Assembly (NCBI GenBank): GCA_000004985.1
Contig: GG738863.1
DNA from: Naegleria gruberi
Taxonomy: Eukaryota
Length of the DNA: 64,000 nucleotides
Reading direction: 5' to 3' (one strand)
Shown here piece by piece: positions 1-64,000 of this stretch. Made by a program: the position numbers and the translations under genes. Every line of letters starts with the position of its first letter. The first letter of the stretch is position 1. The notes below the pieces were generated by a model that ran no database searches, had not been told where the DNA came from, and worked only from the letters and a program-made list of their open reading frames with translations.

Positions 1-1906
1 AGCTTCTAATAATTGAAATGTTAGCAACATCCTTTGCAATCAAAGTGTATATTAAATCAATAATGCAAGCAAAATTTGCTGGACCAAACCAAGTGTAATT
101 CTTTACAACAAAGTTGATATTATTCATTTGCCTTTCTTCCAGTATTTCTGTATTAGTTGTATCGTGTCTTGAATAGGCACTGGAAATAATTCTCAAAAGA
201 CTTGAAAGAGTTGGAGATTGATATGGGCTGAGTACTTTGAATACAATTGTATTGGATGAACCATCTGACTTTTCAGTGTTGGATTCTTCCAACTTAGTAA
301 TTTTGGATTGAGATACCTCAATAATATCTGAAAACAATTTAATGCAATCAGAAAGTACTGTAGGTGCTGTTTGTACTCCAGACTTTGGATCCAAGAATAA
401 TTCTACAATAGAAATACATTTCATAACTACCAACTCATCTTTTGCATAAAGTAAAGTAGTAATCTCATTAGCAATCCCAGAGTCATTTAAATGTTTTGAA
501 CCATTTGCTGTTCTAGAAATAGAAACAAATAAGTCCAAAAGTGTTTCTAAATACAATCTATCTGTAATGTAATCTGAAGGGTCTGTGACTTCTCCGTTTA
601 CATAAACATTAATTAACTTTTGAAGCCAACCTTGAAGAAGACCACTGTAAATATTTGTGGTCAGTGTTAAAGTTTGAAGAGCAGCAGTTTGTAATCTAGA
701 ACTCTTGAATACAGATATAGAAATATAGAACTCAAGCAAACTTATAGCAACTTCCTTTGGAAGTTTAAGTTCTCCACGTTTGTCTTTTTCAATACTTTTG
801 CTCACTTCTGGAATGATTTCAAGAGAAGTTAAGTCCTTCTTTGAAACATACAATAACACTGAGAATGAATTGAATCTACTGACTAGGAACTTTCTTCTAG
901 TTTCCAAGTTATAGAATGCATAGGCCATACGAATTCGCGTCCACAAGTCAAACTTTTTGTTGATAGTAAGCTTGCTGACAATAGAGCCTTCCTTTTTGAT
1001 TAGATCATTCCAAAGTGTTAAAGCATCTGGTGCTGTTTTCTTTACATCCTCAATAACAAGTTCTTCTTCTTGCAATTCCTCAGATCTAAATTCATGTTCA
1101 AGATCTTCAGTCACAACTTTAAACTTGACAGAGGTTCCCAACTTGAGAGTTTCATCAGAAATAGTTTCATCATAGCAAAATTGAGTAGAATCCTTTCCGT
1201 ACCCCTTAGCAATAAAATTTAATTTATGAATAAAGGTAGGTGGATGCTCAACAACTCCTTTAGAAATCATACTATTCTTTTTGAAACATGATAAGCAAAT
1301 TTGTAAAACTAAATGCAAAATGTCCAAATTTTCAGAGTTGAGTAAATATGTAAGTCTCTGATCATGTTGTTAATTTGATGTTATAATTGTACAACAACTT
1401 ACATCCAAAGAACTATACTGAGAATATCCGATTTTTGTGTTTTTTACAATCATCAAAGACATGTCCAAAATTGATAAGATCATTTCTGTGTGTGGTGTTT
1501 TTTGACATTGTTTTTGTTCCTTTGATGTTTGTTTTTGTTTCTTTGATGACTTTTCTCCGAATGATAGAATATTACTCTTGGTGATAATCTTTTCTAAAAT
1601 TTCATCGAATTTGTTCAAAATATCAGACCATTGCTCAAGCACAGTCTAACCAATTACGATCATCCTTGAATTAGTATTATTATGTTACATACCCGTTTGC
1701 AAGCCATCAAAAATTCATCACTCGATTCCGTTATGATTTGTTTGATTACTTTACTCAAATCCTCTGGTTTAGAAGGTAAAATCTTTTGTGTATATAATTT
1801 AATTTCATCGTCCTAACATATTTGATATTATTGTATGAGTATGATGATAGAATTAAAATCATCAACTAACCTGTTCCCAAGTTTCTTCTTTCTTGCTGAT
1901 CAACAT
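1..1906 (-). CDS. 5' portion of a multi-exon gene that runs off the window start (its C-terminal part lies beyond coordinate 1). It encodes a large helical protein with no function assigned.
   Basis: A long open frame runs on the minus strand from 1357 down to 1. It is absent from the ORF track because it has no in-window stop; I translated it by hand. Exon model: complement(1871..1906) with ATG at 1906-1904 (MLISKKEETWEQ); intron 1813..1870 (GTTAGT...TTAG, 58 nt); exon 1693..1812; intron 1646..1692 (GTATGT...TTAG, 47 nt); exon 1403..1645, which matches the tracked ORF 1370..1642; intron 1358..1402 (GTAAGT...CAG, 45 nt); exon <1..1357. All junctions are phase-consistent. Confidence 0.5.
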
Positions 1907-2044
1907 GATGAATTTTTTTTGATTTATTTTTAAATTTTTCTTCCAAATTTTGAGCGCTCAACAAGCAAACTTTTTTCAAGGAATTCTGATAAACATTTTT
2001 TGAAATTAAGCAAATAATAATTAAATATTAATTGATTTCATGTT

Positions 2045-3720
2045 TTATTGGACAATATTGTTATTCACTATGGTTTTCAATTCCTTTTCCTTTGAAGTTA
2101 CATCTTTCAAAATGTTGGAAAGTTTCAATTTGAGATCTGTTATCTCCACAAGATCATTCATTGATTTGATTTCTTCTTCTGAAAGTGAAAACTTTTCTGT
2201 TGAAATTTTTTCCTTTTCTTTAAGGTTGTCCTCAAGTTTATCCAACTTTCGTTTTTGTAAACGCACAAGCTTTTGAAGCATTCTATATTCGTTTTCTTCA
2301 CTAATAGTCATTGAGCTTTCAGATGTAATTGGTTGACTATTCTGTTTTCTTTTGATTGATTCCAGTAAGAAGAAAATTCCAGAAGGATTATCAATTCCCA
2401 AGTCAAGGAAGAGACATTTTAAACTTTGAACCGAGTCAGAACTATTGATTGTTGTAGGTTGTTGTGAATTTTTCTTTGACACCTCCTCAAACTCTTTCAT
2501 CTTTTCTCTCAAAAAACTATCCACTGGATTGGTTACATTGTGACTATTCTCTATTGAAGTAATTATATTTTCAATTCCAAGATTTTTGAATGTGGATAAC
2601 ATTCTTCCTCTTACGAATCCATCCTGTGGACATGAAACCATTGAACTGATGAGAGAAAAGACTTTTGCTCTATAGAGATCATCTCTTTGCCAGGCCATTG
2701 AATCTAACATTTCATCGAATGGATGTTTCAAAGTTTTTGTATGTTTCGTTTTAAATGTTTCAAAAAATCCAGTTAAAACAATCCAAAAACCCTCCTCAGA
2801 ATGATTACAAATGAGGAATAGAATATCTAGAATGTACTTTCGGGTTACTAAACTTTCCTTCTTATCTATCAGCTTTGTGAGTGAGGAAATAAAGGCAACA
2901 GAGTCAGCATTTGTGAATGGAGCAAAGACTTCCTTCTCCAACAATATCAGTAAACAGTAAATGTAATTTCCCTGTATGAATTTGTGTTTTTGTGTTCTGT
3001 AAACATAATTCAGTTTTGCAATGATTTTACCAATAAGTGTGACGCCTCCCATGTTTGAAAAATCTTGGCACCAAGTCAAATCTTTAAATTTAAATATCGA
3101 CGCAAGTGTAGAAATATATTCTGGGTCATTCTTATTGAGTTCTGTAGTGAGTCGTGAGAGAACAAATCCAACACTCACTTGCTTTAATTCTTCAATAATT
3201 GAGCTGGTTTTGAAAAGTCTATTATCCCTATTACCAGATGAAGAAGAGGATGACTTCATTCTCTTATGAGTTGAAAGAAGTGGTCCTTCATAGGAGTGTC
3301 TTTCCAATAATTCTGAAATTTTGTAAAACGTGTCACAAATAGCATGAATATCTAAGTTATTTACAAGTGTCGAGACATTCCACTCGGGGTCAATATTAAA
3401 CAATTCTCTACATTTATCTAGGAAGAATTGAATATTATTTTCAATGAGAGTTGAATTTCCCTGTGGTTCCAATGAAATGGAAGCCAAATGGTCTCTTGGA
3501 TTAATGTTTGCAATATTACAAATTAATCTATTATAAAAATTATTAGAATAATGAATTTTCTAATAAAAACAACCTACTTGACAAGAACAACTCCATCCTT
3601 GAGTAATAAATGTAAATCATCCGAATCAGATTTGCTCTTCTTATCGGGCACTAATTGACCAAGCCAGTCTTTAATCATAAGACGTTGCAACTTGGTAAAG
3701 TGTTGATGGCATTCAGTCAT
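2045..3720 (-). CDS. Calponin-homology (CH) domain protein with a long helical region and C-terminal coiled coil. Two exons.
   Basis: The tracked ORF 2045..3487 starts at TTG, not ATG. A candidate upstream exon 3578..3720 (ATG 3720-3718; MTECHQHFTKLQRLMIKDWLGQLVPDKKSKSDSDDLHLLLKDGVVLVK) joins in phase across a 50-nt GTAGGT...AATAG intron (3528..3577) to 3527. The joined N-terminus reads ...DDLHLLLKDGVVLVKLICNIANINP..., a typical CH-domain core (DL.DGVVLC.L.N.L.P). The C-terminal third is K/E-rich coiled coil. Confidence 0.5.
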
Positions 3721-4255
3721 CTTGCAATGGGTTACTGTGTGGTCTTTTTGTTTTTAAATTGTGAAGAGGCCAACCGCATAAGAATGGTGATTGATGATAA
3801 AATTTTCCCAAATAAAACTATTGAAAATTCTGCATTTCTCAATTATCATTCTCAAATAGGAGTGTTTAATTTACACCTCTCCAATGTATTTGTTGATTAC
3901 AATCACTTGTATGGAGACTATTAAATTGTCTAAATTAATACTAGCCTCATCTTTCATTTGACCTCAGCATTTACATTTTTATCTGATAGCAAACCAAATG
4001 TTATAATGAGTTCAACCTTAAATTAATAGTTTGATTTTGAGGGTGCGTGTACAATTAAACGCCAAATGGATTTTTTAAACTACAACATTGGCGCCAAAAA
4101 TGTAACAGTCCAATACAAAGAAGACTGTGTTGAAGCTTCTAATGGAATTATTTGTTGGCGCCTTGTTGCCTTTACTGACAAAAAACACTTACGAAAAAAT
4201 AACTCTACAACAACACTGATTGTACTAGTGATATACAACAATAATATACAACAAA

Positions 4256-4813
4256 ATGGGTTTGCTTGATTTTATTAGAGGTCTCAGAAAGTCTGATAAG
4301 GAAGCTCGTATTCTTATTCTCGGTCTTGATAACAGTGGTAAGACTTGTTCCTTGAAGTGTCTTGCTGGTGAAAAGGAAGAAATTTCCACAGTTATGCCAA
4401 CCCAAGGCTTTAACATTAAATCTGTTCAAACCGGAAACGTTAAACTCAATGTCTGGGATATTGGAGGTCAAAAGGCTATTAGACCATACTGGCCAAATTA
4501 CTACAAGAATGCTGATGCCATCATTTACGTTGTGGACTCTACTGATAGAAACCGTTTTGAAGAAGCAGGTTTTGAACTTGATTGTTTGCTGAAAGATGAA
4601 AATCTTGATGGTATTCCATGTTTGGTTTTCGCTAACAAGCAAGATATTCCACTCATTGCTGCAAGTGCTGCTGAAATTGCTAAGGTTTTGAATTTGCACG
4701 CTATTAAGGGAAGAGATTGGCACATCCAAGCTTGTTCTGCTAAGACAGGACAAGGTCTCGATGAAGGTATCCAATGGGTTCTCGGAAAGCTCGATCTTGT
4801 TGATTCTAAATAA
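4256..4813 (+). CDS. ARL3: ADP-ribosylation factor-like GTPase ARL3
   Basis: Single-exon 185-aa ORF starting ATG-GGT (MG, a possible N-myristoylation site). Motifs [39 protein letters not shown] and [30 protein letters not shown] align closely to the ARL3 consensus rather than to ARL2. Confidence 0.85.
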
Positions 4814-5196
4814 TTTGTATACTATCAAAATAAAAACATTAATTCAAAACAATACAACTCTAGGATTTAAATATCATAGAAAATAATATTAATAAATTAG
4901 AAATATTATTTAAAAAGAGAAAGTAGGGAATATCAATTCTAAATTATTATTCTCACTGCCAAACTGTTCTTGCGCACTTCATCTCTTCATAACAAACGAG
5001 AGGCATTATCCAGGTTTGACGACAATTTCCTACCCTGTCAAAAATCATCACACGCCAATTACCCAATTTGTTCCTGTGATCCCATGCTCAGTAGATCCTC
5101 TTTGAAACAATTCATAATTCGAAAAAACAAGAATACACAACCCATTGACTTGTTTCTCATTCGATTGGCGTCATCGTACAAACAACAACTTCATCA

Positions 5197-5832
5197 ATGG
5201 GACAGAATAGTGCTTGTGAGCAAGATAGAGACTTTGCACAAGGTCAAATTTTTACACGTTTCGACAAGTATCACCAGAGAGAACAAGAACAGAAACGAGC
5301 TTTTGGTCAGCTTCGTCAGGTTTCTTCCACCAATGGTCTAGAATCAGCCAGTGCTCTCTCCAAGAAACAGAGAAAGAGCATTCACGGAACAAGATCCATC
5401 TCTAATCCTTCCTCTCCAGGTGGATCACAATCATATTCGAGTAGTTTTGGTTCTTCAACAGAGTACCAACATCATCATCCTGTAAATATCAGCATCACAC
5501 ATACAAATAATAATAATTTAGGAGAAGTATTTAATTCTCTGCCAAACATTGTTGGAGGAGGTGATTCACCTAATTCACTCTCTCCAGCAACTCCACAATC
5601 AGCATCAACTGCATCATCGAGGAGAAGAGGACACTCCTCAGCATCACCACAATCTAACTATTTTGTAAATAATAATCAAACTCAATTAATGATTAATCAG
5701 GACGTTATTGAAGTAAAGAAGAGAAATGATCAGGATTCTGATGATGAGGAAGAGGATCCAGCTATTCAGAGAAGATCAAGAAGAAAATCATTATCACTTT
5801 TTAAGAATGCTAAAAAAGTTGACATGTTTTAA
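5197..5832 (+). CDS. Hypothetical Ser-rich low-complexity protein with MG N-terminus
   Basis: 211-aa ORF with a true ATG at 5197. It has long S/N/Q-rich tracts and an acidic DSDDEEED block followed by a basic tail. No recognisable domain. Confidence 0.3.
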   Translation: MGQNSACEQDRDFAQGQIFTRFDKYHQREQEQKRAFGQLRQVSSTNGLESASALSKKQRKSIHGTRSISNPSSPGGSQSYSSSFGSSTEYQHHHPVNISITHTNNNNLGEVFNSLPNIVGGGDSPNSLSPATPQSASTASSRRRGHSSASPQSNYFVNNNQTQLMINQDVIEVKKRNDQDSDDEEEDPAIQRRSRRKSLSLFKNAKKVDMF

Positions 5833-5917
5833 TGTACATAAAATTACAATTTCCATTTAAAGAATAATTCTTTATTAAATTGTGAATAATTTGAGGAATA
5901 TTTAATATGAAAAAAAC

Positions 5918-6492
5918 ATGCTAAGATCAAACGATATTCGAAAATTAATTTCAAAACCCTCATTGAAAACTTCTCCATTTGTTGTGAGAGCAATTCTTTC
6001 AACTAATTCTGTTAGAAACCTTCAAACTAAGCTTCCTGTTCATACTGGCTTCTTTGATGATGTTGCTGGAACTTATAAAACATTGCAAAATCCTCCAAAC
6101 TTTGCAAAACAATTCAAATTAAGTATGAAACCATTCGAATTCAGACAAGGACAACCTTTCTGGTAAGTTTTTAAAAAACAACACTAATTATCAACACTCT
6201 TAAAAGGTTCTTTAACTTTGCAGGTGTTCTAATCACATCCTTCTCTATTGCCTTTGGTTTCATGTATTTAATGTACTTTATTGTTTGGTACTTTTATTCT
6301 AATCCTTTCGTTCAATCTCCATTCAATTTGTATAATCCTCATCCATTCTTGGAGATTAGAAATGGAAAAGATGCAGCCAAAACCTATGATCCATTGAGTA
6401 AATTCTATGTTTACTGGAGTCCAGCAAGAGGTGAAGATAAAAAGACCATGTTTTACAGAGAATTAAATTTGGCCAAGGATCATAGACTTTAA
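5918..6492 (+). CDS. Small single-pass membrane protein with a presequence-like N-terminus, possibly a mitochondrial inner-membrane subunit. Two exons.
   Basis: Model: ATG 5918; exon 1 5918..6162; intron 6163..6206 (44 nt, GTAAGT...AAAAG); exon 2 6207..6492. The join is in phase: TG + G gives W, then FFNFAGVLITSFSIAFGFMYLMYFIVWYF (a transmembrane helix), then a soluble tail. The N-terminus is rich in basic and hydroxylated residues and poor in acidic ones. Confidence 0.45.
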
Positions 6493-6653
6493 ATTATTAA
6501 AGAATTTATGATGATTACACAATTTCAGTCCAAAGTATTTGGGAATCAAGTTAGTTAGAGGTCGAGAAAAATTACATTGTAAACAAATTCAATAAAAACA
6601 AGATTAAAAAAATTTTATTTCAGTGTAGCTGATCCCAATAGGATCATGAGGTA

Positions 6654-9600
6654 TTATCTTGAATTAAGAGAACATGAGTAATATTTTCTGTGTGCTTTAC
6701 CAACAAGTAGTGATAATAGACTTTGAATTTCATGCCAATTATCAATGATTTTAGGATTATAGGATTTAACTAAAATAATATTTAAAGCCTTAATAAAGCC
6801 TCTATGATTTAAATTGAGAATTGAATTGTGTCTATCCCAAAAAGTGTCATGGGGACGAAGCTTACAGGATGCTCCTGTAAGATTCGTGAATTTAGTTAAG
6901 AAATATCTTCTAAAACATTCGGTTTCTTCACAGTAGTATATGAAATGTTCCAAATCCACTTCACATTCACAGTTATCACAATAAACTTGACGAAATTGTC
7001 TAATATGTGAGTCGGTCATGTTTCTCCAAATTGACAATTTGGTTTCAGTGTCAAATCTTTGATCCATATATTTCAAATTGATATTAGTGAGGGACTGACT
7101 TTGGTTAAAAGGTAAGTCAGATTTATCCTCAACAATATCTAAATATTCTTTTCTCTGGATATCTTTGATGTATTTTCTATAGTCAAAGATGATTGTTTTC
7201 TTATTAGTATTAATTAAAATCTTTTGGTTTTGGGATAATAGTTTGGTAATATCAATCATATTTTGTCCTTGTGCACCTTCTTTTGCTAATTTATCAACTA
7301 TAATATTCTCTGGATCTTCATGCCCTTTCACTTTAACTAGATGGATATTTAAATGTTTATCCTTAATGGTACCAAAGAATTCTTCTTGAAATCCTTGAAA
7401 GTCTCCTCTGTAACTCTTTTTTAAAACTTCAATAGCAACTTGACTATCAGTATGTACATTAGCATTGGAATGATTTGGCAGCATTTTGATTGCTGTTAAT
7501 ATAGCCATGATTTCAGCCACGTTATTGGAATATTCTTCATGAATCTTGAAGGAATATTTGAAACTTCTATTTTCTGAATTATATATATTAATTCCAAATC
7601 CCACTTGGTTTTCAATTTTTGATCCATCTGTGTGAATATTAAATGAATGACCCTCCATTTGATCCAAATTAATATCATTGTCAATATCATTACATTCCTT
7701 CAATTCGATATTATATCGTTTCATAGTTTGTAGAATACTATCAAAGATATTGCTAATTCTCTTCTTTTTACCAGCATGTTTGATCCCATCTTTAATTGCC
7801 TCTCTTACTAGAGGGTTTCTACTATTTGTTAAATATAAAATAGAGTTAATATTAATTCTTTGAATGAAATCATTACAGTTAGGAATACCCAATCCTCCAT
7901 ATTCAATAGGTAAATGGAACCAATGAGTGTGACTTCTTAAATCTAAATGAGCTCTTCTTCTAATACATTTCCTAATAGCAGTATCTATTTTATCACCTAA
8001 AGCTGCTGGTATGATATTACATCTAGATAAATGTGTGAATAAACTGATACATTTAGCATGTATCACTTTTCCAATATTTGGAATTTCCATTCTCATAATA
8101 GGCATATATTTCAGTGATAGTTGAAATTTAGCAATCTTATTCATAATGTCTTCTTTTACCATTTTATCATCCCATGGATAGTGACCAAGAACTCGTACAT
8201 TTTCTTCAAGTGGTATTTTGGTATCATTAATTTTTGGTTTCATTTTCTTAATTTTCTTAGTAGGGTTCGGTTTCTGTGTTGCAACTGATTTGGATGGATT
8301 GATCTTTAGTGATAATTTCCCAAGCCATCTATTTAGGTCTTTTAATCTTGAATTATAATTGCAATTTTTAGTCGCTGTTAAATTTAGGTCATCAGCAAAA
8401 CATAGAATTCCAATATCATCTGCTTTGAGTTTTTTAGGTTTTACGGGAATATCCCACTTGTCTATACATTTATCAATAATTAATTGAGTAATACAATCGT
8501 AAACCAGGGGAGCTAATGGACAACCTTGTGGGATGCCCCTGGTTTTGTGAATGGGTCTAGATAATGAGTTTCCTATCTCTAAGCTTAATAAATGGTCTTT
8601 GTACGAGTTGAGGATAAATTCAATTAATTCATTAGGGAATTTACAATGATGTAGAGCTAATTCAATTACCTTCAGTTCAACAGAATCATAAGCACCTTCT
8701 ATATCCAAGTTTACAATTAATAGAGGGTCTTTTTCTCTATTGGCTTTATGTGCTAAAGCTGATAATACTATTCCATGATTCATTGTACTTCTGTGTGAGA
8801 TAAATGCTTGTTGTCTAATATTTATGTTCCTACTAGCCCATCTTCTTAATTTAAAAGCAATAACATTGAATAATAATCGGTAATAAATTGGTAAGATGGT
8901 TATTGGGCGAATATCATTCAATTTCTTAACTTCTCGCTTAGGTACTAATTTTACCCACCCTTGTTTCCATTCTAAGGGAATATTTCTTGTTTGGAGACAT
9001 TCATTAAATTTTTCTACTAACAGCTTTAAATTATCATCTGATAGTTTCTTAATAATATTAAATGATATAAAATCTAGTCCAGGTGTGTTAGATTTCATTC
9101 TTTGAATAGCTTTCTTAACAGAATTCATAGTTATTTTGATTTTTGATGGGCCCTTTGAAATAGTAGATGGGGCACAATTAAATTGAATTGAATCGGTTTT
9201 AGATTGGAACTTTTGCTCAAAGTAGTCAATCAATTCCTCTTCTTCAAAATCAACTTGTTTCCAGTTAATTGACTTCTCCTTAATATGTCTATCAAATTGA
9301 TATATTAATGATGAATCGTATCGATTAAATGATTCAGAAATCTTTCTCTTAATTTCCTCTGCACATCTATGATAAAGGTCTTTAATTTCAGATCTAACTC
9401 TTTCTATTTGGTCTGTATCATTGTTCTCTGAATTAATGAGATCATTCAATTCCTCTTCTTTCGACTTAATCTCTTGTCTTAATTCTGATTCATTAGTTTT
9501 AATTCGAATTCTATCATTCTTTCTTAAATTTTCAATAATAAAGGATTTAATTTTGTTATCTAATTCATTAAAGCTATCAGGAACTTCTCTGTTAATAGAT

Positions 9601-10397
9601 TCAATAAATTTTTGAATCTTTGTTGGACTAATATATGGTCTCCATGTATCATTAGTCTCTAATTCAATATCAATATAGAATGGTTGATGATCATTCTTAG
9701 TTATTGATGGTAAAATCTTCTTATTTCTAATAATAATATTATTTGAAACGAATATATGATCAGGGTGAGTTTTAGTTGTACCATCTCTTGTTTTTCTAAT
9801 GTAGGTGTATTCATCAGGAGCTATAGATTCATAAAAATTGAAAGTATCAAAGAATTCACACCACATTCTATCTCTCATTGAAGTGGGATTAATGGTATTT
9901 ATATTCGGATCTCCCGATATAATGAAATATTCTCCTTGATGTGCACTTATATACTCTATCATGGTACTTAGTATTTTATCATCATATGATTCACTCTCCT
10001 CATCATTTCTAACACTTATATAGACTGTAAAGATATTAATTGGTTTTCCTCTTGTTTCAAACTTTGTTAATTGAAGTAATCCTGGAATAAGATTGGTATT
10101 ACATAACAATCTTTTCCTTCGGTTGTTAATAAAATGTAGCAATGCAGTGCCTTTACAAGCTTTTCTGGTTCCCATTAATGAATTAAAAAAGAAATGTCCT
10201 CTTCCTGATTCGAAAGCCCTTTGTTGATCTTCTAATTTGTTAATGTGAGTTTCGGTAATGCTTATAATTTGAATATTATGTTGGTGACAAATTCCCTTAA
10301 TAGCATGAGTTAGGATCTCTTTAGTTTCTGTTTTAATAAGACCATTCACATTAAAACATCCCACTCGGAAATTGCATTTTGGATTAATCATTGGCAT
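6654..10397 (-). CDS. LINE ORF2 polyprotein: N-terminal apurinic-like endonuclease, reverse transcriptase, RNase H and a C-terminal Cys/His motif
   Basis: 1247 aa. Endonuclease/exonuclease/phosphatase-like N-terminus (CFNVNGL...SITETHI...GDPNIN). RT motifs PITILPIYYRLLFNVIA, LDIEGAYDSV, GIPQGCPLAPLVY and LCFADDLNL. RNase H motifs NIHTDGSK...AEIMAILTAI...HTDSQVAI. Then CDNCECEVDLEHFIYYCEETECF. No internal stops. Confidence 0.85.
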   Translation of the reverse strand: MPMINPKCNFRVGCFNVNGLIKTETKEILTHAIKGICHQHNIQIISITETHINKLEDQQRAFESGRGHFFFNSLMGTRKACKGTALLHFINNRRKRLLCNTNLIPGLLQLTKFETRGKPINIFTVYISVRNDEESESYDDKILSTMIEYISAHQGEYFIISGDPNINTINPTSMRDRMWCEFFDTFNFYESIAPDEYTYIRKTRDGTTKTHPDHIFVSNNIIIRNKKILPSITKNDHQPFYIDIELETNDTWRPYISPTKIQKFIESINREVPDSFNELDNKIKSFIIENLRKNDRIRIKTNESELRQEIKSKEEELNDLINSENNDTDQIERVRSEIKDLYHRCAEEIKRKISESFNRYDSSLIYQFDRHIKEKSINWKQVDFEEEELIDYFEQKFQSKTDSIQFNCAPSTISKGPSKIKITMNSVKKAIQRMKSNTPGLDFISFNIIKKLSDDNLKLLVEKFNECLQTRNIPLEWKQGWVKLVPKREVKKLNDIRPITILPIYYRLLFNVIAFKLRRWASRNINIRQQAFISHRSTMNHGIVLSALAHKANREKDPLLIVNLDIEGAYDSVELKVIELALHHCKFPNELIEFILNSYKDHLLSLEIGNSLSRPIHKTRGIPQGCPLAPLVYDCITQLIIDKCIDKWDIPVKPKKLKADDIGILCFADDLNLTATKNCNYNSRLKDLNRWLGKLSLKINPSKSVATQKPNPTKKIKKMKPKINDTKIPLEENVRVLGHYPWDDKMVKEDIMNKIAKFQLSLKYMPIMRMEIPNIGKVIHAKCISLFTHLSRCNIIPAALGDKIDTAIRKCIRRRAHLDLRSHTHWFHLPIEYGGLGIPNCNDFIQRININSILYLTNSRNPLVREAIKDGIKHAGKKKRISNIFDSILQTMKRYNIELKECNDIDNDINLDQMEGHSFNIHTDGSKIENQVGFGINIYNSENRSFKYSFKIHEEYSNNVAEIMAILTAIKMLPNHSNANVHTDSQVAIEVLKKSYRGDFQGFQEEFFGTIKDKHLNIHLVKVKGHEDPENIIVDKLAKEGAQGQNMIDITKLLSQNQKILINTNKKTIIFDYRKYIKDIQRKEYLDIVEDKSDLPFNQSQSLTNINLKYMDQRFDTETKLSIWRNMTDSHIRQFRQVYCDNCECEVDLEHFIYYCEETECFRRYFLTKFTNLTGASCKLRPHDTFWDRHNSILNLNHRGFIKALNIILVKSYNPKIIDNWHEIQSLLSLLVGKAHRKYYSCSLNSR

Positions 10398-11367
10398 GAT
10401 ATTTTAGTTGTGGTTCATCCTCATCATCTATATCATCATGCTTTCTTCTTACTTGAGGATTTGGAGCCATTCTAACATCTCTAATTTCTTCATCTTCTAC
10501 CATCTTCTCTAACATGTTATCAATATGATTTCCAATCAGTTCTAATTCTTGGTTATCAATAATATTATTTGGTTGGTTTTGTAACCATATTGGAATTTTA
10601 TCCATTAAATTTTTGAATTCTTTTTCTGTGTTTTTAACAACTACATTAATTTCATTGAATTGTTCTTGTAATTTAGTATAATTCATTTCCAATAAATCAA
10701 GTCTTTCCATAATTCTATCTAATTTGCTGTCATTATTAATTGAGGTACTATCAGGTTGTTTGTTCACTTTATATTTCTTTGTAAGATATTCAGCAGTGGA
10801 TACAAATTGAATAAAGTGCATGATACCAATAGGATCTCTCTTTGGAAAAACCACTTTAGTAAATCTATAAACTTCATCGTCAGATTGTAATCTAATATTA
10901 ATAATATAATTATTATTTAATAGTTTACTAATTTTAATATTTTCTTTTTTAATAGTAATATTAGATCTTTGTTCAATTGTTTTAATTGATTCAGACACTT
11001 GTTCCTCTGTGAAGTTCTTACTCATAACAATAGATACATCTAAGGAGCTTTCATTAATAATTTCTTCAATTTTACGATAGGTTTCAAACTTATTTTGAAT
11101 TAAATAATTAATTTTAGTGTTTGTTAGGAGAGAAACTCTCAACTTGTATTGTGAAATAGATTTGTTTGAGTCATAGTTTAAACTAACATTAATTTGATCA
11201 ATATCAATATCATTAGAATTAATAATTAATCTATATTTTTCCATAAATTCTTTTTGATTCTTGGTATAGTATTTTACAGCATGTTCAGTAGCATTAAAAT
11301 TCATAGGGGAAGCAAAGTATTTAGCAGGTGCTTCCTTAATAACTTCTTGATTAGTAAGTATTTTCAT
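10384..11367 (-). CDS. LINE ORF1 (coiled-coil nucleic-acid chaperone-type ORF1p)
   Basis: 327 aa with a true ATG at 11367-11365 and an in-frame TAA about 40 nt upstream. The C-terminal part has a predicted coiled coil (LDRIMERLDLLEMNYTKLQEQFNEINVVVKNTEKEF). It terminates inside the ORF2 start (...HAND*). Confidence 0.65.
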   Translation of the reverse strand: MKILTNQEVIKEAPAKYFASPMNFNATEHAVKYYTKNQKEFMEKYRLIINSNDIDIDQINVSLNYDSNKSISQYKLRVSLLTNTKINYLIQNKFETYRKIEEIINESSLDVSIVMSKNFTEEQVSESIKTIEQRSNITIKKENIKISKLLNNNYIINIRLQSDDEVYRFTKVVFPKRDPIGIMHFIQFVSTAEYLTKKYKVNKQPDSTSINNDSKLDRIMERLDLLEMNYTKLQEQFNEINVVVKNTEKEFKNLMDKIPIWLQNQPNNIIDNQELELIGNHIDNMLEKMVEDEEIRDVRMAPNPQVRRKHDDIDDEDEPQLKYHAND

Positions 11368-11422
11368 AGCTTTGATAAAGTTATCTCTATTATTAATAGC
11401 TAATTGAAATATAAATTCTTAT

Positions 11423-11848
11423 TTACAGGGATGTAATAATAATCACATAGATGTTTACCTTACTGAGGAAAAATTCAGCAATAGTCTCAGTAATGTTGGT
11501 TTGACAATAGATAGAAATGCTAGTGCTATAATCAATAGTCTTTTGTCTCTTGTGTGACATTTTAAGATTTTCTTTTTGTTTAAGATTTCCATTCCGTTTG
11601 TTTTCGTTTAAATTAGATTCGGAAATATTTTTAGCAACCACCTTAATTTTCGGAATTTTCTCTTCACTTGCTGGAGCTTTGGCAACTTCCACATAGGTAG
11701 GTTTAATTACTTCCGAGTTATTTTTAGTCTCATTGGGGGGCTTTATCATCGGAAGCATGTTTTCAATAATAGACTTATACGTATTGATCATTACAGTCTG
11801 CCGCTTTATTAGGTCGACAAGCGAAACAGGTTGGAGGTGTAGACTCAT
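11423..11848 (-). CDS. Uncertain upstream ORF (about 142 aa from the first ATG) at the 5' end of the LINE. It may be an ORF0 or N-terminal extension of the element, or it may be spurious.
   Basis: The track start at 11866 is TTG; the first ATG is at 11848-11846. The sequence is basic and K/N-rich (KRNGNLKQKENLKMSHKRQK). It would fuse in phase to ORF1 if a 64-nt GTAAGG...TTAG segment (11404..11467) were removed. Confidence 0.2.
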   Translation of the reverse strand: MSLHLQPVSLVDLIKRQTVMINTYKSIIENMLPMIKPPNETKNNSEVIKPTYVEVAKAPASEEKIPKIKVVAKNISESNLNENKRNGNLKQKENLKMSHKRQKTIDYSTSISIYCQTNITETIAEFFLSKVNIYVIIITSL

Positions 11849-11876
11849 TTTTTTTGAACTCAACAAGATTAAAAAA

Positions 11877-12983
11877 ATGCCTCCACCAAGCCCTCCACCC
11901 TCTCAACCCATCAATATTTATTCATCATCCTCATCTAATACACCTACTACTCATGGATTATCGACAACAATTCAAATATCAAAATCGTATTCACCTCCGA
12001 GATATTTTATGAATAGAGTGATCAGTCCTACAACACCCAATATAAATAATAATAATACTTCGGGAAGTGGATTAACGTTCAATCCTTCATTTATGAATCC
12101 TCCGATAATTGATGAAAATCAAAATGAATTTTTGGAATTAATTGAAGCTGAAACCTATGTTGATATTGAAAGATTAAGAGATATGTCTAGACATGGCATT
12201 CCTGATGATTTGAGAGCTTCAGTGTGGAAATATCTTCTTGGTGTTAACCCAGGTGACAAGGCAGAACAAATGAAAAGAGAACATATTTATTTTCAATCTG
12301 TGAAACAACAACAATTACAAAATAATTCTTCATTGGGATTATTCTACTACTCAAAGAGACAAAATATTATTTTATCAGTGGTGCAACAATCACTAAATCA
12401 GTCAAAAATCAAACACTACACCATTGAAGAGTTATTATATCTTTTGAGGCCTTTTGAATCTGTTTATATGAGCGACCCAATACAACCAAATGATGGAAAG
12501 GATTTGGAAAAGAATATTCACGATATGTATAGATGTTTTGAAGTTTTCCTTCAGAAGAATTATTTCAAAGAAAGTCTTTCCTATCAAGTTGCCAAATTGA
12601 TTACTCTTTTCAAATGTACACAACCAGACTTGTATCAATATTTTGTCAATGAAGAAGTAGAACCAAATGAATGGTGCCTTCCATGGATAAAATACTTGTT
12701 ATCGAAACAATTACCTTTGGATTGTGTTAGAAGACTTTGGGATACCTATTTTTCCACAAACGATTTTGATTTACATATTTACGTTTGTCTGGCAATATTA
12801 CAATACTACAATGAAACTCTTATGGAATTGGAATATAGTGAAATCAAATACTTTTTGAATAACATTTATACTATTGATAAGTCGACAGAAGATGGAGAAA
12901 ATAGTTTGATAAGAATTATTCCACACATTCTTAAACAAGCATATAATTTTAGAGCTTATGTGAAATCAAGGCAGTTAATTTAA
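11877..12983 (+). CDS. TBC-domain Rab GTPase-activating protein
   Basis: The real ATG is at 11877 (MPPPSPPPSQ...); the tracked start at 11733 is not ATG. The TBC signature IPDDLRASVWKYLLGV (arginine finger) is followed by a typical TBC helical core through YxQ-like regions. Single exon. Confidence 0.75.
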   Translation: MPPPSPPPSQPINIYSSSSSNTPTTHGLSTTIQISKSYSPPRYFMNRVISPTTPNINNNNTSGSGLTFNPSFMNPPIIDENQNEFLELIEAETYVDIERLRDMSRHGIPDDLRASVWKYLLGVNPGDKAEQMKREHIYFQSVKQQQLQNNSSLGLFYYSKRQNIILSVVQQSLNQSKIKHYTIEELLYLLRPFESVYMSDPIQPNDGKDLEKNIHDMYRCFEVFLQKNYFKESLSYQVAKLITLFKCTQPDLYQYFVNEEVEPNEWCLPWIKYLLSKQLPLDCVRRLWDTYFSTNDFDLHIYVCLAILQYYNETLMELEYSEIKYFLNNIYTIDKSTEDGENSLIRIIPHILKQAYNFRAYVKSRQLI

Positions 12984-13227
12984 TTGTACAATATTTACTG
13001 GTTGTCTTTGAGTGTCACTTCAAATGGTATAGCAAGTTAACGAGAATGAATCTGAGAGTAGTATTCAATTTTTAGTTGAATCCAAGAGTATTACTGAAAT
13101 TAATCCTCGTCTGTTCCCAGAGAAATTGTATCATTTTCATTAAACAAGTTCTTCTTAATGTCTTCCAAAATGTTGTCGTCAGACCATGAGAATTCTATTA
13201 TTTTGTTTTTGAGATTCTATTATTGAC

Positions 13228-14256
13228 TTACAACCTACCTTTACAAAACTTCTCCATCTCTCTCAGTTTATACTGATGTATTTGTGTTTCTTTTTTCAAA
13301 CCAAAAACTAGCTTGTCTATCAAGGCCTCTCTTCTATCCAGCTCTTTCCTATATTCAATCAATTCCTTTAAACGGTCTAATTTGGAGAGTTCTATTTCAT
13401 CCTTTGATAAGGAGTTGTCAAGTTCTTTGTGAGGAGTAATTGTGATTGTTTTTTCTGGGATTAAGTTTACTTGTCTTTCTGGCTCATCAAAATTGAAAGA
13501 GTTGTATGAATTATCAATGTGTTTGGAGAATGAGTTACTACCTCTTAAATCAATACCAGCTCCATAAATTTGTTCATCAAGACTTGCAATTTCTTGTTCC
13601 AACTCCTTTTCCAAATCAGCATCATCTTCATCGAAATCTGAGGATGATCCATTGTGAGAATTATCCAAGGGTTCCATATGCTCATACTCATCCTCTTCAC
13701 CATCGGAAATGTTAGAAATATTAGATAAATTTGTTGCTGGACTTTGAGCTGTCTGCTGCTTGGCATTATTTGGAAGCTTGTTTTTCAAAATTTCCAAGCT
13801 CTCTAAAAATTTTCTTGATCTTTCCCTATTATTTGGTTTTTGAGGACTGGAATTAGAGGAATTGTTGCTGGAGGTAGGAAGAGAAGGAGGTTGCTTTGTC
13901 GGAACTTGTGGTTTGTAAGTTGAATACAAATCATCCTCATCCAATTCATGTACCATTTGATTGTACATGTTTGATTTCATATTTGACATTTTCTTAAACC
14001 CACTCTGTAAAACCTCCAAAGACATTTTCTTTTTCTGCAACTCTTCCAAATTATTCTGTTTGTTTGTTTCCTTTATATTATGTCTGGTATGTTGATATTT
14101 TGATATAAATTTCTTCTTTGAATCACCTGATGAGCCGTTATTATTCCCTAAAGCCGTTGCTGCAGAGAGAATACTACCGATGGTAGTTCTTTGCTGTCCA
14201 CTAAGGTTCCCTCCCGACGAAGATAACGAGTAAGACGAAGATGTTCTTGAGGACAT
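13228..14256 (-). CDS. Hypothetical Ser/Asn-rich protein with C-terminal coiled coil
   Basis: 342 aa with ATG at 14256. It has a low-complexity S/N/Q-rich N-terminal two thirds, acidic patches, and a C-terminal helical/coiled segment (ELSKLDRLKELIEYRKELDRREALIDKL). No confident family. Confidence 0.4.
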   Translation of the reverse strand: MSSRTSSSYSLSSSGGNLSGQQRTTIGSILSAATALGNNNGSSGDSKKKFISKYQHTRHNIKETNKQNNLEELQKKKMSLEVLQSGFKKMSNMKSNMYNQMVHELDEDDLYSTYKPQVPTKQPPSLPTSSNNSSNSSPQKPNNRERSRKFLESLEILKNKLPNNAKQQTAQSPATNLSNISNISDGEEDEYEHMEPLDNSHNGSSSDFDEDDADLEKELEQEIASLDEQIYGAGIDLRGSNSFSKHIDNSYNSFNFDEPERQVNLIPEKTITITPHKELDNSLSKDEIELSKLDRLKELIEYRKELDRREALIDKLVFGLKKETQIHQYKLREMEKFCKGRL

Positions 14257-14467
14257 TTTTTAAATGTAAAAAATTGGCGGTAATTTATTTAACGTTAATT
14301 TCTATTTTGAAAATTTCAAAGCTTTTAGACCCAACCTATTCAATGGTGCTAAAGTGATGTCAAACCTTAATACAAAGAATAACAAATTATTTGAAATGCA
14401 AATAATAAACACTTCAATTCCACAATACAACCAAAGTACTTCAATTTCGTAATTTAAAAATAAAAAA

Positions 14468-16345
14468 ATGAAACAAGCAAGAAAGCTTTTACGTGAGAAG
14501 GAAGAGAAGGCTCTTGCTGAAAAGTTGAAGAAGATCGAGGATGAAGAAGATTCCTATGTTGACAATAGGAGAAATAATTCCTCTTTTAACGCCTTTTCTT
14601 ACTTGGAAGAAGAGGAAAATGTGGATGAAATGTACGGAGAAGATGTTTTGGACATGATTGATCAACAAGAAAAATCATCACAAAATGATGAAGAAGAAAT
14701 TACATCATACGTCAACACAGCAAAGCCAAATAATAAGAAGAACAAGAAAAAGAAGAAGAATGCCAAAAAGAAGGAAGATACACTTACTGATGAGGAATTT
14801 TTACAACAACAAATTCAACAAATGGGTTTGGATGAAGGTGGAAGTGCAACTGAAGGTTCTGCTACAACTTCCTCTGCAAGCCACAATGTTTATGACTTAT
14901 TTGAAATTTCCGATGTGAAATCTTTAAATCCAGAAAATGAATTCAAGAGAATTTTCGGAAGTGAAGCCATTTCTCAAACCAATGCCGCTGTGAGTGCTAA
15001 CTATGAAGAAAGTTTACCACGTGTACTCAGAAACAATCCACACTATGTCGGAAAGAGATCTGTAGTTATTGGTAAAAAGAAGAATGAAACCATCTTGAAT
15101 TTATTCGTCTCGGCCAAACCACATTGGCCTCATTATAGAACTCTCTACATGACCACTCAACTCAAAAGCACCAAACCAAATAATGTCGAAGTTTATGAAG
15201 TTGTTGAACAAAAAACTGTAACAGGAGGCACAACAGGTCTATATGCTCAAATTCAAGAGCAATACGAAAGAGCTCTACAAAGTGGAGATCCAAACAGCTT
15301 TATCTATATTTTACAACAAGTCCATCCATATCACGTTCACACCTTGTTGCAAATGAGTGAAGTTTTCAGAACCATGCAAGGAGAAAACGATCAAGCCCAA
15401 GATCTCAATGAAAGAGCCCTCTTTGCCATTCAACATATTTTGAACAATCAACAATTTGTAAATGGATTGGTGAAGGGTACATCTAGATTGGACTCGAGTC
15501 AAGAAATGTCCAAAGCAATCTACTTGTCCATTCTGAGTAGATTGCATGCTCTTGCTAGAAGTGGTGCCCACAACACTGCTTTTGATTTATCCAGAGTACT
15601 TCTTTCTCTTTCATGTGACTCTAGTAATCCTTCTCTCAATATTGCTGATCCAACCCACGTTCTCCTATTTATTGACTATTATGCCATTAGAATTCGTAAA
15701 TTTAGATTTGTCTATCACGACCTTGTTGAGAACTTTATTTTGAAACACCAAGAAGAATTACAATACCTACCAAACTTGATGTATAACAGAGCTTTGAGTT
15801 TGTGGCAAGATAATCACCTCTCTGAAGCTAATGATATACTCCAGAGAGCTCTTAAAATATGGCCAATGGTTGTTGTTGGCTTATTGACAGAAACCAAGAC
15901 ATCAAGATTTAGTGAATTCGAATCCAGAATGAGAAATACCTTCTTTACCAACAAGATTTGTTCCTCCCCAATATTTTCTAAACTCATTTCTGCATACGTA
16001 CGAAGGAATGTTGAATTTTGGAAGAATGATGATGTGTTGGATTGGCTCAAGTATAATATTGAGGAAATTTTGGACAATGGTGGTTCAAGCGATGATGATC
16101 TTCGTCAAAGCTGTTATTCACATCCAGTATTCTCCACCAATTATAGTGTTATTTATGAAAAGGAGGTTTTGGGAGAAGTCTTACCAGATCTCAACCAAAA
16201 CAACAACCAACCAACAAGAAGTAATGCTGGAAGAAACCCATTCCTCTACTTTTTAGAATCACTCATGCCATGGAGTGGAGGTGGTGTTAATTTAAATCAA
16301 TTCTTCGGTGCAGGCAATGATGACGAAGAAGATGATATCGAATAA
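14468..16345 (+). CDS. TCF25 / Rqc1-like protein (ribosome quality-control family)
   Basis: 625 aa with ATG at 14468. It has a basic K-rich N-terminus, then the conserved core QQVHPYHVHTLLQMSEVFRTMQGENDQAQDLNERALFAIQHIL, which matches the TCF25/Rqc1 HPYH.D.LLQ.SE motif region. Confidence 0.6.
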   Translation: MKQARKLLREKEEKALAEKLKKIEDEEDSYVDNRRNNSSFNAFSYLEEEENVDEMYGEDVLDMIDQQEKSSQNDEEEITSYVNTAKPNNKKNKKKKKNAKKKEDTLTDEEFLQQQIQQMGLDEGGSATEGSATTSSASHNVYDLFEISDVKSLNPENEFKRIFGSEAISQTNAAVSANYEESLPRVLRNNPHYVGKRSVVIGKKKNETILNLFVSAKPHWPHYRTLYMTTQLKSTKPNNVEVYEVVEQKTVTGGTTGLYAQIQEQYERALQSGDPNSFIYILQQVHPYHVHTLLQMSEVFRTMQGENDQAQDLNERALFAIQHILNNQQFVNGLVKGTSRLDSSQEMSKAIYLSILSRLHALARSGAHNTAFDLSRVLLSLSCDSSNPSLNIADPTHVLLFIDYYAIRIRKFRFVYHDLVENFILKHQEELQYLPNLMYNRALSLWQDNHLSEANDILQRALKIWPMVVVGLLTETKTSRFSEFESRMRNTFFTNKICSSPIFSKLISAYVRRNVEFWKNDDVLDWLKYNIEEILDNGGSSDDDLRQSCYSHPVFSTNYSVIYEKEVLGEVLPDLNQNNNQPTRSNAGRNPFLYFLESLMPWSGGGVNLNQFFGAGNDDEEDDIE

Positions 16346-16674
16346 AACTTTTTGAATCGAAAGGCTTCAGAGAATTCTACTTCGCGCCATTGGTCGAACT
16401 CAAACTTTAAAAAAACTGCCCAACACTTTCCATTTTTTCTTCTCATTCAAATTTTTCTTGTGACCAGCTTTGTATGCAAACAATAACAACCCCTGCCATT
16501 AGATCCGAACCTCGGACTACATCACAACAAAAGCCTTGTACAGATATTGTTGTTTCTTGTTCTAAAGTTGAAGCAATTTTACGCGAAAATTTCAACCAGG
16601 TTTTTGAACATATTGATGATGAATGTAAGGAAAATTAATTATTATAATACTCATGATTCAATTATTATCATCAC

Positions 16675-17997
16675 ATGTTGGTTAAAAATAATATTTCGGA
16701 TGAAACATCAGATGAAAAGTATTTAAATTCAATGAGGAATGTGCTTGAACTAGTACTATCAAATAATTCAATCAAAACAATTTCTGCCAGTTTCAAGAAG
16801 GTGTGGTATCAATTACTTTTAAAATCGACTAGTGACCATGAAGTTTGTGGACTCTACAAAATTTTGTGTTGGATTTTAACGTACACAAAATCAAATCAAC
16901 AACTTGCTGAATTCCACAAATCTTTGATTGCTGACTTTCACCCAGATTTTTATAATACCACCTCTCGATATGTTAAACAAATAGGTTCTGATAGGTGGAG
17001 GAGCTTTAATGATGACCAATATGAAGTAATACTCATGTTGGATGGTAAAGTACCAAGTCAAACCTCCAATGTAAAATTGAAACAAACACCAATTAAAAGT
17101 GAGTCAAATAAGGCAAAGGAGGAACCCCCAAAATCTCAACAGGATCCATCTAAGGTAAAGAATGAAAAAGTGTCATCAAATTACACAAATGACACACCTC
17201 AACCATCTCACACAAATAGAATGCCAAGCCTCAAAGCAGCACTTGCTCAAAGTTCAACTGTAAAACCAGAAAAAACAGCAGCTCCCTCTAAATCTCAACC
17301 ATCTAAAGTGGAAAATTTAAAACAAGAAAAGATGATACCTCCAAAAACAAGTATTCCACAAGTTAAACCTGAAAAAACAGTTCAAAAAGAAAGTATTCCA
17401 CAAGTCAAACCTGAAAAAGTAGCACAATCTAAACAAGTTTCTAAACCAAACAATATAGAAACTAATACTTCAAAAATCCCACTCAAGTCTGAACGGCTTA
17501 ATAATTCTACAATGTCTTCACCATCAAAACCTAAAATCAAACCTGCAACTCCAAGGAAAGTATTGACCACCCCTCCAATTCAAAACACTCAACCAATACC
17601 CACCAATAGAACTCCTGTTAAGCAAACTTCAGTGACAAAGCCTCGAATGATGTCGGCCTTTTCACAAGATGAAGAATCTCCAACTACCAAAAAGCGAGAA
17701 AGAAAATGGAGAAAGGAACACAATGAAAAATTAATGGATTACCTTTCTAACCGTCCTCATTTGGCCAATAATTCCTTCTTTGAAAGTGACAAATTAATGC
17801 AACAGTTCATAGAATCGTATGACTTTGCTGTTCCTTTATCAATACCAACCTTAGCAAAGAGAAAATACAAATACGATCAATTCTTCAACGCTATCATGCA
17901 AGCTACTCAAACAGTTATCAAAGCTGAAAAGGCAAACACTAACAAGAGAAAAGATCCACCTTCAAGCTCCTCCACTGCAAAAAGACACAAAATGTAG
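16675..17997 (+). CDS. Hypothetical protein with a globular N-terminal domain and a long K/P/S/T-rich tail
   Basis: 440 aa with ATG at 16675. There is an alternative two-exon model with upstream exon 16474..16624 (MQTITTPAIRSEPRTT...) joined via an 87-nt GTAAGG...CAG intron to 16712; both models are in frame. No recognisable domain. The tail carries a KRERKWRKEHNEK basic motif. Confidence 0.4.
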   Translation: MLVKNNISDETSDEKYLNSMRNVLELVLSNNSIKTISASFKKVWYQLLLKSTSDHEVCGLYKILCWILTYTKSNQQLAEFHKSLIADFHPDFYNTTSRYVKQIGSDRWRSFNDDQYEVILMLDGKVPSQTSNVKLKQTPIKSESNKAKEEPPKSQQDPSKVKNEKVSSNYTNDTPQPSHTNRMPSLKAALAQSSTVKPEKTAAPSKSQPSKVENLKQEKMIPPKTSIPQVKPEKTVQKESIPQVKPEKVAQSKQVSKPNNIETNTSKIPLKSERLNNSTMSSPSKPKIKPATPRKVLTTPPIQNTQPIPTNRTPVKQTSVTKPRMMSAFSQDEESPTTKKRERKWRKEHNEKLMDYLSNRPHLANNSFFESDKLMQQFIESYDFAVPLSIPTLAKRKYKYDQFFNAIMQATQTVIKAEKANTNKRKDPPSSSSTAKRHKM

Positions 17998-18050
17998 ATT
18001 TTCAGATAATCATTGAACAGTGAAAAGTTAGTGGATTTATTTTGGACATA

Positions 18051-18800
18051 TTAAACAAGGTTGGCAGGAAGTGGAATATTAGGAATCACAATATTATCAT
18101 CTTGTTGATTAGGGAAGACAGTATCGTGCGAAATTGGAGTTGGAGAAACAGCTTGAGGAACGAATACTCTTGGGATACGTGGGACATTATCATCGATAGG
18201 AGTTGGTTGAGGAAGTACAATTTGAGCATACTCAACTGGATCAATTTTTGGTTGTTCATACCGTATGGGTTCTTCATAAGCAGGTGCAAGAGGCTCCTGT
18301 TTATCATAAACATTGGTTTCTTGTTGCTTTGGATTGTCTTGCTTGAGATTAATTTGATTAGTTGTTTCTACGTGGACTTGGATTGGATCAACTTGTTCTA
18401 TATCATCATAGTCATTGTGATGATATTGAACTGCAGTGTCCTCGTTCTTTGCCTCTTGCTTAGCATTTGTTGATGCTGTAGTTGTTGCTACTTGGGTATT
18501 AGTGGCATTGTAATTATAATTATAATTTTGGATTGGTTGTTGATTGGTGGCAGTGTGGTGATGAGGAGTAGTTTCTGATTCGCTAGCTGGTTTTCCACAA
18601 TCAAGTTTTGAAATGGCATCCTTAATATTCTTAATAAATCTAATTGCCAAATATCCGATTTCACGAATAGTTTCAAAGAAAGTGTTTACCATCAATGGAA
18701 TTGTAATTCTTTGTCTTTTAGATCTGAGTTTGTGTAAATAGAAAGATCCAAAGAATGCCAAAATTAGACCTGCAGCAATGCATCCAATAATAATTCCAAT
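18051..18800 (-). CDS. C-terminal part of a single-pass type I membrane protein (TM helix plus Q/N/P/Y-rich cytoplasmic tail). The 5' part is lost in an assembly gap.
   Basis: Extending the tracked ORF 18051..18761 upstream gives ...GDIIGIIIGCIAAGLILAFFGSFYLHKLRSKRQR, a transmembrane helix followed by a basic stop-transfer sequence. The frame runs straight into the N run at 18801. Confidence 0.4.
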   Translation of the reverse strand: MGIIIGCIAAGLILAFFGSFYLHKLRSKRQRITIPLMVNTFFETIREIGYLAIRFIKNIKDAISKLDCGKPASESETTPHHHTATNQQPIQNYNYNYNATNTQVATTTASTNAKQEAKNEDTAVQYHHNDYDDIEQVDPIQVHVETTNQINLKQDNPKQQETNVYDKQEPLAPAYEEPIRYEQPKIDPVEYAQIVLPQPTPIDDNVPRIPRVFVPQAVSPTPISHDTVFPNQQDDNIVIPNIPLPANLV

Positions 18801-18977
18801 GATATCACCTTNNNNNNNNNNNNNNNNNNNNNNNNNNNNNNNNNNNNNNNNNNNNNNNNNNNNNNNNNNNNNNNNNNNNNNNNNNNNNNNNNNNNNNNNN
18901 NNNNNNNNNNNNNNNNNNNNNNNNNNNNNNNNNNNNNNNNNNNNNNNNNNNNNNNNNNNNNNNNNNNNNNNNNNNNN
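18801..18977. other. Assembly gap (177 N)
   Basis: A contiguous run of n characters. The ORFs with X residues that span it in the track are artefacts. Confidence 0.99.
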
Positions 18978-19091
18978 ACCCAGGCATCATTCACTGTCGA
19001 TTGTAGAGTTTCATTGCATTTGAAATGTGAGAAGAGAGAACATCATTAGTTATCACTGTTGCAAAAATTCTGTGTCTTGAGAACAATGAAT

Positions 19092-20119
19092 TTATTGTGA
19101 AAGTTCATTAAGGTAGGGAAAGACATACTTGTGGAATGGCTGATGTCTTTTGAGGTAATCTAATGGAGTTTCTCCATTGATATCTTTTGCTTGAACGTCG
19201 ACATTGTATTTGAGGAGGAGAGGAATGAGACACCATCTTGTGGCTATCATGCAGATTTGATGGAGAGGAGTGATTCCTTCATTGTCAGCAATATGAATCA
19301 AGAGAGGCTGTTTTTCAATAATGGTAACAATTGAATCACTGGTAATTCTTTGATTTTCAATTGCAAAATGGAGTGCAGTGGCTGATAGAATCTTTGTTGA
19401 TTTGACTTTTAGCGATTTTTCCAACAAGCTCTCAGGAGGTAAATAATTCAGAATGTATGAGAATGCAACACCATCCATACCATCACACATGATATTTACC
19501 AAGTTTGTTTGGAAATGTTGATCAGCATAGAAACCGTATTGGAAAGGTTTGAATAATTCAACCTTCTCCTCAGGAGAGCAGTGTTCGCAAAGGAAGGCCA
19601 TTAATCTACAATTCTTATTGGTATTAATAATGGTGGCCAGGTTTGTTTTCAATTTTGGAATATCTAATTTACACAGATTTTGTTTTAATAAACGTGACCA
19701 GTGATCCAACAATACTTGTCCAAAATCAGGTCCCAAACATGAGAAAATTTGTACTACTTGGTTTGAGATATCCCACCCACTATGAATTAATAGAGCTACA
19801 TTTTTCTCTGATAAATTTTGGGTACTACTCAAGAAAAGCTCACCATTATGATAAGTATTACAGAGATAGATAAAATATTGTAATATAGCAAACTTTCTAG
19901 GAGTAGAAACAAAATTGGCCAATTGGTCATCGATATTTAAAACTACATGAAATAAGATATCGCTAAGAATAAATACTTACTGGCTGGAGGATATCTGGTG
20001 AGGACAAAAGTGGCAATATCTTTCATAGTTTCAATAGAGCATTGGCCTTCATTGGAAACAATACTGAATAATCCTTTTGTTGAATACCATGGATTGTTAG
20101 ACTTTTGGATATCTGACAT
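19092..20119 (-). CDS. Ankyrin-repeat protein (two exons)
   Basis: The C-terminal ankyrin repeats read ...NEGITPLHQICMIATRWCLIPLLLKYNVDVQAKDINGETPLDYLK. Both tracked ORFs (19092..19922 and 19943..20245) start at TTG. Proposed model: ATG 20119-20117 (MSDIQKSNNPWY...); exon 19981..20119; 38-nt intron 19943..19980 (GTAAGT...GTAG); exon 19092..19942. Phase is consistent: A + TT gives I. Confidence 0.45.
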
Positions 20120-20192
20120 GTTGATTGAAGAAATATAAATGCTACGCTCTGATGTTGGGATATCTTGCACTTTTTCTGAATTTACATAGATA

Positions 20193-21578
20193 TTATGATT
20201 TGGAAAGGTTGCAAACAATATAGGCAATCTCTGTTGTGTCCACAATCACCTTAAGGAATATGGTTTTCACACTTGAAAGCTTTGCCAACATTGCAAAAGT
20301 ATTACCAATCACTGAAAGTCTTTCGAAATAGGTAACTGTAACACTCTCCAAACTTTCCAGAGTTTCTTCGTGAACATAATTAATAAAGAACATCATATTT
20401 CTGCCTCCCTCATACATATCATAACATTCCATTTCTAATCTTTCAATCTTGTTCAATTTGGAAACAATTTCAGCTAAGAGGAGTGGGCTACTCATATCTG
20501 AAACGCAAATTTTGAGGGCTTTTACATAATCATTCATATTATCATTTGTCATTTCAGCCATTTCAAGTTCTTCATCTGTATCCTCGTCCATATTCTGAAA
20601 AGTTTGGCACACTTCATAGTAGGATAGTGCCGAGTGTATCTCTCTTCTTGTAGTGCTTTGGGTTCCTTCCAATGTTTTCCATGTACTTACTGGTGAAGAT
20701 TCCTTTTTGAATTTAGGTTTGAAATTCCCTACTGTTGTATACAACTCTTCAACAAGATTCTTCTCAATGGCCTCTAGTTCATCTAAATTCATTGAATTTA
20801 AATCAATTTTATCATCAACAGATGTTGTATCATTTTGAGTATCTGAATCATCTTGCATTTCTCTAAATTCAGGATAGATTGGATCCTTAAGTGGTTTCTG
20901 TGTGTCTGGTGTTGGAAGGTTGAAGAATTTATAATCAGTACTCTTTTCATCCAAATACTTATTCTGCATTTCTAATAAATATTTAATGACCTTCACTCTA
21001 TACGAATATAATATAGGAGAAATAGAGTTGAGGAAAACTGTAAGATCAAGAGTTTCATCCTTCATTCTTTTAAACATTGATTGTTCTAAATGATTTCTTA
21101 CCGATTGTGAAACCAATCGATGTTTGATGTATGTGAAAAACCATGGATCCCTTACGGAGATGGTTTTTCTAATAGCACCTCTCTTATCATAATATGTAGC
21201 TCCACCATAAACATTAGAGTAGGTTGGAATGAAGGAAATAATTTCAATCTTCACATCCAGTGGCAAAACTGTCAATGTTGATGCCGTAATATTTTGATCA
21301 TCAGCATTATTATTGACAGAAGAATGATTTTGTAAAAGATCCTTCAATATCCACAATCTTGCTACCTTCAAACAATCTCTGTACGGAGAGAATTTAGTTT
21401 GAATATCAAGCTTATCCTCCTGAACAACATTTTGCAAGGAATTCTTCATGGTGGCCATGCAATTTCTTTGGATGAGCTTTTCCATCAATTCTCTATTCTC
21501 CTGAATACCTAGCAAATTATGCCTTGGTGTGCCTGGTCCTCCTGTTGACTTTCTAGCTGTCTGTCTTGTTCTTGCCAT
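20193..21578 (-). CDS. Hypothetical protein with a histone H3 tail-like N-terminus ([14 protein letters not shown]...) and a possible F-box-like motif
   Basis: The tracked start at 21587 is TTG; the true ATG is at 21578-21576. That gives about 461 aa beginning [24 protein letters not shown], which is 12 of 13 identities with H3 residues 1-13 (K4 replaced by R). Residues around 100-120 ([18 protein letters not shown]) resemble an F-box. The rest is helical with acidic patches. Single exon. Confidence 0.6.
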   Translation of the reverse strand: [461 protein letters not shown]

Positions 21579-21874
21579 TTTTTTCAAAGTGAATAATCAG
21601 CAACAAGGTAATGATGACTACATTTTTTGATATTAATTTTTTGTAGTGTTACGATTTTTTTCGTTTCCTCCAATACCTTGAAATTCTTACCTTGAAACAA
21701 TATATTAAATAATATTGTTAATATTTAATTGAAGAAAAGAAAACCTTACAAGAAGAATCATCATTTTGAACTTAAATTTAGAAGAGTGATGCTCCTTCCA
21801 TTTATCTTCTATTGGTAAGTCATTAAAAGAAAAAGCCTCCATTAGCAGAATCCTCACAAAATTCACATTAAAAA

Positions 21875-24439
21875 ATGTACAATACCCAACAACAATCTTC
21901 CCCGCAACAACCAAGACTTTCATCAAAGGTTGAATTGCACATTTCATGCAGAGGATTGAAGAATGTGAGTTGTTTATGTGAAGATTTGCAATTTAATAAT
22001 TATTCGTTAATTTGTGATGATTTTGTTGATTTTATTAAATGATCATCTAATGATGATTTTATTAAATAAGATGGATTTACTTTCAAAGTCAGATCCAAAG
22101 GTTTTAGTTTATGCAGGATTTCCTCCGAATAATCCACAATACGTAAGTAAATAATTAGAAATTTCTAGAAATATTATTGGAAAGGCTTGGAAATTATTGG
22201 GCGAAACTGAATGCATCAAGGATAATTTAAATCCAAACTTTTCAACTACTTTTACAGTTGAATATTGTTTTGAAGAACTTCAACACTTGAAATTCTGTGT
22301 CTATGATATTGATAATAATACTGCCACATTATCGGATGATGATTTTATTGGAGAGACAACTACAACACTAGGTGAGTATTGAAATCTTAAGAGTTTAGAT
22401 ACCAATTTATTGAATTAAAATACAGGTGAAATTTGTGGAGCTAAAGGACAAAAATTAATTAAACATCTCTATGCCAAGGGTTCAAAGGTTTCAAGAGGTA
22501 CCATCATTGTAACTGCCGAGGAAGTTAATTCAAATGCCACTGATGATGTGGAAATTGCCTTGGCAGGTGTTACACTTCCAAAGGTATGTGTTAAATAATT
22601 TCACAGAAACTTATTCTACAATTTATTATTTAATCTTACAATAGATGGATTTTTTTGGAAAGGCAGATCCAGTACGTAATTAGTTATTAGCAGATTTATC
22701 TAACATTTGTCAAGTTTTATGTTGTACAAAAAGCATCTGAAAGTGGTCAATTCCTTTCAGTTTATCAATCTGAAACCATCATGAATAATTTAAATCCAAT
22801 TTGGAAGCCAATGCGAATTTCTTGTGCCAAATTGTGTAATGGAGATTATCATAGAAGTTTGAAAATTTCTGTATACGATTGGAATAAGCACTCTGCTCCA
22901 GATTTTATCGGAGAGGTTGAAACTAATTTGGATGCTCTTCTTAAGGCTAGTGTTTCTCTTAAACTACAAAATCCAGCAAAGAAAAAGGGAAATCATGGCG
23001 ATCTTATTGTCAAGTCCTCCAAGATTACTAAAAATCCAACCTTCTTGGAATTTTTGGCAGGTGGAATGAAAATGAACATGTTGGTTGCAGTTGACTTTAC
23101 TGCTTCAAATGGTCAACCAGAATTACCTCAATCTTTGCACTACAATAGACAAGGACAAATGAACCAATACGAACAAGCTATTAGATCTGTTGGACAAATT
23201 ATTTCTGACTATGATAGCGACAAATTGTTCCCATCTTTTGGTTATGGAGGATATTTACCAAATGGTATTACATCACACTGCTTTGCTTTGAATGGTAATC
23301 CACAAAAACCAGAATGTTTTCAAGTTGACGGAATTCTTCAAAGTTATAGACAAGCACTGTATACCGTAAAACTTTCAGGACCAACTCATTTTGCTCAAAT
23401 TATCAAAACAGCCTGTCAATATGCTTCTGTTCCAATAAGTCAATCAAACCAAGAATATTTTGTCTTGCTCATTTGTACTGATGGTATGATTAATGATATG
23501 CAGGAAACTATTGATCAAATAATTGAAGGATCAGGACTCCCACTTTCAATTATTATTGTTGGTGTTGGTGCAGCTGATTTCAGCTCTATGGAAACACTGG
23601 ATGGCGATAATGCTGCCCTCAGATCTGGCCGTACTGGAAGAACAGCTCTTCGTGATATTGTCCAATTTGTACCATTTAACAAATTTGCATCAATGCCATT
23701 TACTGCTCTCAGTAAGGAAGTTCTTGCTGAAATTCCAACCCAAGTAACTCAATTCATGAAAATGAAAAATTTAATGCCAAACCAAAGAGTAGTTATTCAG
23801 GAATATGTTCCACCTGAACCAAGCACTCCATCCACCACAACTACTCAAATGTATCCAAGCAATGATCCACCAAGAGAAAGAAGTATGTCAGAAAGTTTCA
23901 ATCCAAATACTTCCAATTCCAATCTTAATTCCATTCCAAACCAAGTTCCACAACAAGGTATTCCACAACAACAAGTTCCACCAACTTATGGAGTTCCTCC
24001 TCAACAAGGTGGTTATCCACAACAGGGTTATCCTCAACAACCAACTGGTCAACCTCAACAATATCCTCAACAACAAGGTGGTTATCCAATGCAACCTCAA
24101 CAATTTGGTGGATATCCTCAACAGCCTGTTGGTGGACAACCTCAACAATTTGGTCAACAAGTTCCACCTCAACAATATGGCCAAATCCCTCCTCAACAAT
24201 ACAGTCAAGTCCCTCCACAACAAGGTTACCCACAACAAGGTGGATATCCACAACAGGGTTATCCTCAACAACCAACTGGTCAACCTCAACAATTTGGTCA
24301 ACAAGTCCCTCCACAACAATATGGCCAAATCCCTCCTCAACAATACAGTCAAGTCCCTCCACAACAAGGCTATCCTCAACAAGTCCCACGTAATCCTCAA
24401 CAACCTGAAAATCCAACCATCCCTCAATACAAAATTTAA
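21875..24439 (+). CDS. Copine (two C2 domains plus a vWA domain) with a long P/Q/G/Y-rich C-terminal tail. Six exons.
   Basis: Exons: 21875..21964 (MYNTQQQ...[12 protein letters not shown]), 22071..22142 ([14 protein letters not shown]...), 22185..22371 ([20 protein letters not shown]...FCVYDIDN...), 22426..22583 (...[10 protein letters not shown]...), 22645..22671 (MDFFGKADP) and 22715..24439 ([13 protein letters not shown]...NNLNPIWKP...; vWA region [10 protein letters not shown]...LICTDG...[10 protein letters not shown]). Introns are 42-106 nt with GTGAGT/GTAAGT/GTATGT/GTACGT donors, and all junctions are in phase. Each junction matches the conserved copine order (SKSDP, SWAELGRTE-like, NNLNPxW). 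Confidence 0.8.
24137..24424 (+). repeat. Tandem duplication of a 144-nt (48-aa) coding unit in the copine tail, embedded in shorter GYPQQ-type repeats
   Basis: Copy 1 is 24137..24280 and copy 2 starts at 24281. Both encode [34 protein letters not shown](G)... with only a few substitutions. The antisense ORFs 23888..24427 and 23925..24416 are by-products of this repeat. Confidence 0.7.
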
Positions 24440-25047
24440 TTTATTGTACTTTATTTACCAATTCCTTTCATTTCTATCGAATACATATGTCAATTTGAAC
24501 CAATTTATGTACTGCAATAAAATCAGCTTTGATTCAAACATAGAAATAAAGAAAGGTTTCACCTGTCTGTTGATTACTAGTGATACAATGCACCAAATAT
24601 GATGATTGCTTCAAGCCGCTCCAATATTTTTTTGATGAACTTTTAAATCTCCATTTGAACTTGTTCAATGTAATTTTCATTAAGGAGTGCCAAGCTATTT
24701 ATTCATGTATAATACCTCAACTAAGTGTAAGACAAATCACTAGTAGGATATTGTTTTTCTTGAATACTATTTTGATAATATTATCATCATATAATTAATC
24801 TCAAAATTTGTCTTGTTTCCATATAGGGCAATAAATACTCTTAGTGGAGTGGTTTGATTAATTATACATCCTAAAAATTATAAAATCTCCTATTAAGGAC
24901 GTTTTTTCAGTTAATTTCTATCTTCACTTTGCGCAACAAGCACCATTATTTAATAACCCTCTCAAATAAATTAGATCTATAAATTCAACCACCACTCGCA
25001 GAGTATTTGTGTTCAATGATTACGGAAAAGTTTTTAAACAAACGAAG

Positions 25048-27006
25048 ATGAAGGTAACGCCCGCAGGAAGTAATCATTTTAATAATAACACTCAATCATC
25101 ATCATCCTTTCTCAGTCGACTCTCTTATATGAGAGCCTTTGAGGAAGCAATTCCAAACCAAACAGCAGGAGGGCTGTTCAACACAGGAAGAGGATATTGC
25201 ATCGATTCAATATGTTCCATCAAGGCTTTTGTTATTATGTTTTTAGTTTTGACAATATTCATCACTTGCGTTGTGATTTGGATTATTATCATGGTTTTAA
25301 TATCATCACAGGTGGAAATAACAATGGCAATCGCCTCAATAATTGTGTGGTGTACATTTGTTGTATCGATCACAATCTTCTCTATACTATTAGCAGTGGG
25401 GGTACACTTTTTGATAAAAAAGCCACTATTTGTACTAACAAGACAACTTGGTACCATGAAATCACTCCGATTTGATGCAATCCAAAAACTTTCCTCAATT
25501 CTCTATGAATTCATACCACTCTATGTGGCCTTTAATGAATTGAATAATTTAATGAAGGATATAAGGCCCTTCATTCCAGAATCCATTACAAGACAATCTG
25601 ATGAAGAAGTACTGGACTTGGATGAAGAAGAACGGAGAAACAAGCAAATGATCGAAATGAGAAAGAAATTAATGCCAATTGCTAAGAAAATTGCAGCTCA
25701 ACAGAAACCAATTACAAAGGTAATAACGGTACAGAAATCAAAATCGAGAGTTGATTTGAACACTCTCAAACCAAACATTAATGAGCAAAAGACAAACGAA
25801 CAAAAACCAGTTGAATCAATAACTCCACAACAAAAACCACAACAACAAACGCCAATGGCAAGTTCATTATTGGATCCAAACTTGGAGGAGAGGCCAAACT
25901 CTGCAGTGGACAAATTAAGGAACGCAGTTTCCAAGGCAGTTGCCAAAGCAACAAAACCAAGAATCGAAGGTTCTCTCTCTTTGCAAATCAATGTCAACCT
26001 TCATGATAATATGTCTGAAGTTAGTAGTGTCTTTAATTCTTCAAGAGAGTTTGGCTCCAACTTGGGAAGTGGATTTTCACCTGAATTTAAAAAAAATTTT
26101 GGGTTAGGGTTGACTTCACACATTACAACAATAATTATTATTCAATTTAGAAACTTTGACGGAAAGAGTTATCCAAATACTGCAGATTTATTGTCAGTAT
26201 TTACATTGCTTTTCCAAAAAGTCCAAAGCGTTAGCAGGCAATTCAGAGGAAGAACGGCTATCATCACTCCAAAGGTTCTCATGATCAGTTTTGAAGTTGG
26301 TAAAAACGCGGAAAGAAATGCCTTACTATGTGCTCTTCAATTAGAAAAACAAATGCAATCAGTCAATACACAGCTCACAGAACAGGTAAATCTTCCCCCA
26401 GTAGAATTTGGAATTGGTGTTTCGAGGTCTGAATGTTTGGTGGGTAATATTGGTACGGCTGCTGTGAGATATTCTGCATTGATTGGAGCTTGTTCAAGCA
26501 ATGCATTGCGATTAGCTGCTCTGTGTGCATACTTTGGTACTTCAATTCTTACCGATGAGTCGCTAACGCTTGCTCTTAACATTGGTTTCATTACACGTGC
26601 TGTCCACTTTATGCACAAGAAATCAATCCTTGATGAAAAATTGTGCCTCGATGATGATGATGTGAATAAGCAAACAATTTTTCAATTGTTGGGCGAGAGA
26701 AAGATTTTGGATGATGAATGGTTTTACGAAATTCAACAACAAGAACAAAATAACTTGTATAAGGAATTCGATCAAGCATTTGAATTATTGAGAGGAGATG
26801 TTAACATGACCTTGTTGAAAGAAATATGTGGAGTGTTTGAAGCCTATTCAAGTAAGCATCCAACTGATAAGGTTGTTTCATTGCTTTATGCTCAATTATC
26901 AAAATATTTACAATATGATGCTGAAGAAGTTGTGGAAGCAATAAGAGCCTTTAGTTTAGAAAAGACCGATATCCCACTTCACACTGATCCATCATTCATT
27001 CTTTAA
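25048..27006 (+). CDS. Membrane-anchored protein with a degenerate class III adenylyl/guanylyl cyclase-like domain (probable pseudo-cyclase)
   Basis: The tracked start at 25009 is GTG; the first ATG is at 25048. There are two N-terminal TM helices (FVIMFLVLTIFITCVVIWIIIMVLI; IASIIVWCTFVVSITIFSILLAVGV). Residues from about 400 to 560 (TTIIIIQFRNFDG...LMISFEVGKN...VEFGIGVSRSECLVGNIGTAAVRYSALIGACSSNALRLAALCAYFGTSILTDES) follow the CYCc fold pattern (FADIVGFT...GD.Y...RIGIH.G.V.GVIG..R..Y.V.G..VN.A.R.ES...I.VS), but both metal-binding Asp positions are substituted. Confidence 0.45.
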   Translation: MKVTPAGSNHFNNNTQSSSSFLSRLSYMRAFEEAIPNQTAGGLFNTGRGYCIDSICSIKAFVIMFLVLTIFITCVVIWIIIMVLISSQVEITMAIASIIVWCTFVVSITIFSILLAVGVHFLIKKPLFVLTRQLGTMKSLRFDAIQKLSSILYEFIPLYVAFNELNNLMKDIRPFIPESITRQSDEEVLDLDEEERRNKQMIEMRKKLMPIAKKIAAQQKPITKVITVQKSKSRVDLNTLKPNINEQKTNEQKPVESITPQQKPQQQTPMASSLLDPNLEERPNSAVDKLRNAVSKAVAKATKPRIEGSLSLQINVNLHDNMSEVSSVFNSSREFGSNLGSGFSPEFKKNFGLGLTSHITTIIIIQFRNFDGKSYPNTADLLSVFTLLFQKVQSVSRQFRGRTAIITPKVLMISFEVGKNAERNALLCALQLEKQMQSVNTQLTEQVNLPPVEFGIGVSRSECLVGNIGTAAVRYSALIGACSSNALRLAALCAYFGTSILTDESLTLALNIGFITRAVHFMHKKSILDEKLCLDDDDVNKQTIFQLLGERKILDDEWFYEIQQQEQNNLYKEFDQAFELLRGDVNMTLLKEICGVFEAYSSKHPTDKVVSLLYAQLSKYLQYDAEEVVEAIRAFSLEKTDIPLHTDPSFIL

Positions 27007-27236
27007 GTTGTTGTATGTGACAGGTAGCTACCAAGTACTTTGCAATCACAACCGTTTTATTCAATGATATTAAAACAAAGAGCCGATCCAAAAACAGAGT
27101 TCTAACAAAAAAGCAGAAGTTAAACTAATGAAAATAGCTTGGGACAAACTTCTAATACTGAAATTCATCAAATATTTTGAGGAAGATAGTGAAATTATAA
27201 ATGATTTTACTTCAAAATTTAATTTATTGTTTAAAT

Positions 27237-29708
27237 TTACAATCCTTCATTTCTATCGAGATACATGTCGAGCTGATCTAATTGATCATCAGTAGCAAAT
27301 TCTGACAGAACCATATCTACCATTTTGAAATTTCCAGCTACAGCATCTATGATTGGCTGGTTGGTTTGAATGAATGTATCTTCCAAATATAATTTTCTTA
27401 GTGTGTGATTTTGTTTTACAATCTTTACAATAGAGTCCACAGATTCGTCGTCAATACGTGCATTAAAACTCAAATCTAACTCTTGAAGGCAAGTATTTTC
27501 GAGAATTGCATTCGATAACTCTTCAACATCATCGTTTGAAATATTCTTGTTTTGTAAATTTACAGATTTGAGCATTGGGTTATTCTTTTTCAATTCCTCA
27601 CAAATAACTCTAACATTACCATCCTTAATCAGTCTTTGAAGAATGATCATTTGTTGTCTTTCCTTTTCCTTTCTGAGCTTTTCAGCTGCTTCTTGTTCTA
27701 AACGTAATTGAGCCTCTTCACGTTTCTTCTTTTCTGTGACTTCAATTTGTTTGATTTGTTCATCCATCTTCTCTACCTCTGACTTTGGCAGGTAGATTGG
27801 ATAAATATTCTTTATACGTTCCTTCATGAGTTCAATTTCGTAAGGTTGTAAGAATTTCTCTGGATCTTTTTGTTTTTCAATGAGAAAGTTCAGGCTCGAG
27901 TTGAATTCTGTTCTCTTTGAGGATTGATTATGATTCAAATCTTTAGCTTGCTTCAATTCAGTCTTGAGCATGGAAACAAGTGACATTTTAGATTCTACAG
28001 ATTTGATCCACTCTCCTAATTTTCCAGATTCATTCATTTCGGACATGAGATTGGCAAATTGTTGGGATAGTCTTTCCTTTTCATCATCGAGCTCCTGTTT
28101 TGCTCTTCTATCTTCTTCTTCTTCTTGTAAACGTTGGAGACGAATCCTTTCTTCAACTTCCTTCTTTTTGGCTTCTTCGATTCTTTCCCTTTCCAATCTA
28201 TTTTCTTCTTCAATTCTTTCCAATTCTTTTTGTTTTCTTAATTCTTCTGCCTTTTCCAATTCAGCTTGTTCTTGTTCTCTCTTCAATGCAGCTTCTTGTT
28301 CCAATTTACGTTGTTGTAACATTAGTGACGAGTCAGATTGCTGAGAGGATTGATCTCTGGCAGATTTTTTAGAACGTGTGGAATCCAAATCAGAATCAGA
28401 TTCATCCATGAGCATTTTCATCTTTTCTTCCAATTCCTTCTTCTTTCTCAATCTTTCCTCAATTTCTCTTTGATGTTCCTCTTCACGTTCCTTATCTTCT
28501 TGTTCAGATTTAGCTTTCAATTTTTGGTAGAGGGACATTTGTGAATCGGAAAATCCTGGAACGTTTAAACCAGGCACTGGGGAGTGAGTACTATCTGTCA
28601 CAGATGCACTATCTGTCGAATGAGTATGATGATGAACTGTTGAAGCATTATTTGTAGATTCAGATGTCATTGAATCAGTATCCTCGTGTGTTGATTCATC
28701 TGTTGCAGTATGACTGTTATGAGTAGTTTCCTCTTCGTGTGTTGTTGAAATATTATTGGCTGTTGGGGTTGGACTGTTATCATTAACAATTTTTGAAAGG
28801 AGTTGTGGATCTTCTGGTGCTCCAGAGAATAAACTATTTCCTCTCTTTCTTTCAAGATTTTTCAAATCTGCCACAAATTTACCAAAATCTTTGTTTTTCT
28901 GAATTTGTGTTTCTCTTGTGTAGGCATCTAATTACGAATTATTAGAAATTTACATTATTCGAAACAACATACCCTTATAGAATTTTAACAATAATTTAGC
29001 ATCTTCATCACCATTCAGGGCCATATTTTGAACATCCATTGCCAAGGTATAGGATTTTCTTCCACTTCTTCTTCTGAGAGCAACTCTTTCCTCACTTATA
29101 CCTCTCTCATGATGTGCTTCGGCAGCAGTTGATTCTCCACCAACACCAACACTGCCTGGTTGTGATTTACTCACTTCAGACAAATCCAATTTTCCCAACG
29201 AATTTCCACCCATCAAAATTGCATGTGATTTAGAACCCTGTTGATGTGTTGCTGTTTCAAATGATGAATTAATATCACCATCATCCGAATCAGAATCTTC
29301 ATCCATCTGTGAGTCCTTTCTCTTGAAAAAGTCAAAGATACTCTTTCTACGTTTCTGATGTCTTCTTCTATTGGTATTTCTACTTGGTGAGGAATTATTG
29401 GATGATGATGTTGCTGCTGAAGTATTATTCGAAACATCTCCCTGTGAGTGATTCAATGATGAGGAATTTGCTGTTGAAACAGCAACATGATGTTGTTGAC
29501 TGTGAGAACCAGCAATTGTATTACTTCTTGGCGTTTTACTGCTGCTTGGTATTTCGGAGGATGATATTTCAGAGGAGGAATTGTGAATGACTGGAGAGGT
29601 TGTGGTTGTTGTATTGGAACGTGGTGAAGCTATGAAAGCAACAGATTTTCTTCTGTCTTTTTCATTGGTGACTTCCTTCTTTTTGAATAGTGACTTGATG
29701 CCAACCAT
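27237..29708 (-). CDS. Protein with a Ser/Thr-rich N-terminus, a long charged E/K/R single-helix or coiled-coil region, and a C-terminal tropomodulin-type leucine-rich-repeat domain. Two exons.
   Basis: Two tracked ORFs (28950..29819 and 27237..28874, both with non-ATG starts) join in phase: exon 28973..29708 (ATG 29708-29706, MVGIKSLFKKK...); 45-nt GTATGT...TAATTAG intron 28928..28972; exon 27237..28927. G + AT gives D, then AYTRETQIQKN.... The C-terminal LRR reads NNPMLKSVNLQNKNISNDDVEELSNAILENTCLQELDLSFNARIDDESVDSIVKIVKQNHTLRKLYLED. Confidence 0.5.
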
Positions 29709-29955
29709 TTTTAAGTAGTGTACTAGGCTGTTATGGAGAGAGCTAGTGAAGAGGGTTGGCAGGTGAAGGTTTGTTTTTTTATTTTTTTTATTTTGAAGAT
29801 AAGTTTGATTGGTTGACAAGTACCTCAGATGGTGTGCATTGAAGTAAATGGGGTATTCGATAACTTTTTAGGGTCATTAAGAGTGCCATGGATTCGAATC
29901 AGTTATTCGATACAATATAGGAATGTTCTGTTAATAAATGTGTAATGTTAAAAAT

Positions 29956-31050
29956 TTAATTCATTCTTACGAGATTGGAATCAACAAGGAAAACTTTACA
30001 AATGAGGGGACCTTGGATTGTGTAGGCAATCTTTTTGTAAGGACGCCAACGAAGACCAACAGAATGTTTACCTTGAGGGAGCTTGGCAGTAACGTAAGAA
30101 ATTGGTTGTGTGAAGGCAAACTCCAATCTTGAAATTTTGACTTCTGACATTTCTACAAATTCAATACCTGAAAGAGCTGGGTGTGGTTTTTGGTTGACTC
30201 CATCCAAGACAATTACATAATCACCACAAGAGTCTGCAATATAATATTCAATTAATAAATTTCCTTCTCTTGGTACATCAATTTCAACAATTGATGATGG
30301 AATAACTTGCATTTCTTCAATTCCTGGATTTGCAGTAAAAAGTGGTTGATTGGTATTCTTCACATGGAGAGCAAGTAATTGAATTCCATTAATATTACTA
30401 GTAGATGAAGGAGTAATTGTTGGTTGTTGAAGAGAAGGAATAATTGGATTAATTACTGGTGATTGTTGTTCTTTAACAATTGGAATAATTGGTTGTTTTT
30501 GTTTTTCAATAGCAGATCCTAATTCTTCCAATCGAAGATGACAAGCAGTAATCAAATCATCCAATCTATAAAAACGAGCCTCGGATTTTAATCTGAGTAA
30601 TTGTTTTACAGTCAAATTATTAATACTAAGTTCAGGAACCTTACTATATCTAACCCAATCCAAAATTGCTTCAAATAATTCACCATTCAAATCAACAAAT
30701 AAATTTCCTGTTTCATCATATCCGAAATAATCACCAAATGGAAAACTTTTATCATTAGATTGATTGATAGATTGAATTGTTTGGAATGGGTTTGATTGTG
30801 TTGTTGTATTTGGTTTTCTACTCTTTAACGTTGGAATATTATTCAATTCTTTAAATATTGGGATGGATTTTAAAGTCTTGATGGTGGTTACAAATTTTCT
30901 TCCACCAACATTGATCTCTACTGATTCACCCGAAGGTTGAATAGATGACGGTGATGAGGAAGAAGGTGGTTGTTGAAGAGGTTGAATAGTTGGTTGTGGT
31001 TGATGTGATGGTACAATAGGATTAAAACGCTGAAGATTGAAAGGATCCAT
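29956..31050 (-). CDS. BTB/POZ potassium-channel-tetramerisation (KCTD)-type domain protein
   Basis: 364 aa with ATG at 31050. After a P/Q/S-rich N-terminus comes ESVEINVGGRKFVTTIKTLKSIPIFKE...GNLFVDLNGELFEAILDWVRY, which matches the T1/KCTD BTB pattern (LNVGG..F.T...TL ... D.DG..FIDRD...F..IL.Y.R). Confidence 0.55.
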   Translation of the reverse strand: MDPFNLQRFNPIVPSHQPQPTIQPLQQPPSSSSPSSIQPSGESVEINVGGRKFVTTIKTLKSIPIFKELNNIPTLKSRKPNTTTQSNPFQTIQSINQSNDKSFPFGDYFGYDETGNLFVDLNGELFEAILDWVRYSKVPELSINNLTVKQLLRLKSEARFYRLDDLITACHLRLEELGSAIEKQKQPIIPIVKEQQSPVINPIIPSLQQPTITPSSTSNINGIQLLALHVKNTNQPLFTANPGIEEMQVIPSSIVEIDVPREGNLLIEYYIADSCGDYVIVLDGVNQKPHPALSGIEFVEMSEVKISRLEFAFTQPISYVTAKLPQGKHSVGLRWRPYKKIAYTIQGPLICKVFLVDSNLVRMN

Positions 31051-31196
31051 TTTTTTTAATTATAATTTTATAAAAGATAATTTTCATCATCTAACTTTGA
31101 AAAGCAAACTCTTATTATTAATCCTTGTGCTGTTTTGAGAACTATTGGCCATGTTACATTGATGAGTTAGTTTATAAAGATGACTTTACAAAAAAA

Positions 31197-32210
31197 ATGT
31201 CAAGACTTGATCAATTGCCTGTAGAGGTTATGGATGAAATTGTTAATTTTCTGGCTGATTCCAATAGTGATGTAATTAATTTTTCATCATGCAGAAAGTC
31301 TATCAGAGAGGAATTACTTGAATCAAATGTATTGGTAATTTCATTGAAAATTTCTTCCGATATTAGAAAGGTGGGGAATATGAATTTGAAAAGATTGAAA
31401 GCAATAGAAAAGAAGAAGAATCAAGCAAGCAAAGAATATGAGATTAAACAAGAGGAGAAGGAAACTAAAAAGAGAAAATTTGATGAATATATTACACAAG
31501 ATAAGGAAAATCAATATATAACTCGCTATAACAAGGAAGAGGATAGAGAACCACTCGTCCAAATTAAAAAGGCCTTCTCATTAATAGATTACCGTAAACG
31601 AGAATCTAATACAGCATTTCCAGGGTATGAGTTTGAGAAATTACTAATTACTCAAACTCAGAATAATATGAATGTCTCTAAAATATTTACAAAGAAAATT
31701 GATGCAATTATTGAAACTCAAGATATCAAGAAATATTGGACTCGTCTACTGAAAGACTATTTTTATTTTGAATGTGGAGAGGAGAATTGTAAAATTATTG
31801 TTAACTGTGTTTTTCAAAAGGTTGAATATACTTCTTGGACCTTTAGGAAGGTGTATGATACCTATCCAAGCTTTGTCATTCATAAGGGAAAATTTAACAT
31901 TGAATCGGATAATTTTTCATTTAAATCACAGGAAAATGAGGAAAGTAAGTTTCAATTTAGCATATTTCTTAAATTTTTATCAGAAGGAGGAAGTTGGCGA
32001 TTATACAACAATTCAGACTTATTACTTGATTCAGAAGAGTTGGGAGATATCCAAATCGAAATTGAAAAGGTTGACGCTTTAAAAAGAAGAATATTTGGAG
32101 AGGATGTAAACAAAATTAAGGATCACATATTTTTGATTATACTGCTATCCTTACTCGGTTTTAGATACACTGAGAGCAGGCAATCTATCACTTTTTTGAA
32201 ACGAAAATAA
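31197..32210 (+). CDS. Hypothetical protein with an N-terminal F-box-like motif
   Basis: The tracked start at 31125 is not ATG. The ATG at 31197 gives MSRLDQLPVEVMDEIVNFLADSN, which follows the F-box pattern LP.E.L..I...L. The rest is K/E-rich with no further recognisable domain. An upstream in-frame extension cannot be excluded. Confidence 0.4.
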   Translation: MSRLDQLPVEVMDEIVNFLADSNSDVINFSSCRKSIREELLESNVLVISLKISSDIRKVGNMNLKRLKAIEKKKNQASKEYEIKQEEKETKKRKFDEYITQDKENQYITRYNKEEDREPLVQIKKAFSLIDYRKRESNTAFPGYEFEKLLITQTQNNMNVSKIFTKKIDAIIETQDIKKYWTRLLKDYFYFECGEENCKIIVNCVFQKVEYTSWTFRKVYDTYPSFVIHKGKFNIESDNFSFKSQENEESKFQFSIFLKFLSEGGSWRLYNNSDLLLDSEELGDIQIEIEKVDALKRRIFGEDVNKIKDHIFLIILLSLLGFRYTESRQSITFLKRK

Positions 32211-32257
32211 TCTCACTTTATTTATCACATTGTTATCACTCAATCGAGAATGGCTAT

Positions 32258-32635
32258 TTAACAATATCTATAACCGCCATATCCACCATAGTATGGAACA
32301 CCATAACCATATCCTCCATAATATGGAACACCATAGCCATAACCACCATAATATGGAGCTGAATAAGCACTTCCGTAATTGGTGCCATAACTAGATGGAC
32401 CAGTGTAATAAGATCCATAACTTGAATATGGTGAATAGTTGACTGCACTGATTTGATTGGAATAAGCTTGAGTATTTTGAGCATATTGATTGTAACTACC
32501 ACCTGTTACTCCATAGTTTTGACCAGCACCACCATAAGAACCATAATTGTTTCCATAATTATTGCTGTATTGACAGTTGGCAAATGCAAGACACAATACG
32601 AGGGCAATGAGACAGCTGCACAATGTTTTAATCAT
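32258..32635 (-). CDS. Small secreted Gly/Tyr/Ser-rich protein
   Basis: 125 aa with ATG at 32635. A signal-peptide-like N-terminus (MIKTLCSCLIALVLCLAFANCQ) is followed by G/Y/S/N-rich low complexity with YGGYGYGVPYYGG repeats and a C-terminal Cys. Confidence 0.5.
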   Translation of the reverse strand: MIKTLCSCLIALVLCLAFANCQYSNNYGNNYGSYGGAGQNYGVTGGSYNQYAQNTQAYSNQISAVNYSPYSSYGSYYTGPSSYGTNYGSAYSAPYYGGYGYGVPYYGGYGYGVPYYGGYGGYRYC

Positions 32636-33132
32636 TTTTAGATGTTTTTGTTTTGATTTGTTGATAAAGTCTCAGATAATTGTTGGGTATTTAAATGAAT
32701 TTCCATATTGCATACCATATTTTGAGTTGGATTTGGAAAGTTTTTATTTTAGGAAATTCAACAGTTTTGAAAATCCACTTTTCTAAACTTGACGAATAAC
32801 CATTTACATCTTTGCTGATTGAAATTGAGTGTCCAGTCAATATCAATTAAGATTTTTGAATAAACTCTTTGAAATAAGTACAAACGATGCTATGGGGAAA
32901 CTGTAGTTAACATTCAGACCTTAGGTATAGAAGATTACAAAAAAAATTCATGATCCTATTCATGAATGCATTTCGAATTACCTTACAATCTTTTCAACTC
33001 AGAAACTAAAAGTTCATCAAGAGGAACAATATCAATACATGCTATTTCACACAAGTTTTTGAGGTTCTTTTTTATTGTTTTTCAAGAAGGCCCAAAAACA
33101 GACTCAAGCTTTAATTTTTCAAAAAGGAAAAA

Positions 33133-35442
33133 ATGTTGCCATCATCAGATAGTAACACATCAACAGCTACTACTGCGCAAAATGGTGTGAGTAGTGATGG
33201 TGATTGTTGTTATTATTCAAATAATGTTGGATCATTTGGAGAAATGTATTACCGATTGTTAAAAAGGTTTCGGGATGAAGAAATGGATGGCAAATATGAA
33301 AAGGATCATAACATTTTGATTACAGCTGATTCTTTATTGCATGCTTTTCATTATAGTTACAAATCGATATTGGAGTCTATTGAAGTGCAAATATTATTTC
33401 CAAAATGTAAACATTTATTTACCAAGTTATTTAAAAGTATGAAGGAAACTTTGATTAAACATAAATTTTCGGACTTTGCTAATCCTTCTCCTCACTCCCT
33501 GTTGAATGGATTTGAGTTGGAACCAAGACCTATTGGTCTTATAGAGCAAGGATTATATGATTTGGATTTTTTCATAACACTTTCCACATCTCTCATTCAT
33601 GGAAAGGTTGAGGATTCATATTTTATGCAGAATAGACATAATGTACATTATTTATTTGAATTAATTCATAGAAGATGCGAACTTGGAAATGATTTCAGTT
33701 CATCATGCTGTTTATTTACAATTTTCGGAGAGAAGAGGTTTTTGGAATTTAGACTCTATCAACCAAATTGGTTTTACATTAGGGATTACATGAATAATTA
33801 CTTTAAATTATTGAGTTGGTGTAATAATACATTTATGGACATTACAAACATTCAACAATTTACACTCATTTTGTTGGTGTGGCTTTTAGTTGAAGAATCT
33901 AAAACTCTTGGTTGTGAATATTCTCAAATTGAACATTGCTACAAGAATATGATTGGAATCTCAGATTCTGCCAATTGTGATGATATCACTACTACTTTGA
34001 GAGAATATTTCAATATGACTGAATCTGGTACGGAAAAGATTGCAGAAAAGCTTTACTACACTCTTACTCTTCCTGAAAATGAAAAGGCCATAAGAGAAAT
34101 TCAGCAATTTGTAATTAAGAAGAATATTGGGCTGAATCAAATTTCTAATGCCAATTTAAAATCACCAAAAGAAGGAGTTGGTCACAAGGATGAATTTACA
34201 TTTTGCTTTTTTGGAAGAAAGTTCACTTTGGATTCATTCATATTCCATAATGTTACATTTGACAGACTTAAAGATGAAGAAAATATGAGATATCTTCCTA
34301 GAGTTATTCCAACAATTTTAGATGTTGGATACACATTTTTAGATTCTCCTGTTGCTGAGGAAATTTTAAAGAACACTGATCCATATCATGACATTGTGCT
34401 TGACAAGTTGAATGAACTCAAAACCAGTATTAATGAGTACAATTCCCATCCAAGCATTCATAATATATGGCTTGATACTTTGAAAGGGTTATCGACTATT
34501 TCACCATTGTTCCAAAAGGTGGAAAAGTATACCGCCAAAGTGTTAATAACCCAATTTTCAAGCTTTTCTCATCTCAAATATGACTCTTCACTATTTGCAA
34601 AGCAGCACATTGAAACAGATATTGAGCTTATGGTAAATAAGGAAGTATTTGATATTGATACCGAAGCATCAGAATATGTGGATATTGGATTTCTTGTTGA
34701 GGGAAGCACCACTTTCTTCACAAAATTTGTTGCATTAGTAACTTTTGTCAGAGATTTACTTCAAAATGATGTTCAATTTAGCTCAATGCCCATCAGCTCA
34801 GAATCTGTGAAATTCTATAACAATTTCATCTCAACCCTGTCAGTGCTAGCTGAAATTAATAGGAAACAAACTGAGACTGGAGAAAAGTTGACTGAACAAG
34901 AAACGTCGTTTTTATCCAACATGATATTTGCAAAGAAGGATCCAAAACAATTCAAAACACAAACATTCAAACAAGTGTTGGGTACTACCTCTCAAAACTA
35001 TTCTGTCAGTGGCTGGTATCCTAACTTGTTTTTCAAAAGAGATGATGCAGGAAGATTCAAACCAATAGTGATTGACATTCACAGATATCCAGATGTTGAT
35101 AATGGTGTAATCTTGTGGGAGGCAGTTGGTCCCATTCATCTATTTGAAATGTCTCTAAAGGATAAAAAGTTCTTTGGACCAATGTTCTCTCAATTCGAAT
35201 TCATAACACCATACACCACCAAATTGAATAATGCAACATGGAAGAGTAAGCTCCAACACCCAAATCTTGAATATAACGAGTGGATGAAAATGTTGAGTAC
35301 TGAAATTTGTTTAGGAAAGAACTTTATTGGATACAGTCATTTGGATCACTTTACATGTGCTGAGTATACTACTGGCTCTCCACCTTCTTCAGGGTCTTCA
35401 TCCTCTCCAAACTCTCCCAGCACGCCCAATGTTGGTGAATAA
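33133..35442 (+). CDS. Hypothetical 769-aa protein (no family assigned) with a Ser/Pro-rich C-terminus
   Basis: Long uninterrupted ORF with a true ATG at 33133. It has ordinary globular composition, several Cys/His-rich stretches and a C-terminal SPPSSGSSSSPNSPSTP tail. I cannot match a known domain by eye. Confidence 0.5.
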   Translation: MLPSSDSNTSTATTAQNGVSSDGDCCYYSNNVGSFGEMYYRLLKRFRDEEMDGKYEKDHNILITADSLLHAFHYSYKSILESIEVQILFPKCKHLFTKLFKSMKETLIKHKFSDFANPSPHSLLNGFELEPRPIGLIEQGLYDLDFFITLSTSLIHGKVEDSYFMQNRHNVHYLFELIHRRCELGNDFSSSCCLFTIFGEKRFLEFRLYQPNWFYIRDYMNNYFKLLSWCNNTFMDITNIQQFTLILLVWLLVEESKTLGCEYSQIEHCYKNMIGISDSANCDDITTTLREYFNMTESGTEKIAEKLYYTLTLPENEKAIREIQQFVIKKNIGLNQISNANLKSPKEGVGHKDEFTFCFFGRKFTLDSFIFHNVTFDRLKDEENMRYLPRVIPTILDVGYTFLDSPVAEEILKNTDPYHDIVLDKLNELKTSINEYNSHPSIHNIWLDTLKGLSTISPLFQKVEKYTAKVLITQFSSFSHLKYDSSLFAKQHIETDIELMVNKEVFDIDTEASEYVDIGFLVEGSTTFFTKFVALVTFVRDLLQNDVQFSSMPISSESVKFYNNFISTLSVLAEINRKQTETGEKLTEQETSFLSNMIFAKKDPKQFKTQTFKQVLGTTSQNYSVSGWYPNLFFKRDDAGRFKPIVIDIHRYPDVDNGVILWEAVGPIHLFEMSLKDKKFFGPMFSQFEFITPYTTKLNNATWKSKLQHPNLEYNEWMKMLSTEICLGKNFIGYSHLDHFTCAEYTTGSPPSSGSSSSPNSPSTPNVGE

Positions 35443-35688
35443 AACATCTCTTTACTGAAAAACATAAATTCTTGTCATCTTGGCAATTTATTGGAAGCAA
35501 AATTGCACATAACGGTTTTTAAAGTTAAACAAATAGAGCGCCAAAACTTTCAGTTACACATTTTAAAATTCATCTAAATAAAAAAATAGCACCACACGAA
35601 ACACAAGGTTGTTGCTCTCCTGCTGTAAAAATATCAAAGACTTGATAGTACCCCGACCAACAAGAAGAACATCATCAACAACAGCAAA

Positions 35689-38600
35689 ATGTTAAAACAA
35701 TTATTAGGAGAAATTGATGGCATTGGAAAGTCATCGATGGATGGTTTACATTCGCTGTTCGAGTCTCAAATGAATGATCTTACCATGAGAGCACAAAATT
35801 ATAAGGAACAAATAACAAATACATCATCATACTTTTATGCTACTCCATCATTTAAAGTGGGAGTGAAAGGACAATTAAATAGTAACAAGAAACCATTCCC
35901 GTTCTCCTTCAATTCTGGCAGTGCAAAGAAGACACCACTCAAGAGTCCTCCACATCTTCATAAAACTCCAATCGGATCACCTCATTCATTTAGAAAACAA
36001 ACACCTCTTGGTACAAGGAATTTTGATCAGGAACTTAATATTCAACCACACAATGTAACAATATCACAATCACCTCTCTTCAAATTTAAATCACCAATAG
36101 CAATGACCTCTGGTGGAAATAAGAAGAAACGAAAGTCTTCTTCCGTATCCAAGAGAAATATGTTATCGCCACCACCAATGATCGATTCAAATGTTGAATT
36201 GCCAAAGGAAATTGAATTATATGCACCAATACCTCCTCTTGAATTTGATAAGGATTTGGGTATTGATAAAGATGATGAAATGGACACTGATTCAATTAAG
36301 CCAATAGAGCCAGTCTTGATGAGTAAGAAGAATTCAGTGATGAGTGTAGATATGGAACTTGGTGTTGTTACTGCCTTACCTCAACCAGAAAGCAAGCAAG
36401 AAATGATTTCATCGCCACCACCTCCACAAACAATTACACTCCTCCAACAATTCCAAGAACCACAACAATTATCATACGAGAGACCACTTCAACCAGTTGT
36501 CATTCCACCATCAACAATATTCCAACTTCCAAAGGTCAAAGAAGAACCAATAAGTGATGAAGAAGAAATTGTTGTGAAAAAGAATAGACAACCTAAAAGA
36601 AAACCTAAACTTATTGCAGTGCAACAACCAAACAATAACACTACTAATGCTAATGTCAGTGTTTCAACAGTTGCTCAAGAACCACCAAAGGAACCTGAAG
36701 TCATTGTTATTGATGATGCTAAATCTGATGTGACAGAACAGTTATCTTGTCTTTTGATTTCTGAAGCATTGAAAGAAAATGAAAAGAATGAACAAGCTCT
36801 TGAACAATCAAATATTGTTCCTGTTCATTCATTCATTGTAAAACAAGAAATTGTTGATTCACCTGAAGTGGTCAATAAGACCTTCAATAGAACTTGTTTG
36901 GATGAAATGAATATTTCTATGATTCAACCAATCGAAGAAGATAGAAAGCAAACTGAATTCTCATTCCTCTCCAAAACTAAATTATTCCAAGACGCACATG
37001 ATGAAAGTGATGATAGTATCTTGTGCTTTAGTGCATCAGATGATGATCTTTTTGAAGATGACAAGGAAGAACATGAGAACGATGTTTGTGTCAAAATCAA
37101 TTTTGCCCCTCCTCCAGTTGTTAATATTTTCGAAAGACAACAATCAGTCCAAATTCCAAATCCGTTCAGTAACTTGAAAAAGACCAATAGTGCAGAGGCA
37201 GTTAAGGTCACATCCCTTCAAGAGAAGATTAAATCCTTAAAATCAGAGCCATGCATTCCTTCCATTCACTCAATGATGCAAAAGGCAGATGCAGATAGAC
37301 CATCTCTTGAACTTTCTGAACCGCCATGCACTCCAACTAGAACTCCTTCCATCTCAGGAGCCATTGAGAAACTTGGACAATTGTCGATTCACAATAAGAT
37401 TGAAGTAATGTTCTCACCACCAGAGGTTCAACTTTCTCCTCCACCTTTCGACTCTATTCCAGATTTCTCCTCACCAAAGTATTCTTCACTTCAACACATT
37501 AAATCTGAGGTTGCCACACCAAGGCAAGTGCAATCCCAAGATGATAACAATGCCCTCACACCAAAGAATGATATGCAATTGAGTACACCTCCAACAACCT
37601 CTAATGTCAAAGAGCCACCAACAATATCGCAACATGGCAAGTACAAACCATTTACTCCTAAATTTATGGAACCAAGACCTAATCCTACTGCTTCTTCTGA
37701 AATTCCATACGAAGATCCATTTGCTACTTTGAGGAGAGACTCTATCGATATCATTGATGTTGATGAGAATGAACACAAGAGAAAGTTCACCAATAAGGTT
37801 TCAACAGAGAGTAATGATCAAAAGAGACTGAAACTCAGCGAAACGAACCGTATTTCAATTTCTTCAGTGTCTTCCTGTTCCTCAATTTCCTCATTCCACA
37901 GTAATGCCAGTATTGGAGAGTTAAGCAATCCAGGAGTAGGCAATGTTGTGTCTAACATCTTTACTGGTGTCAAGTCATTTGTTTTCAAAGTTGCACAAAA
38001 CAAGAATAAGAGCAGTGTTGGTGCCTCAAAGAAGGCAATCAGCAGTTTGAAACTTGCAGAAGCTGCCAAAAAGAAGGAAGAAGATAAGAAGAATGCCAAG
38101 AAGGAAAAGTTGGAAAAGCAATTAGCTTTACAAAAGAAAAAGAAAGAACAAGAAGATAAATTAAAGGAAGATGCCAAGAAACAAACTAAACTTGTAAAGA
38201 CAAATAGTTCCAATAATACTTCCCAAAAGTCCATCGTAGAAGGATTGGCTCTAGCATCTGGTTCACGTTCCAGTAATATTTCAACTTGTTCCAATAGTAC
38301 CAATTCTCAAACCAATAAGAAGATAATAGGTCCACAAATAGGTCCAATGAACAAACCACAACCACCTAAGAAACAAACAACCCTCACAACAAAGCCACTT
38401 ACTGCTGTTCCTGAACCTAGAGTTTCCTCATACGATTTGAGTGATGAATATGACAGCTCAGAGGACGATGAAGTTGCTAAGAGAAGAAGACAACATAAGA
38501 AGATTCCATCTTGGGCTCAAGGTGAAACCCTCAAGAAGAATATCATTCGTACAACTAAGATTGACCCAGACAGAATATTTGGATCTGTTAGAACCTGTAA

Positions 38601-38745
38601 TCTTGAAGATATTTTCAAGGGAACTACTAACCAAGTTATGATTAATAGATTTAGACAACGTACCTCATCCTCAAATTGGACTGCTGATCACTTTACTCTT
38701 GAAGAGGAAGAAGAATACAGAGAAGAAATGGGATTCACCCTTTAA
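35689..38745 (+). CDS. INCENP: Inner centromere protein (INCENP) homologue with a C-terminal IN-box
   Basis: 1018 aa with ATG at 35689. Large disordered S/T/P-rich N-terminal two thirds. A K/E-rich single alpha-helix region (KKEEDKKNAKKEKLEKQLALQKKKKEQEDKLKEDAKKQ). The C-terminal IN-box reads ...KKIPSWAQGETLKKNIIRTTKIDPDRIFGSVRTCNLEDIFKG..., matching the animal IN-box consensus IPxWA ... LF ... L.LEDIFK. Confidence 0.65.
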   Translation: MLKQLLGEIDGIGKSSMDGLHSLFESQMNDLTMRAQNYKEQITNTSSYFYATPSFKVGVKGQLNSNKKPFPFSFNSGSAKKTPLKSPPHLHKTPIGSPHSFRKQTPLGTRNFDQELNIQPHNVTISQSPLFKFKSPIAMTSGGNKKKRKSSSVSKRNMLSPPPMIDSNVELPKEIELYAPIPPLEFDKDLGIDKDDEMDTDSIKPIEPVLMSKKNSVMSVDMELGVVTALPQPESKQEMISSPPPPQTITLLQQFQEPQQLSYERPLQPVVIPPSTIFQLPKVKEEPISDEEEIVVKKNRQPKRKPKLIAVQQPNNNTTNANVSVSTVAQEPPKEPEVIVIDDAKSDVTEQLSCLLISEALKENEKNEQALEQSNIVPVHSFIVKQEIVDSPEVVNKTFNRTCLDEMNISMIQPIEEDRKQTEFSFLSKTKLFQDAHDESDDSILCFSASDDDLFEDDKEEHENDVCVKINFAPPPVVNIFERQQSVQIPNPFSNLKKTNSAEAVKVTSLQEKIKSLKSEPCIPSIHSMMQKADADRPSLELSEPPCTPTRTPSISGAIEKLGQLSIHNKIEVMFSPPEVQLSPPPFDSIPDFSSPKYSSLQHIKSEVATPRQVQSQDDNNALTPKNDMQLSTPPTTSNVKEPPTISQHGKYKPFTPKFMEPRPNPTASSEIPYEDPFATLRRDSIDIIDVDENEHKRKFTNKVSTESNDQKRLKLSETNRISISSVSSCSSISSFHSNASIGELSNPGVGNVVSNIFTGVKSFVFKVAQNKNKSSVGASKKAISSLKLAEAAKKKEEDKKNAKKEKLEKQLALQKKKKEQEDKLKEDAKKQTKLVKTNSSNNTSQKSIVEGLALASGSRSSNISTCSNSTNSQTNKKIIGPQIGPMNKPQPPKKQTTLTTKPLTAVPEPRVSSYDLSDEYDSSEDDEVAKRRRQHKKIPSWAQGETLKKNIIRTTKIDPDRIFGSVRTCNLEDIFKGTTNQVMINRFRQRTSSSNWTADHFTLEEEEEYREEMGFTL

Positions 38746-38876
38746 ACTTACTAGGAGATTACAATGTAAATATTTGAGATTTTCACAAGTTAATTCTTTG
38801 TGATCACTCAATAAAATTTCAATCTTGATCAATTCCTAGAATTAGAATATTTTATTTACAATCACAATATTATACA

Positions 38877-39731
38877 TTAATTTAACATCATTTCAACATG
38901 AGAAAATTCTAAACCTTCAAAATTTTCAATAATAGTTTGAACCCCATTATCATTCATTTCTTTTAGATCAATCTCTTCACTAAGGTCTGAACTTTTTACG
39001 CCAATAATATTTCCATTTTTGAGAGCTCTGACTGCTGAAAGACAACCTTGAGTAGTTCCTTCAAATACAACAACTTCATTTGGTTCAATTTTCAATTGTT
39101 CTAAAGCAACTTGGTATATTGATGGATCTGGTTTTGGTTTTTTCAATCCATAACTTGAGAGAATTACATCGAAATAGTCCATCAACTTTAGTTTTGTCAG
39201 TAAACTCTTTGTCTCCTTGTTTGAAAGATCTGAAACAACTCCCAACATAATTTCATGATCCTCTTCTCCCTTATGTTCGTTTTTCTTCTTGATTGTTTCA
39301 AGGAATTTTTCAATACCTCTCAATGCTCCAAGAGATAGTACAAAGTCCGAATGGTTAATATGGTTGATGAATGCCATTTGTTTTTTCTTTGATATTTCAA
39401 TGTGATCATCAATGGTGGAGTATGGCAATAGGAAGAATAACACATTAGCTTCATGTTCAAACAAGAACCATTGCAAATAGTCCTGATAAGATAGCTCATA
39501 GCCATATTCCATCAAAATTTCACTCCATACTTTATAATTGAGTTCATTAATATTTCTAATCATTCCATCAATACCAAACAAAACGGCCTTAATTGGAGAC
39601 TTGATGTCCTTTAGTATGGCAATATTTTCCTCTTCCAATGTTGCTTCTGGCTCCTCTATTCTTCTCACTTGTATTTCATAGGAATCATCAGAAAGTGCTG
39701 GTGATGAAGGACTCTCTTCTTTGTGTTTCAT
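38877..39731 (-). CDS. HAD-superfamily hydrolase-like protein with a degenerate catalytic motif I (likely pseudo-phosphatase)
   Basis: The tracked start at 39854 is TTG; the first ATG is at 39731 (MKHKEESPSS...). HAD motif I reads LFGIDGM where DxDG is expected, so the nucleophile Asp is replaced by Gly. The motif III Lys context (GLKKPKPDP) is present. Motif IV reads VVFEGTTQG (E-G instead of E/D-D). An upstream exon is possible: a TTGCAG acceptor lies just 5' of the ORF. Confidence 0.45.
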   Translation of the reverse strand: MKHKEESPSSPALSDDSYEIQVRRIEEPEATLEEENIAILKDIKSPIKAVLFGIDGMIRNINELNYKVWSEILMEYGYELSYQDYLQWFLFEHEANVLFFLLPYSTIDDHIEISKKKQMAFINHINHSDFVLSLGALRGIEKFLETIKKKNEHKGEEDHEIMLGVVSDLSNKETKSLLTKLKLMDYFDVILSSYGLKKPKPDPSIYQVALEQLKIEPNEVVVFEGTTQGCLSAVRALKNGNIIGVKSSDLSEEIDLKEMNDNGVQTIIENFEGLEFSHVEMMLN

Positions 39732-39996
39732 TTTTGCCGCTTTTTTTTGTATTTTTGTAGTAGCTTCTATTCGTTCGTATTGGGAACTTTTCTGGAATAC
39801 CTCCTTGAATATCACCTGCAATGAAACGCAATGAGTAAAATTTTTAGATTTCAACTCATTGATAAATGATATCTAAAGCAGAATTTGAGAATTCTTTGAG
39901 GCAACTAATTTTCTTGCTTCAAATAATCTTGCCATATCACCAAGCTTACAGCTTTACTCAAACGGAAAAGATCCAAGAATAAATAGAATTAAAAAA

Positions 39997-42900
39997 ATGG
40001 AGCCATTTATTGATGAAGAAAACTCTGACGATGAAGAAATGGTAGATGAAGAACAAGTGATGCCAATCCTACCAGAATTAAATGCTGGCCGTTTGGGTCT
40101 CGGAGATGATGAAGATGATGATGAACCTCAACTAGAAGAAGACGATGACGATGATGGAGAAGGTGAAGGAGGTGAAGCTGAAGAAGATCAATCCGAAGAA
40201 ATTTATGATGATCAAACTGATGACGATGATGGAGAAGAACAACGTATGTATTATATTAATAGCAAATAGTAATTAATATTGTTATTATATAGAAAACGTC
40301 TTTTTAAATGTGGGTCAAGCAGTTGCTATGGGAGACATGGTAGAAGTTTTTGAAGATCAAGTGGATTTGGATGATGATTATGAAGAAGATTTGAATGAAG
40401 AAAACTTGAGATCATCAATGATAAGTTTAGTTGGTGCTTTAAGAAGAGATCCAATTACTCACTCATATTTGCCACTTCAACAATCTGCACAACCAAGAAG
40501 AAGCCTCCTCAACCTTTCACCAGGAGAGTACTTTGCATTTTCTACTCCTAATCGTGAAGATTTGTATCCAAGACTTGGTGGAGCCTTGACTGGAGCTATT
40601 AGAGGTGAAGGTAGAGATGTAGTACCACAGGAATTGGAACAAATGTTGCTTGAATTGTTGGCTGATTCCGATACATCAAGAACACCATCAAGAACCACTC
40701 CAACTCCAAGCAGAGGATCAACTAGACCTTTTGATAATATTTTCGGAAATTCATTGTTTGGTAATTTATCAGGTCTTGGAGTTACTCCAATTCGTGGAGG
40801 TTCTTCTCTTTCTAATCCTACCAACAACAACAACTCACAAATGGATACTTCAGGAGATGTGACTACACCTGTTCAAACCAACAACACTACTTCTGTTGAA
40901 GCTCAAACTGAATTATTAACACCAACAACACCAATTCAATTAACACCTATTCCACCAATAGTAGAATCATCAAATGTGGCATCAAGCTCACCTTCTAGTG
41001 ATGCAGTTCCTTCTGAACCTCAAGCATCTGCTTCCACTGAAACAGTAGCAACTCCAGTAACTACTACTCCAACAACAACTGTGGAGCCTACCACACCAGT
41101 AGTTACAGAAGCAGCAACATCATCAAGTGCTACCACTGAAGTCATTGTTGAACCAGTAGAAACAGTAGAACCTGTCGCTACTCAACCACAACAACCAAGA
41201 CAACAAAACTTCCCAATTGATCCAGCATTTTTCACTGAAATGCCTGATTTTATCAGACAAGAGTTATTGGAAATGCACTATGACCAATTGATTGACACTA
41301 CATCTAGTAATGAGGAAACAGCCATCAGCCAAGATTTCTTGGATGCCCTTCCAAATGAAATCAGAAATGAAGTTTTACGTTTTGAACGTGAACAAAGACC
41401 AAGAAGACCACCTCCTGTTACTAGACCAACCACTACAGTTCCAACCACTACAACCAATACTACAACAGAGGCAGTAACAACCAATCCTACAACCCCTCCA
41501 CCTCCACCACCTCCAACAACTTCAAATACTGATACTGTAAATCCTGTCGAATTTTTGTCAACTCTTTCTCCTGAACTTCGTAGAACAGTTTTGTTGGAAG
41601 CAGATGATGACTTGATTTCAATGTTGACACCAGATCTTGCCAGAGAAGCTGCTGAGTTAAGACTTAGAGCACATCAAAGAATCAGAGCTCAACAACAATA
41701 TATTGATAGACGTCAAGAAGGTACAATGAGAGAAAATGCATTCGCTAAAGCTGTCAAAAAACAAATTATCGAAAATGAAAAGGAGGAAGAAAAAGAAACA
41801 ATTTTCAAAGAAAAGGAACTTGTCCTTCTTTTGAGACTCTATATGCTCACAAGATCTTTTTCATCCACTCAACAACCATTTTTCTCTAAAATTTGTTTGG
41901 CTCACAAGGAAACAAGAAAGATACTTGTTGACATTTTAATTGAAATTGTTTTGAATTATAACACCCCATTAGATCAAATTCCAGAAAGAATGAAGATTTT
42001 GTGTGACATCCCACAAAGGGAAGGAGTATTTGTGAAAGAGGAAAATATGATTCCACCAGTTGTAATTAATTGTACATTATATTTGCTTGCATCCTTGTGC
42101 AAGAGTGAAGTAGGTCCATACATTTTACCTATTATTACAGGTATTGAATTTACTGAAACCTCTGAAGGGGTAAGAGGCGAAAAGTTTGTCAAGCTTTTGT
42201 CTCTCCTTCAACCAAAAATGTTTTCTTCTAACTTTTTCCTTGGATTTATTCAACTAGTGGATAGTTGTGCCAAGTTTATTAGTGAGTCTGTTAAGGTTTT
42301 GAATGAGGAAAATAATAAGTTAAAGAAGTCAATGACTACTCTCGAAGAACAAATCAACAAGTTGCCTGGAAAAGCATCTGCTGAACAATCTGAAACTAAT
42401 GAAGAAGGAAGCAGTAGTACAACCGAACAATCAGAGTACACTGAAAAGACTAAACAATTGGAAGAAACTACCGAAAAGTACAAGGCCTCTCAAACTAAAT
42501 ATGAAACTCTTATTTCTTATGTAACTGGCTTGTATAACGAGGCTGTGATCAGAAATGTCATATCTTTGATTCCTGATGTAGATGTTCAAGAAAAGGCCTT
42601 AAAACTTGTTTCATCAATTTTGGATAATATTGCATGTTCACTCCCAATTAGAAAAGTAATTTTGGTTGAACTTTCAACAAAATGTAGAGAAGAAGCCAAG
42701 AAGGTCAAGGAAAGTCTCAGCAAGGTTACCCTCTTTAAGTCAAACTCTTTGTTGCCATTCGACAATGAAAAGTTGGCATTCTGTAGAATTGTCAAGATTT
42801 ACAGTTCCATTCTTAAGAGATACAAGAAAGAAAGAGAAGCTGTTGAAGGTCCATTTATTGATCACAGTTTGCTTTCTGAACACTCTTTGGATTATGTATG

Positions 42901-44410
42901 GGAAGCTCTTGATTCATTCCTTTCATCAGTTCCGATCGAAAGAGACGAAACAGATGAAAAGACAAGAGCCTTGTCTTCATTGAAGAAGAAGAGAAATAAT
43001 AATTCTTATAATGAATTGTTCCCATTCATTGAAGCATTCTTTGCTTTCCAATCTGGTTTCAGTGAAGAAAAGGAAGAAAAGAACTCGACATTGCTTTCTT
43101 CCATGGAAGAGCACACCCCAACATCCGCCAAGGGCTTTGGCGACAAAGCTATTATTGAAAATTTCCTTGAAAAACATAGAGAAATTTTGAATGCACAAAT
43201 TGAAGCCAATCCATCATTGCTGACCTCTACACTTTCTCTCATGATGAAGTATCCAAAATATGTTGACTTTAAGAATAAGCTCGTTTGGTTCAAGGCTAAA
43301 TTGAAGGAAGAATCAAAGAAGACTGGTGGCGTTGCTCCAATGTCTGTCAGAAGATCTCAAATATTCACTGATTCCTACTTTTATATTAATGGTTTGCTTC
43401 CAGAGGAATGTAAAGGAAAATTACAGATCAAATTTGAAGGAGAGGAAGGTTATGACGCTGGTGGTGTAAAGAGAGAATGGTTTTCAACCCTCTCCAGAGA
43501 AATGTTATATCCTGGTTATGCCTTGTTTGCACCATGCGCTGATAGAACAACCTACCATCCAAACCCTTCATCCTATGTCAATCAAGAACACTTGTCTTAT
43601 TTCAGATTCACTGGTAGAATAATTGCTATGGCCATCTATAATGAACAACCTTTGGATTGTCACTTTACCAGATCTTTCTACAAGCATATTCTTGGTATTC
43701 CAATCACTTACCATGATATTGAAAGTATTGATCCTAGCTATTACAAGAATCTCAAGTGGATGCTCACCAACAGCATTGGAGATGTTTTATTCCACACTTT
43801 CACTCATGAATTTGATGAATTTGGTAAAACAAAAGAAATTGAATTGAAACCAAATGGTAAGAATATCCCTGTTACAGATGAGAATAAGGCCGAATATGTT
43901 CGTTTAGTTACTGAGCTCAAGATGACCAAATCCATTGAAAAACAACTTGAACAATTCCTTAAGGCATTCTATGATATTATTCCAAGAAAGCTTATTCAAA
44001 TTTTCAATGAACAAGAATTGGAATTGCTCATTTCTGGTTTACCAGATATTGATATTCAAGACTTGAAGAATAACACTATTTACGGACATGGTTACACCAA
44101 GGATTCAGTCCATATCAAATGGTTCTGGAATGTTGTTGAATCATTCGGAAAGGATGATAAGGCCCTTTTACTCCAATTTGTTACTGGTACAAGTAAGGTT
44201 CCACTTGGTGGATTCTCCCAATTGATTGGTGCTAATGGTGAAAATCAATTGTTCTGCATTCAAAAAGCAAACGTTGGTTCTCAACGTTTACCAACAGCTC
44301 ACACTTGTTTCAATCAATTGGATTTGCCAGAGTATGACACTGAAGATGTTTTGAGAGAGAGATTGCTTGTGGCGTTGAGATTTGGTTCAGAAGGATTTGG
44401 TTTTGTCTAA
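39997..44410 (+). CDS. HECT-domain E3 ubiquitin ligase, HUWE1/Tom1-like. It has an acidic N-terminus, UBM-like LPxExRxEVL repeats and a C-terminal HECT domain. Two exons.
   Basis: Exon 1 39997..40243 (ATG 39997; acidic MEPFIDEENSDDEE...); 49-nt GTATGT...TATATAG intron 40244..40292; exon 2 40293..44410. C + AA gives Q, and the tracked start at 40310 is GTG. Repeats include FLDALPNEIRNEVL and LSPELRRTVLLEADDDLISMLTPDLAREAAELR. The HECT domain (...FNEQELELLISGLPDIDIQDLKNNT...LLQFVTGTSKVPLGGFSQL...LPTAHTCFNQLDLPEYDTEDVLRERLLVALRFGSEGFGFV) aligns closely to the HUWE1 HECT. Confidence 0.8.
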
Positions 44411-44423
44411 ATAATAAAATAAT

Positions 44424-46157
44424 TTACTTCTTTAACTCTTTGAGTTCGGCATCGACTTGCTTTGCGGCCAACTTGGCACGAGAGTGTAAAACTTCTTCGA
44501 ATGGATAACCAGAAGCCTTATTACACTTTTCCAAGTTCTTCTTTACTTCTGTTAACAGTTCAACTTTCTTGTTGGTATCTGTTTCATTCTTGGCATTGTT
44601 CAAATAGAGAGATTCGGCAACTTCATAATATGAGAAGGCTATCCATTGTTTTTCAATCTTGACCTTATTTTCAAAAGACAATGCCTTCTTGAATTCGGCA
44701 TTACTTTCTTCCTTCTTACCAACTTGTCTATAGAATTGTCCCTTCACAACAGCCATACCAGCTTCAACATCTCCATAAATCTTGCTCTTTTCATCAATCT
44801 TTACATCAGCACATAAAGAATTGAAGAATTCAAAGAGTGGTTCTGCGTGTTGTTCATCAATATTAGCTAAATCTCTTCTCAAATAAAGATATTGGAAGCT
44901 GGAAACGAGCATCATGAGATGTTTTTCTTCTTCAGATCCAAGAGTTTTGATCAAATCAACCTTTTCCAAAGTATATTTGTCAATTCTAGAGTTCTTTGAA
45001 ATGTACTTTTCTAAATTCTTAATCAAGTCGTTAGCAACATCCTTTTCGCCTAATTTCAATTTACAAACGGCGAGCAACATTGCAGAGATACCCTTGGTAT
45101 CGAATTCTTTTTCAACCTTAATTAAATCAGAGAAAATAAGAGAGGCATCACTGAAATTAAGAGTGAGGAGGTGACAAACTCCCAATTCATGGAGGAAGTT
45201 ATTTGGTGTAGATCCCATAGCAGTTCTACAAATAGCGACAGCTTGTGTAAGACTTTCAATGGCTGCTGTAATATCACCTCTCTTTCTTTCATAGTGAGAT
45301 TTAATGAACTTGAAAAATCCACCTTGTGGTAAAATCTTTCCGACTCTTTCCAAAATTGGTCCAACTTCAGTCAAATTCTTTTCTCTATCTTGCAAAGCTC
45401 TTGGAATGAATAAATAATTCAAACAGAGCATAAATGAGGAATTACCAACTTGTCTTCCTCCGTAATCATGTACCTTCTTTAAAAAAGATAAACCTTGTTC
45501 TCTATCAGCATCAAATCCTAGAACGCTCAAAATTTTAGTAAGTGCAGGTGGCAAAATTGAAAGCATAAAATTGAAAATACTTTACAATGTCAATCACAAA
45601 ACGTCACAATAACAACCTACCCCATTCCGAAATAAACACAATGAATAAGATCACTGTGGATAAACTTTGCAGATGTGTTTGGTTCATTCTTTGTATCTTC
45701 AATTGCAGCATAGACATCTTTAAATTTAATGTAAGCCTTTCTCAAGTTATATAAACCTTTAAGGTAAGACCCAGCATGGAATTGTAAAATACCTCTCATC
45801 AAGTGAGCTTCTCCATCCAAAACATCATTATCGAGTTCAAAATTGTAAATAATTTGTTCGGAAGTCATCTTTTCCAAATCCAAAAAGTTTGGATGTGACT
45901 TTTCACTCTCTGTATAATAATCTTCGGAAGCTTCTTCCAACTTTTTGTTGAGAGTTTTATATTCTTCAACGATCTTGAGAATATCATCTTTCTTTGATAC
46001 TTTTTTGAGGGCCTTTTCAGCATTTTCAATACCTTGCATACCTTCCTCTCTCATTGAGGTTTCTCCCGAAATGTTGGAAGCAAGAGCAGCTATGAAAGGT
46101 CAAATAACACTACTACTAATACTAGTACTTACGAATAGTTGCAAGTTCGAAGGCCAT
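44424..46157 (-). CDS. TTC39 / Iml2-family tetratricopeptide-repeat protein (three exons)
   Basis: Exon 1 46133..46157 (ATG 46157-46155, MAFELATI); 43-nt GTAAGT...TTCATAG intron 46090..46132; exon 2 45621..46089, which includes the tracked ORF 45617..46054; 41-nt GTAGGT...GTAAAG intron 45580..45620; exon 3 44424..45579. The exon 2/3 junction recreates ...YFGMG-G-IFNFMLSILPPALTKILSVLGFDADREQGLSFL, matching the conserved TTC39 block (GAFNLMLSLLPARI...GFSGNRELGL). Confidence 0.7.
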
Positions 46158-47194
46158 TCTTGGGATGTGTACAAGAGGTGTCAAATACTTTTTAGCTTCA
46201 TCGAATTGTGTGTTCCTAATTATTTTCCGAAATAGAGATCATATACGATTTTTAAATAATTATATATACAAATTAATAAAACACCTACCACACAAATCTA
46301 TTTCCCTTCATAACACAGTTGAACATTTTTCTGTGCAGCAGAAATTGAAAGTGTTGAATTGTAATTGCGTATTATCACAATAAATCATTATCCATATCAT
46401 CAACATCACCCATAAATTTCACCACATGATTTGATTATGAATCACACAACACAACAATAAAAACCCTCTGATTACAGAACAACCTCGAACACATTCCACT
46501 TACATTGAGACGTTACGTTTTGATACTTTTTTTTTGATTAATGTTCATCACGCAGTTTGGTCGCAACCAACGGTTTATTGAAATGCATCACTATTTGGCG
46601 GGCTTTGAAATCTTTCGAAATTCCGTTACTGAGGCTACTTGAGCTTTTAGAAAATATTGATCACAACGAAAGAATGCAAGTGAAAAATTAGGCTAAAGTG
46701 AGGTTTTATATGAAGGCTGCATTGAAGTAAGGAGAAGTATTTTCAAAAGATTCAACATGTTGATAAGGTTCAAATGTTGATGGAGATGGAAAAGGCAAGG
46801 AGTATGATGGTGATTTTTCATGGTTTAAAAGAGGCAATTTTTGAAATGTCGAATGAGAATTTGGAAACATGTTGGTTGGTCAATCAGAGCAATCTTCATG
46901 TTTACAATTTGGAAGAGTATTGTTTCAAAATCATTACCTCACGAGTTTGAGTACTGATTGGAATGAATCTAGTGATGTTGTGGTTTTTTTCAAAATATTA
47001 TCATCACAAAGCTTGAACAAAGCTTGATTACAATAAGAATTTAAAAAAAAGCCTTTTTCATCACAACGAAAATTTAATTTTTTTGCAAAACTTCCGAACA
47101 AAGCCTTCTTCTGTTTTTTATTGAAGCCTTGTTTCATCAAAACTTTTATTGGGGAGTGTAGTATTTGAATATTATAAAATATTAAAATTGAAGG

Positions 47195-49303
47195 ATGAAT
47201 GGAAATAGTTCGGATGAGGTGATATCGAATGATAACACTATTGTTATCAATGGTGATGACACCACAACATTGTTACCACCAAGAGATGAAATGATTATTG
47301 ATATTCATCATCAGGATTTAAAGGATCCTTCCGTGCTAGGAAAAGGGTTATTTGGATTGTATGATTTTGTTCAAACAGAGGATGGTGCTGATAATCCTGA
47401 TTCATCATTACCACCAATCGGAAGGTCTAAAGTATTATATAGTAAATTTTCTAGAAAGCCTAAGAGACCTATCATCACACCAAAAGTGGTGATTAGCACT
47501 GCAACACAAAATTCAACAACAGATGATTCGTCGCCATCACCATCATCACCATCAAATACAAGAGAATCAACAAAATCCATTGTTGAACCAACATCCACAG
47601 AAATTGAACCAGAATTATTAATAACAGAACCAATACCTTCACTAACTGGCTCACCAATCTTGAGCAGGGAAACAGCCATCGATTCCCTTATGGAATACTA
47701 TTCAAAGTTCTATAGTATTGTTCCGAATTATGGTGTGGGTCAGCTTGAAAAGCAGTTCTTACAACTTTTCTTTGAGTACATGTTGGATAAGAATACTGAA
47801 GATTTTCCAAGTCCAGTTCCAATGTTGAGGAGTGTTCCTTTGGATATTTTTCACTTATATGGCAGAGTATTGGAGAAAGGAGGATTTCTATACATGGATT
47901 CAGGTGATTGGGAGCTTGTTTTCAAAAAAATTAGGAATTATGATGAGTTAATGAAAAAACCTGAAGAAATGCTCAAATCTATGTACGAACAATATTTAAA
48001 GAATTTTGAGGGTTTCGTTACAAGACAAGCAAATTCGGCTGAGTTTACCAATATCATTTTAGAATATATTCAGAAACAAAATTTGGAAGAATTTCACAGT
48101 AAGACTGCTGAGTTACGTAAAAGAATTTTGGCTAAAGTGAGAAGTAATTGTGAGCAAGAGGCCGCACGATCTAGTGGTAGTGCTGTGAATAATGAGAAAA
48201 AGGGTCATGTAATAGCTGATTATAGTGATGAAGACCAACGCTTACCAATGCCAGAATTACCTAAAAAATTAACAAAAAATATTCTCTTAGAAATGCAAAA
48301 ATCTACAAAGAGAGCCTATCTCAGTTTTATTTCCAAGAAAGGGAGATCAATTAACTTGAAAATTGATGTCTACAAAACACCGTTGGGTTTAGAATTACTG
48401 AGAAGGGAACCTATTATTGGAGATTCTGAAAATTATGGTCAATTAATTTATTATCAATTTGATGCTGCTCAAATTTCTAGGGATGACACAATAAGGAAGG
48501 AGTACAAGATGATGGGTATGGACGTAATTGAGCCAGGATCTCTTTGCTATTGGATGGGTGGAAGTTCAATTATCTTTGGTTATGGGCGAACACCAAAGTC
48601 AAAGAAGCAAGAATGTAGATTGACTGAGAAATGTCTTGTATTTGGAAAGTTAAACGATCCAAACTATACGTTTGAGGTGAGTGATACAAACTCTTCACTG
48701 TACCTTCCTTCAGTGCTACACGATATTGAAAAGGACGGAGCTGGGGTATGGACCGTAAAGCTCTCCTCTCATCCACCAATCTCTGAAGAACCAGTACCAC
48801 TTAAAAAGAGAGCTCGAGCTTTTGTAACAGAAAGTCCAAGAAAAAAAGTAGATCCTACACCATCAGCATCTTCACCAAATGTTCAAAAAGAAACACCTGT
48901 ACAAGCAACAACACCAACTAAAGAACCATCAGAACCATCGACACCAGTTGTAATAATTTCGCCAACAACACCAACTAAGGAATCAACTAAGGAAATACCT
49001 AAAGAATCACCAAAAGATGTGGACGATTCATTTGAAAGAAAGATTTTAACTCTAAGATATAGATATCAAAGCGAGGACGAAAATAGTTGCAAAATAGCCA
49101 CAGCTTCTTTTGTAGCTAGAGAATATATTGACTATTCTACGATACTTTCTCTCCTACGAAGAGATAATGTCAAAACCGAAAGCTTGGCAGAAATTCGATA
49201 CAATGCGGATTCCATTTGGCAAATCCTCCACGAGAATTTCAAACTCAAACTTGTTTCTAATCAAACTATTATACAAATTTTACTTTTCAGAAAAAAATAC
49301 TAA
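47195..49303 (+). CDS. ARID/BRIGHT DNA-binding domain protein
   Basis: 702 aa with ATG at 47195. Residues from about 160 to 260 (LEKQFLQLFFEYMLDKNTEDFPSPVPMLRSVPLDIFHLYGRVLEKGGFLYMDSGDWELVFKKI) fit the ARID pattern (F...L..F.E..G.P...P.I....LDL..LY..V...GG...V.....W..V). It is flanked by S/T/P-rich low-complexity regions. Confidence 0.55.
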   Translation: MNGNSSDEVISNDNTIVINGDDTTTLLPPRDEMIIDIHHQDLKDPSVLGKGLFGLYDFVQTEDGADNPDSSLPPIGRSKVLYSKFSRKPKRPIITPKVVISTATQNSTTDDSSPSPSSPSNTRESTKSIVEPTSTEIEPELLITEPIPSLTGSPILSRETAIDSLMEYYSKFYSIVPNYGVGQLEKQFLQLFFEYMLDKNTEDFPSPVPMLRSVPLDIFHLYGRVLEKGGFLYMDSGDWELVFKKIRNYDELMKKPEEMLKSMYEQYLKNFEGFVTRQANSAEFTNIILEYIQKQNLEEFHSKTAELRKRILAKVRSNCEQEAARSSGSAVNNEKKGHVIADYSDEDQRLPMPELPKKLTKNILLEMQKSTKRAYLSFISKKGRSINLKIDVYKTPLGLELLRREPIIGDSENYGQLIYYQFDAAQISRDDTIRKEYKMMGMDVIEPGSLCYWMGGSSIIFGYGRTPKSKKQECRLTEKCLVFGKLNDPNYTFEVSDTNSSLYLPSVLHDIEKDGAGVWTVKLSSHPPISEEPVPLKKRARAFVTESPRKKVDPTPSASSPNVQKETPVQATTPTKEPSEPSTPVVIISPTTPTKESTKEIPKESPKDVDDSFERKILTLRYRYQSEDENSCKIATASFVAREYIDYSTILSLLRRDNVKTESLAEIRYNADSIWQILHENFKLKLVSNQTIIQILLFRKKY

Positions 49304-49386
49304 GACAATTAGTAGAAGAAACAATGCCAGTATCTCTTTTTTATCTACTGTAAATTTCCAAACAAAACCGACATTCCTTTCTCAAC

Positions 49387-50472
49387 ATGTCAAAAACATT
49401 AAGAAAAAAAATGAAGCTTGACGGATTATTTTCAAACACGCCATTTCTTCTTTGTTGTGAGACATGCTTTAGAGATTTTGCCCATCAGGTAAAGGCAACA
49501 CATCAATGCAGAAATTGTGGTTTGAAGACTTGTGTCTTGCACTCTAAATATCATGTCAAATATGTTCCTCATCATGTTGTTTCTCTAATTGAGGTTGAAA
49601 ATGTAAATGAATCTTCAGAAGAGGAAGAATCCGATTCAGATTCTTGTAAGTGTTGCTATGAAAAGTCTCAAACATTCGAAACTCCAAGAGAGAGTGAACC
49701 ACCATCAATCATTAGAACAATTAATGAAAATTTGAGATCGCCAATTAGACCATCCTCAGCTGGCACCAGTTCAAGAATTTATTCTAAATCTCCTCTCATC
49801 TCTAGAGCTAGCAGAGTAATCAATGAAGATTGCAGTAGAGCTAGTTCAAGATTGGACAATGATGCATTCAAGAGAGCGGCAAGTCCTAGCAGTAGACAAG
49901 TAAATCGTCTTGAAAAGAAGAATCTAGAACACGTTCAAAAGGCGTACGAGCTAAAATCTCAATTCGAACAATTGAAATCAGAGCTCAAAGATTGGCAATA
50001 TGAGAATTCTCTTTTATCCGATTCTCTCATGTATGAAATTGAAAATGTAGATAATGAAAGATTGAGACTGGAATTGGAATGTAAACATGTTTTCCAAAAA
50101 TTGAGAAGTATTCTCAACGACAGAGAAGATATTGTCCTTTCTAATATACATCGTGTTAGTAATGATCAAAAGGATAATGTTATGAAGATTAGTTCACTAA
50201 AGAATAGTTTGAAATTAATCATTACAGATCTGGATTCAGTAAGTGAGGATTTATATGAGGAGGGATCTAGCACTCAATTTGTACTCATTGAAAGAAAGTT
50301 GAAGAAATTAAATTCCACAATTGAAGTGTTGAAATATCAGTGCCAGGTTAAGAAGGTAAATTCAATGGAGAAGAATTACTTGAAATTCATTCCACATATT
50401 CATCAATTAGAGGAACAAATTAAGAATATTTGCCAATTACTCAATGGTGAAGGTAAAATAATTGGCTACTAG
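49387..50472 (+). CDS. Zinc-finger (FYVE-like Cys/His cluster) plus coiled-coil protein
   Basis: 361 aa with ATG at 49387. The N-terminal cluster reads LLCCETCFRDFAHQVKATHQCRNCGLKTCVLHSKYH (C-x2-C ... H-x-C-R-x-C-G-x3-C-x2-H), reminiscent of the FYVE R+HHCRxCG core but incomplete. The C-terminal half is heptad-rich (LEHVQKAYELKSQFEQLKSELKDWQYEN...). Confidence 0.4.
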   Translation: MSKTLRKKMKLDGLFSNTPFLLCCETCFRDFAHQVKATHQCRNCGLKTCVLHSKYHVKYVPHHVVSLIEVENVNESSEEEESDSDSCKCCYEKSQTFETPRESEPPSIIRTINENLRSPIRPSSAGTSSRIYSKSPLISRASRVINEDCSRASSRLDNDAFKRAASPSSRQVNRLEKKNLEHVQKAYELKSQFEQLKSELKDWQYENSLLSDSLMYEIENVDNERLRLELECKHVFQKLRSILNDREDIVLSNIHRVSNDQKDNVMKISSLKNSLKLIITDLDSVSEDLYEEGSSTQFVLIERKLKKLNSTIEVLKYQCQVKKVNSMEKNYLKFIPHIHQLEEQIKNICQLLNGEGKIIGY

Positions 50473-50497
50473 TTGTCATATTATTTGACCATATATA

Positions 50498-52095
50498 TTA
50501 CAAGGAAAAGCTTTCAATCATTTGCAAGAATAAATTTCTACATTGCAATCCAATAGAACTCGTATAACTAAAGACATATTTTTGTCTAGATTCGGCACCA
50601 GTGAAAACAATTACAATTTGTGAGATATTTCTCTCAGAATTGGTTAGTGTATGATCCTCAACAAACTTTACCTCGAATCTGTAGCCATATACCAAATTGG
50701 AACCCAATTCCAAATCAATCAATTCTAAATCTTCAACAATGGCCAATTGTTTCCTCTCCTTAAATTGATTCTGGATTAAGGTGGCAGTCTTGACCAATGA
50801 AGCACCAGTTTCCAACAATTGAATCATGAAATTGTCACAAATAATATCCTGATAACATTGCTGAATGGGGCTAAACATGAAAACTATTCCCGATTCACTT
50901 CCAACCTTGAATCCAAATGGTACCTTCATTGATGATCCTTCGAATATCTCAGTGTCGGTCCAAGGTAAATTCTCAGTCTTGATAAAAGTCGATTGTTGAA
51001 TAAAATTCTCATAAACTTCTCTATTTCTCGATGCACAATTACTATAATATGTAACCACATAGGCACCACTCGATCCAGAATCAATGACAGTTGTATATTG
51101 AGTTAGAAATATTCCACTTCCCTCCTCCAAATAGGAACAAACAAAATCCATAGCACTCAAATGCTTTCTAATCATGTGAGGAGTATCCTGTCCAGCATCC
51201 ACCAATGAATACATGGCTCTCTTTCTCTTTTTTTCATTTCCTGGATTGGGAGCTCCCTTTGGAATGTCCTCAAACTGCGATTGAAATTTCAAATGAAATG
51301 TAAACTCTTGCATACTAATAATTCCCAAAACTCTTTCAACTGTGAAATAATCTCTATTGATTTTCTCATTATACAAATGAGAAGGTGAATAGAAATAGAG
51401 AACAGAGTCTTTTAGTGAGATTTCCCATGTATCAAATATTCTAAATGTTCCAAAATAGGGATAATCATCAAATGTACTTGTAACTGATCCATAATCATCA
51501 GCTTTTGTCGTTCTTTCGATTGTAAATTTGTAAGTTATATACGAAAGTGCTTCCGATCCTTTGTTTTCCTCAATTTCCATGTTTAAAGTTACATCCTCTC
51601 CATCATTTAATATCGGAATTTTAACATGTCCAACTGTACAATATTAGAAAGTTGGTTTATGTTTCTAATAACTTACCAAACTAGCGAAAATTCATCATCA
51701 ATTTCGAATAATTATTATTATTAAATTATTTACCTTGTCTTGACTCAACATGTCATAATCCCAAACTTCTACAATTGCATGAGTTTCCTTTCTTTCCAAC
51801 TATTTATATTCGAAATAAATTATTCGAAAATTAGTCACTTACCGGAATGTCAAAAGTTTCATTAAACTTGGGATTTCGTGTTCTCTTGACAGGTTTAGTT
51901 TGTTTAGAATAGGCATTTCCCAACTTTACTTTTAAATACGGATCTATTTGATCTTTCTAATAACAAGAATAAAATTATTAGAAACTTACTAATCTGTTTT
52001 TGTTATTTTCATCATCCATTATCATCTTCTTCACTTACGTTTCCACTTCCGACGTTGGTGGCAGATAAAATAACCAACTTGAAAATATCATCCAT
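50498..52095 (-). CDS. C2-domain protein with a C-terminal 350-aa domain of unknown function. Multi-exon, including a putative 4-nt micro-exon.
   Basis: Model on the minus strand: E1 52039..52095 (ATG 52095-52093, MDDIFKLVILSATNVGSGN). E2 51843..51956 (KDQIDPYLKVKLGNAYSKQTKPVKRTRNPKFNETFDIP). E3 51734..51799 (LERKETHAIVEVWDYDMLSQDK). Putative E4 51677..51680 (TTTG). E5 50498..51643 (TT GGA CAT...; the tracked ORF 50498..51580 starts at an internal Met). Introns are 82, 43, 53, 43 and 33 nt long with GTAAGT/GTAAAT donors. The joined sequence reads ...MLSQDK-F-VGHVKIPILNDGEDVTL..., which completes a canonical C2 beta-sandwich. Confidence 0.55.
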
Positions 52096-52138
52096 TTTTT
52101 TATTCTAAATTGAAACTGTTTCGAATAATATTCTTTTA

Positions 52139-53191
52139 TCATTTGTTTAAATAATTGACAAGTGAATAGCTCAATAAACCAGTCAAACCAAGTCCAACAA
52201 CAGCAGAACCAATCATTTTACCATAATATTTAACAGGATGATAATGTTGATAATCAATATCATAAATTCCAAACCAATTTTCAATCTTGTTTACAATGGG
52301 ATTCAAATCTCTCAGAGTTCCAATAACTTGAATGTCAAATCTGTGTTCGAAACCAATCTTTTCATAAATTGGTCTTCCTTCCATGGTTGCTTGCAATACA
52401 CAATATTGATAATTATTTAAAAGAGCAATTTCTAATAGCAGAGTCACAACCATGGAAGCATATCCTCTTCCTTGATAGTTTGGCCGTGTGGTAATGGAAA
52501 ATAGAGAAGCAGTTTCTTTTCCCTTAATAACTTGTCCACAAGAAACAACTTTTCCATCTTGTTTGACGAGAACCCATTCATAATCTTTGGATTTCAATAA
52601 ATATTGAGCATAGTATTGACTTGCTTCTTTTGGTAATTCTTCTCCTTCAAAGAATGCTTCGTAATAAGTTTCTGCAATTTCAATAGCTTCTTCAGGAGTA
52701 CTCAAAGTTTTAATTGTAAATTCCTTTCCTTGGGCTAGAATGACCCCAGATTCATTTTGTAATTTTTGTAAACTTTCCTCGTTATATCCAAAATCATTTT
52801 TCAACTTTTTCAAATTCTTTTCTCTTAAATTCCTACTCTCCTTCAAATCACATATCATTCCAGTACTAACTTCAATCCAATTAATTGGCATCTTGTCAAA
52901 TATTACTTGTTGCAATTTGTCAAACTTGCTCGTTCTATTTTTCGAGTCATACATTGGTACAAACAAGTAGACAGGTACTCCATCCGATTGTTCCCGAATA
53001 GTTTCCAATAATTGCAAGTGATTCTCACTTCTGGTAACATAATAAAGGTCAGGTACGGGCAATTTCTTGATCCCTTTTTTGAAACCAGGCATGCATTCAT
53101 TCTCATTCTCATGCAACTCAAAAATAGAGGAAAAGCTTTTAACAGTGGCTCTGTTAAAGTCAAAGAGTGAGTCCACAATGAGTCGATTCAT
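52139..53191 (-). CDS. GNAT-family N-acetyltransferase-domain protein with a C-terminal transmembrane anchor
   Basis: The tracked start at 53269 is TTG; the first ATG is at 53191. The acetyl-CoA-binding motif (VVSCGQVIKGKETASLFSITTRPNYQGRGYASMVVTLLLEIALLNNYQYCVLQATMEGRPIYEKIGF) contains the Q/R-x-x-G-x-G/A core. The C-terminal MIGSAVVGLGLTGLLSYSLVNYL is a TM helix. The N-terminal 200 aa are unassigned. An upstream exon cannot be excluded. Confidence 0.55.
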   Translation of the reverse strand: MNRLIVDSLFDFNRATVKSFSSIFELHENENECMPGFKKGIKKLPVPDLYYVTRSENHLQLLETIREQSDGVPVYLFVPMYDSKNRTSKFDKLQQVIFDKMPINWIEVSTGMICDLKESRNLREKNLKKLKNDFGYNEESLQKLQNESGVILAQGKEFTIKTLSTPEEAIEIAETYYEAFFEGEELPKEASQYYAQYLLKSKDYEWVLVKQDGKVVSCGQVIKGKETASLFSITTRPNYQGRGYASMVVTLLLEIALLNNYQYCVLQATMEGRPIYEKIGFEHRFDIQVIGTLRDLNPIVNKIENWFGIYDIDYQHYHPVKYYGKMIGSAVVGLGLTGLLSYSLVNYLNK

Positions 53192-53864
53192 TTTTTTGTA
53201 AGGAAAATTGATAATAATTGGTTTGCTCGGAGTTATGGCAGGAGTTAATTTTTCAAAATTGAAGCTCAAATTGATTGCAAATCAAAATTGAAATTCATAA
53301 AATCACAGTTTGCAATTATTATAGCAAGACTCAATTCTTAAATTATACAAAGAATTAGTGTGGACATTGAGCTTAATGGCTTCGTTGCGTATTAGTTTAA
53401 GGTTGCTTTTCATTTTACCTTAACTGCCTCATAACTAATTCCAAAGTCATTTCTCAATTCTGTTCCAACAAAATTCAATCTGGTTTTTCTTGATAGAAAG
53501 TTTTATTGATTTCAGTATGAAACTTCGATCTTTCAACAAAAAGCTCATTGATCGCGGACATATTTCGATAAAGAGTTCGAAATGACGTGAAAGAAATTCT
53601 TCAGGAATGCATTGGAAGTTTAAACTTGTTGAATTGTTGAGAGTGAATTTGGTTAATTGGTGATAGAGATGAAATCACGTGATTGATGTAAACAACCTAG
53701 CACAAAATCTTGATTCATTGTTTAATTTCGAATAATTGTAGTTTCTCCAAATACTATAATAAGCAACATGTAATTTTGAATTACTTCAGAATTGTTTCTC
53801 ACACACGTTTATTTAAATCAAAATTGTTAATTTTTCAAAAGAATTCTCTAAATATTGAGCAAAA

Positions 53865-55079
53865 TTAATTCTTCTTTTCAATGTAATTGTCATGTTTCTT
53901 CTTATGTTCCTTCTTCTTGTGTTCCTTCTTTTCTGGAACATACTTGTCAACCTTAATTGGAGAACAAATCTTCTTCTTCTTTGAACAAACTGATTCTTCA
54001 CCATATTTGACACATTTCTTATGACCACCAACGAATTGATACTTGGCACAGACCTTATAACCAGGAGACTTCTTGACACACTTCTTCCAGTGCTTCTTCT
54101 TGATACATCTTGATTTGGTATGATGGTATTGAGTACAGAAGTTGACTGCCTTATAATTGGCACAGAATTTACGTTCCTTGAACTTTTCACAGACACGAAC
54201 TCTCTTCTTGAAATCACAGAATTGATTTTGACTCCACTTGGTACAGAAACGAGCCTTCTTTTGAGCAACACAGAACTTTCTATCAACGAATTTGACACAT
54301 CTCTTAGTGTAACCCTTCTTGAGACTGAATTTAACCTTATTGTATCTGACACACTTCTTAGTCTTGGTATATTTGGCACAAATCTTGTGACACTTTTGTT
54401 GACAGAAGGCATGATAATAAGTATCAGTCCATCCCTTGTAATGTTTACCGTTAACCTTCTTCCATCCCTTTTGGCATTTACAGACTTGCTTGTAGGCAGA
54501 ACAGTAAGCATCGAGCTTGTATTCAGCACATCTCTTCTTATAGTGATATCCGACCTTTGGAACATTGATGAATTTAGCACAGACATTTGACTTGTCATAC
54601 TTGGTACAAACGAAATGATAAGCATATTCATCACAAGCATTGTTCTTGCCCTTATGTTCACACAAATTCTTCCAGTTAGACTTGATACAATACTTTTCAG
54701 TCTTGTGCTTGTCACAAACTTGTTTGTAACCTGAAAAAAAGTTTACAAAAATTGTAAAATTTCAAATTAACTTACCATGACCCAAACACAACTTTCTAGC
54801 CTTGGAGTACTTGTCACACTTGCTGAATCTCTTGTATTGCAAACATTTGCCCTTACCAACCAACTTCCAGTCACAGCACTCTTTCTTGGTACCAATCCAT
54901 TCATAATCTGAACACTTTCCCTTGACTGTCTTGTAGTGAGTACACTTGTTGTAACAGAATTGTTGATGTTCTCCATAAGTATCAACATTCTTGGATGGTT
55001 CTGGTTTACTTGGATTTGCCAAGACCAAAGCAGCGAATGCAAGAGCAATGCACAAGCTTATAATGAATTTTGTTTTCAT
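53865..55079 (-). CDS. Secreted, highly basic, periodic lysine/cysteine-rich protein (two exons)
   Basis: Exon 1 54776..55079 (ATG 55079-55077; signal peptide MKTKFIISLCIALAFAALVLA); 45-nt intron 54731..54775 (GTAAGT...TTTTTTTCAG); exon 2 53865..54730. The join is in phase: G + GT gives G. The mature protein is about 370 aa with roughly 50 Cys and a very high Lys content. Units recur every 12-14 residues (K..C.KY.K.KK.C, for example KCVKFVDRKFCVAQKKARFCTKW). The C-terminus is KKEHKKKEHKKKHDNYIEKKN. The in-frame and antisense ORFs 53813..54715 and 54120..54590 are artefacts. Confidence 0.6.
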
Positions 55080-55389
55080 TTTGTTTTTTTTGATATGGAT
55101 TATGATTGTGCAGTTGGCAATGAGTTTAAATAGTATTTGGATGAACAGCAAAGTCTTATTGCTGCTGAAGGTATCGGTTGAGTCAATGTCATTTCCTAAT
55201 TTATCCAATGCACATTTATCAAAATTCATTCTTTTAAAATTTGACTCTTTTTAATACTATTCTCAAAAGTGATTTGGTGCTTTGATTGAAACTTTACAAC
55301 TTTGATAACAAAATATAAAATGAATTTCACCAGAGGAAGAATGACAAGAACCGTTCTATTTAATTTATTAAATCAATTTTATAATGTAT

Positions 55390-56802
55390 TTATGGAACTA
55401 TCTTGTCTCTAATCTCCTTTGGTAGGGACATTTGGGTTATGTTGCATTGAGAGGCTCGGATAGATTTCAAATATTTACAATTTTTAGAAAGTATTGTAAT
55501 GCCATTATTTGTAACTGGATTTCCACTAATATCAAGATACTCCAAGTATGGTAATTCAGCTGATAATATTTCTACAAATCTGTCATTAATATCTTGGTCT
55601 GTGACTGTGAGACTTCTAAGGGCTTTGAATTTGAATAAGCTATCAATTGTTAATTGAGGAGAACGATTAATAATGAGCTCATTCAATTCGCATGCAACTT
55701 CCGTAGAGCCCTCAATCGATACGTTTTCAATCAATCCTAGTTTGAGTTTCTTCAAAGAAGGTATTGCTAACAGAGAAGTAAATGAATAACCAAGTCCACA
55801 CGAGATGAATTCTGCTGTTCTTATCGAACGATTGGAAAGTCGCTTGAGCATTCCAGGATAAATATATTCGTGGTCGAGACTGAGAGTCACTAATTTTGGT
55901 CCAAGATTTGAAAAGAATTCAGCTTGTGCTCTTTCTGGTGGTGTATCGTAGACGGTAGCCCATCCATTCGCCGATCCACCATTTTCACCCTTAAGAACTG
56001 ATCTGACAGTTCTCAAATTTGGCCAATGCTTGATTGCTTCAGCGAACCTGAACACTGATGAAACACTAGTTTGAATATCTATCGTTGTCAAAGAAGGGGT
56101 ATTAATTGAAAAATCAATAATGTCCTGCTCCTTCAAATCTCCCTTCTTCAATGAATAACCTTTCCATCTCAATACTCTCAACTTGGGGAATTTAATCTTT
56201 TTGAAAACATCAAAATCATACATGAGATACTTGTCCTGTATGAGTTGAATCTCTTCCAATGTATTTGCCATTGCCTCCAAACAAATCCTTAGTGCCTCAG
56301 GTGGCAATAATGTATGTTTTGCAACCAATCCAGTAATTTTATCAATAGGCAGCAATTTCAATGTTTTCCTTGTTTGTGACAAGGCCTTCTCTTCATCAGC
56401 CACAGCAATATCAAACAATAATTTTGAAAATGGTTGTTTCATCACAATATTTGCTCCGTGAGCACCCATCGATTGAACCAGTCTTAATAACTCGGACCTT
56501 TGATAAGGTTTAGCAGGATCTAGCTCCAATTTTCTAAATAAAAACTTTGGTTTGCAATCTCTTTGGCCCGACCTAGTAAATTTTCCAAAATACAACATTA
56601 AAAACTTTTTACGATTCGATCCACATGATTGATCGAATTTTCCTCCATAAAACTCCAAAATTTTCAGCAATAATTCAATCGGAAGCTTGCATAAACTTCT
56701 CTTCAATTCCTCCTCCAGTGGAGGTGCCTTAGGGAGAGGCGTTTTATTCTTCCTCAAGTTTTGCAAATTTTGTTTCGAGTTTGAAGGAGTTACGAGAGGC
56801 AT
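55390..56802 (-). CDS. F-box / leucine-rich-repeat (FBXL-type, RNI-like) protein
   Basis: The tracked start at 56880 is not ATG; the ATG at 56802 gives MPLVTPSNSKQN.... The F-box reads LCKLPIELLLKILEFYGG. The C-terminal half consists of cysteine-containing LRRs (LRSLTVTDQDINDRFVEILSAELPYLEYLDISGNPVTNNGITILSKNCKYLKSIRASQCNIT). Confidence 0.55.
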   Translation of the reverse strand: MPLVTPSNSKQNLQNLRKNKTPLPKAPPLEEELKRSLCKLPIELLLKILEFYGGKFDQSCGSNRKKFLMLYFGKFTRSGQRDCKPKFLFRKLELDPAKPYQRSELLRLVQSMGAHGANIVMKQPFSKLLFDIAVADEEKALSQTRKTLKLLPIDKITGLVAKHTLLPPEALRICLEAMANTLEEIQLIQDKYLMYDFDVFKKIKFPKLRVLRWKGYSLKKGDLKEQDIIDFSINTPSLTTIDIQTSVSSVFRFAEAIKHWPNLRTVRSVLKGENGGSANGWATVYDTPPERAQAEFFSNLGPKLVTLSLDHEYIYPGMLKRLSNRSIRTAEFISCGLGYSFTSLLAIPSLKKLKLGLIENVSIEGSTEVACELNELIINRSPQLTIDSLFKFKALRSLTVTDQDINDRFVEILSAELPYLEYLDISGNPVTNNGITILSKNCKYLKSIRASQCNITQMSLPKEIRDKIVP

Positions 56803-57056
56803 TTTTTCTCTTGCTTGAAAGTTAGTTTTTTCAAAGCAGCAAATGGCGGCTTTTTTTTCTGATGACAAATTAAAGAGCAACGTTTGGAGTAACGGTTCTT
56901 TAATATATTGAGCTTTTCATTTGGTTTGTTCAATGTTTGTTGAGTTACTGGAGGAGATTACAGTACTGTATTTGGTAAGGTTATGTGAAGAATGGGATGG
57001 ATTCTTCATTCCTCTATGGAATGATGTAATTTTGGTATTAATATATTAGTTAGTTA

Positions 57057-57776
57057 TTAAGATTTGTAACGGGTATTGTAATAGATGGATGGTATAATAT
57101 AGAGTACTCTTCTCCAATCTATTTGAGTTTGATTGTTGTGGGTTTGAATTGTTAATTTCCAATTCTTATTGAGATAGGTATTTTCACTTGCTTTAATAGT
57201 TCCATAAATGGTATTACTAGTGGTTGATTTAATATTGTAATTATTCCACACAGTGTCATATTTTTCAATAATTAAATTTAAATTATTATTTTCATCATAG
57301 ATTTTGTAATTCATCAAATCGTAATTAATTTTACCAAAATATAAAAATGGAATTTCACTTGAATTTTGGCATTTGTTTAATTCCACTTTAAATGTATTCA
57401 AAGATAATGAAATTAATCTTCCATCAATACTTCCTTGATCCAAATTTGTTATTAAATCAATTCTCGAAGGAATTGCCCAACTTCTATATTTGAATTTTCC
57501 AATTAAATTTCCTTTTTTGAATAAATTAAATACCAAATTATTATTTAATTCAATATCAATAACAGTTCCATATTCAAATGATTTTAATTCATCGGTACTG
57601 TAACAATAAACTGGTGGTTGACTATTTAAAATACCAATCGGAATGACAACAATTCCAATAATAGCCAAAACAGAACAAATTATTATTGTTGAAATTAGTG
57701 TTACGATTAATTGTTTTCGTTTACGTTGTGTGGAGGTTTGATAATCATGTGATAGCAGAGGTTTCCGTGTTGACAT
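57057..57776 (-). CDS. Type II single-pass membrane protein with an N/Y-rich luminal beta-rich domain (LEA_2/NHL-like architecture; family not assigned)
   Basis: The first ATG at 57776 gives MSTRKPLLSHDYQTSTQRKRKQ. The TM helix LIVTLISTIIICSVLAIIGIVVIPIGIL is followed by about 190 aa rich in N, Y, K and I. The tracked start at 57866 is an upstream non-ATG. Confidence 0.4.
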   Translation of the reverse strand: MSTRKPLLSHDYQTSTQRKRKQLIVTLISTIIICSVLAIIGIVVIPIGILNSQPPVYCYSTDELKSFEYGTVIDIELNNNLVFNLFKKGNLIGKFKYRSWAIPSRIDLITNLDQGSIDGRLISLSLNTFKVELNKCQNSSEIPFLYFGKINYDLMNYKIYDENNNLNLIIEKYDTVWNNYNIKSTTSNTIYGTIKASENTYLNKNWKLTIQTHNNQTQIDWRRVLYIIPSIYYNTRYKS

Positions 57777-58055
57777 TTTTTTTGAACATGTCACAACTTG
57801 ACAAACAAATAAGGACATGTGATCTACAGTGCATTTACAGATGAGATTAACAAGTGTTACAATCAAAACATTTTTCTCCTAATTTTTGCTAATTTGTGAT
57901 ATTGGAGCAAAATCCAATTTGAATTTGATTGAAATTCTTGCAAAAATTCGAACTGCAATCAACTAGAACAAAACTAATCAACAGCTTCTCATTGGCTATT
58001 TAATTAAAGGTCTCATTGTTTTTTCAACAACACATATAATATCATCCATAAAAAA

Positions 58056-58568
58056 ATGTCCCATCTCACAATTGCCCTTCGATCTCTGTTGGCCCTCACC
58101 ACACTCCAAAGCACATCCTTCTTCCTCGGAGCTCTCAAAATTAAAATCAAACAATGGCTCATGTTTAATTCGTGTGCAGTTGCCAATTATTCATTACTTG
58201 CTGCCTTGGCTTCTTCACATGTTTTAGATGAAAACTATTCGAGAATGATGGTACATGCTAGCTTACCTGGATTGATGTATTATGGAGGATTGGGATTAGT
58301 GGTTTTCCCGTGGAAACTTGGAATGAATTTAATTCCTCAATTTTCACATTTGATCATGAGTGCCAATGTTCTGATGGAATTGAACAAGACATTGGCAGTT
58401 GGAGATTTTGAGAATGCATTTAAGGGAACCATGTTGGGTTTATTGTTTTGGTTACCTTTCATTTTCATTCAGAATAAGTACTTGTATTCACATCAGGAGG
58501 AAGCAAGTGAAATTTTATGGAATCCAGAAGAAAGAATGAAAAAGATGGGCATTATCAAGTCTGAATAA
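58056..58568 (+). CDS. Small multi-pass (about 4 TM) membrane protein, hypothetical
   Basis: 170 aa with ATG at 58056. Hydrophobic segments are around residues 5-25, 40-60, 70-95 and 125-150. No family recognised. Confidence 0.35.
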   Translation: MSHLTIALRSLLALTTLQSTSFFLGALKIKIKQWLMFNSCAVANYSLLAALASSHVLDENYSRMMVHASLPGLMYYGGLGLVVFPWKLGMNLIPQFSHLIMSANVLMELNKTLAVGDFENAFKGTMLGLLFWLPFIFIQNKYLYSHQEEASEILWNPEERMKKMGIIKSE

Positions 58569-58934
58569 TCGAGTGGAAACACAAAATTCAAGAATGTTTC
58601 ATGTAAATTTATCAAAATAAACCAGAATCAAAGAATTTGACCCAAACAATTTCAATGATCTCAAGACTATCCTCTTATCAATTTTTAAAGCACCAACTGC
58701 TAATTGGAGATTTTTTGTAATCTATTGGTGATGGTCATGTAGATCATTTGAGGATGGCGGTGTAGAGTGGAGTCCTTTCCTCTTTGATCCAACGAAATCT
58801 CAATACACTGCCAAAATTCAAGCAAAATTCACTCAAAATAACATTGTGCAGGTAAGGAAATTCGAAACTGCCACTGTTTATTGCGACACACTTATGAGAA
58901 AACTAATTGATTGATTATATATACATTGGAAATT

Positions 58935-59742
58935 TTAATGATTGGTCATCCACTTTTCTGTAATGTACTTTTCCATTAATTGTAAAGATTCTTCCTTAAT
59001 CAAGCCATGTCCATCCTTAACTTGAGAAATTTCAACACTCCTCTCAGAAAATCCATTTTCTTCAATTGATTTTACGAATTTCAAACTATTTCCATAAGGA
59101 ATAACTTTATCTTCACTTCCATGAATGATGAAAACTCGTTGATTGCCTTCTTGATCATCCTTTCTAATCAACAATTCTTTTGGTAAAGGGAATATTGGAT
59201 GCTCCAACAAATCTTTCAAATGTGAGGATTTGATATTTCTATTCTCATTATACTTGTAATTAAATACTGGAATAGCTCCTAATTTTTCCCATTTTTCAAG
59301 TGTAATGAAAGATTGCCAAACTCCTTGAATGTCAAATGCTGGAGCTAATAAGAGAAGTGAATCAATAATACCAGGATAAAGTTGTGCAAATCTACATGCA
59401 GTAAAACCTCCCAGAGAACTAGCCACCACTCTCCATTTAATATTTTTCTATTTTAACATTTTACAATATTATTAAATATTATTAAATATTATTTAACAAA
59501 ATAATTGCACTAACCTCACCATCCCGAACAATGAAAATTTCCTCCTTTAAATAATTTAACATATTTGTGACGGTAAGATCTTCAAAAGTTGGTACATTCA
59601 AATCGGGACACACCATTTCAATATTATATTTATCTTCCATAAATTGTTTCAAATGAACAGCCTTCTCAGTTTGAGGTGATGAGGCAAATCCATGAAGGAA
59701 TGCATATCGATATTCAATATTGGAACAAGATGGGGAGGACAT
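58935..59742 (-). CDS. Alpha/beta-hydrolase, esterase YqiA/UPF0227-like (two exons)
   Basis: Exon 1 59515..59742 (ATG 59742-59740, MSSPSCSNIEYRYAFLHGFASSPQTEKA...; an alternative ATG lies at 59793); 67-nt GTTAGT...AAATAG intron 59448..59514; exon 2 58935..59447. The join is in phase: ...IVRDGE-KNIKWRVVASSLGGFTA..., with the nucleophile elbow GxSxG. The downstream IIHGSEDKVIPY and DGHGL supply the Asp/His of the triad. Confidence 0.6.
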
Positions 59743-60378
59743 TGGGAATTTTTTTGTGTTTGAAAAAGTAAATTGTCGGATATTTAAGTGCATTGAAATG
59801 TTCAATTAATGTTGAGATTTTTTGAACGACCGTAGCAAATTCGAGAAGATTATGGACGATGAGTGAGCACTTTGGTTTTCTGTGAAGTTTCTTCATAAAA
59901 ACTCCACACATATCCTTCCGATTGTTGAACAAAAGAAAATTGGAAAGTTCTTGATTAATTCACTAACAATCTCATTATTAGGATGATGAGAGAATGTTCT
60001 TTAAGGATTTGGTTCATTGATCCACAATGTTCCTTCTCCTCTTTGCAGAGTTTTGCAGCTCCTTGTACTTTGGTTGTAACTCTTCGTATTTGTGCAATTC
60101 GTCATACTTCATTTGGAGGGTTCTTTCTTCTGCATTCTCTTCAGGAATTGAAAGATTAAATTGTATCATTTTGATGAGCAACCTAACATGATTATGTCAA
60201 TAGTACTACTCCAACACAGAAAGTGGATATTCGAAAGTTGTAAAAAATTGTGAGAAACCATCAAAATCAATTAAGGACAAAACATCACTCAATTAGTTCG
60301 CACAAACTGAAACCACTTTCTTGGAGTAATATTTCGGTAAATGTCTAAATATGTAATAGTTTCAAATTAATTGAAAAA

Positions 60379-61253
60379 ATGAAAAAAGTGATTAAACAAT
60401 TTCGAATAACATCAAGCTTAAACAGGTGCAACAACGGAAAGAAATTTTGCTTCTATTCTCTGAGTCATGAATCAACTCCTGAATTGTTGGAAGAAATTGC
60501 ATTTCAAAATCATTACGAACAACATGCTCCTCTAAAAACTTATGAAAATTTGAATAATCCTCATAGAAAACTATACGAAAGGAAATCATATCTTGAATCA
60601 AAATATGTAACTGAAAAACGAGAACCCAAAACTTTCACAGACAAGCTTGCCAAAGGAATTGTAACGTGTATCAAAGCAATGATTGAATTATACTTTGGTA
60701 AGAGTAGGTACTTTCCAATAATCCATTTCTAATACTATAATTTTCCAAAAACTGTATAGATTATATGCAACATGCCATGTGTCTGGAAGCAATAGCTAGT
60801 ATTCCACCTCTCATCTTGGGAGTTATCAAACATTTTTCATTCGTCTTGAAAATGGACTACAAGGAATGCTTTGAATCAAATGCTCTTTTTGAGGAGGCTG
60901 AAAATGAAAGGATGCATCTAATGATTTGGCTTCAATTGTGTAAACCAACTAGATTGGATAGAGTCTTGGTTTTTCTTTCACAGTTTAGTTTTGCATGGTT
61001 CATATTGATTTCCAATATCATTTCTCCAAAATTTGTTAACAAATTATTGGAATATTTGGAGGAGGCATCCATTGATTCGTATACAGAATTTATGAAAGCC
61101 ATAGATAATGGAAATTACAAGCATGTTCCAATTCCAGAAATAGCCCTCGAATACTATCACATGGTTCCTCATACAGTTACTTTGAAAGATGTGGTTCTTT
61201 CCATAAGGGCAGATGAAGTTTACCATAGAGATTTTCACTTTAGGTTGCAATAA
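60379..61253 (+). CDS. AOX: Alternative oxidase (mitochondrial di-iron ubiquinol oxidase), two exons
   Basis: ATG 60379 with a presequence-like N-terminus (MKKVIKQFRITSSLNR). Exon 1 runs to 60703 with a GTAGGT donor, or to 60697 with a GTAAGA donor. The 56-nt intron ends in TGTATAG, and exon 2 is 60760..61253. The AOX iron-binding motifs are all present: LEAIASIPPLI (LETVAGVPGMV-like), EEAENERMHLMIWL (NERMHL), LEYLEEASIDSY (LEEEA) and RADEVYHRD (RADExHHRD). Confidence 0.8.
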
Positions 61254-61271
61254 ATTTGAAGTAAACTTCTT

Positions 61272-62222
61272 TTATACTTCTGCTTTGTCTTTGATTTCTT
61301 GATCATTTTTCAATTCCACACTCAGATATCTGTAAATTTCTTTAGTAATATCTAACAATTCCAAAATGAAAGTTTTATCTTCCCTCAATTCACGTCCCAT
61401 GATATGATAAAACTTTTCTTCCTTTGTTTTCTGAAATGCAATCCTAAACAAATCTCTATCGTTTTCCATTCCGGGAACATTCACTCTACGTGCTTGGAAG
61501 ATAAAATCACGCAACGCATAAGGATTTTCTGATAGAATATCCTCTAAACAATTTCTATCGTTAAGAAGTGAATTAATGATATCAGAGTCAATGTATTCCA
61601 TTACTTCTGCTCTTCCCTTAATTGCCTTGATAGCAAGATCTCTATCTCTTTTCAATCGATTGCTTGCAAATTGAAGAGCCAAACCAGAAGTTTTAATAGC
61701 ATTCAATACTACTTCTTCATCATTTCTCAACTCTTCACTTGCATATTTCAAACTAAAGGCCGATTTTTCCAATACTTTACAAACAAATTCTCTGTCTCCT
61801 CTCAAATCATCAGGAACCAATGAAAATCCATCGATAATATCACCCTCCACCGAAGCTAAAATCACCTCCCTATCCCTCTTCAACTCATCACTCACTTCAG
61901 AGTAAGTGTACACTGATTTTTTCAAGCCTTCGATAACAACCTGCCTATCAGCCAGAAATTCCTTGGAAAGATCTCGATACTCCCACGCAGTCTTGCCAAT
62001 CAAAAAACTAAATGATGCCAAGGAATTATACTTTTTAATAGCCTCTAATAATATTTCTCTCTTTTGAAAACGGTCCATCTTTTCCCTTATTGTTAATTTG
62101 TAATGTTCTTCGAGTAGATTGATGGTAAGAGGCTGGGAAGTAATTTCTTCTCCAGTTTCGTCATTTTCCGAATTATTGGAACTTTGTGTATGGATGATTA
62201 AATCGTCGACTGCTTTTTGCAT
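61272..62222 (-). CDS. DUF4116-type repeat protein (tandem about 25-aa helical repeats ...E.L.NDREVVL.AV...G.AL.YAS..LK.D...)
   Basis: 316 aa with ATG at 62222. It has repeated units such as REFVCKVLEKSAFSLKYASEELRNDEEVVLNAIKTSGLALQFASNRLKRDRDLAIKAIKGRAEV, which I recognise as the DUF4116 pattern. Confidence 0.5.
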   Translation of the reverse strand: MQKAVDDLIIHTQSSNNSENDETGEEITSQPLTINLLEEHYKLTIREKMDRFQKREILLEAIKKYNSLASFSFLIGKTAWEYRDLSKEFLADRQVVIEGLKKSVYTYSEVSDELKRDREVILASVEGDIIDGFSLVPDDLRGDREFVCKVLEKSAFSLKYASEELRNDEEVVLNAIKTSGLALQFASNRLKRDRDLAIKAIKGRAEVMEYIDSDIINSLLNDRNCLEDILSENPYALRDFIFQARRVNVPGMENDRDLFRIAFQKTKEEKFYHIMGRELREDKTFILELLDITKEIYRYLSVELKNDQEIKDKAEV

Positions 62223-62379
62223 TTTTTTTTAAAGTTTTCTCAGAACAAGATTGGATTTTGTAATCATTAAATATAATCACATTTTGTAAAGTATTGAACA
62301 ACTATTTAATTTTCTAATTATTGTTATTTACTTCACCTTCAAAAATTGTTTTTTTAAGAAAATATTAATTTAAAAAAAA

Positions 62380-63436
62380 ATGGTGCACAATCAACAACAG
62401 CAACCACGAGGTGGTGATCAATATGATGATGACGAGGAATATGACGACTATGAACAATCGGAACAATCATACAACAATCAAGGATCATCGGATCAACCAA
62501 GAATTAAAAAATCAAACAAGATTAATGTTTGGGGAAATTCATCAACCATGAATATTACTCCCTATTTATATAAAAAGGTTTTGGCATCACCTTATTTTAA
62601 ATCATTGTATGAATACAAGACATATCATGAAGTTTTGGATTTAATTAAAAATATTAAATATATTCATCCATTTACTGATGGAGATACAAATGCAGAGCCT
62701 AGTATTGCATTTTCACTTTTATTCAAGTTGCATACATTGAAATTATCATATAAACAATTGAAGGGAATGTTACAAAAGGATATGTCAACAAATACAAAAG
62801 CTATGGCCTTGCTTTATGTGAGATTTGCTGTACAACCTGATGAAATGTGGGATTATTTTAGAGATTTTGTCAATGATGAAAATAATACTGTGAATATTTA
62901 TACGAAAAGAATGTAAGTTTAATTTTCGATTAATTATTAAATTTTCTTAATTTAATTATAATAATCGATTCAATAGTTCGTTGGGAGAATTTGTCAGGTC
63001 ATTAATTACAAATCAAAAATTATTTGGATCTCAATGTATTCTTCCAATATTGCCAGCAAATTTAGTGAGAAGAATGGAAGATTCTGATGAATTTTCTCAA
63101 TCATACCAAAAGAATAAGAGAAAGTATTATGAGAAGGATTATTCGGATAGGAGATCTTCATCATCTTATCAATCGGATTACTCAAGAAAGAAGCAAAAAT
63201 CTGATTCTAATACCACTCAACCATCTAAGAGCAATACAGAAACAGCAAACTCAGAGAAAGAAGATTTTGAACCTGCTGAATCTAGATTTTCAAAACCAAC
63301 CTTCGCCAAGACAGCCAATAATTCTCAATCATATTCGAAAAAATATGGAGCTATCACAAAGGAATACACAACCAATATAAGTTTTTCAAAAAAGGACATT
63401 ACTGAAGTCGAAACAGTAAAGCTCAGTAAAGACTAA
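62380..63436 (+). CDS. PRP38: Pre-mRNA splicing factor PRP38 family protein (two exons) with an S/R/K/Y-rich C-terminal tail
   Basis: Exon 1 62380..62912 (ATG 62380); 64-nt GTAAGT...TTCAATAG intron 62913..62976; exon 2 62977..63436. AT + T gives I. The joined core (NVWGN...TPYLYKKVLASPYFKSLYEYKTYHEVLDLIKN...AFSLLFKLHTLKLSYKQLKGMLQ...MALLYVRFAVQPDEMWDYFRDFVNDE...LGEFVRSLITNQKLFGSQCILPILP) matches the PRP38 N-terminal domain. The tail resembles an RS domain (DYSDRRSSSSYQSDYSRKKQKSD). Confidence 0.7.
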
Positions 63437-63516
63437 TGTAAATATTCATGAAATTATTTTTTTTAATATTTTATTTTAGATTTAATAAATTAAAACTAGT
63501 GATTAGTGATTCAGAA

Positions 63517-64000
63517 TCAGATTTTAAAGTATTTGACACAGATACGACCGATAACACGGAGGATGTAACTGAATGGAATACACAAAATACCCAATACAAT
63601 ACAGACGAGCCATTGATACCAGTTGAGTGGGACAGTGTTAGTGAATCTACCACAGAATTGGACAATGATTGCTTGCATAATACCAGTGAAGAAGAAGATG
63701 ACAATAAACATCCATGACTTGTGAATGGATTCGAAGATGTTCCATTCGTTGTTAATCTTTCTACTGTTGAGTTCGTTGAAAAGTTGGCAGAAGACAAAAG
63801 CATTGAAAACAATAGTATTGTTGACTTCAGAGGCAGAGTAATCTCCAACAGCAGTAGCAAGACATTTACCATCATAACACAAGTATTGATAACCAGTATA
63901 GTAGAGACCCAAAAGGACAACCAATTGATATAAACCTTGACCAATAATGTGAATCCACATATTCTTAGTAATCAAACCATCATTTCTACCGTATGGCTTT
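63517..64000 (-). CDS. C-terminal end of a P-type Ca2+-ATPase (PMCA-like). Partial: the upstream part lies beyond the window end.
   Basis: The minus-strand frame is open to position 64000 (...KPYGRNDGLITKNMWIHIIGQGLYQLVVLLGL...NTIVFNAFVFCQLFNELNSRKI...IIVQFCGRFTNTVPLNWYQWLVCIVLG...). This matches the TM7-TM10 region of plasma-membrane Ca-ATPases (EPYGRNKPLIS..M.KNILG.A.YQL). The stop is at 63517. Confidence 0.7.
   Translation of the reverse strand, partial: KPYGRNDGLITKNMWIHIIGQGLYQLVVLLGLYYTGYQYLCYDGKCLATAVGDYSASEVNNTIVFNAFVFCQLFNELNSRKINNEWNIFESIHKSWMFIVIFFFTGIMQAIIVQFCGRFTNTVPLNWYQWLVCIVLGILCIPFSYILRVIGRICVKYFKI

What the first reader, a model, noticed from the sequence alone, without database searches (positions are those of the whole stretch)
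53865..55079. Secreted, extremely basic, periodic Lys/Cys-rich protein of unknown family
After a clear signal peptide and one 45-nt intron, the mature protein is about 370 aa with roughly 50 cysteines and perhaps 25-30 percent lysine. Units recur every 12-14 residues (K..C.KY.K.KKC...), with aromatic Y/F/W at fixed offsets, and the protein ends in a KKEHKKKEHKKK tail. The regular Cys spacing implies a disulfide-stabilised modular fold, and the charge implies binding to polyanions such as nucleic acid, acidic polysaccharide, cell wall or mucin. Candidate roles are a structural wall, coat or eggshell component, or an antimicrobial or adhesive secreted protein. I do not recognise it as any standard Cys-repeat family (EGF, follistatin, TIL, granulin), since it lacks their spacing.
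Basis: seen in the sequence. Interest (0 to 1): 0.6.

Follow-up and report, generated by a model that had tools for sequence, protein, structure and literature searches.

The report
Naegleria secreted lysine/cysteine-ladder protein
This is a real, spliced and probably highly expressed Naegleria gruberi gene for a secreted, very basic protein with a cysteine at every ninth residue. It belongs to a small uncharacterised family found only in Naegleria and in unnamed environmental eukaryote contigs. It is most likely a cross-linkable building block of the cyst wall or another extracellular matrix, but its function is untested.

Summary
The gene is real. It lies on the minus strand (ATG 55079, 45-nt intron 54775-54731, stop 53865) and encodes 389 aa. 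It is N. gruberi NAEGRDRAFT_48501, annotated only as "predicted protein".

- The mature protein has 35 Cys, not about 50.
- It is 24% Lys, with pI 9.7.
- The period is 9 residues (C-x8-C, consensus C-x-K-[YFW]-K-x-x-x-[VF]-C), not 12-14.

The architecture is: signal peptide, two homologous ~146-aa Cys arrays, and Cys-free linkers that each carry an xD[TSK]Y motif. In paralogues and orthologues that motif is amplified into C-terminal VDTYKPPKK or IDSYKP repeats.

Translation is supported by dN/dS of 0.09, by an intron conserved in position but not in length, and by strong codon bias shared with homologues.

No Pfam, PDB or viral relative exists, and AlphaFold2 failed twice. Named homologues are all from Naegleria, which holds at least four subfamilies.

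My best reading (about 0.4) is an abundant disulfide-stapled polycationic structural protein of the cyst wall or matrix. Rival readings are an antimicrobial or prey-binding protein and an adhesive. I found no expression or localisation data.

The parts
55125..55132 (-). TATA-like box (TATTTAAA), 46-53 nt upstream of the ATG
   Evidence: The same ACTATTTAAAC / TATAAA element sits at a similar distance upstream of the start codon in three homologous loci (L005, L006, L001). The in-frame upstream ATG at 55229 is not conserved, because the relatives have stops in that frame.
54776..55079 (-). Exon 1 (codons 1-101 plus the first base of codon 102); ATG at 55079
   Evidence: The MKTKF start is shared with the NCBI models P0001 and P0009 and with the relative L005.
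55017..55079 (-). Signal peptide, residues 1-21 (MKTKFIISLCIALAFAALVLA)
   Evidence: It has a basic n-region, a 17-residue hydrophobic core and V-L-A at -3 to -1. All full-length homologues have a hydrophobic N-terminus although its sequence diverges. No signal-peptide predictor was available, so this is read from the sequence.
54957..55016 (-). Cys-free N-terminal linker, residues 22-41, with the first xDxY motif (VDTY)
54731..54775 (-). 45-nt GT..AG intron (phase 1)
   Evidence: Read-through hits a stop (GHGKLI*). The position is the same in two relatives, but the introns there are 41 and 53 nt, their sequences differ, and the exon flanks are conserved. The intronless paralogue encodes LGHGYKQFC contiguously.
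53865..54730 (-). Exon 2, including the TAA stop at 53865-53867
54474..54956 (-). Cys array I, residues 42-187 (18 Cys; the DNA span includes the intron)
   Evidence: The C-x8-C ladder is shown. Sixteen invariant columns, 13 of them Cys, in an 11-sequence alignment.
54405..54473 (-). Cys-free W/Y/K-rich middle linker, residues 188-210 (QKGWKKVNGKHYKGWTDTYYHAF), with the second xDxY motif (TDTY)
   Evidence: Subfamily C proteins carry DPYAPP / DLYVP insertions here.
53964..54404 (-). Cys array II, residues 211-357 (17 Cys)
   Evidence: Twelve Cys columns are invariant across 14 sequences. It is homologous to array I by profile-profile comparison (hhalign probability 95.6%, E=1.3e-8, 117 columns).
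53868..53963 (-). Cys-free C-terminal tail, residues 358-389 (SPIKVDKYVPEKKEHKKKEHKKKHDNYIEKKN): third xDxY motif (VDKY) plus two copies of a 15-nt KKEHK repeat
   Evidence: The tail varies in length between the window gene, its 96-97% copy and close relatives. Homologues carry 4x VDTYKPPKK or 4x IDSYKP here.

Best explanation
This is N. gruberi gene NAEGRDRAFT_48501. It is a genuine, spliced and probably highly expressed gene for a secreted 44-kDa polycationic protein.

The protein is two homologous ~146-residue arrays. In each, a Cys recurs every ninth residue in the unit C-x-K-[Y/F/W]-K-x-x-x-[V/F]-C. The arrays are separated and flanked by Cys-free linkers that each carry an xD[T/S/K]Y motif.

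I infer that each array is a disulfide-stapled, beta-rich ladder or solenoid. One face would be aromatic and hydrophobic. The other would carry the Cys and Lys.

I also infer that the protein is an abundant structural component of an extracellular matrix of the amoeba, most probably the cyst wall. There it would bind wall glycans or acidic polymers through its charge and aromatic platforms. It would be made insoluble by intermolecular disulfides (the mature protein has an odd number of Cys, 35) and possibly by Tyr/Lys oxidative cross-links at the xDTY linkers.

Shown: gene structure, translation, family, periodicity, two-domain architecture and codon bias. Inferred: the fold, the location in the cyst wall and the cross-linking chemistry. 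The confidence of 0.4 is for the cyst-wall or matrix function; the gene, family and architecture parts stand at about 0.9.
For: Gene and translation:
- The spliced ORF is 389 aa.
- It is identical to NCBI XP_002678214 except at the splice acceptor.
- dN/dS is 0.09 against a 91%-identical relative and 0.08 against an 80%-identical one.
- The intron position is conserved while its length is 41, 45 or 53 nt.

High expression (inferred):
- In this gene TTC is 17 of 17 Phe codons and AAG is 81% of Lys codons, with no GTA, GTG or TTA. Across 22 other long ORFs of the window the figures are 37% TTC and 45% AAG.
- The same bias is seen in the paralogue on L001 and the distant member on L002, but not in their neighbours.

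Secretion:
- There is a signal peptide and no other hydrophobic segment.

Scaffold:
- 17 of 34 Cys intervals are exactly 9, against at most 12 in 100,000 shuffles.
- An aromatic residue at +3 has p=2e-8.
- The Cys columns are invariant or nearly so, even in members with only 13% Lys (P0017, P0018). So the Cys frame, not the charge, defines the family.
- Arrays I and II are homologous.
- Both AlphaFold2 runs placed only beta-strands outside the signal peptide, at low confidence.

Cross-linking and matrix hints:
- Tyr is 7.9% of the mature protein.
- The xD[TS]Y motif occurs only in Cys-free linkers and is amplified to 4x VDTYKPPKK or 4x IDSYKP in the paralogue and in N. fowleri.
- The Cys count changes parity between paralogues (35 versus 32).

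Analogy:
- Abundant Acanthamoeba cyst-wall lectins combine lineage-specific Cys domains with Thr/Lys/Cys-rich or Thr/Lys/His-rich segments (PMC6541295).

Weak negative evidence for trophozoite abundance:
- The N. fowleri orthologue is absent from the held supplementary tables of two trophozoite-derived N. fowleri proteomic studies, although it has 14 tryptic peptides of detectable size.
Against: - There is no expression, proteomic or localisation evidence for any family member. One paper states that data on differential expression between Naegleria life stages are very limited (PMC9928731).
- No carbohydrate-binding module or any other known domain was detected.
- The fold is unknown: AlphaFold2 gave pLDDT 44.7 and 49.1, and Foldseek found nothing.
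- Codon bias shows abundance, not stage or location.
- The absence from supplementary tables is weak evidence. Those tables may be truncated or use other identifiers.
- A polycationic Cys-rich secreted protein fits antimicrobial or adhesive roles equally well.
- The genomic neighbours give no hint (GNAT, HECT, INCENP, ARID, TCF25).
Confidence: 0.4

Rival explanations
1. A polycationic antimicrobial or prey-binding effector. The protein would be secreted, or delivered to food vacuoles, by the bacterivorous trophozoite. It would bind anionic bacterial envelopes (LPS, teichoic acids) through its roughly +72 charge, with disulfides giving protease resistance. It might be cleaved at the Cys-free linkers into two active arrays.
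For: - It has a signal peptide, an extreme positive charge and a dense Cys scaffold.
- Strong codon bias fits an abundant trophozoite product.
- The two-array architecture with exposed linkers would allow processing.
- From general knowledge, Naegleria makes pore-forming peptides from multi-peptide precursors.
Against: - At 44 kDa, with 146-residue conserved arrays, it is far larger than typical Cys-stabilised antimicrobial peptides.
- Purifying selection is strong (dN/dS 0.08-0.09) and the family is small. Immune and effector families are more often fast-evolving and expanded.
- Distant members keep the Cys frame but have only 13% Lys, so charge is not the conserved property.
- The N. fowleri orthologue is not listed in the held tables of two trophozoite-derived proteomic studies.
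Confidence: 0.2
2. A substrate adhesive or 'glue' protein. The amoeba would deposit it to attach to surfaces or to coat its trail or matrix. It would work like marine Lys/Tyr/Cys-rich adhesives: cation and aromatic contacts with the surface, and Cys or Tyr redox chemistry for cohesion.
For: - Its composition (Lys 24%, Tyr 8%, Cys 9.5%, basic pI) resembles mussel foot protein-6-type adhesives. That comparison is from my own knowledge and was not tested here.
- Homologues carry proline- and lysine-flanked Tyr repeats, VDTYKPPKK.
- It is secreted and codon-biased.
Against: - No homology to any adhesive protein was found.
- The window gene itself has only single xDxY motifs, not tandem repeats.
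- I found no evidence for DOPA or hydroxylation chemistry in Naegleria.
- It is not listed in the held trophozoite-derived proteomic tables.
Confidence: 0.15
3. A secreted metal-binding or redox-buffering protein. The many Cys and His would stay reduced and chelate Cu, Zn or Fe, rather than forming structural disulfides.
For: It has 35 Cys and 17 His, an odd Cys count and an HK-rich tail.
Against: - The strictly periodic single Cys lack the CxC / CxxC clusters typical of metal-thiolate proteins.
- From general knowledge, passage through the oxidising secretory pathway favours disulfides.
- His is not conserved in the alignment, apart from one GHG.
Confidence: 0.05
4. An untranslated or decaying ORF, or an annotation artefact of lysine-codon-rich low-complexity DNA.
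For: - There is no transcript or peptide evidence in the sources I could search.
- Overlapping long ORFs exist in other frames (300 aa at 53813-54715 on the minus strand, 156 aa at 54120-54590 on the plus strand).
Against: - dN/dS is 0.08-0.09.
- Cys columns are invariant from N. gruberi to N. fowleri and beyond.
- The intron must be removed to keep the frame in three species.
- There is selected codon bias and a conserved TATA-like box.
Confidence: 0.02

Closest known systems
NCBI/JGI record NAEGRDRAFT_48501 (XP_002678214, UniProt D2VCS7, 'predicted protein', N. gruberi NEG-M) and its 96-97% copy NAEGRDRAFT_64508
   Same: It is the same gene, identical in sequence over the shared residues. 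It is already in public databases as an unnamed protein.
   Different: The deposited 385-aa model uses an acceptor 12 nt further downstream and drops GYKQ. That tetrapeptide is conserved in every homologue, lies within a C-x8-C interval, and is encoded contiguously in the intronless paralogue. No function, family or domain is attached to the record, and no paper I could search mentions it.
Acanthamoeba castellanii cyst-wall lectins (Leo: two 8-Cys domains with or without a Thr/Lys/His spacer; Jonah: Thr/Lys/Cys-rich domain plus CAA domain), PMC6541295
   Same: These are secreted, lineage-restricted, Cys-patterned proteins of an encysting amoeba. They are built as two repeated Cys domains with low-complexity basic spacers, occur as small gene families, and some isoforms are basic.
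   Different: There is no sequence relationship. All named homologues found for this family are from Naegleria, and Leo is reported to be unique to Acanthamoeba. The Leo domains have 8 Cys each, with no 9-residue ladder. Cellulose binding and wall location are shown for Leo and Jonah and are untested here.
Disulfide-stapled beta-solenoid proteins such as Tenebrio molitor antifreeze protein (12-residue coils, Cys every 6 residues); my own knowledge, an analogy only
   Same: Both have a strictly periodic Cys along a short repeat, which implies one staple per turn or hairpin. Here the 18-residue periodicity of the aromatic residues would fit two Cys per coil.
   Different: The period (9 versus 6), composition and size all differ. 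The family profile matched no PDB sequence meaningfully. No reliable model exists to test the fold.
Lys/Tyr(/Cys)-rich cross-linked extracellular proteins: mussel foot proteins, trematode eggshell precursors (G-Y-D-K-Y repeats), plant PRPs (PPVYK); my own knowledge
   Same: They share a basic, Tyr- and Lys-rich secreted composition. Family members here carry tandem Tyr-Lys-Pro repeats at the C-terminus (VDTYKPPKK, IDSYKP). The suggested mechanism, oxidative Tyr/Lys cross-linking into an insoluble matrix, is the same.
   Different: There is no homology. In this family the repeats are appendages to a large conserved Cys-array core, and the window gene has single motifs only. The cross-linking enzymes and modified residues are untested.
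P0029, an unnamed 2,774-aa Ser/Thr-rich protein with 112 consecutive C-x8-C intervals
   Same: It has the same 9-residue Cys period with an 18-residue super-unit and aromatic residues shortly after the Cys. It was picked up by the family profile at E=5e-8.
   Different: Its composition is completely different (S/T/A/F-rich, not basic). The match rests on the periodicity alone, it has no Pfam family either, and its source organism is unknown. It may be a convergent use of the same geometry or a very distant relative.

Membership tests
Naegleria C-x8-C array family (defined here: NAEGRDRAFT_48501/64508, 71888/74241, N. lovaniensis C9374_012983, N. fowleri FDP41_004030) | Full-length collinear homology with conserved Cys columns | tested here: met
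   E-values are 1e-244 to 1e-102 with 51-96% identity over 88-99% of the query. There are 66 invariant columns, 28 of them Cys.
Naegleria C-x8-C array family | Signal peptide, then two homologous Cys arrays separated by a Cys-free linker, with xD[TSK]Y motifs in the linkers | tested here: met
   (hhalign probability 95.6% between arrays I and II).
Standard Cys-repeat domains (EGF, follistatin/Kazal, TIL, granulin and all other Pfam-A Cys domains) | A match to the family HMM at or near its gathering score | tested here: not met
   There were 0 Pfam families at E<=10 for the window protein. Seven homologues gave none above cut-off.
Any protein family with a solved structure | Sequence-profile match to a PDB chain | tested here: not met
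   A profile of 6 homologues against 177,635 PDB sequences gave one hit at E=0.12, a viral immediate-early protein matched on the low-complexity tail. Foldseek against the PDB gave 0 hits, but the model was unreliable.
Acanthamoeba Leo / Jonah / Luke cyst-wall lectins | Homology to the 8-Cys, CAA or CBM49 domains | tested here: not met
   There was no CBM49 or CAA Pfam hit. All named homologues of the family are from Naegleria. The Leo 8-Cys domain is reported to be unique to Acanthamoeba.
Cyst-wall structural proteins (a functional class, not a homology family) | Induced during encystation and physically present in purified cyst walls | not testable with these tools
   No stage-resolved Naegleria dataset that I could read lists the gene.
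Cyst-wall structural proteins (functional class) | Binds a wall polymer (cellulose, chitin or another glycan) | not testable with these tools
   This needs recombinant protein and pull-down assays.
Tyr/Lys/Pro tandem-repeat wall or adhesive proteins (plant PRP/extensin, mussel foot proteins) | The protein is dominated by tandem short Tyr/Lys/Pro repeats | tested here: not met
   The window protein has three isolated xDxY motifs and no tandem array. Homologues have only 4 C-terminal copies attached to a ~330-aa Cys-array core.
Disulfide-stapled beta-solenoids (TmAFP-like) | A regular solenoid with one intracoil disulfide per turn | tested here: inconclusive
   The periodicity is compatible, and AlphaFold2 predicts only strands, but at pLDDT 45-49. 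There is no sequence match.

The most novel reading that the evidence does not exclude
The C-x8-C array is a previously undescribed disulfide-stapled beta-ladder or solenoid fold. This small Naegleria family is the main proteinaceous scaffold of the cyst wall, including that of the pathogen N. fowleri. The proteins are locked together through intermolecular disulfides and through Tyr/Lys cross-links at the xDTY(KPPKK) linker motifs. If so, they would be the first molecularly defined Naegleria cyst-wall proteins, and a cyst-specific diagnostic or cysticidal target.
Probability: 0.15. Interest if true: 0.65.

Novelty: new variant of a known kind. Interest (0 to 1): 0.42.

Why it matters
In the literature I could search, no Naegleria cyst-wall protein is identified, and one paper states that stage-specific expression data for the genus are very limited. 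Cysts are the resistant, dispersing stage of the genus, which includes the lethal N. fowleri.

This is a conserved, probably abundant, secreted family with no relatives elsewhere. It is a concrete candidate for a wall or matrix component, and a simple encystation RNA-seq or wall-proteomics experiment would test it.

The strictly 9-residue Cys ladder, duplicated into two 146-residue arrays, matched no Pfam or PDB family, and AlphaFold2 could not model it. It may therefore be a new disulfide-rich repeat architecture.

If instead it proves to be an antimicrobial or adhesive protein, it would still be an unusual one. As it stands, it is an uncharacterised lineage-specific gene with a striking sequence pattern and no functional evidence.

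Tried and rejected
- **Pfam.** Scans of the window protein and of seven homologues found nothing.
- **PDB.** A profile search gave only a spurious E=0.12 hit on the Lys-rich tail.
- **AlphaFold2, full length.** With 6 sequences it gave pLDDT 44.7 and pTM 0.19.
- **AlphaFold2, array II.** With 14 sequences it gave pLDDT 49.1. I do not use either model for anything beyond 'no helices predicted'.
- **Spliced protein as input.** I could not submit it to the restricted tools. I used the 96%-identical P0001 or contiguous exon-2 translations instead.
- **Viral contigs.** The scan found no relative.
- **Paralogues in the window.** There is none.
- **Neighbouring genes.** They are unrelated housekeeping-type genes.
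- **Literature.** No paper in the library contains the locus tags or accessions.
- **Cyst-versus-trophozoite RNA-seq.** The N. fowleri paper gives no usable gene list.
- **Supplementary tables.** Those of five other papers do not list the gene or its orthologue, and one table was truncated before the relevant IDs.
- **Older chemical analysis.** A search for an older chemical analysis of N. gruberi cyst walls found nothing.
- **Weakest HMMER hits.** P0031, P0032 and P0033 are translated 9-codon simple repeats (xxFCxxxxx). I rejected them as homologues.
- **Upstream ATG.** I rejected the in-frame ATG at 55229 as the start, because the extension is not conserved and a conserved TATA-like box lies inside it.
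Full report
**What is at the coordinates**

The interval 53865-55079 is a two-exon gene on the minus strand.
- Exon 1 runs from 55079 (ATG) to 54776.
- A GT..AG intron of exactly 45 nt occupies 54775-54731.
- Exon 2 runs from 54730 to 53865 and ends in TAA.

The spliced product is 389 aa. Without splicing the frame stops after nine intron codons (GHGKLI*).

The N-terminus, MKTKFIISLCIALAFAALVLA|NPS, has the n-region, hydrophobic core and small -3/-1 residues of a signal peptide. I read this from the sequence, because no predictor was available.

The mature protein is 368 aa and 43.9 kDa, with pI 9.7 and a net charge of about +72. It contains 89 Lys (24.2%), 35 Cys (9.5%) and 29 Tyr (7.9%). It has no N-x-S/T sequon at all.

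The qualitative picture is right: signal peptide, one 45-nt intron, a mature protein of about 370 aa, a very basic Lys/Cys-rich periodic sequence, aromatic residues in register, and a KKEHKKKEHKKK tail.

The numbers are not.
- The mature protein has 35 cysteines, not about 50.
- Lysine is 24%, not 25-30%.
- The repeat period is 9 residues, not 12-14.

Of the 34 Cys-to-Cys intervals, 17 are exactly 9 and 22 are 9 or 10. In 100,000 shuffles of the mature sequence no single spacing occurred more than 12 times (mean 5). The Cys autocorrelation peaks at 9, 18, 27 and 36, and the aromatic autocorrelation peaks at 18 and 36.

The unit is C-x-K-[Y/F/W]-K-x-x-x-[V/F]-C.
- An aromatic residue is at +3 of 19 of 35 Cys (p=2e-8).
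- A hydrophobic residue is at -1 of 20 of 35 Cys (p=4e-5).

**Identity and gene model**

The window is Naegleria gruberi NEG-M. The gene is NAEGRDRAFT_48501 (XP_002678214, UniProt D2VCS7), annotated only as 'predicted protein'.

The deposited 385-aa model is identical to mine except that it uses an acceptor 12 nt further downstream and so loses GYKQ.
- H101, G102, Q105 and C107 are invariant in the family.
- GYKQ restores a C-x8-C interval.
- The intronless paralogue encodes LGHGYKQFC contiguously in genomic DNA.
- Two related environmental Naegleria-like loci have an intron at the same position. Those introns are 41 and 53 nt long and unrelated in sequence, and each is followed directly by the conserved GTTACAAACAAG.

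An in-frame ATG lies 150 nt upstream, at 55229. It is not the start. In the relatives that frame contains stops, and a conserved TATA-like box (window 55125-55132) lies between it and the MKTKF start.

**Is it translated?**

Yes, by three lines of comparative evidence.
- dN/dS is 0.09 against a 91%-identical relative (376 codons) and 0.08 against an 80%-identical one.
- The Cys columns are invariant from N. gruberi through N. lovaniensis to N. fowleri and to an environmental homologue of about 40% identity.
- The gene has a marked codon bias. TTC is 17 of 17 Phe codons and AAG is 81% of Lys codons, TTG dominates Leu, and GTA, GTG and TTA are absent. In 22 other long ORFs of the window TTC is 37% and AAG is 45%.

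The same bias is seen in the paralogue and in a distant family member, but not in their neighbours. I take this as selection for efficient translation, meaning high expression in at least one stage. That step is an inference. I had no calibration set of known highly expressed Naegleria genes.

**The family**

Three searches were run: a word-indexed search of 5.8 billion proteins, an exhaustive HMMER profile scan of 1.84 billion representatives, and a second profile search. They found only about 20 real relatives. Every named one is from Naegleria, and the rest are short environmental eukaryote contigs.

At least four subfamilies exist.
- **A.** The window gene and its 96-97% copy NAEGRDRAFT_64508, with N. 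lovaniensis C9374_012983.
- **B.** NAEGRDRAFT_71888/74241, about 57% identical and intronless, ending in four VDTYKPPKK repeats. N. fowleri FDP41_004030 resembles this type and ends in four IDSYKP repeats.
- **C.** N. lovaniensis C9374_009239 and environmental relatives, with DPYAPP and DSYVPKP insertions in the linkers.
- **D.** Short, hyper-basic N. gruberi proteins (P0025, and the C-terminus of the probably mis-fused model P0024).

Two environmental members (P0017, P0018) keep the Cys frame but have only 13% Lys. So the Cys scaffold, not the charge, is the conserved core.

There is no Pfam hit, no PDB sequence relative, no viral relative and no paralogue in the window.

**Architecture**

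The protein is laid out as follows.
- Signal peptide, residues 1-21.
- Cys-free linker with VDTY, residues 22-41.
- Cys array I, residues 42-187, with 18 Cys.
- Cys-free W/Y/K-rich linker with TDTY, residues 188-210.
- Cys array II, residues 211-357, with 17 Cys.
- Cys-free tail with VDKY and two KKEHK repeats, residues 358-389.

Profiles of array I and array II align over 117 columns (hhalign probability 95.6%, E=1.3e-8). The alignment includes the one long irregular interval in each array. The protein is therefore an internal duplication, although the shared periodicity inflates that score somewhat.

The xD[T/S/K]Y motif occurs only in the Cys-free segments. It is the element that is amplified or inserted in other family members.

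**Fold**

AlphaFold2 failed twice: pLDDT 44.7 for the full length with 6 sequences, and 49.1 for array II with 14 sequences. Foldseek against the PDB then returned nothing.

All I take from the models is that they contain only strands outside the signal peptide.

The residue pattern around each Cys alternates: hydrophobic at -1, Cys, variable at +1, Lys at +2, aromatic at +3, Lys at +4. This is what a five-residue beta-strand would show, with an aromatic and hydrophobic face and a Cys/Lys face, followed by a four-residue turn.

That pattern would fit a disulfide-stapled meander or an 18-residue-per-coil solenoid. It would be geometrically analogous to insect beta-helical antifreeze proteins, which I cite from my own knowledge. 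This is a hypothesis, not a result.

**Function**

Nothing I could search gives expression, proteomic or localisation data for any family member.
- The locus tags and accessions occur in no paper of the library.
- The N. fowleri cyst-versus-trophozoite RNA-seq paper has no usable gene list.
- Supplementary tables of five other studies do not list the gene or its orthologue.
- One paper states that knowledge of differential expression between Naegleria forms is very limited.

The functional assignment therefore rests on anatomy. The protein is secreted, probably abundant, Cys-laddered, polycationic and Tyr-rich. Its mature Cys count is odd, and the parity changes between paralogues. It carries Tyr-Lys-Pro motifs of the kind used for oxidative cross-linking in other extracellular matrices.

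The closest functional analogy is the Acanthamoeba cyst wall. Its most abundant proteins are lineage-specific two-domain Cys proteins with Thr/Lys/His-rich or Thr/Lys/Cys-rich segments (PMC6541295).

The cyst wall is the best-known extracellular structure of Naegleria (from my own knowledge). I therefore favour a cyst-wall or matrix structural role, at about 0.4. The rivals are an antimicrobial or prey-binding polycation (0.2), a substrate adhesive (0.15) and a metal or redox protein (0.05).

The N. fowleri orthologue is absent from the held tables of two trophozoite-derived N. fowleri proteomic studies, even though it has 14 tryptic peptides of detectable size. This leans slightly away from the trophozoite-based rivals, but it is weak evidence.

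**Novelty and verdict**

The sequence has been public since 2010 as an unnamed predicted protein. What is new here is:
- the recognition of a Naegleria-restricted family;
- the exact 9-residue Cys ladder;
- the two-array plus xDxY-linker architecture;
- the corrected splice site;
- the evidence for selection and high expression.

By kind it is a new variant of a familiar class, the lineage-specific Cys-patterned secreted matrix proteins of protists. It has no detectable relative in any described family.

The interest is moderate. The pattern is striking and the family includes the pathogen N. fowleri, but the function is entirely inferred. The decisive experiments, an encystation time course and wall proteomics, are simple.

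Noticed in passing
window 54719-54775 (minus strand): The deposited gene model NAEGRDRAFT_48501 (385 aa) appears to be mis-spliced. It uses an AG 12 nt downstream of the conserved acceptor, which deletes the invariant GYKQ and breaks one C-x8-C interval. The model for the near-identical copy NAEGRDRAFT_64508 keeps GYKQ.
   Followed up: yes
P0029 (2,774 aa; source organism unknown): This is an unrelated-looking Ser/Thr/Ala/Phe-rich giant protein with 112 Cys-Cys intervals of exactly 9 residues and an 18-residue super-repeat (SSFITSSTC FDSATLAAC). It shares the ladder geometry of the Naegleria family but not its composition, and it has no Pfam family. It is either a convergent use of the geometry or a very distant relative.
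   Followed up: partly
P0024 (N. gruberi 'predicted protein', 443 aa) and P0022 (183 aa, environmental): These gene models join cytosolic-type domains (SAM + PB1 in P0024, an unrelated Cys-poor N-terminal segment in P0022) to a C-terminal Lys/Cys array of this family. They are most likely two adjacent genes merged by the gene caller rather than real fusions.
   Followed up: partly
window 55125-55132 (minus strand); L005 about 9-19; L006 and L001 upstream regions: A TATA-like element (ACTATTTAAAC / TATAAA) is conserved 45-60 nt upstream of the start codon in four family loci, followed by an A-rich leader (AAAAAAAACAAA ATG). It could serve as a starting point for finding co-regulated genes.
   Followed up: partly
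window 53868-53930 (minus strand): The C-terminal tail holds two copies of a 15-nt repeat (GAACAYAAGAAGAAR = EHKKK). The tail differs in length and sequence between the window gene (…EKKEHKKKEHKKKHDNYIEKKN), NAEGRDRAFT_64508 (…EKKKEHKKKN) and a 91% relative (…NKKVEQKKN). It is a fast-evolving low-complexity appendage.
   Followed up: partly
window 53813-54715 (minus strand, 300 aa) and 54120-54590 (plus strand, 156 aa): Long ORFs lie in other frames and on the other strand, overlapping exon 2. One is Ser/Arg/Val-rich and the other Leu/Thr/Ser-rich. They are by-products of the AAG/TGT-rich periodic coding sequence, not genes. Environmental gene callers that read through the intron produced such frame-shifted products (P0007, P0008).
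   Followed up: yes
window 53865-55079 (the protein): This 389-aa secreted protein has no N-x-S/T sequon at all, so no classical N-glycosylation is possible. Any glycosylation would have to be O-linked.
   Followed up: no
window 52139-53269 (minus strand) and 55390-56880 (minus strand): The immediate neighbours are a GNAT-family acetyltransferase ORF (Pfam PF00583, E=1e-10) with a long N-terminal extension of unknown function, and a 496-aa ORF with no Pfam match. Further genes in the window are a HECT E3 ligase, an INCENP-like protein, TCF25, an ARID protein and a TTC39-like protein. None is related to the finding.
   Followed up: partly
L001 (ENA ERZ929261 contig, 174-1364): The subfamily-B paralogue is intronless, whereas subfamily A has the phase-1 intron at a conserved site in at least three species or strains. 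This is intron gain or loss within a young family.
   Followed up: partly
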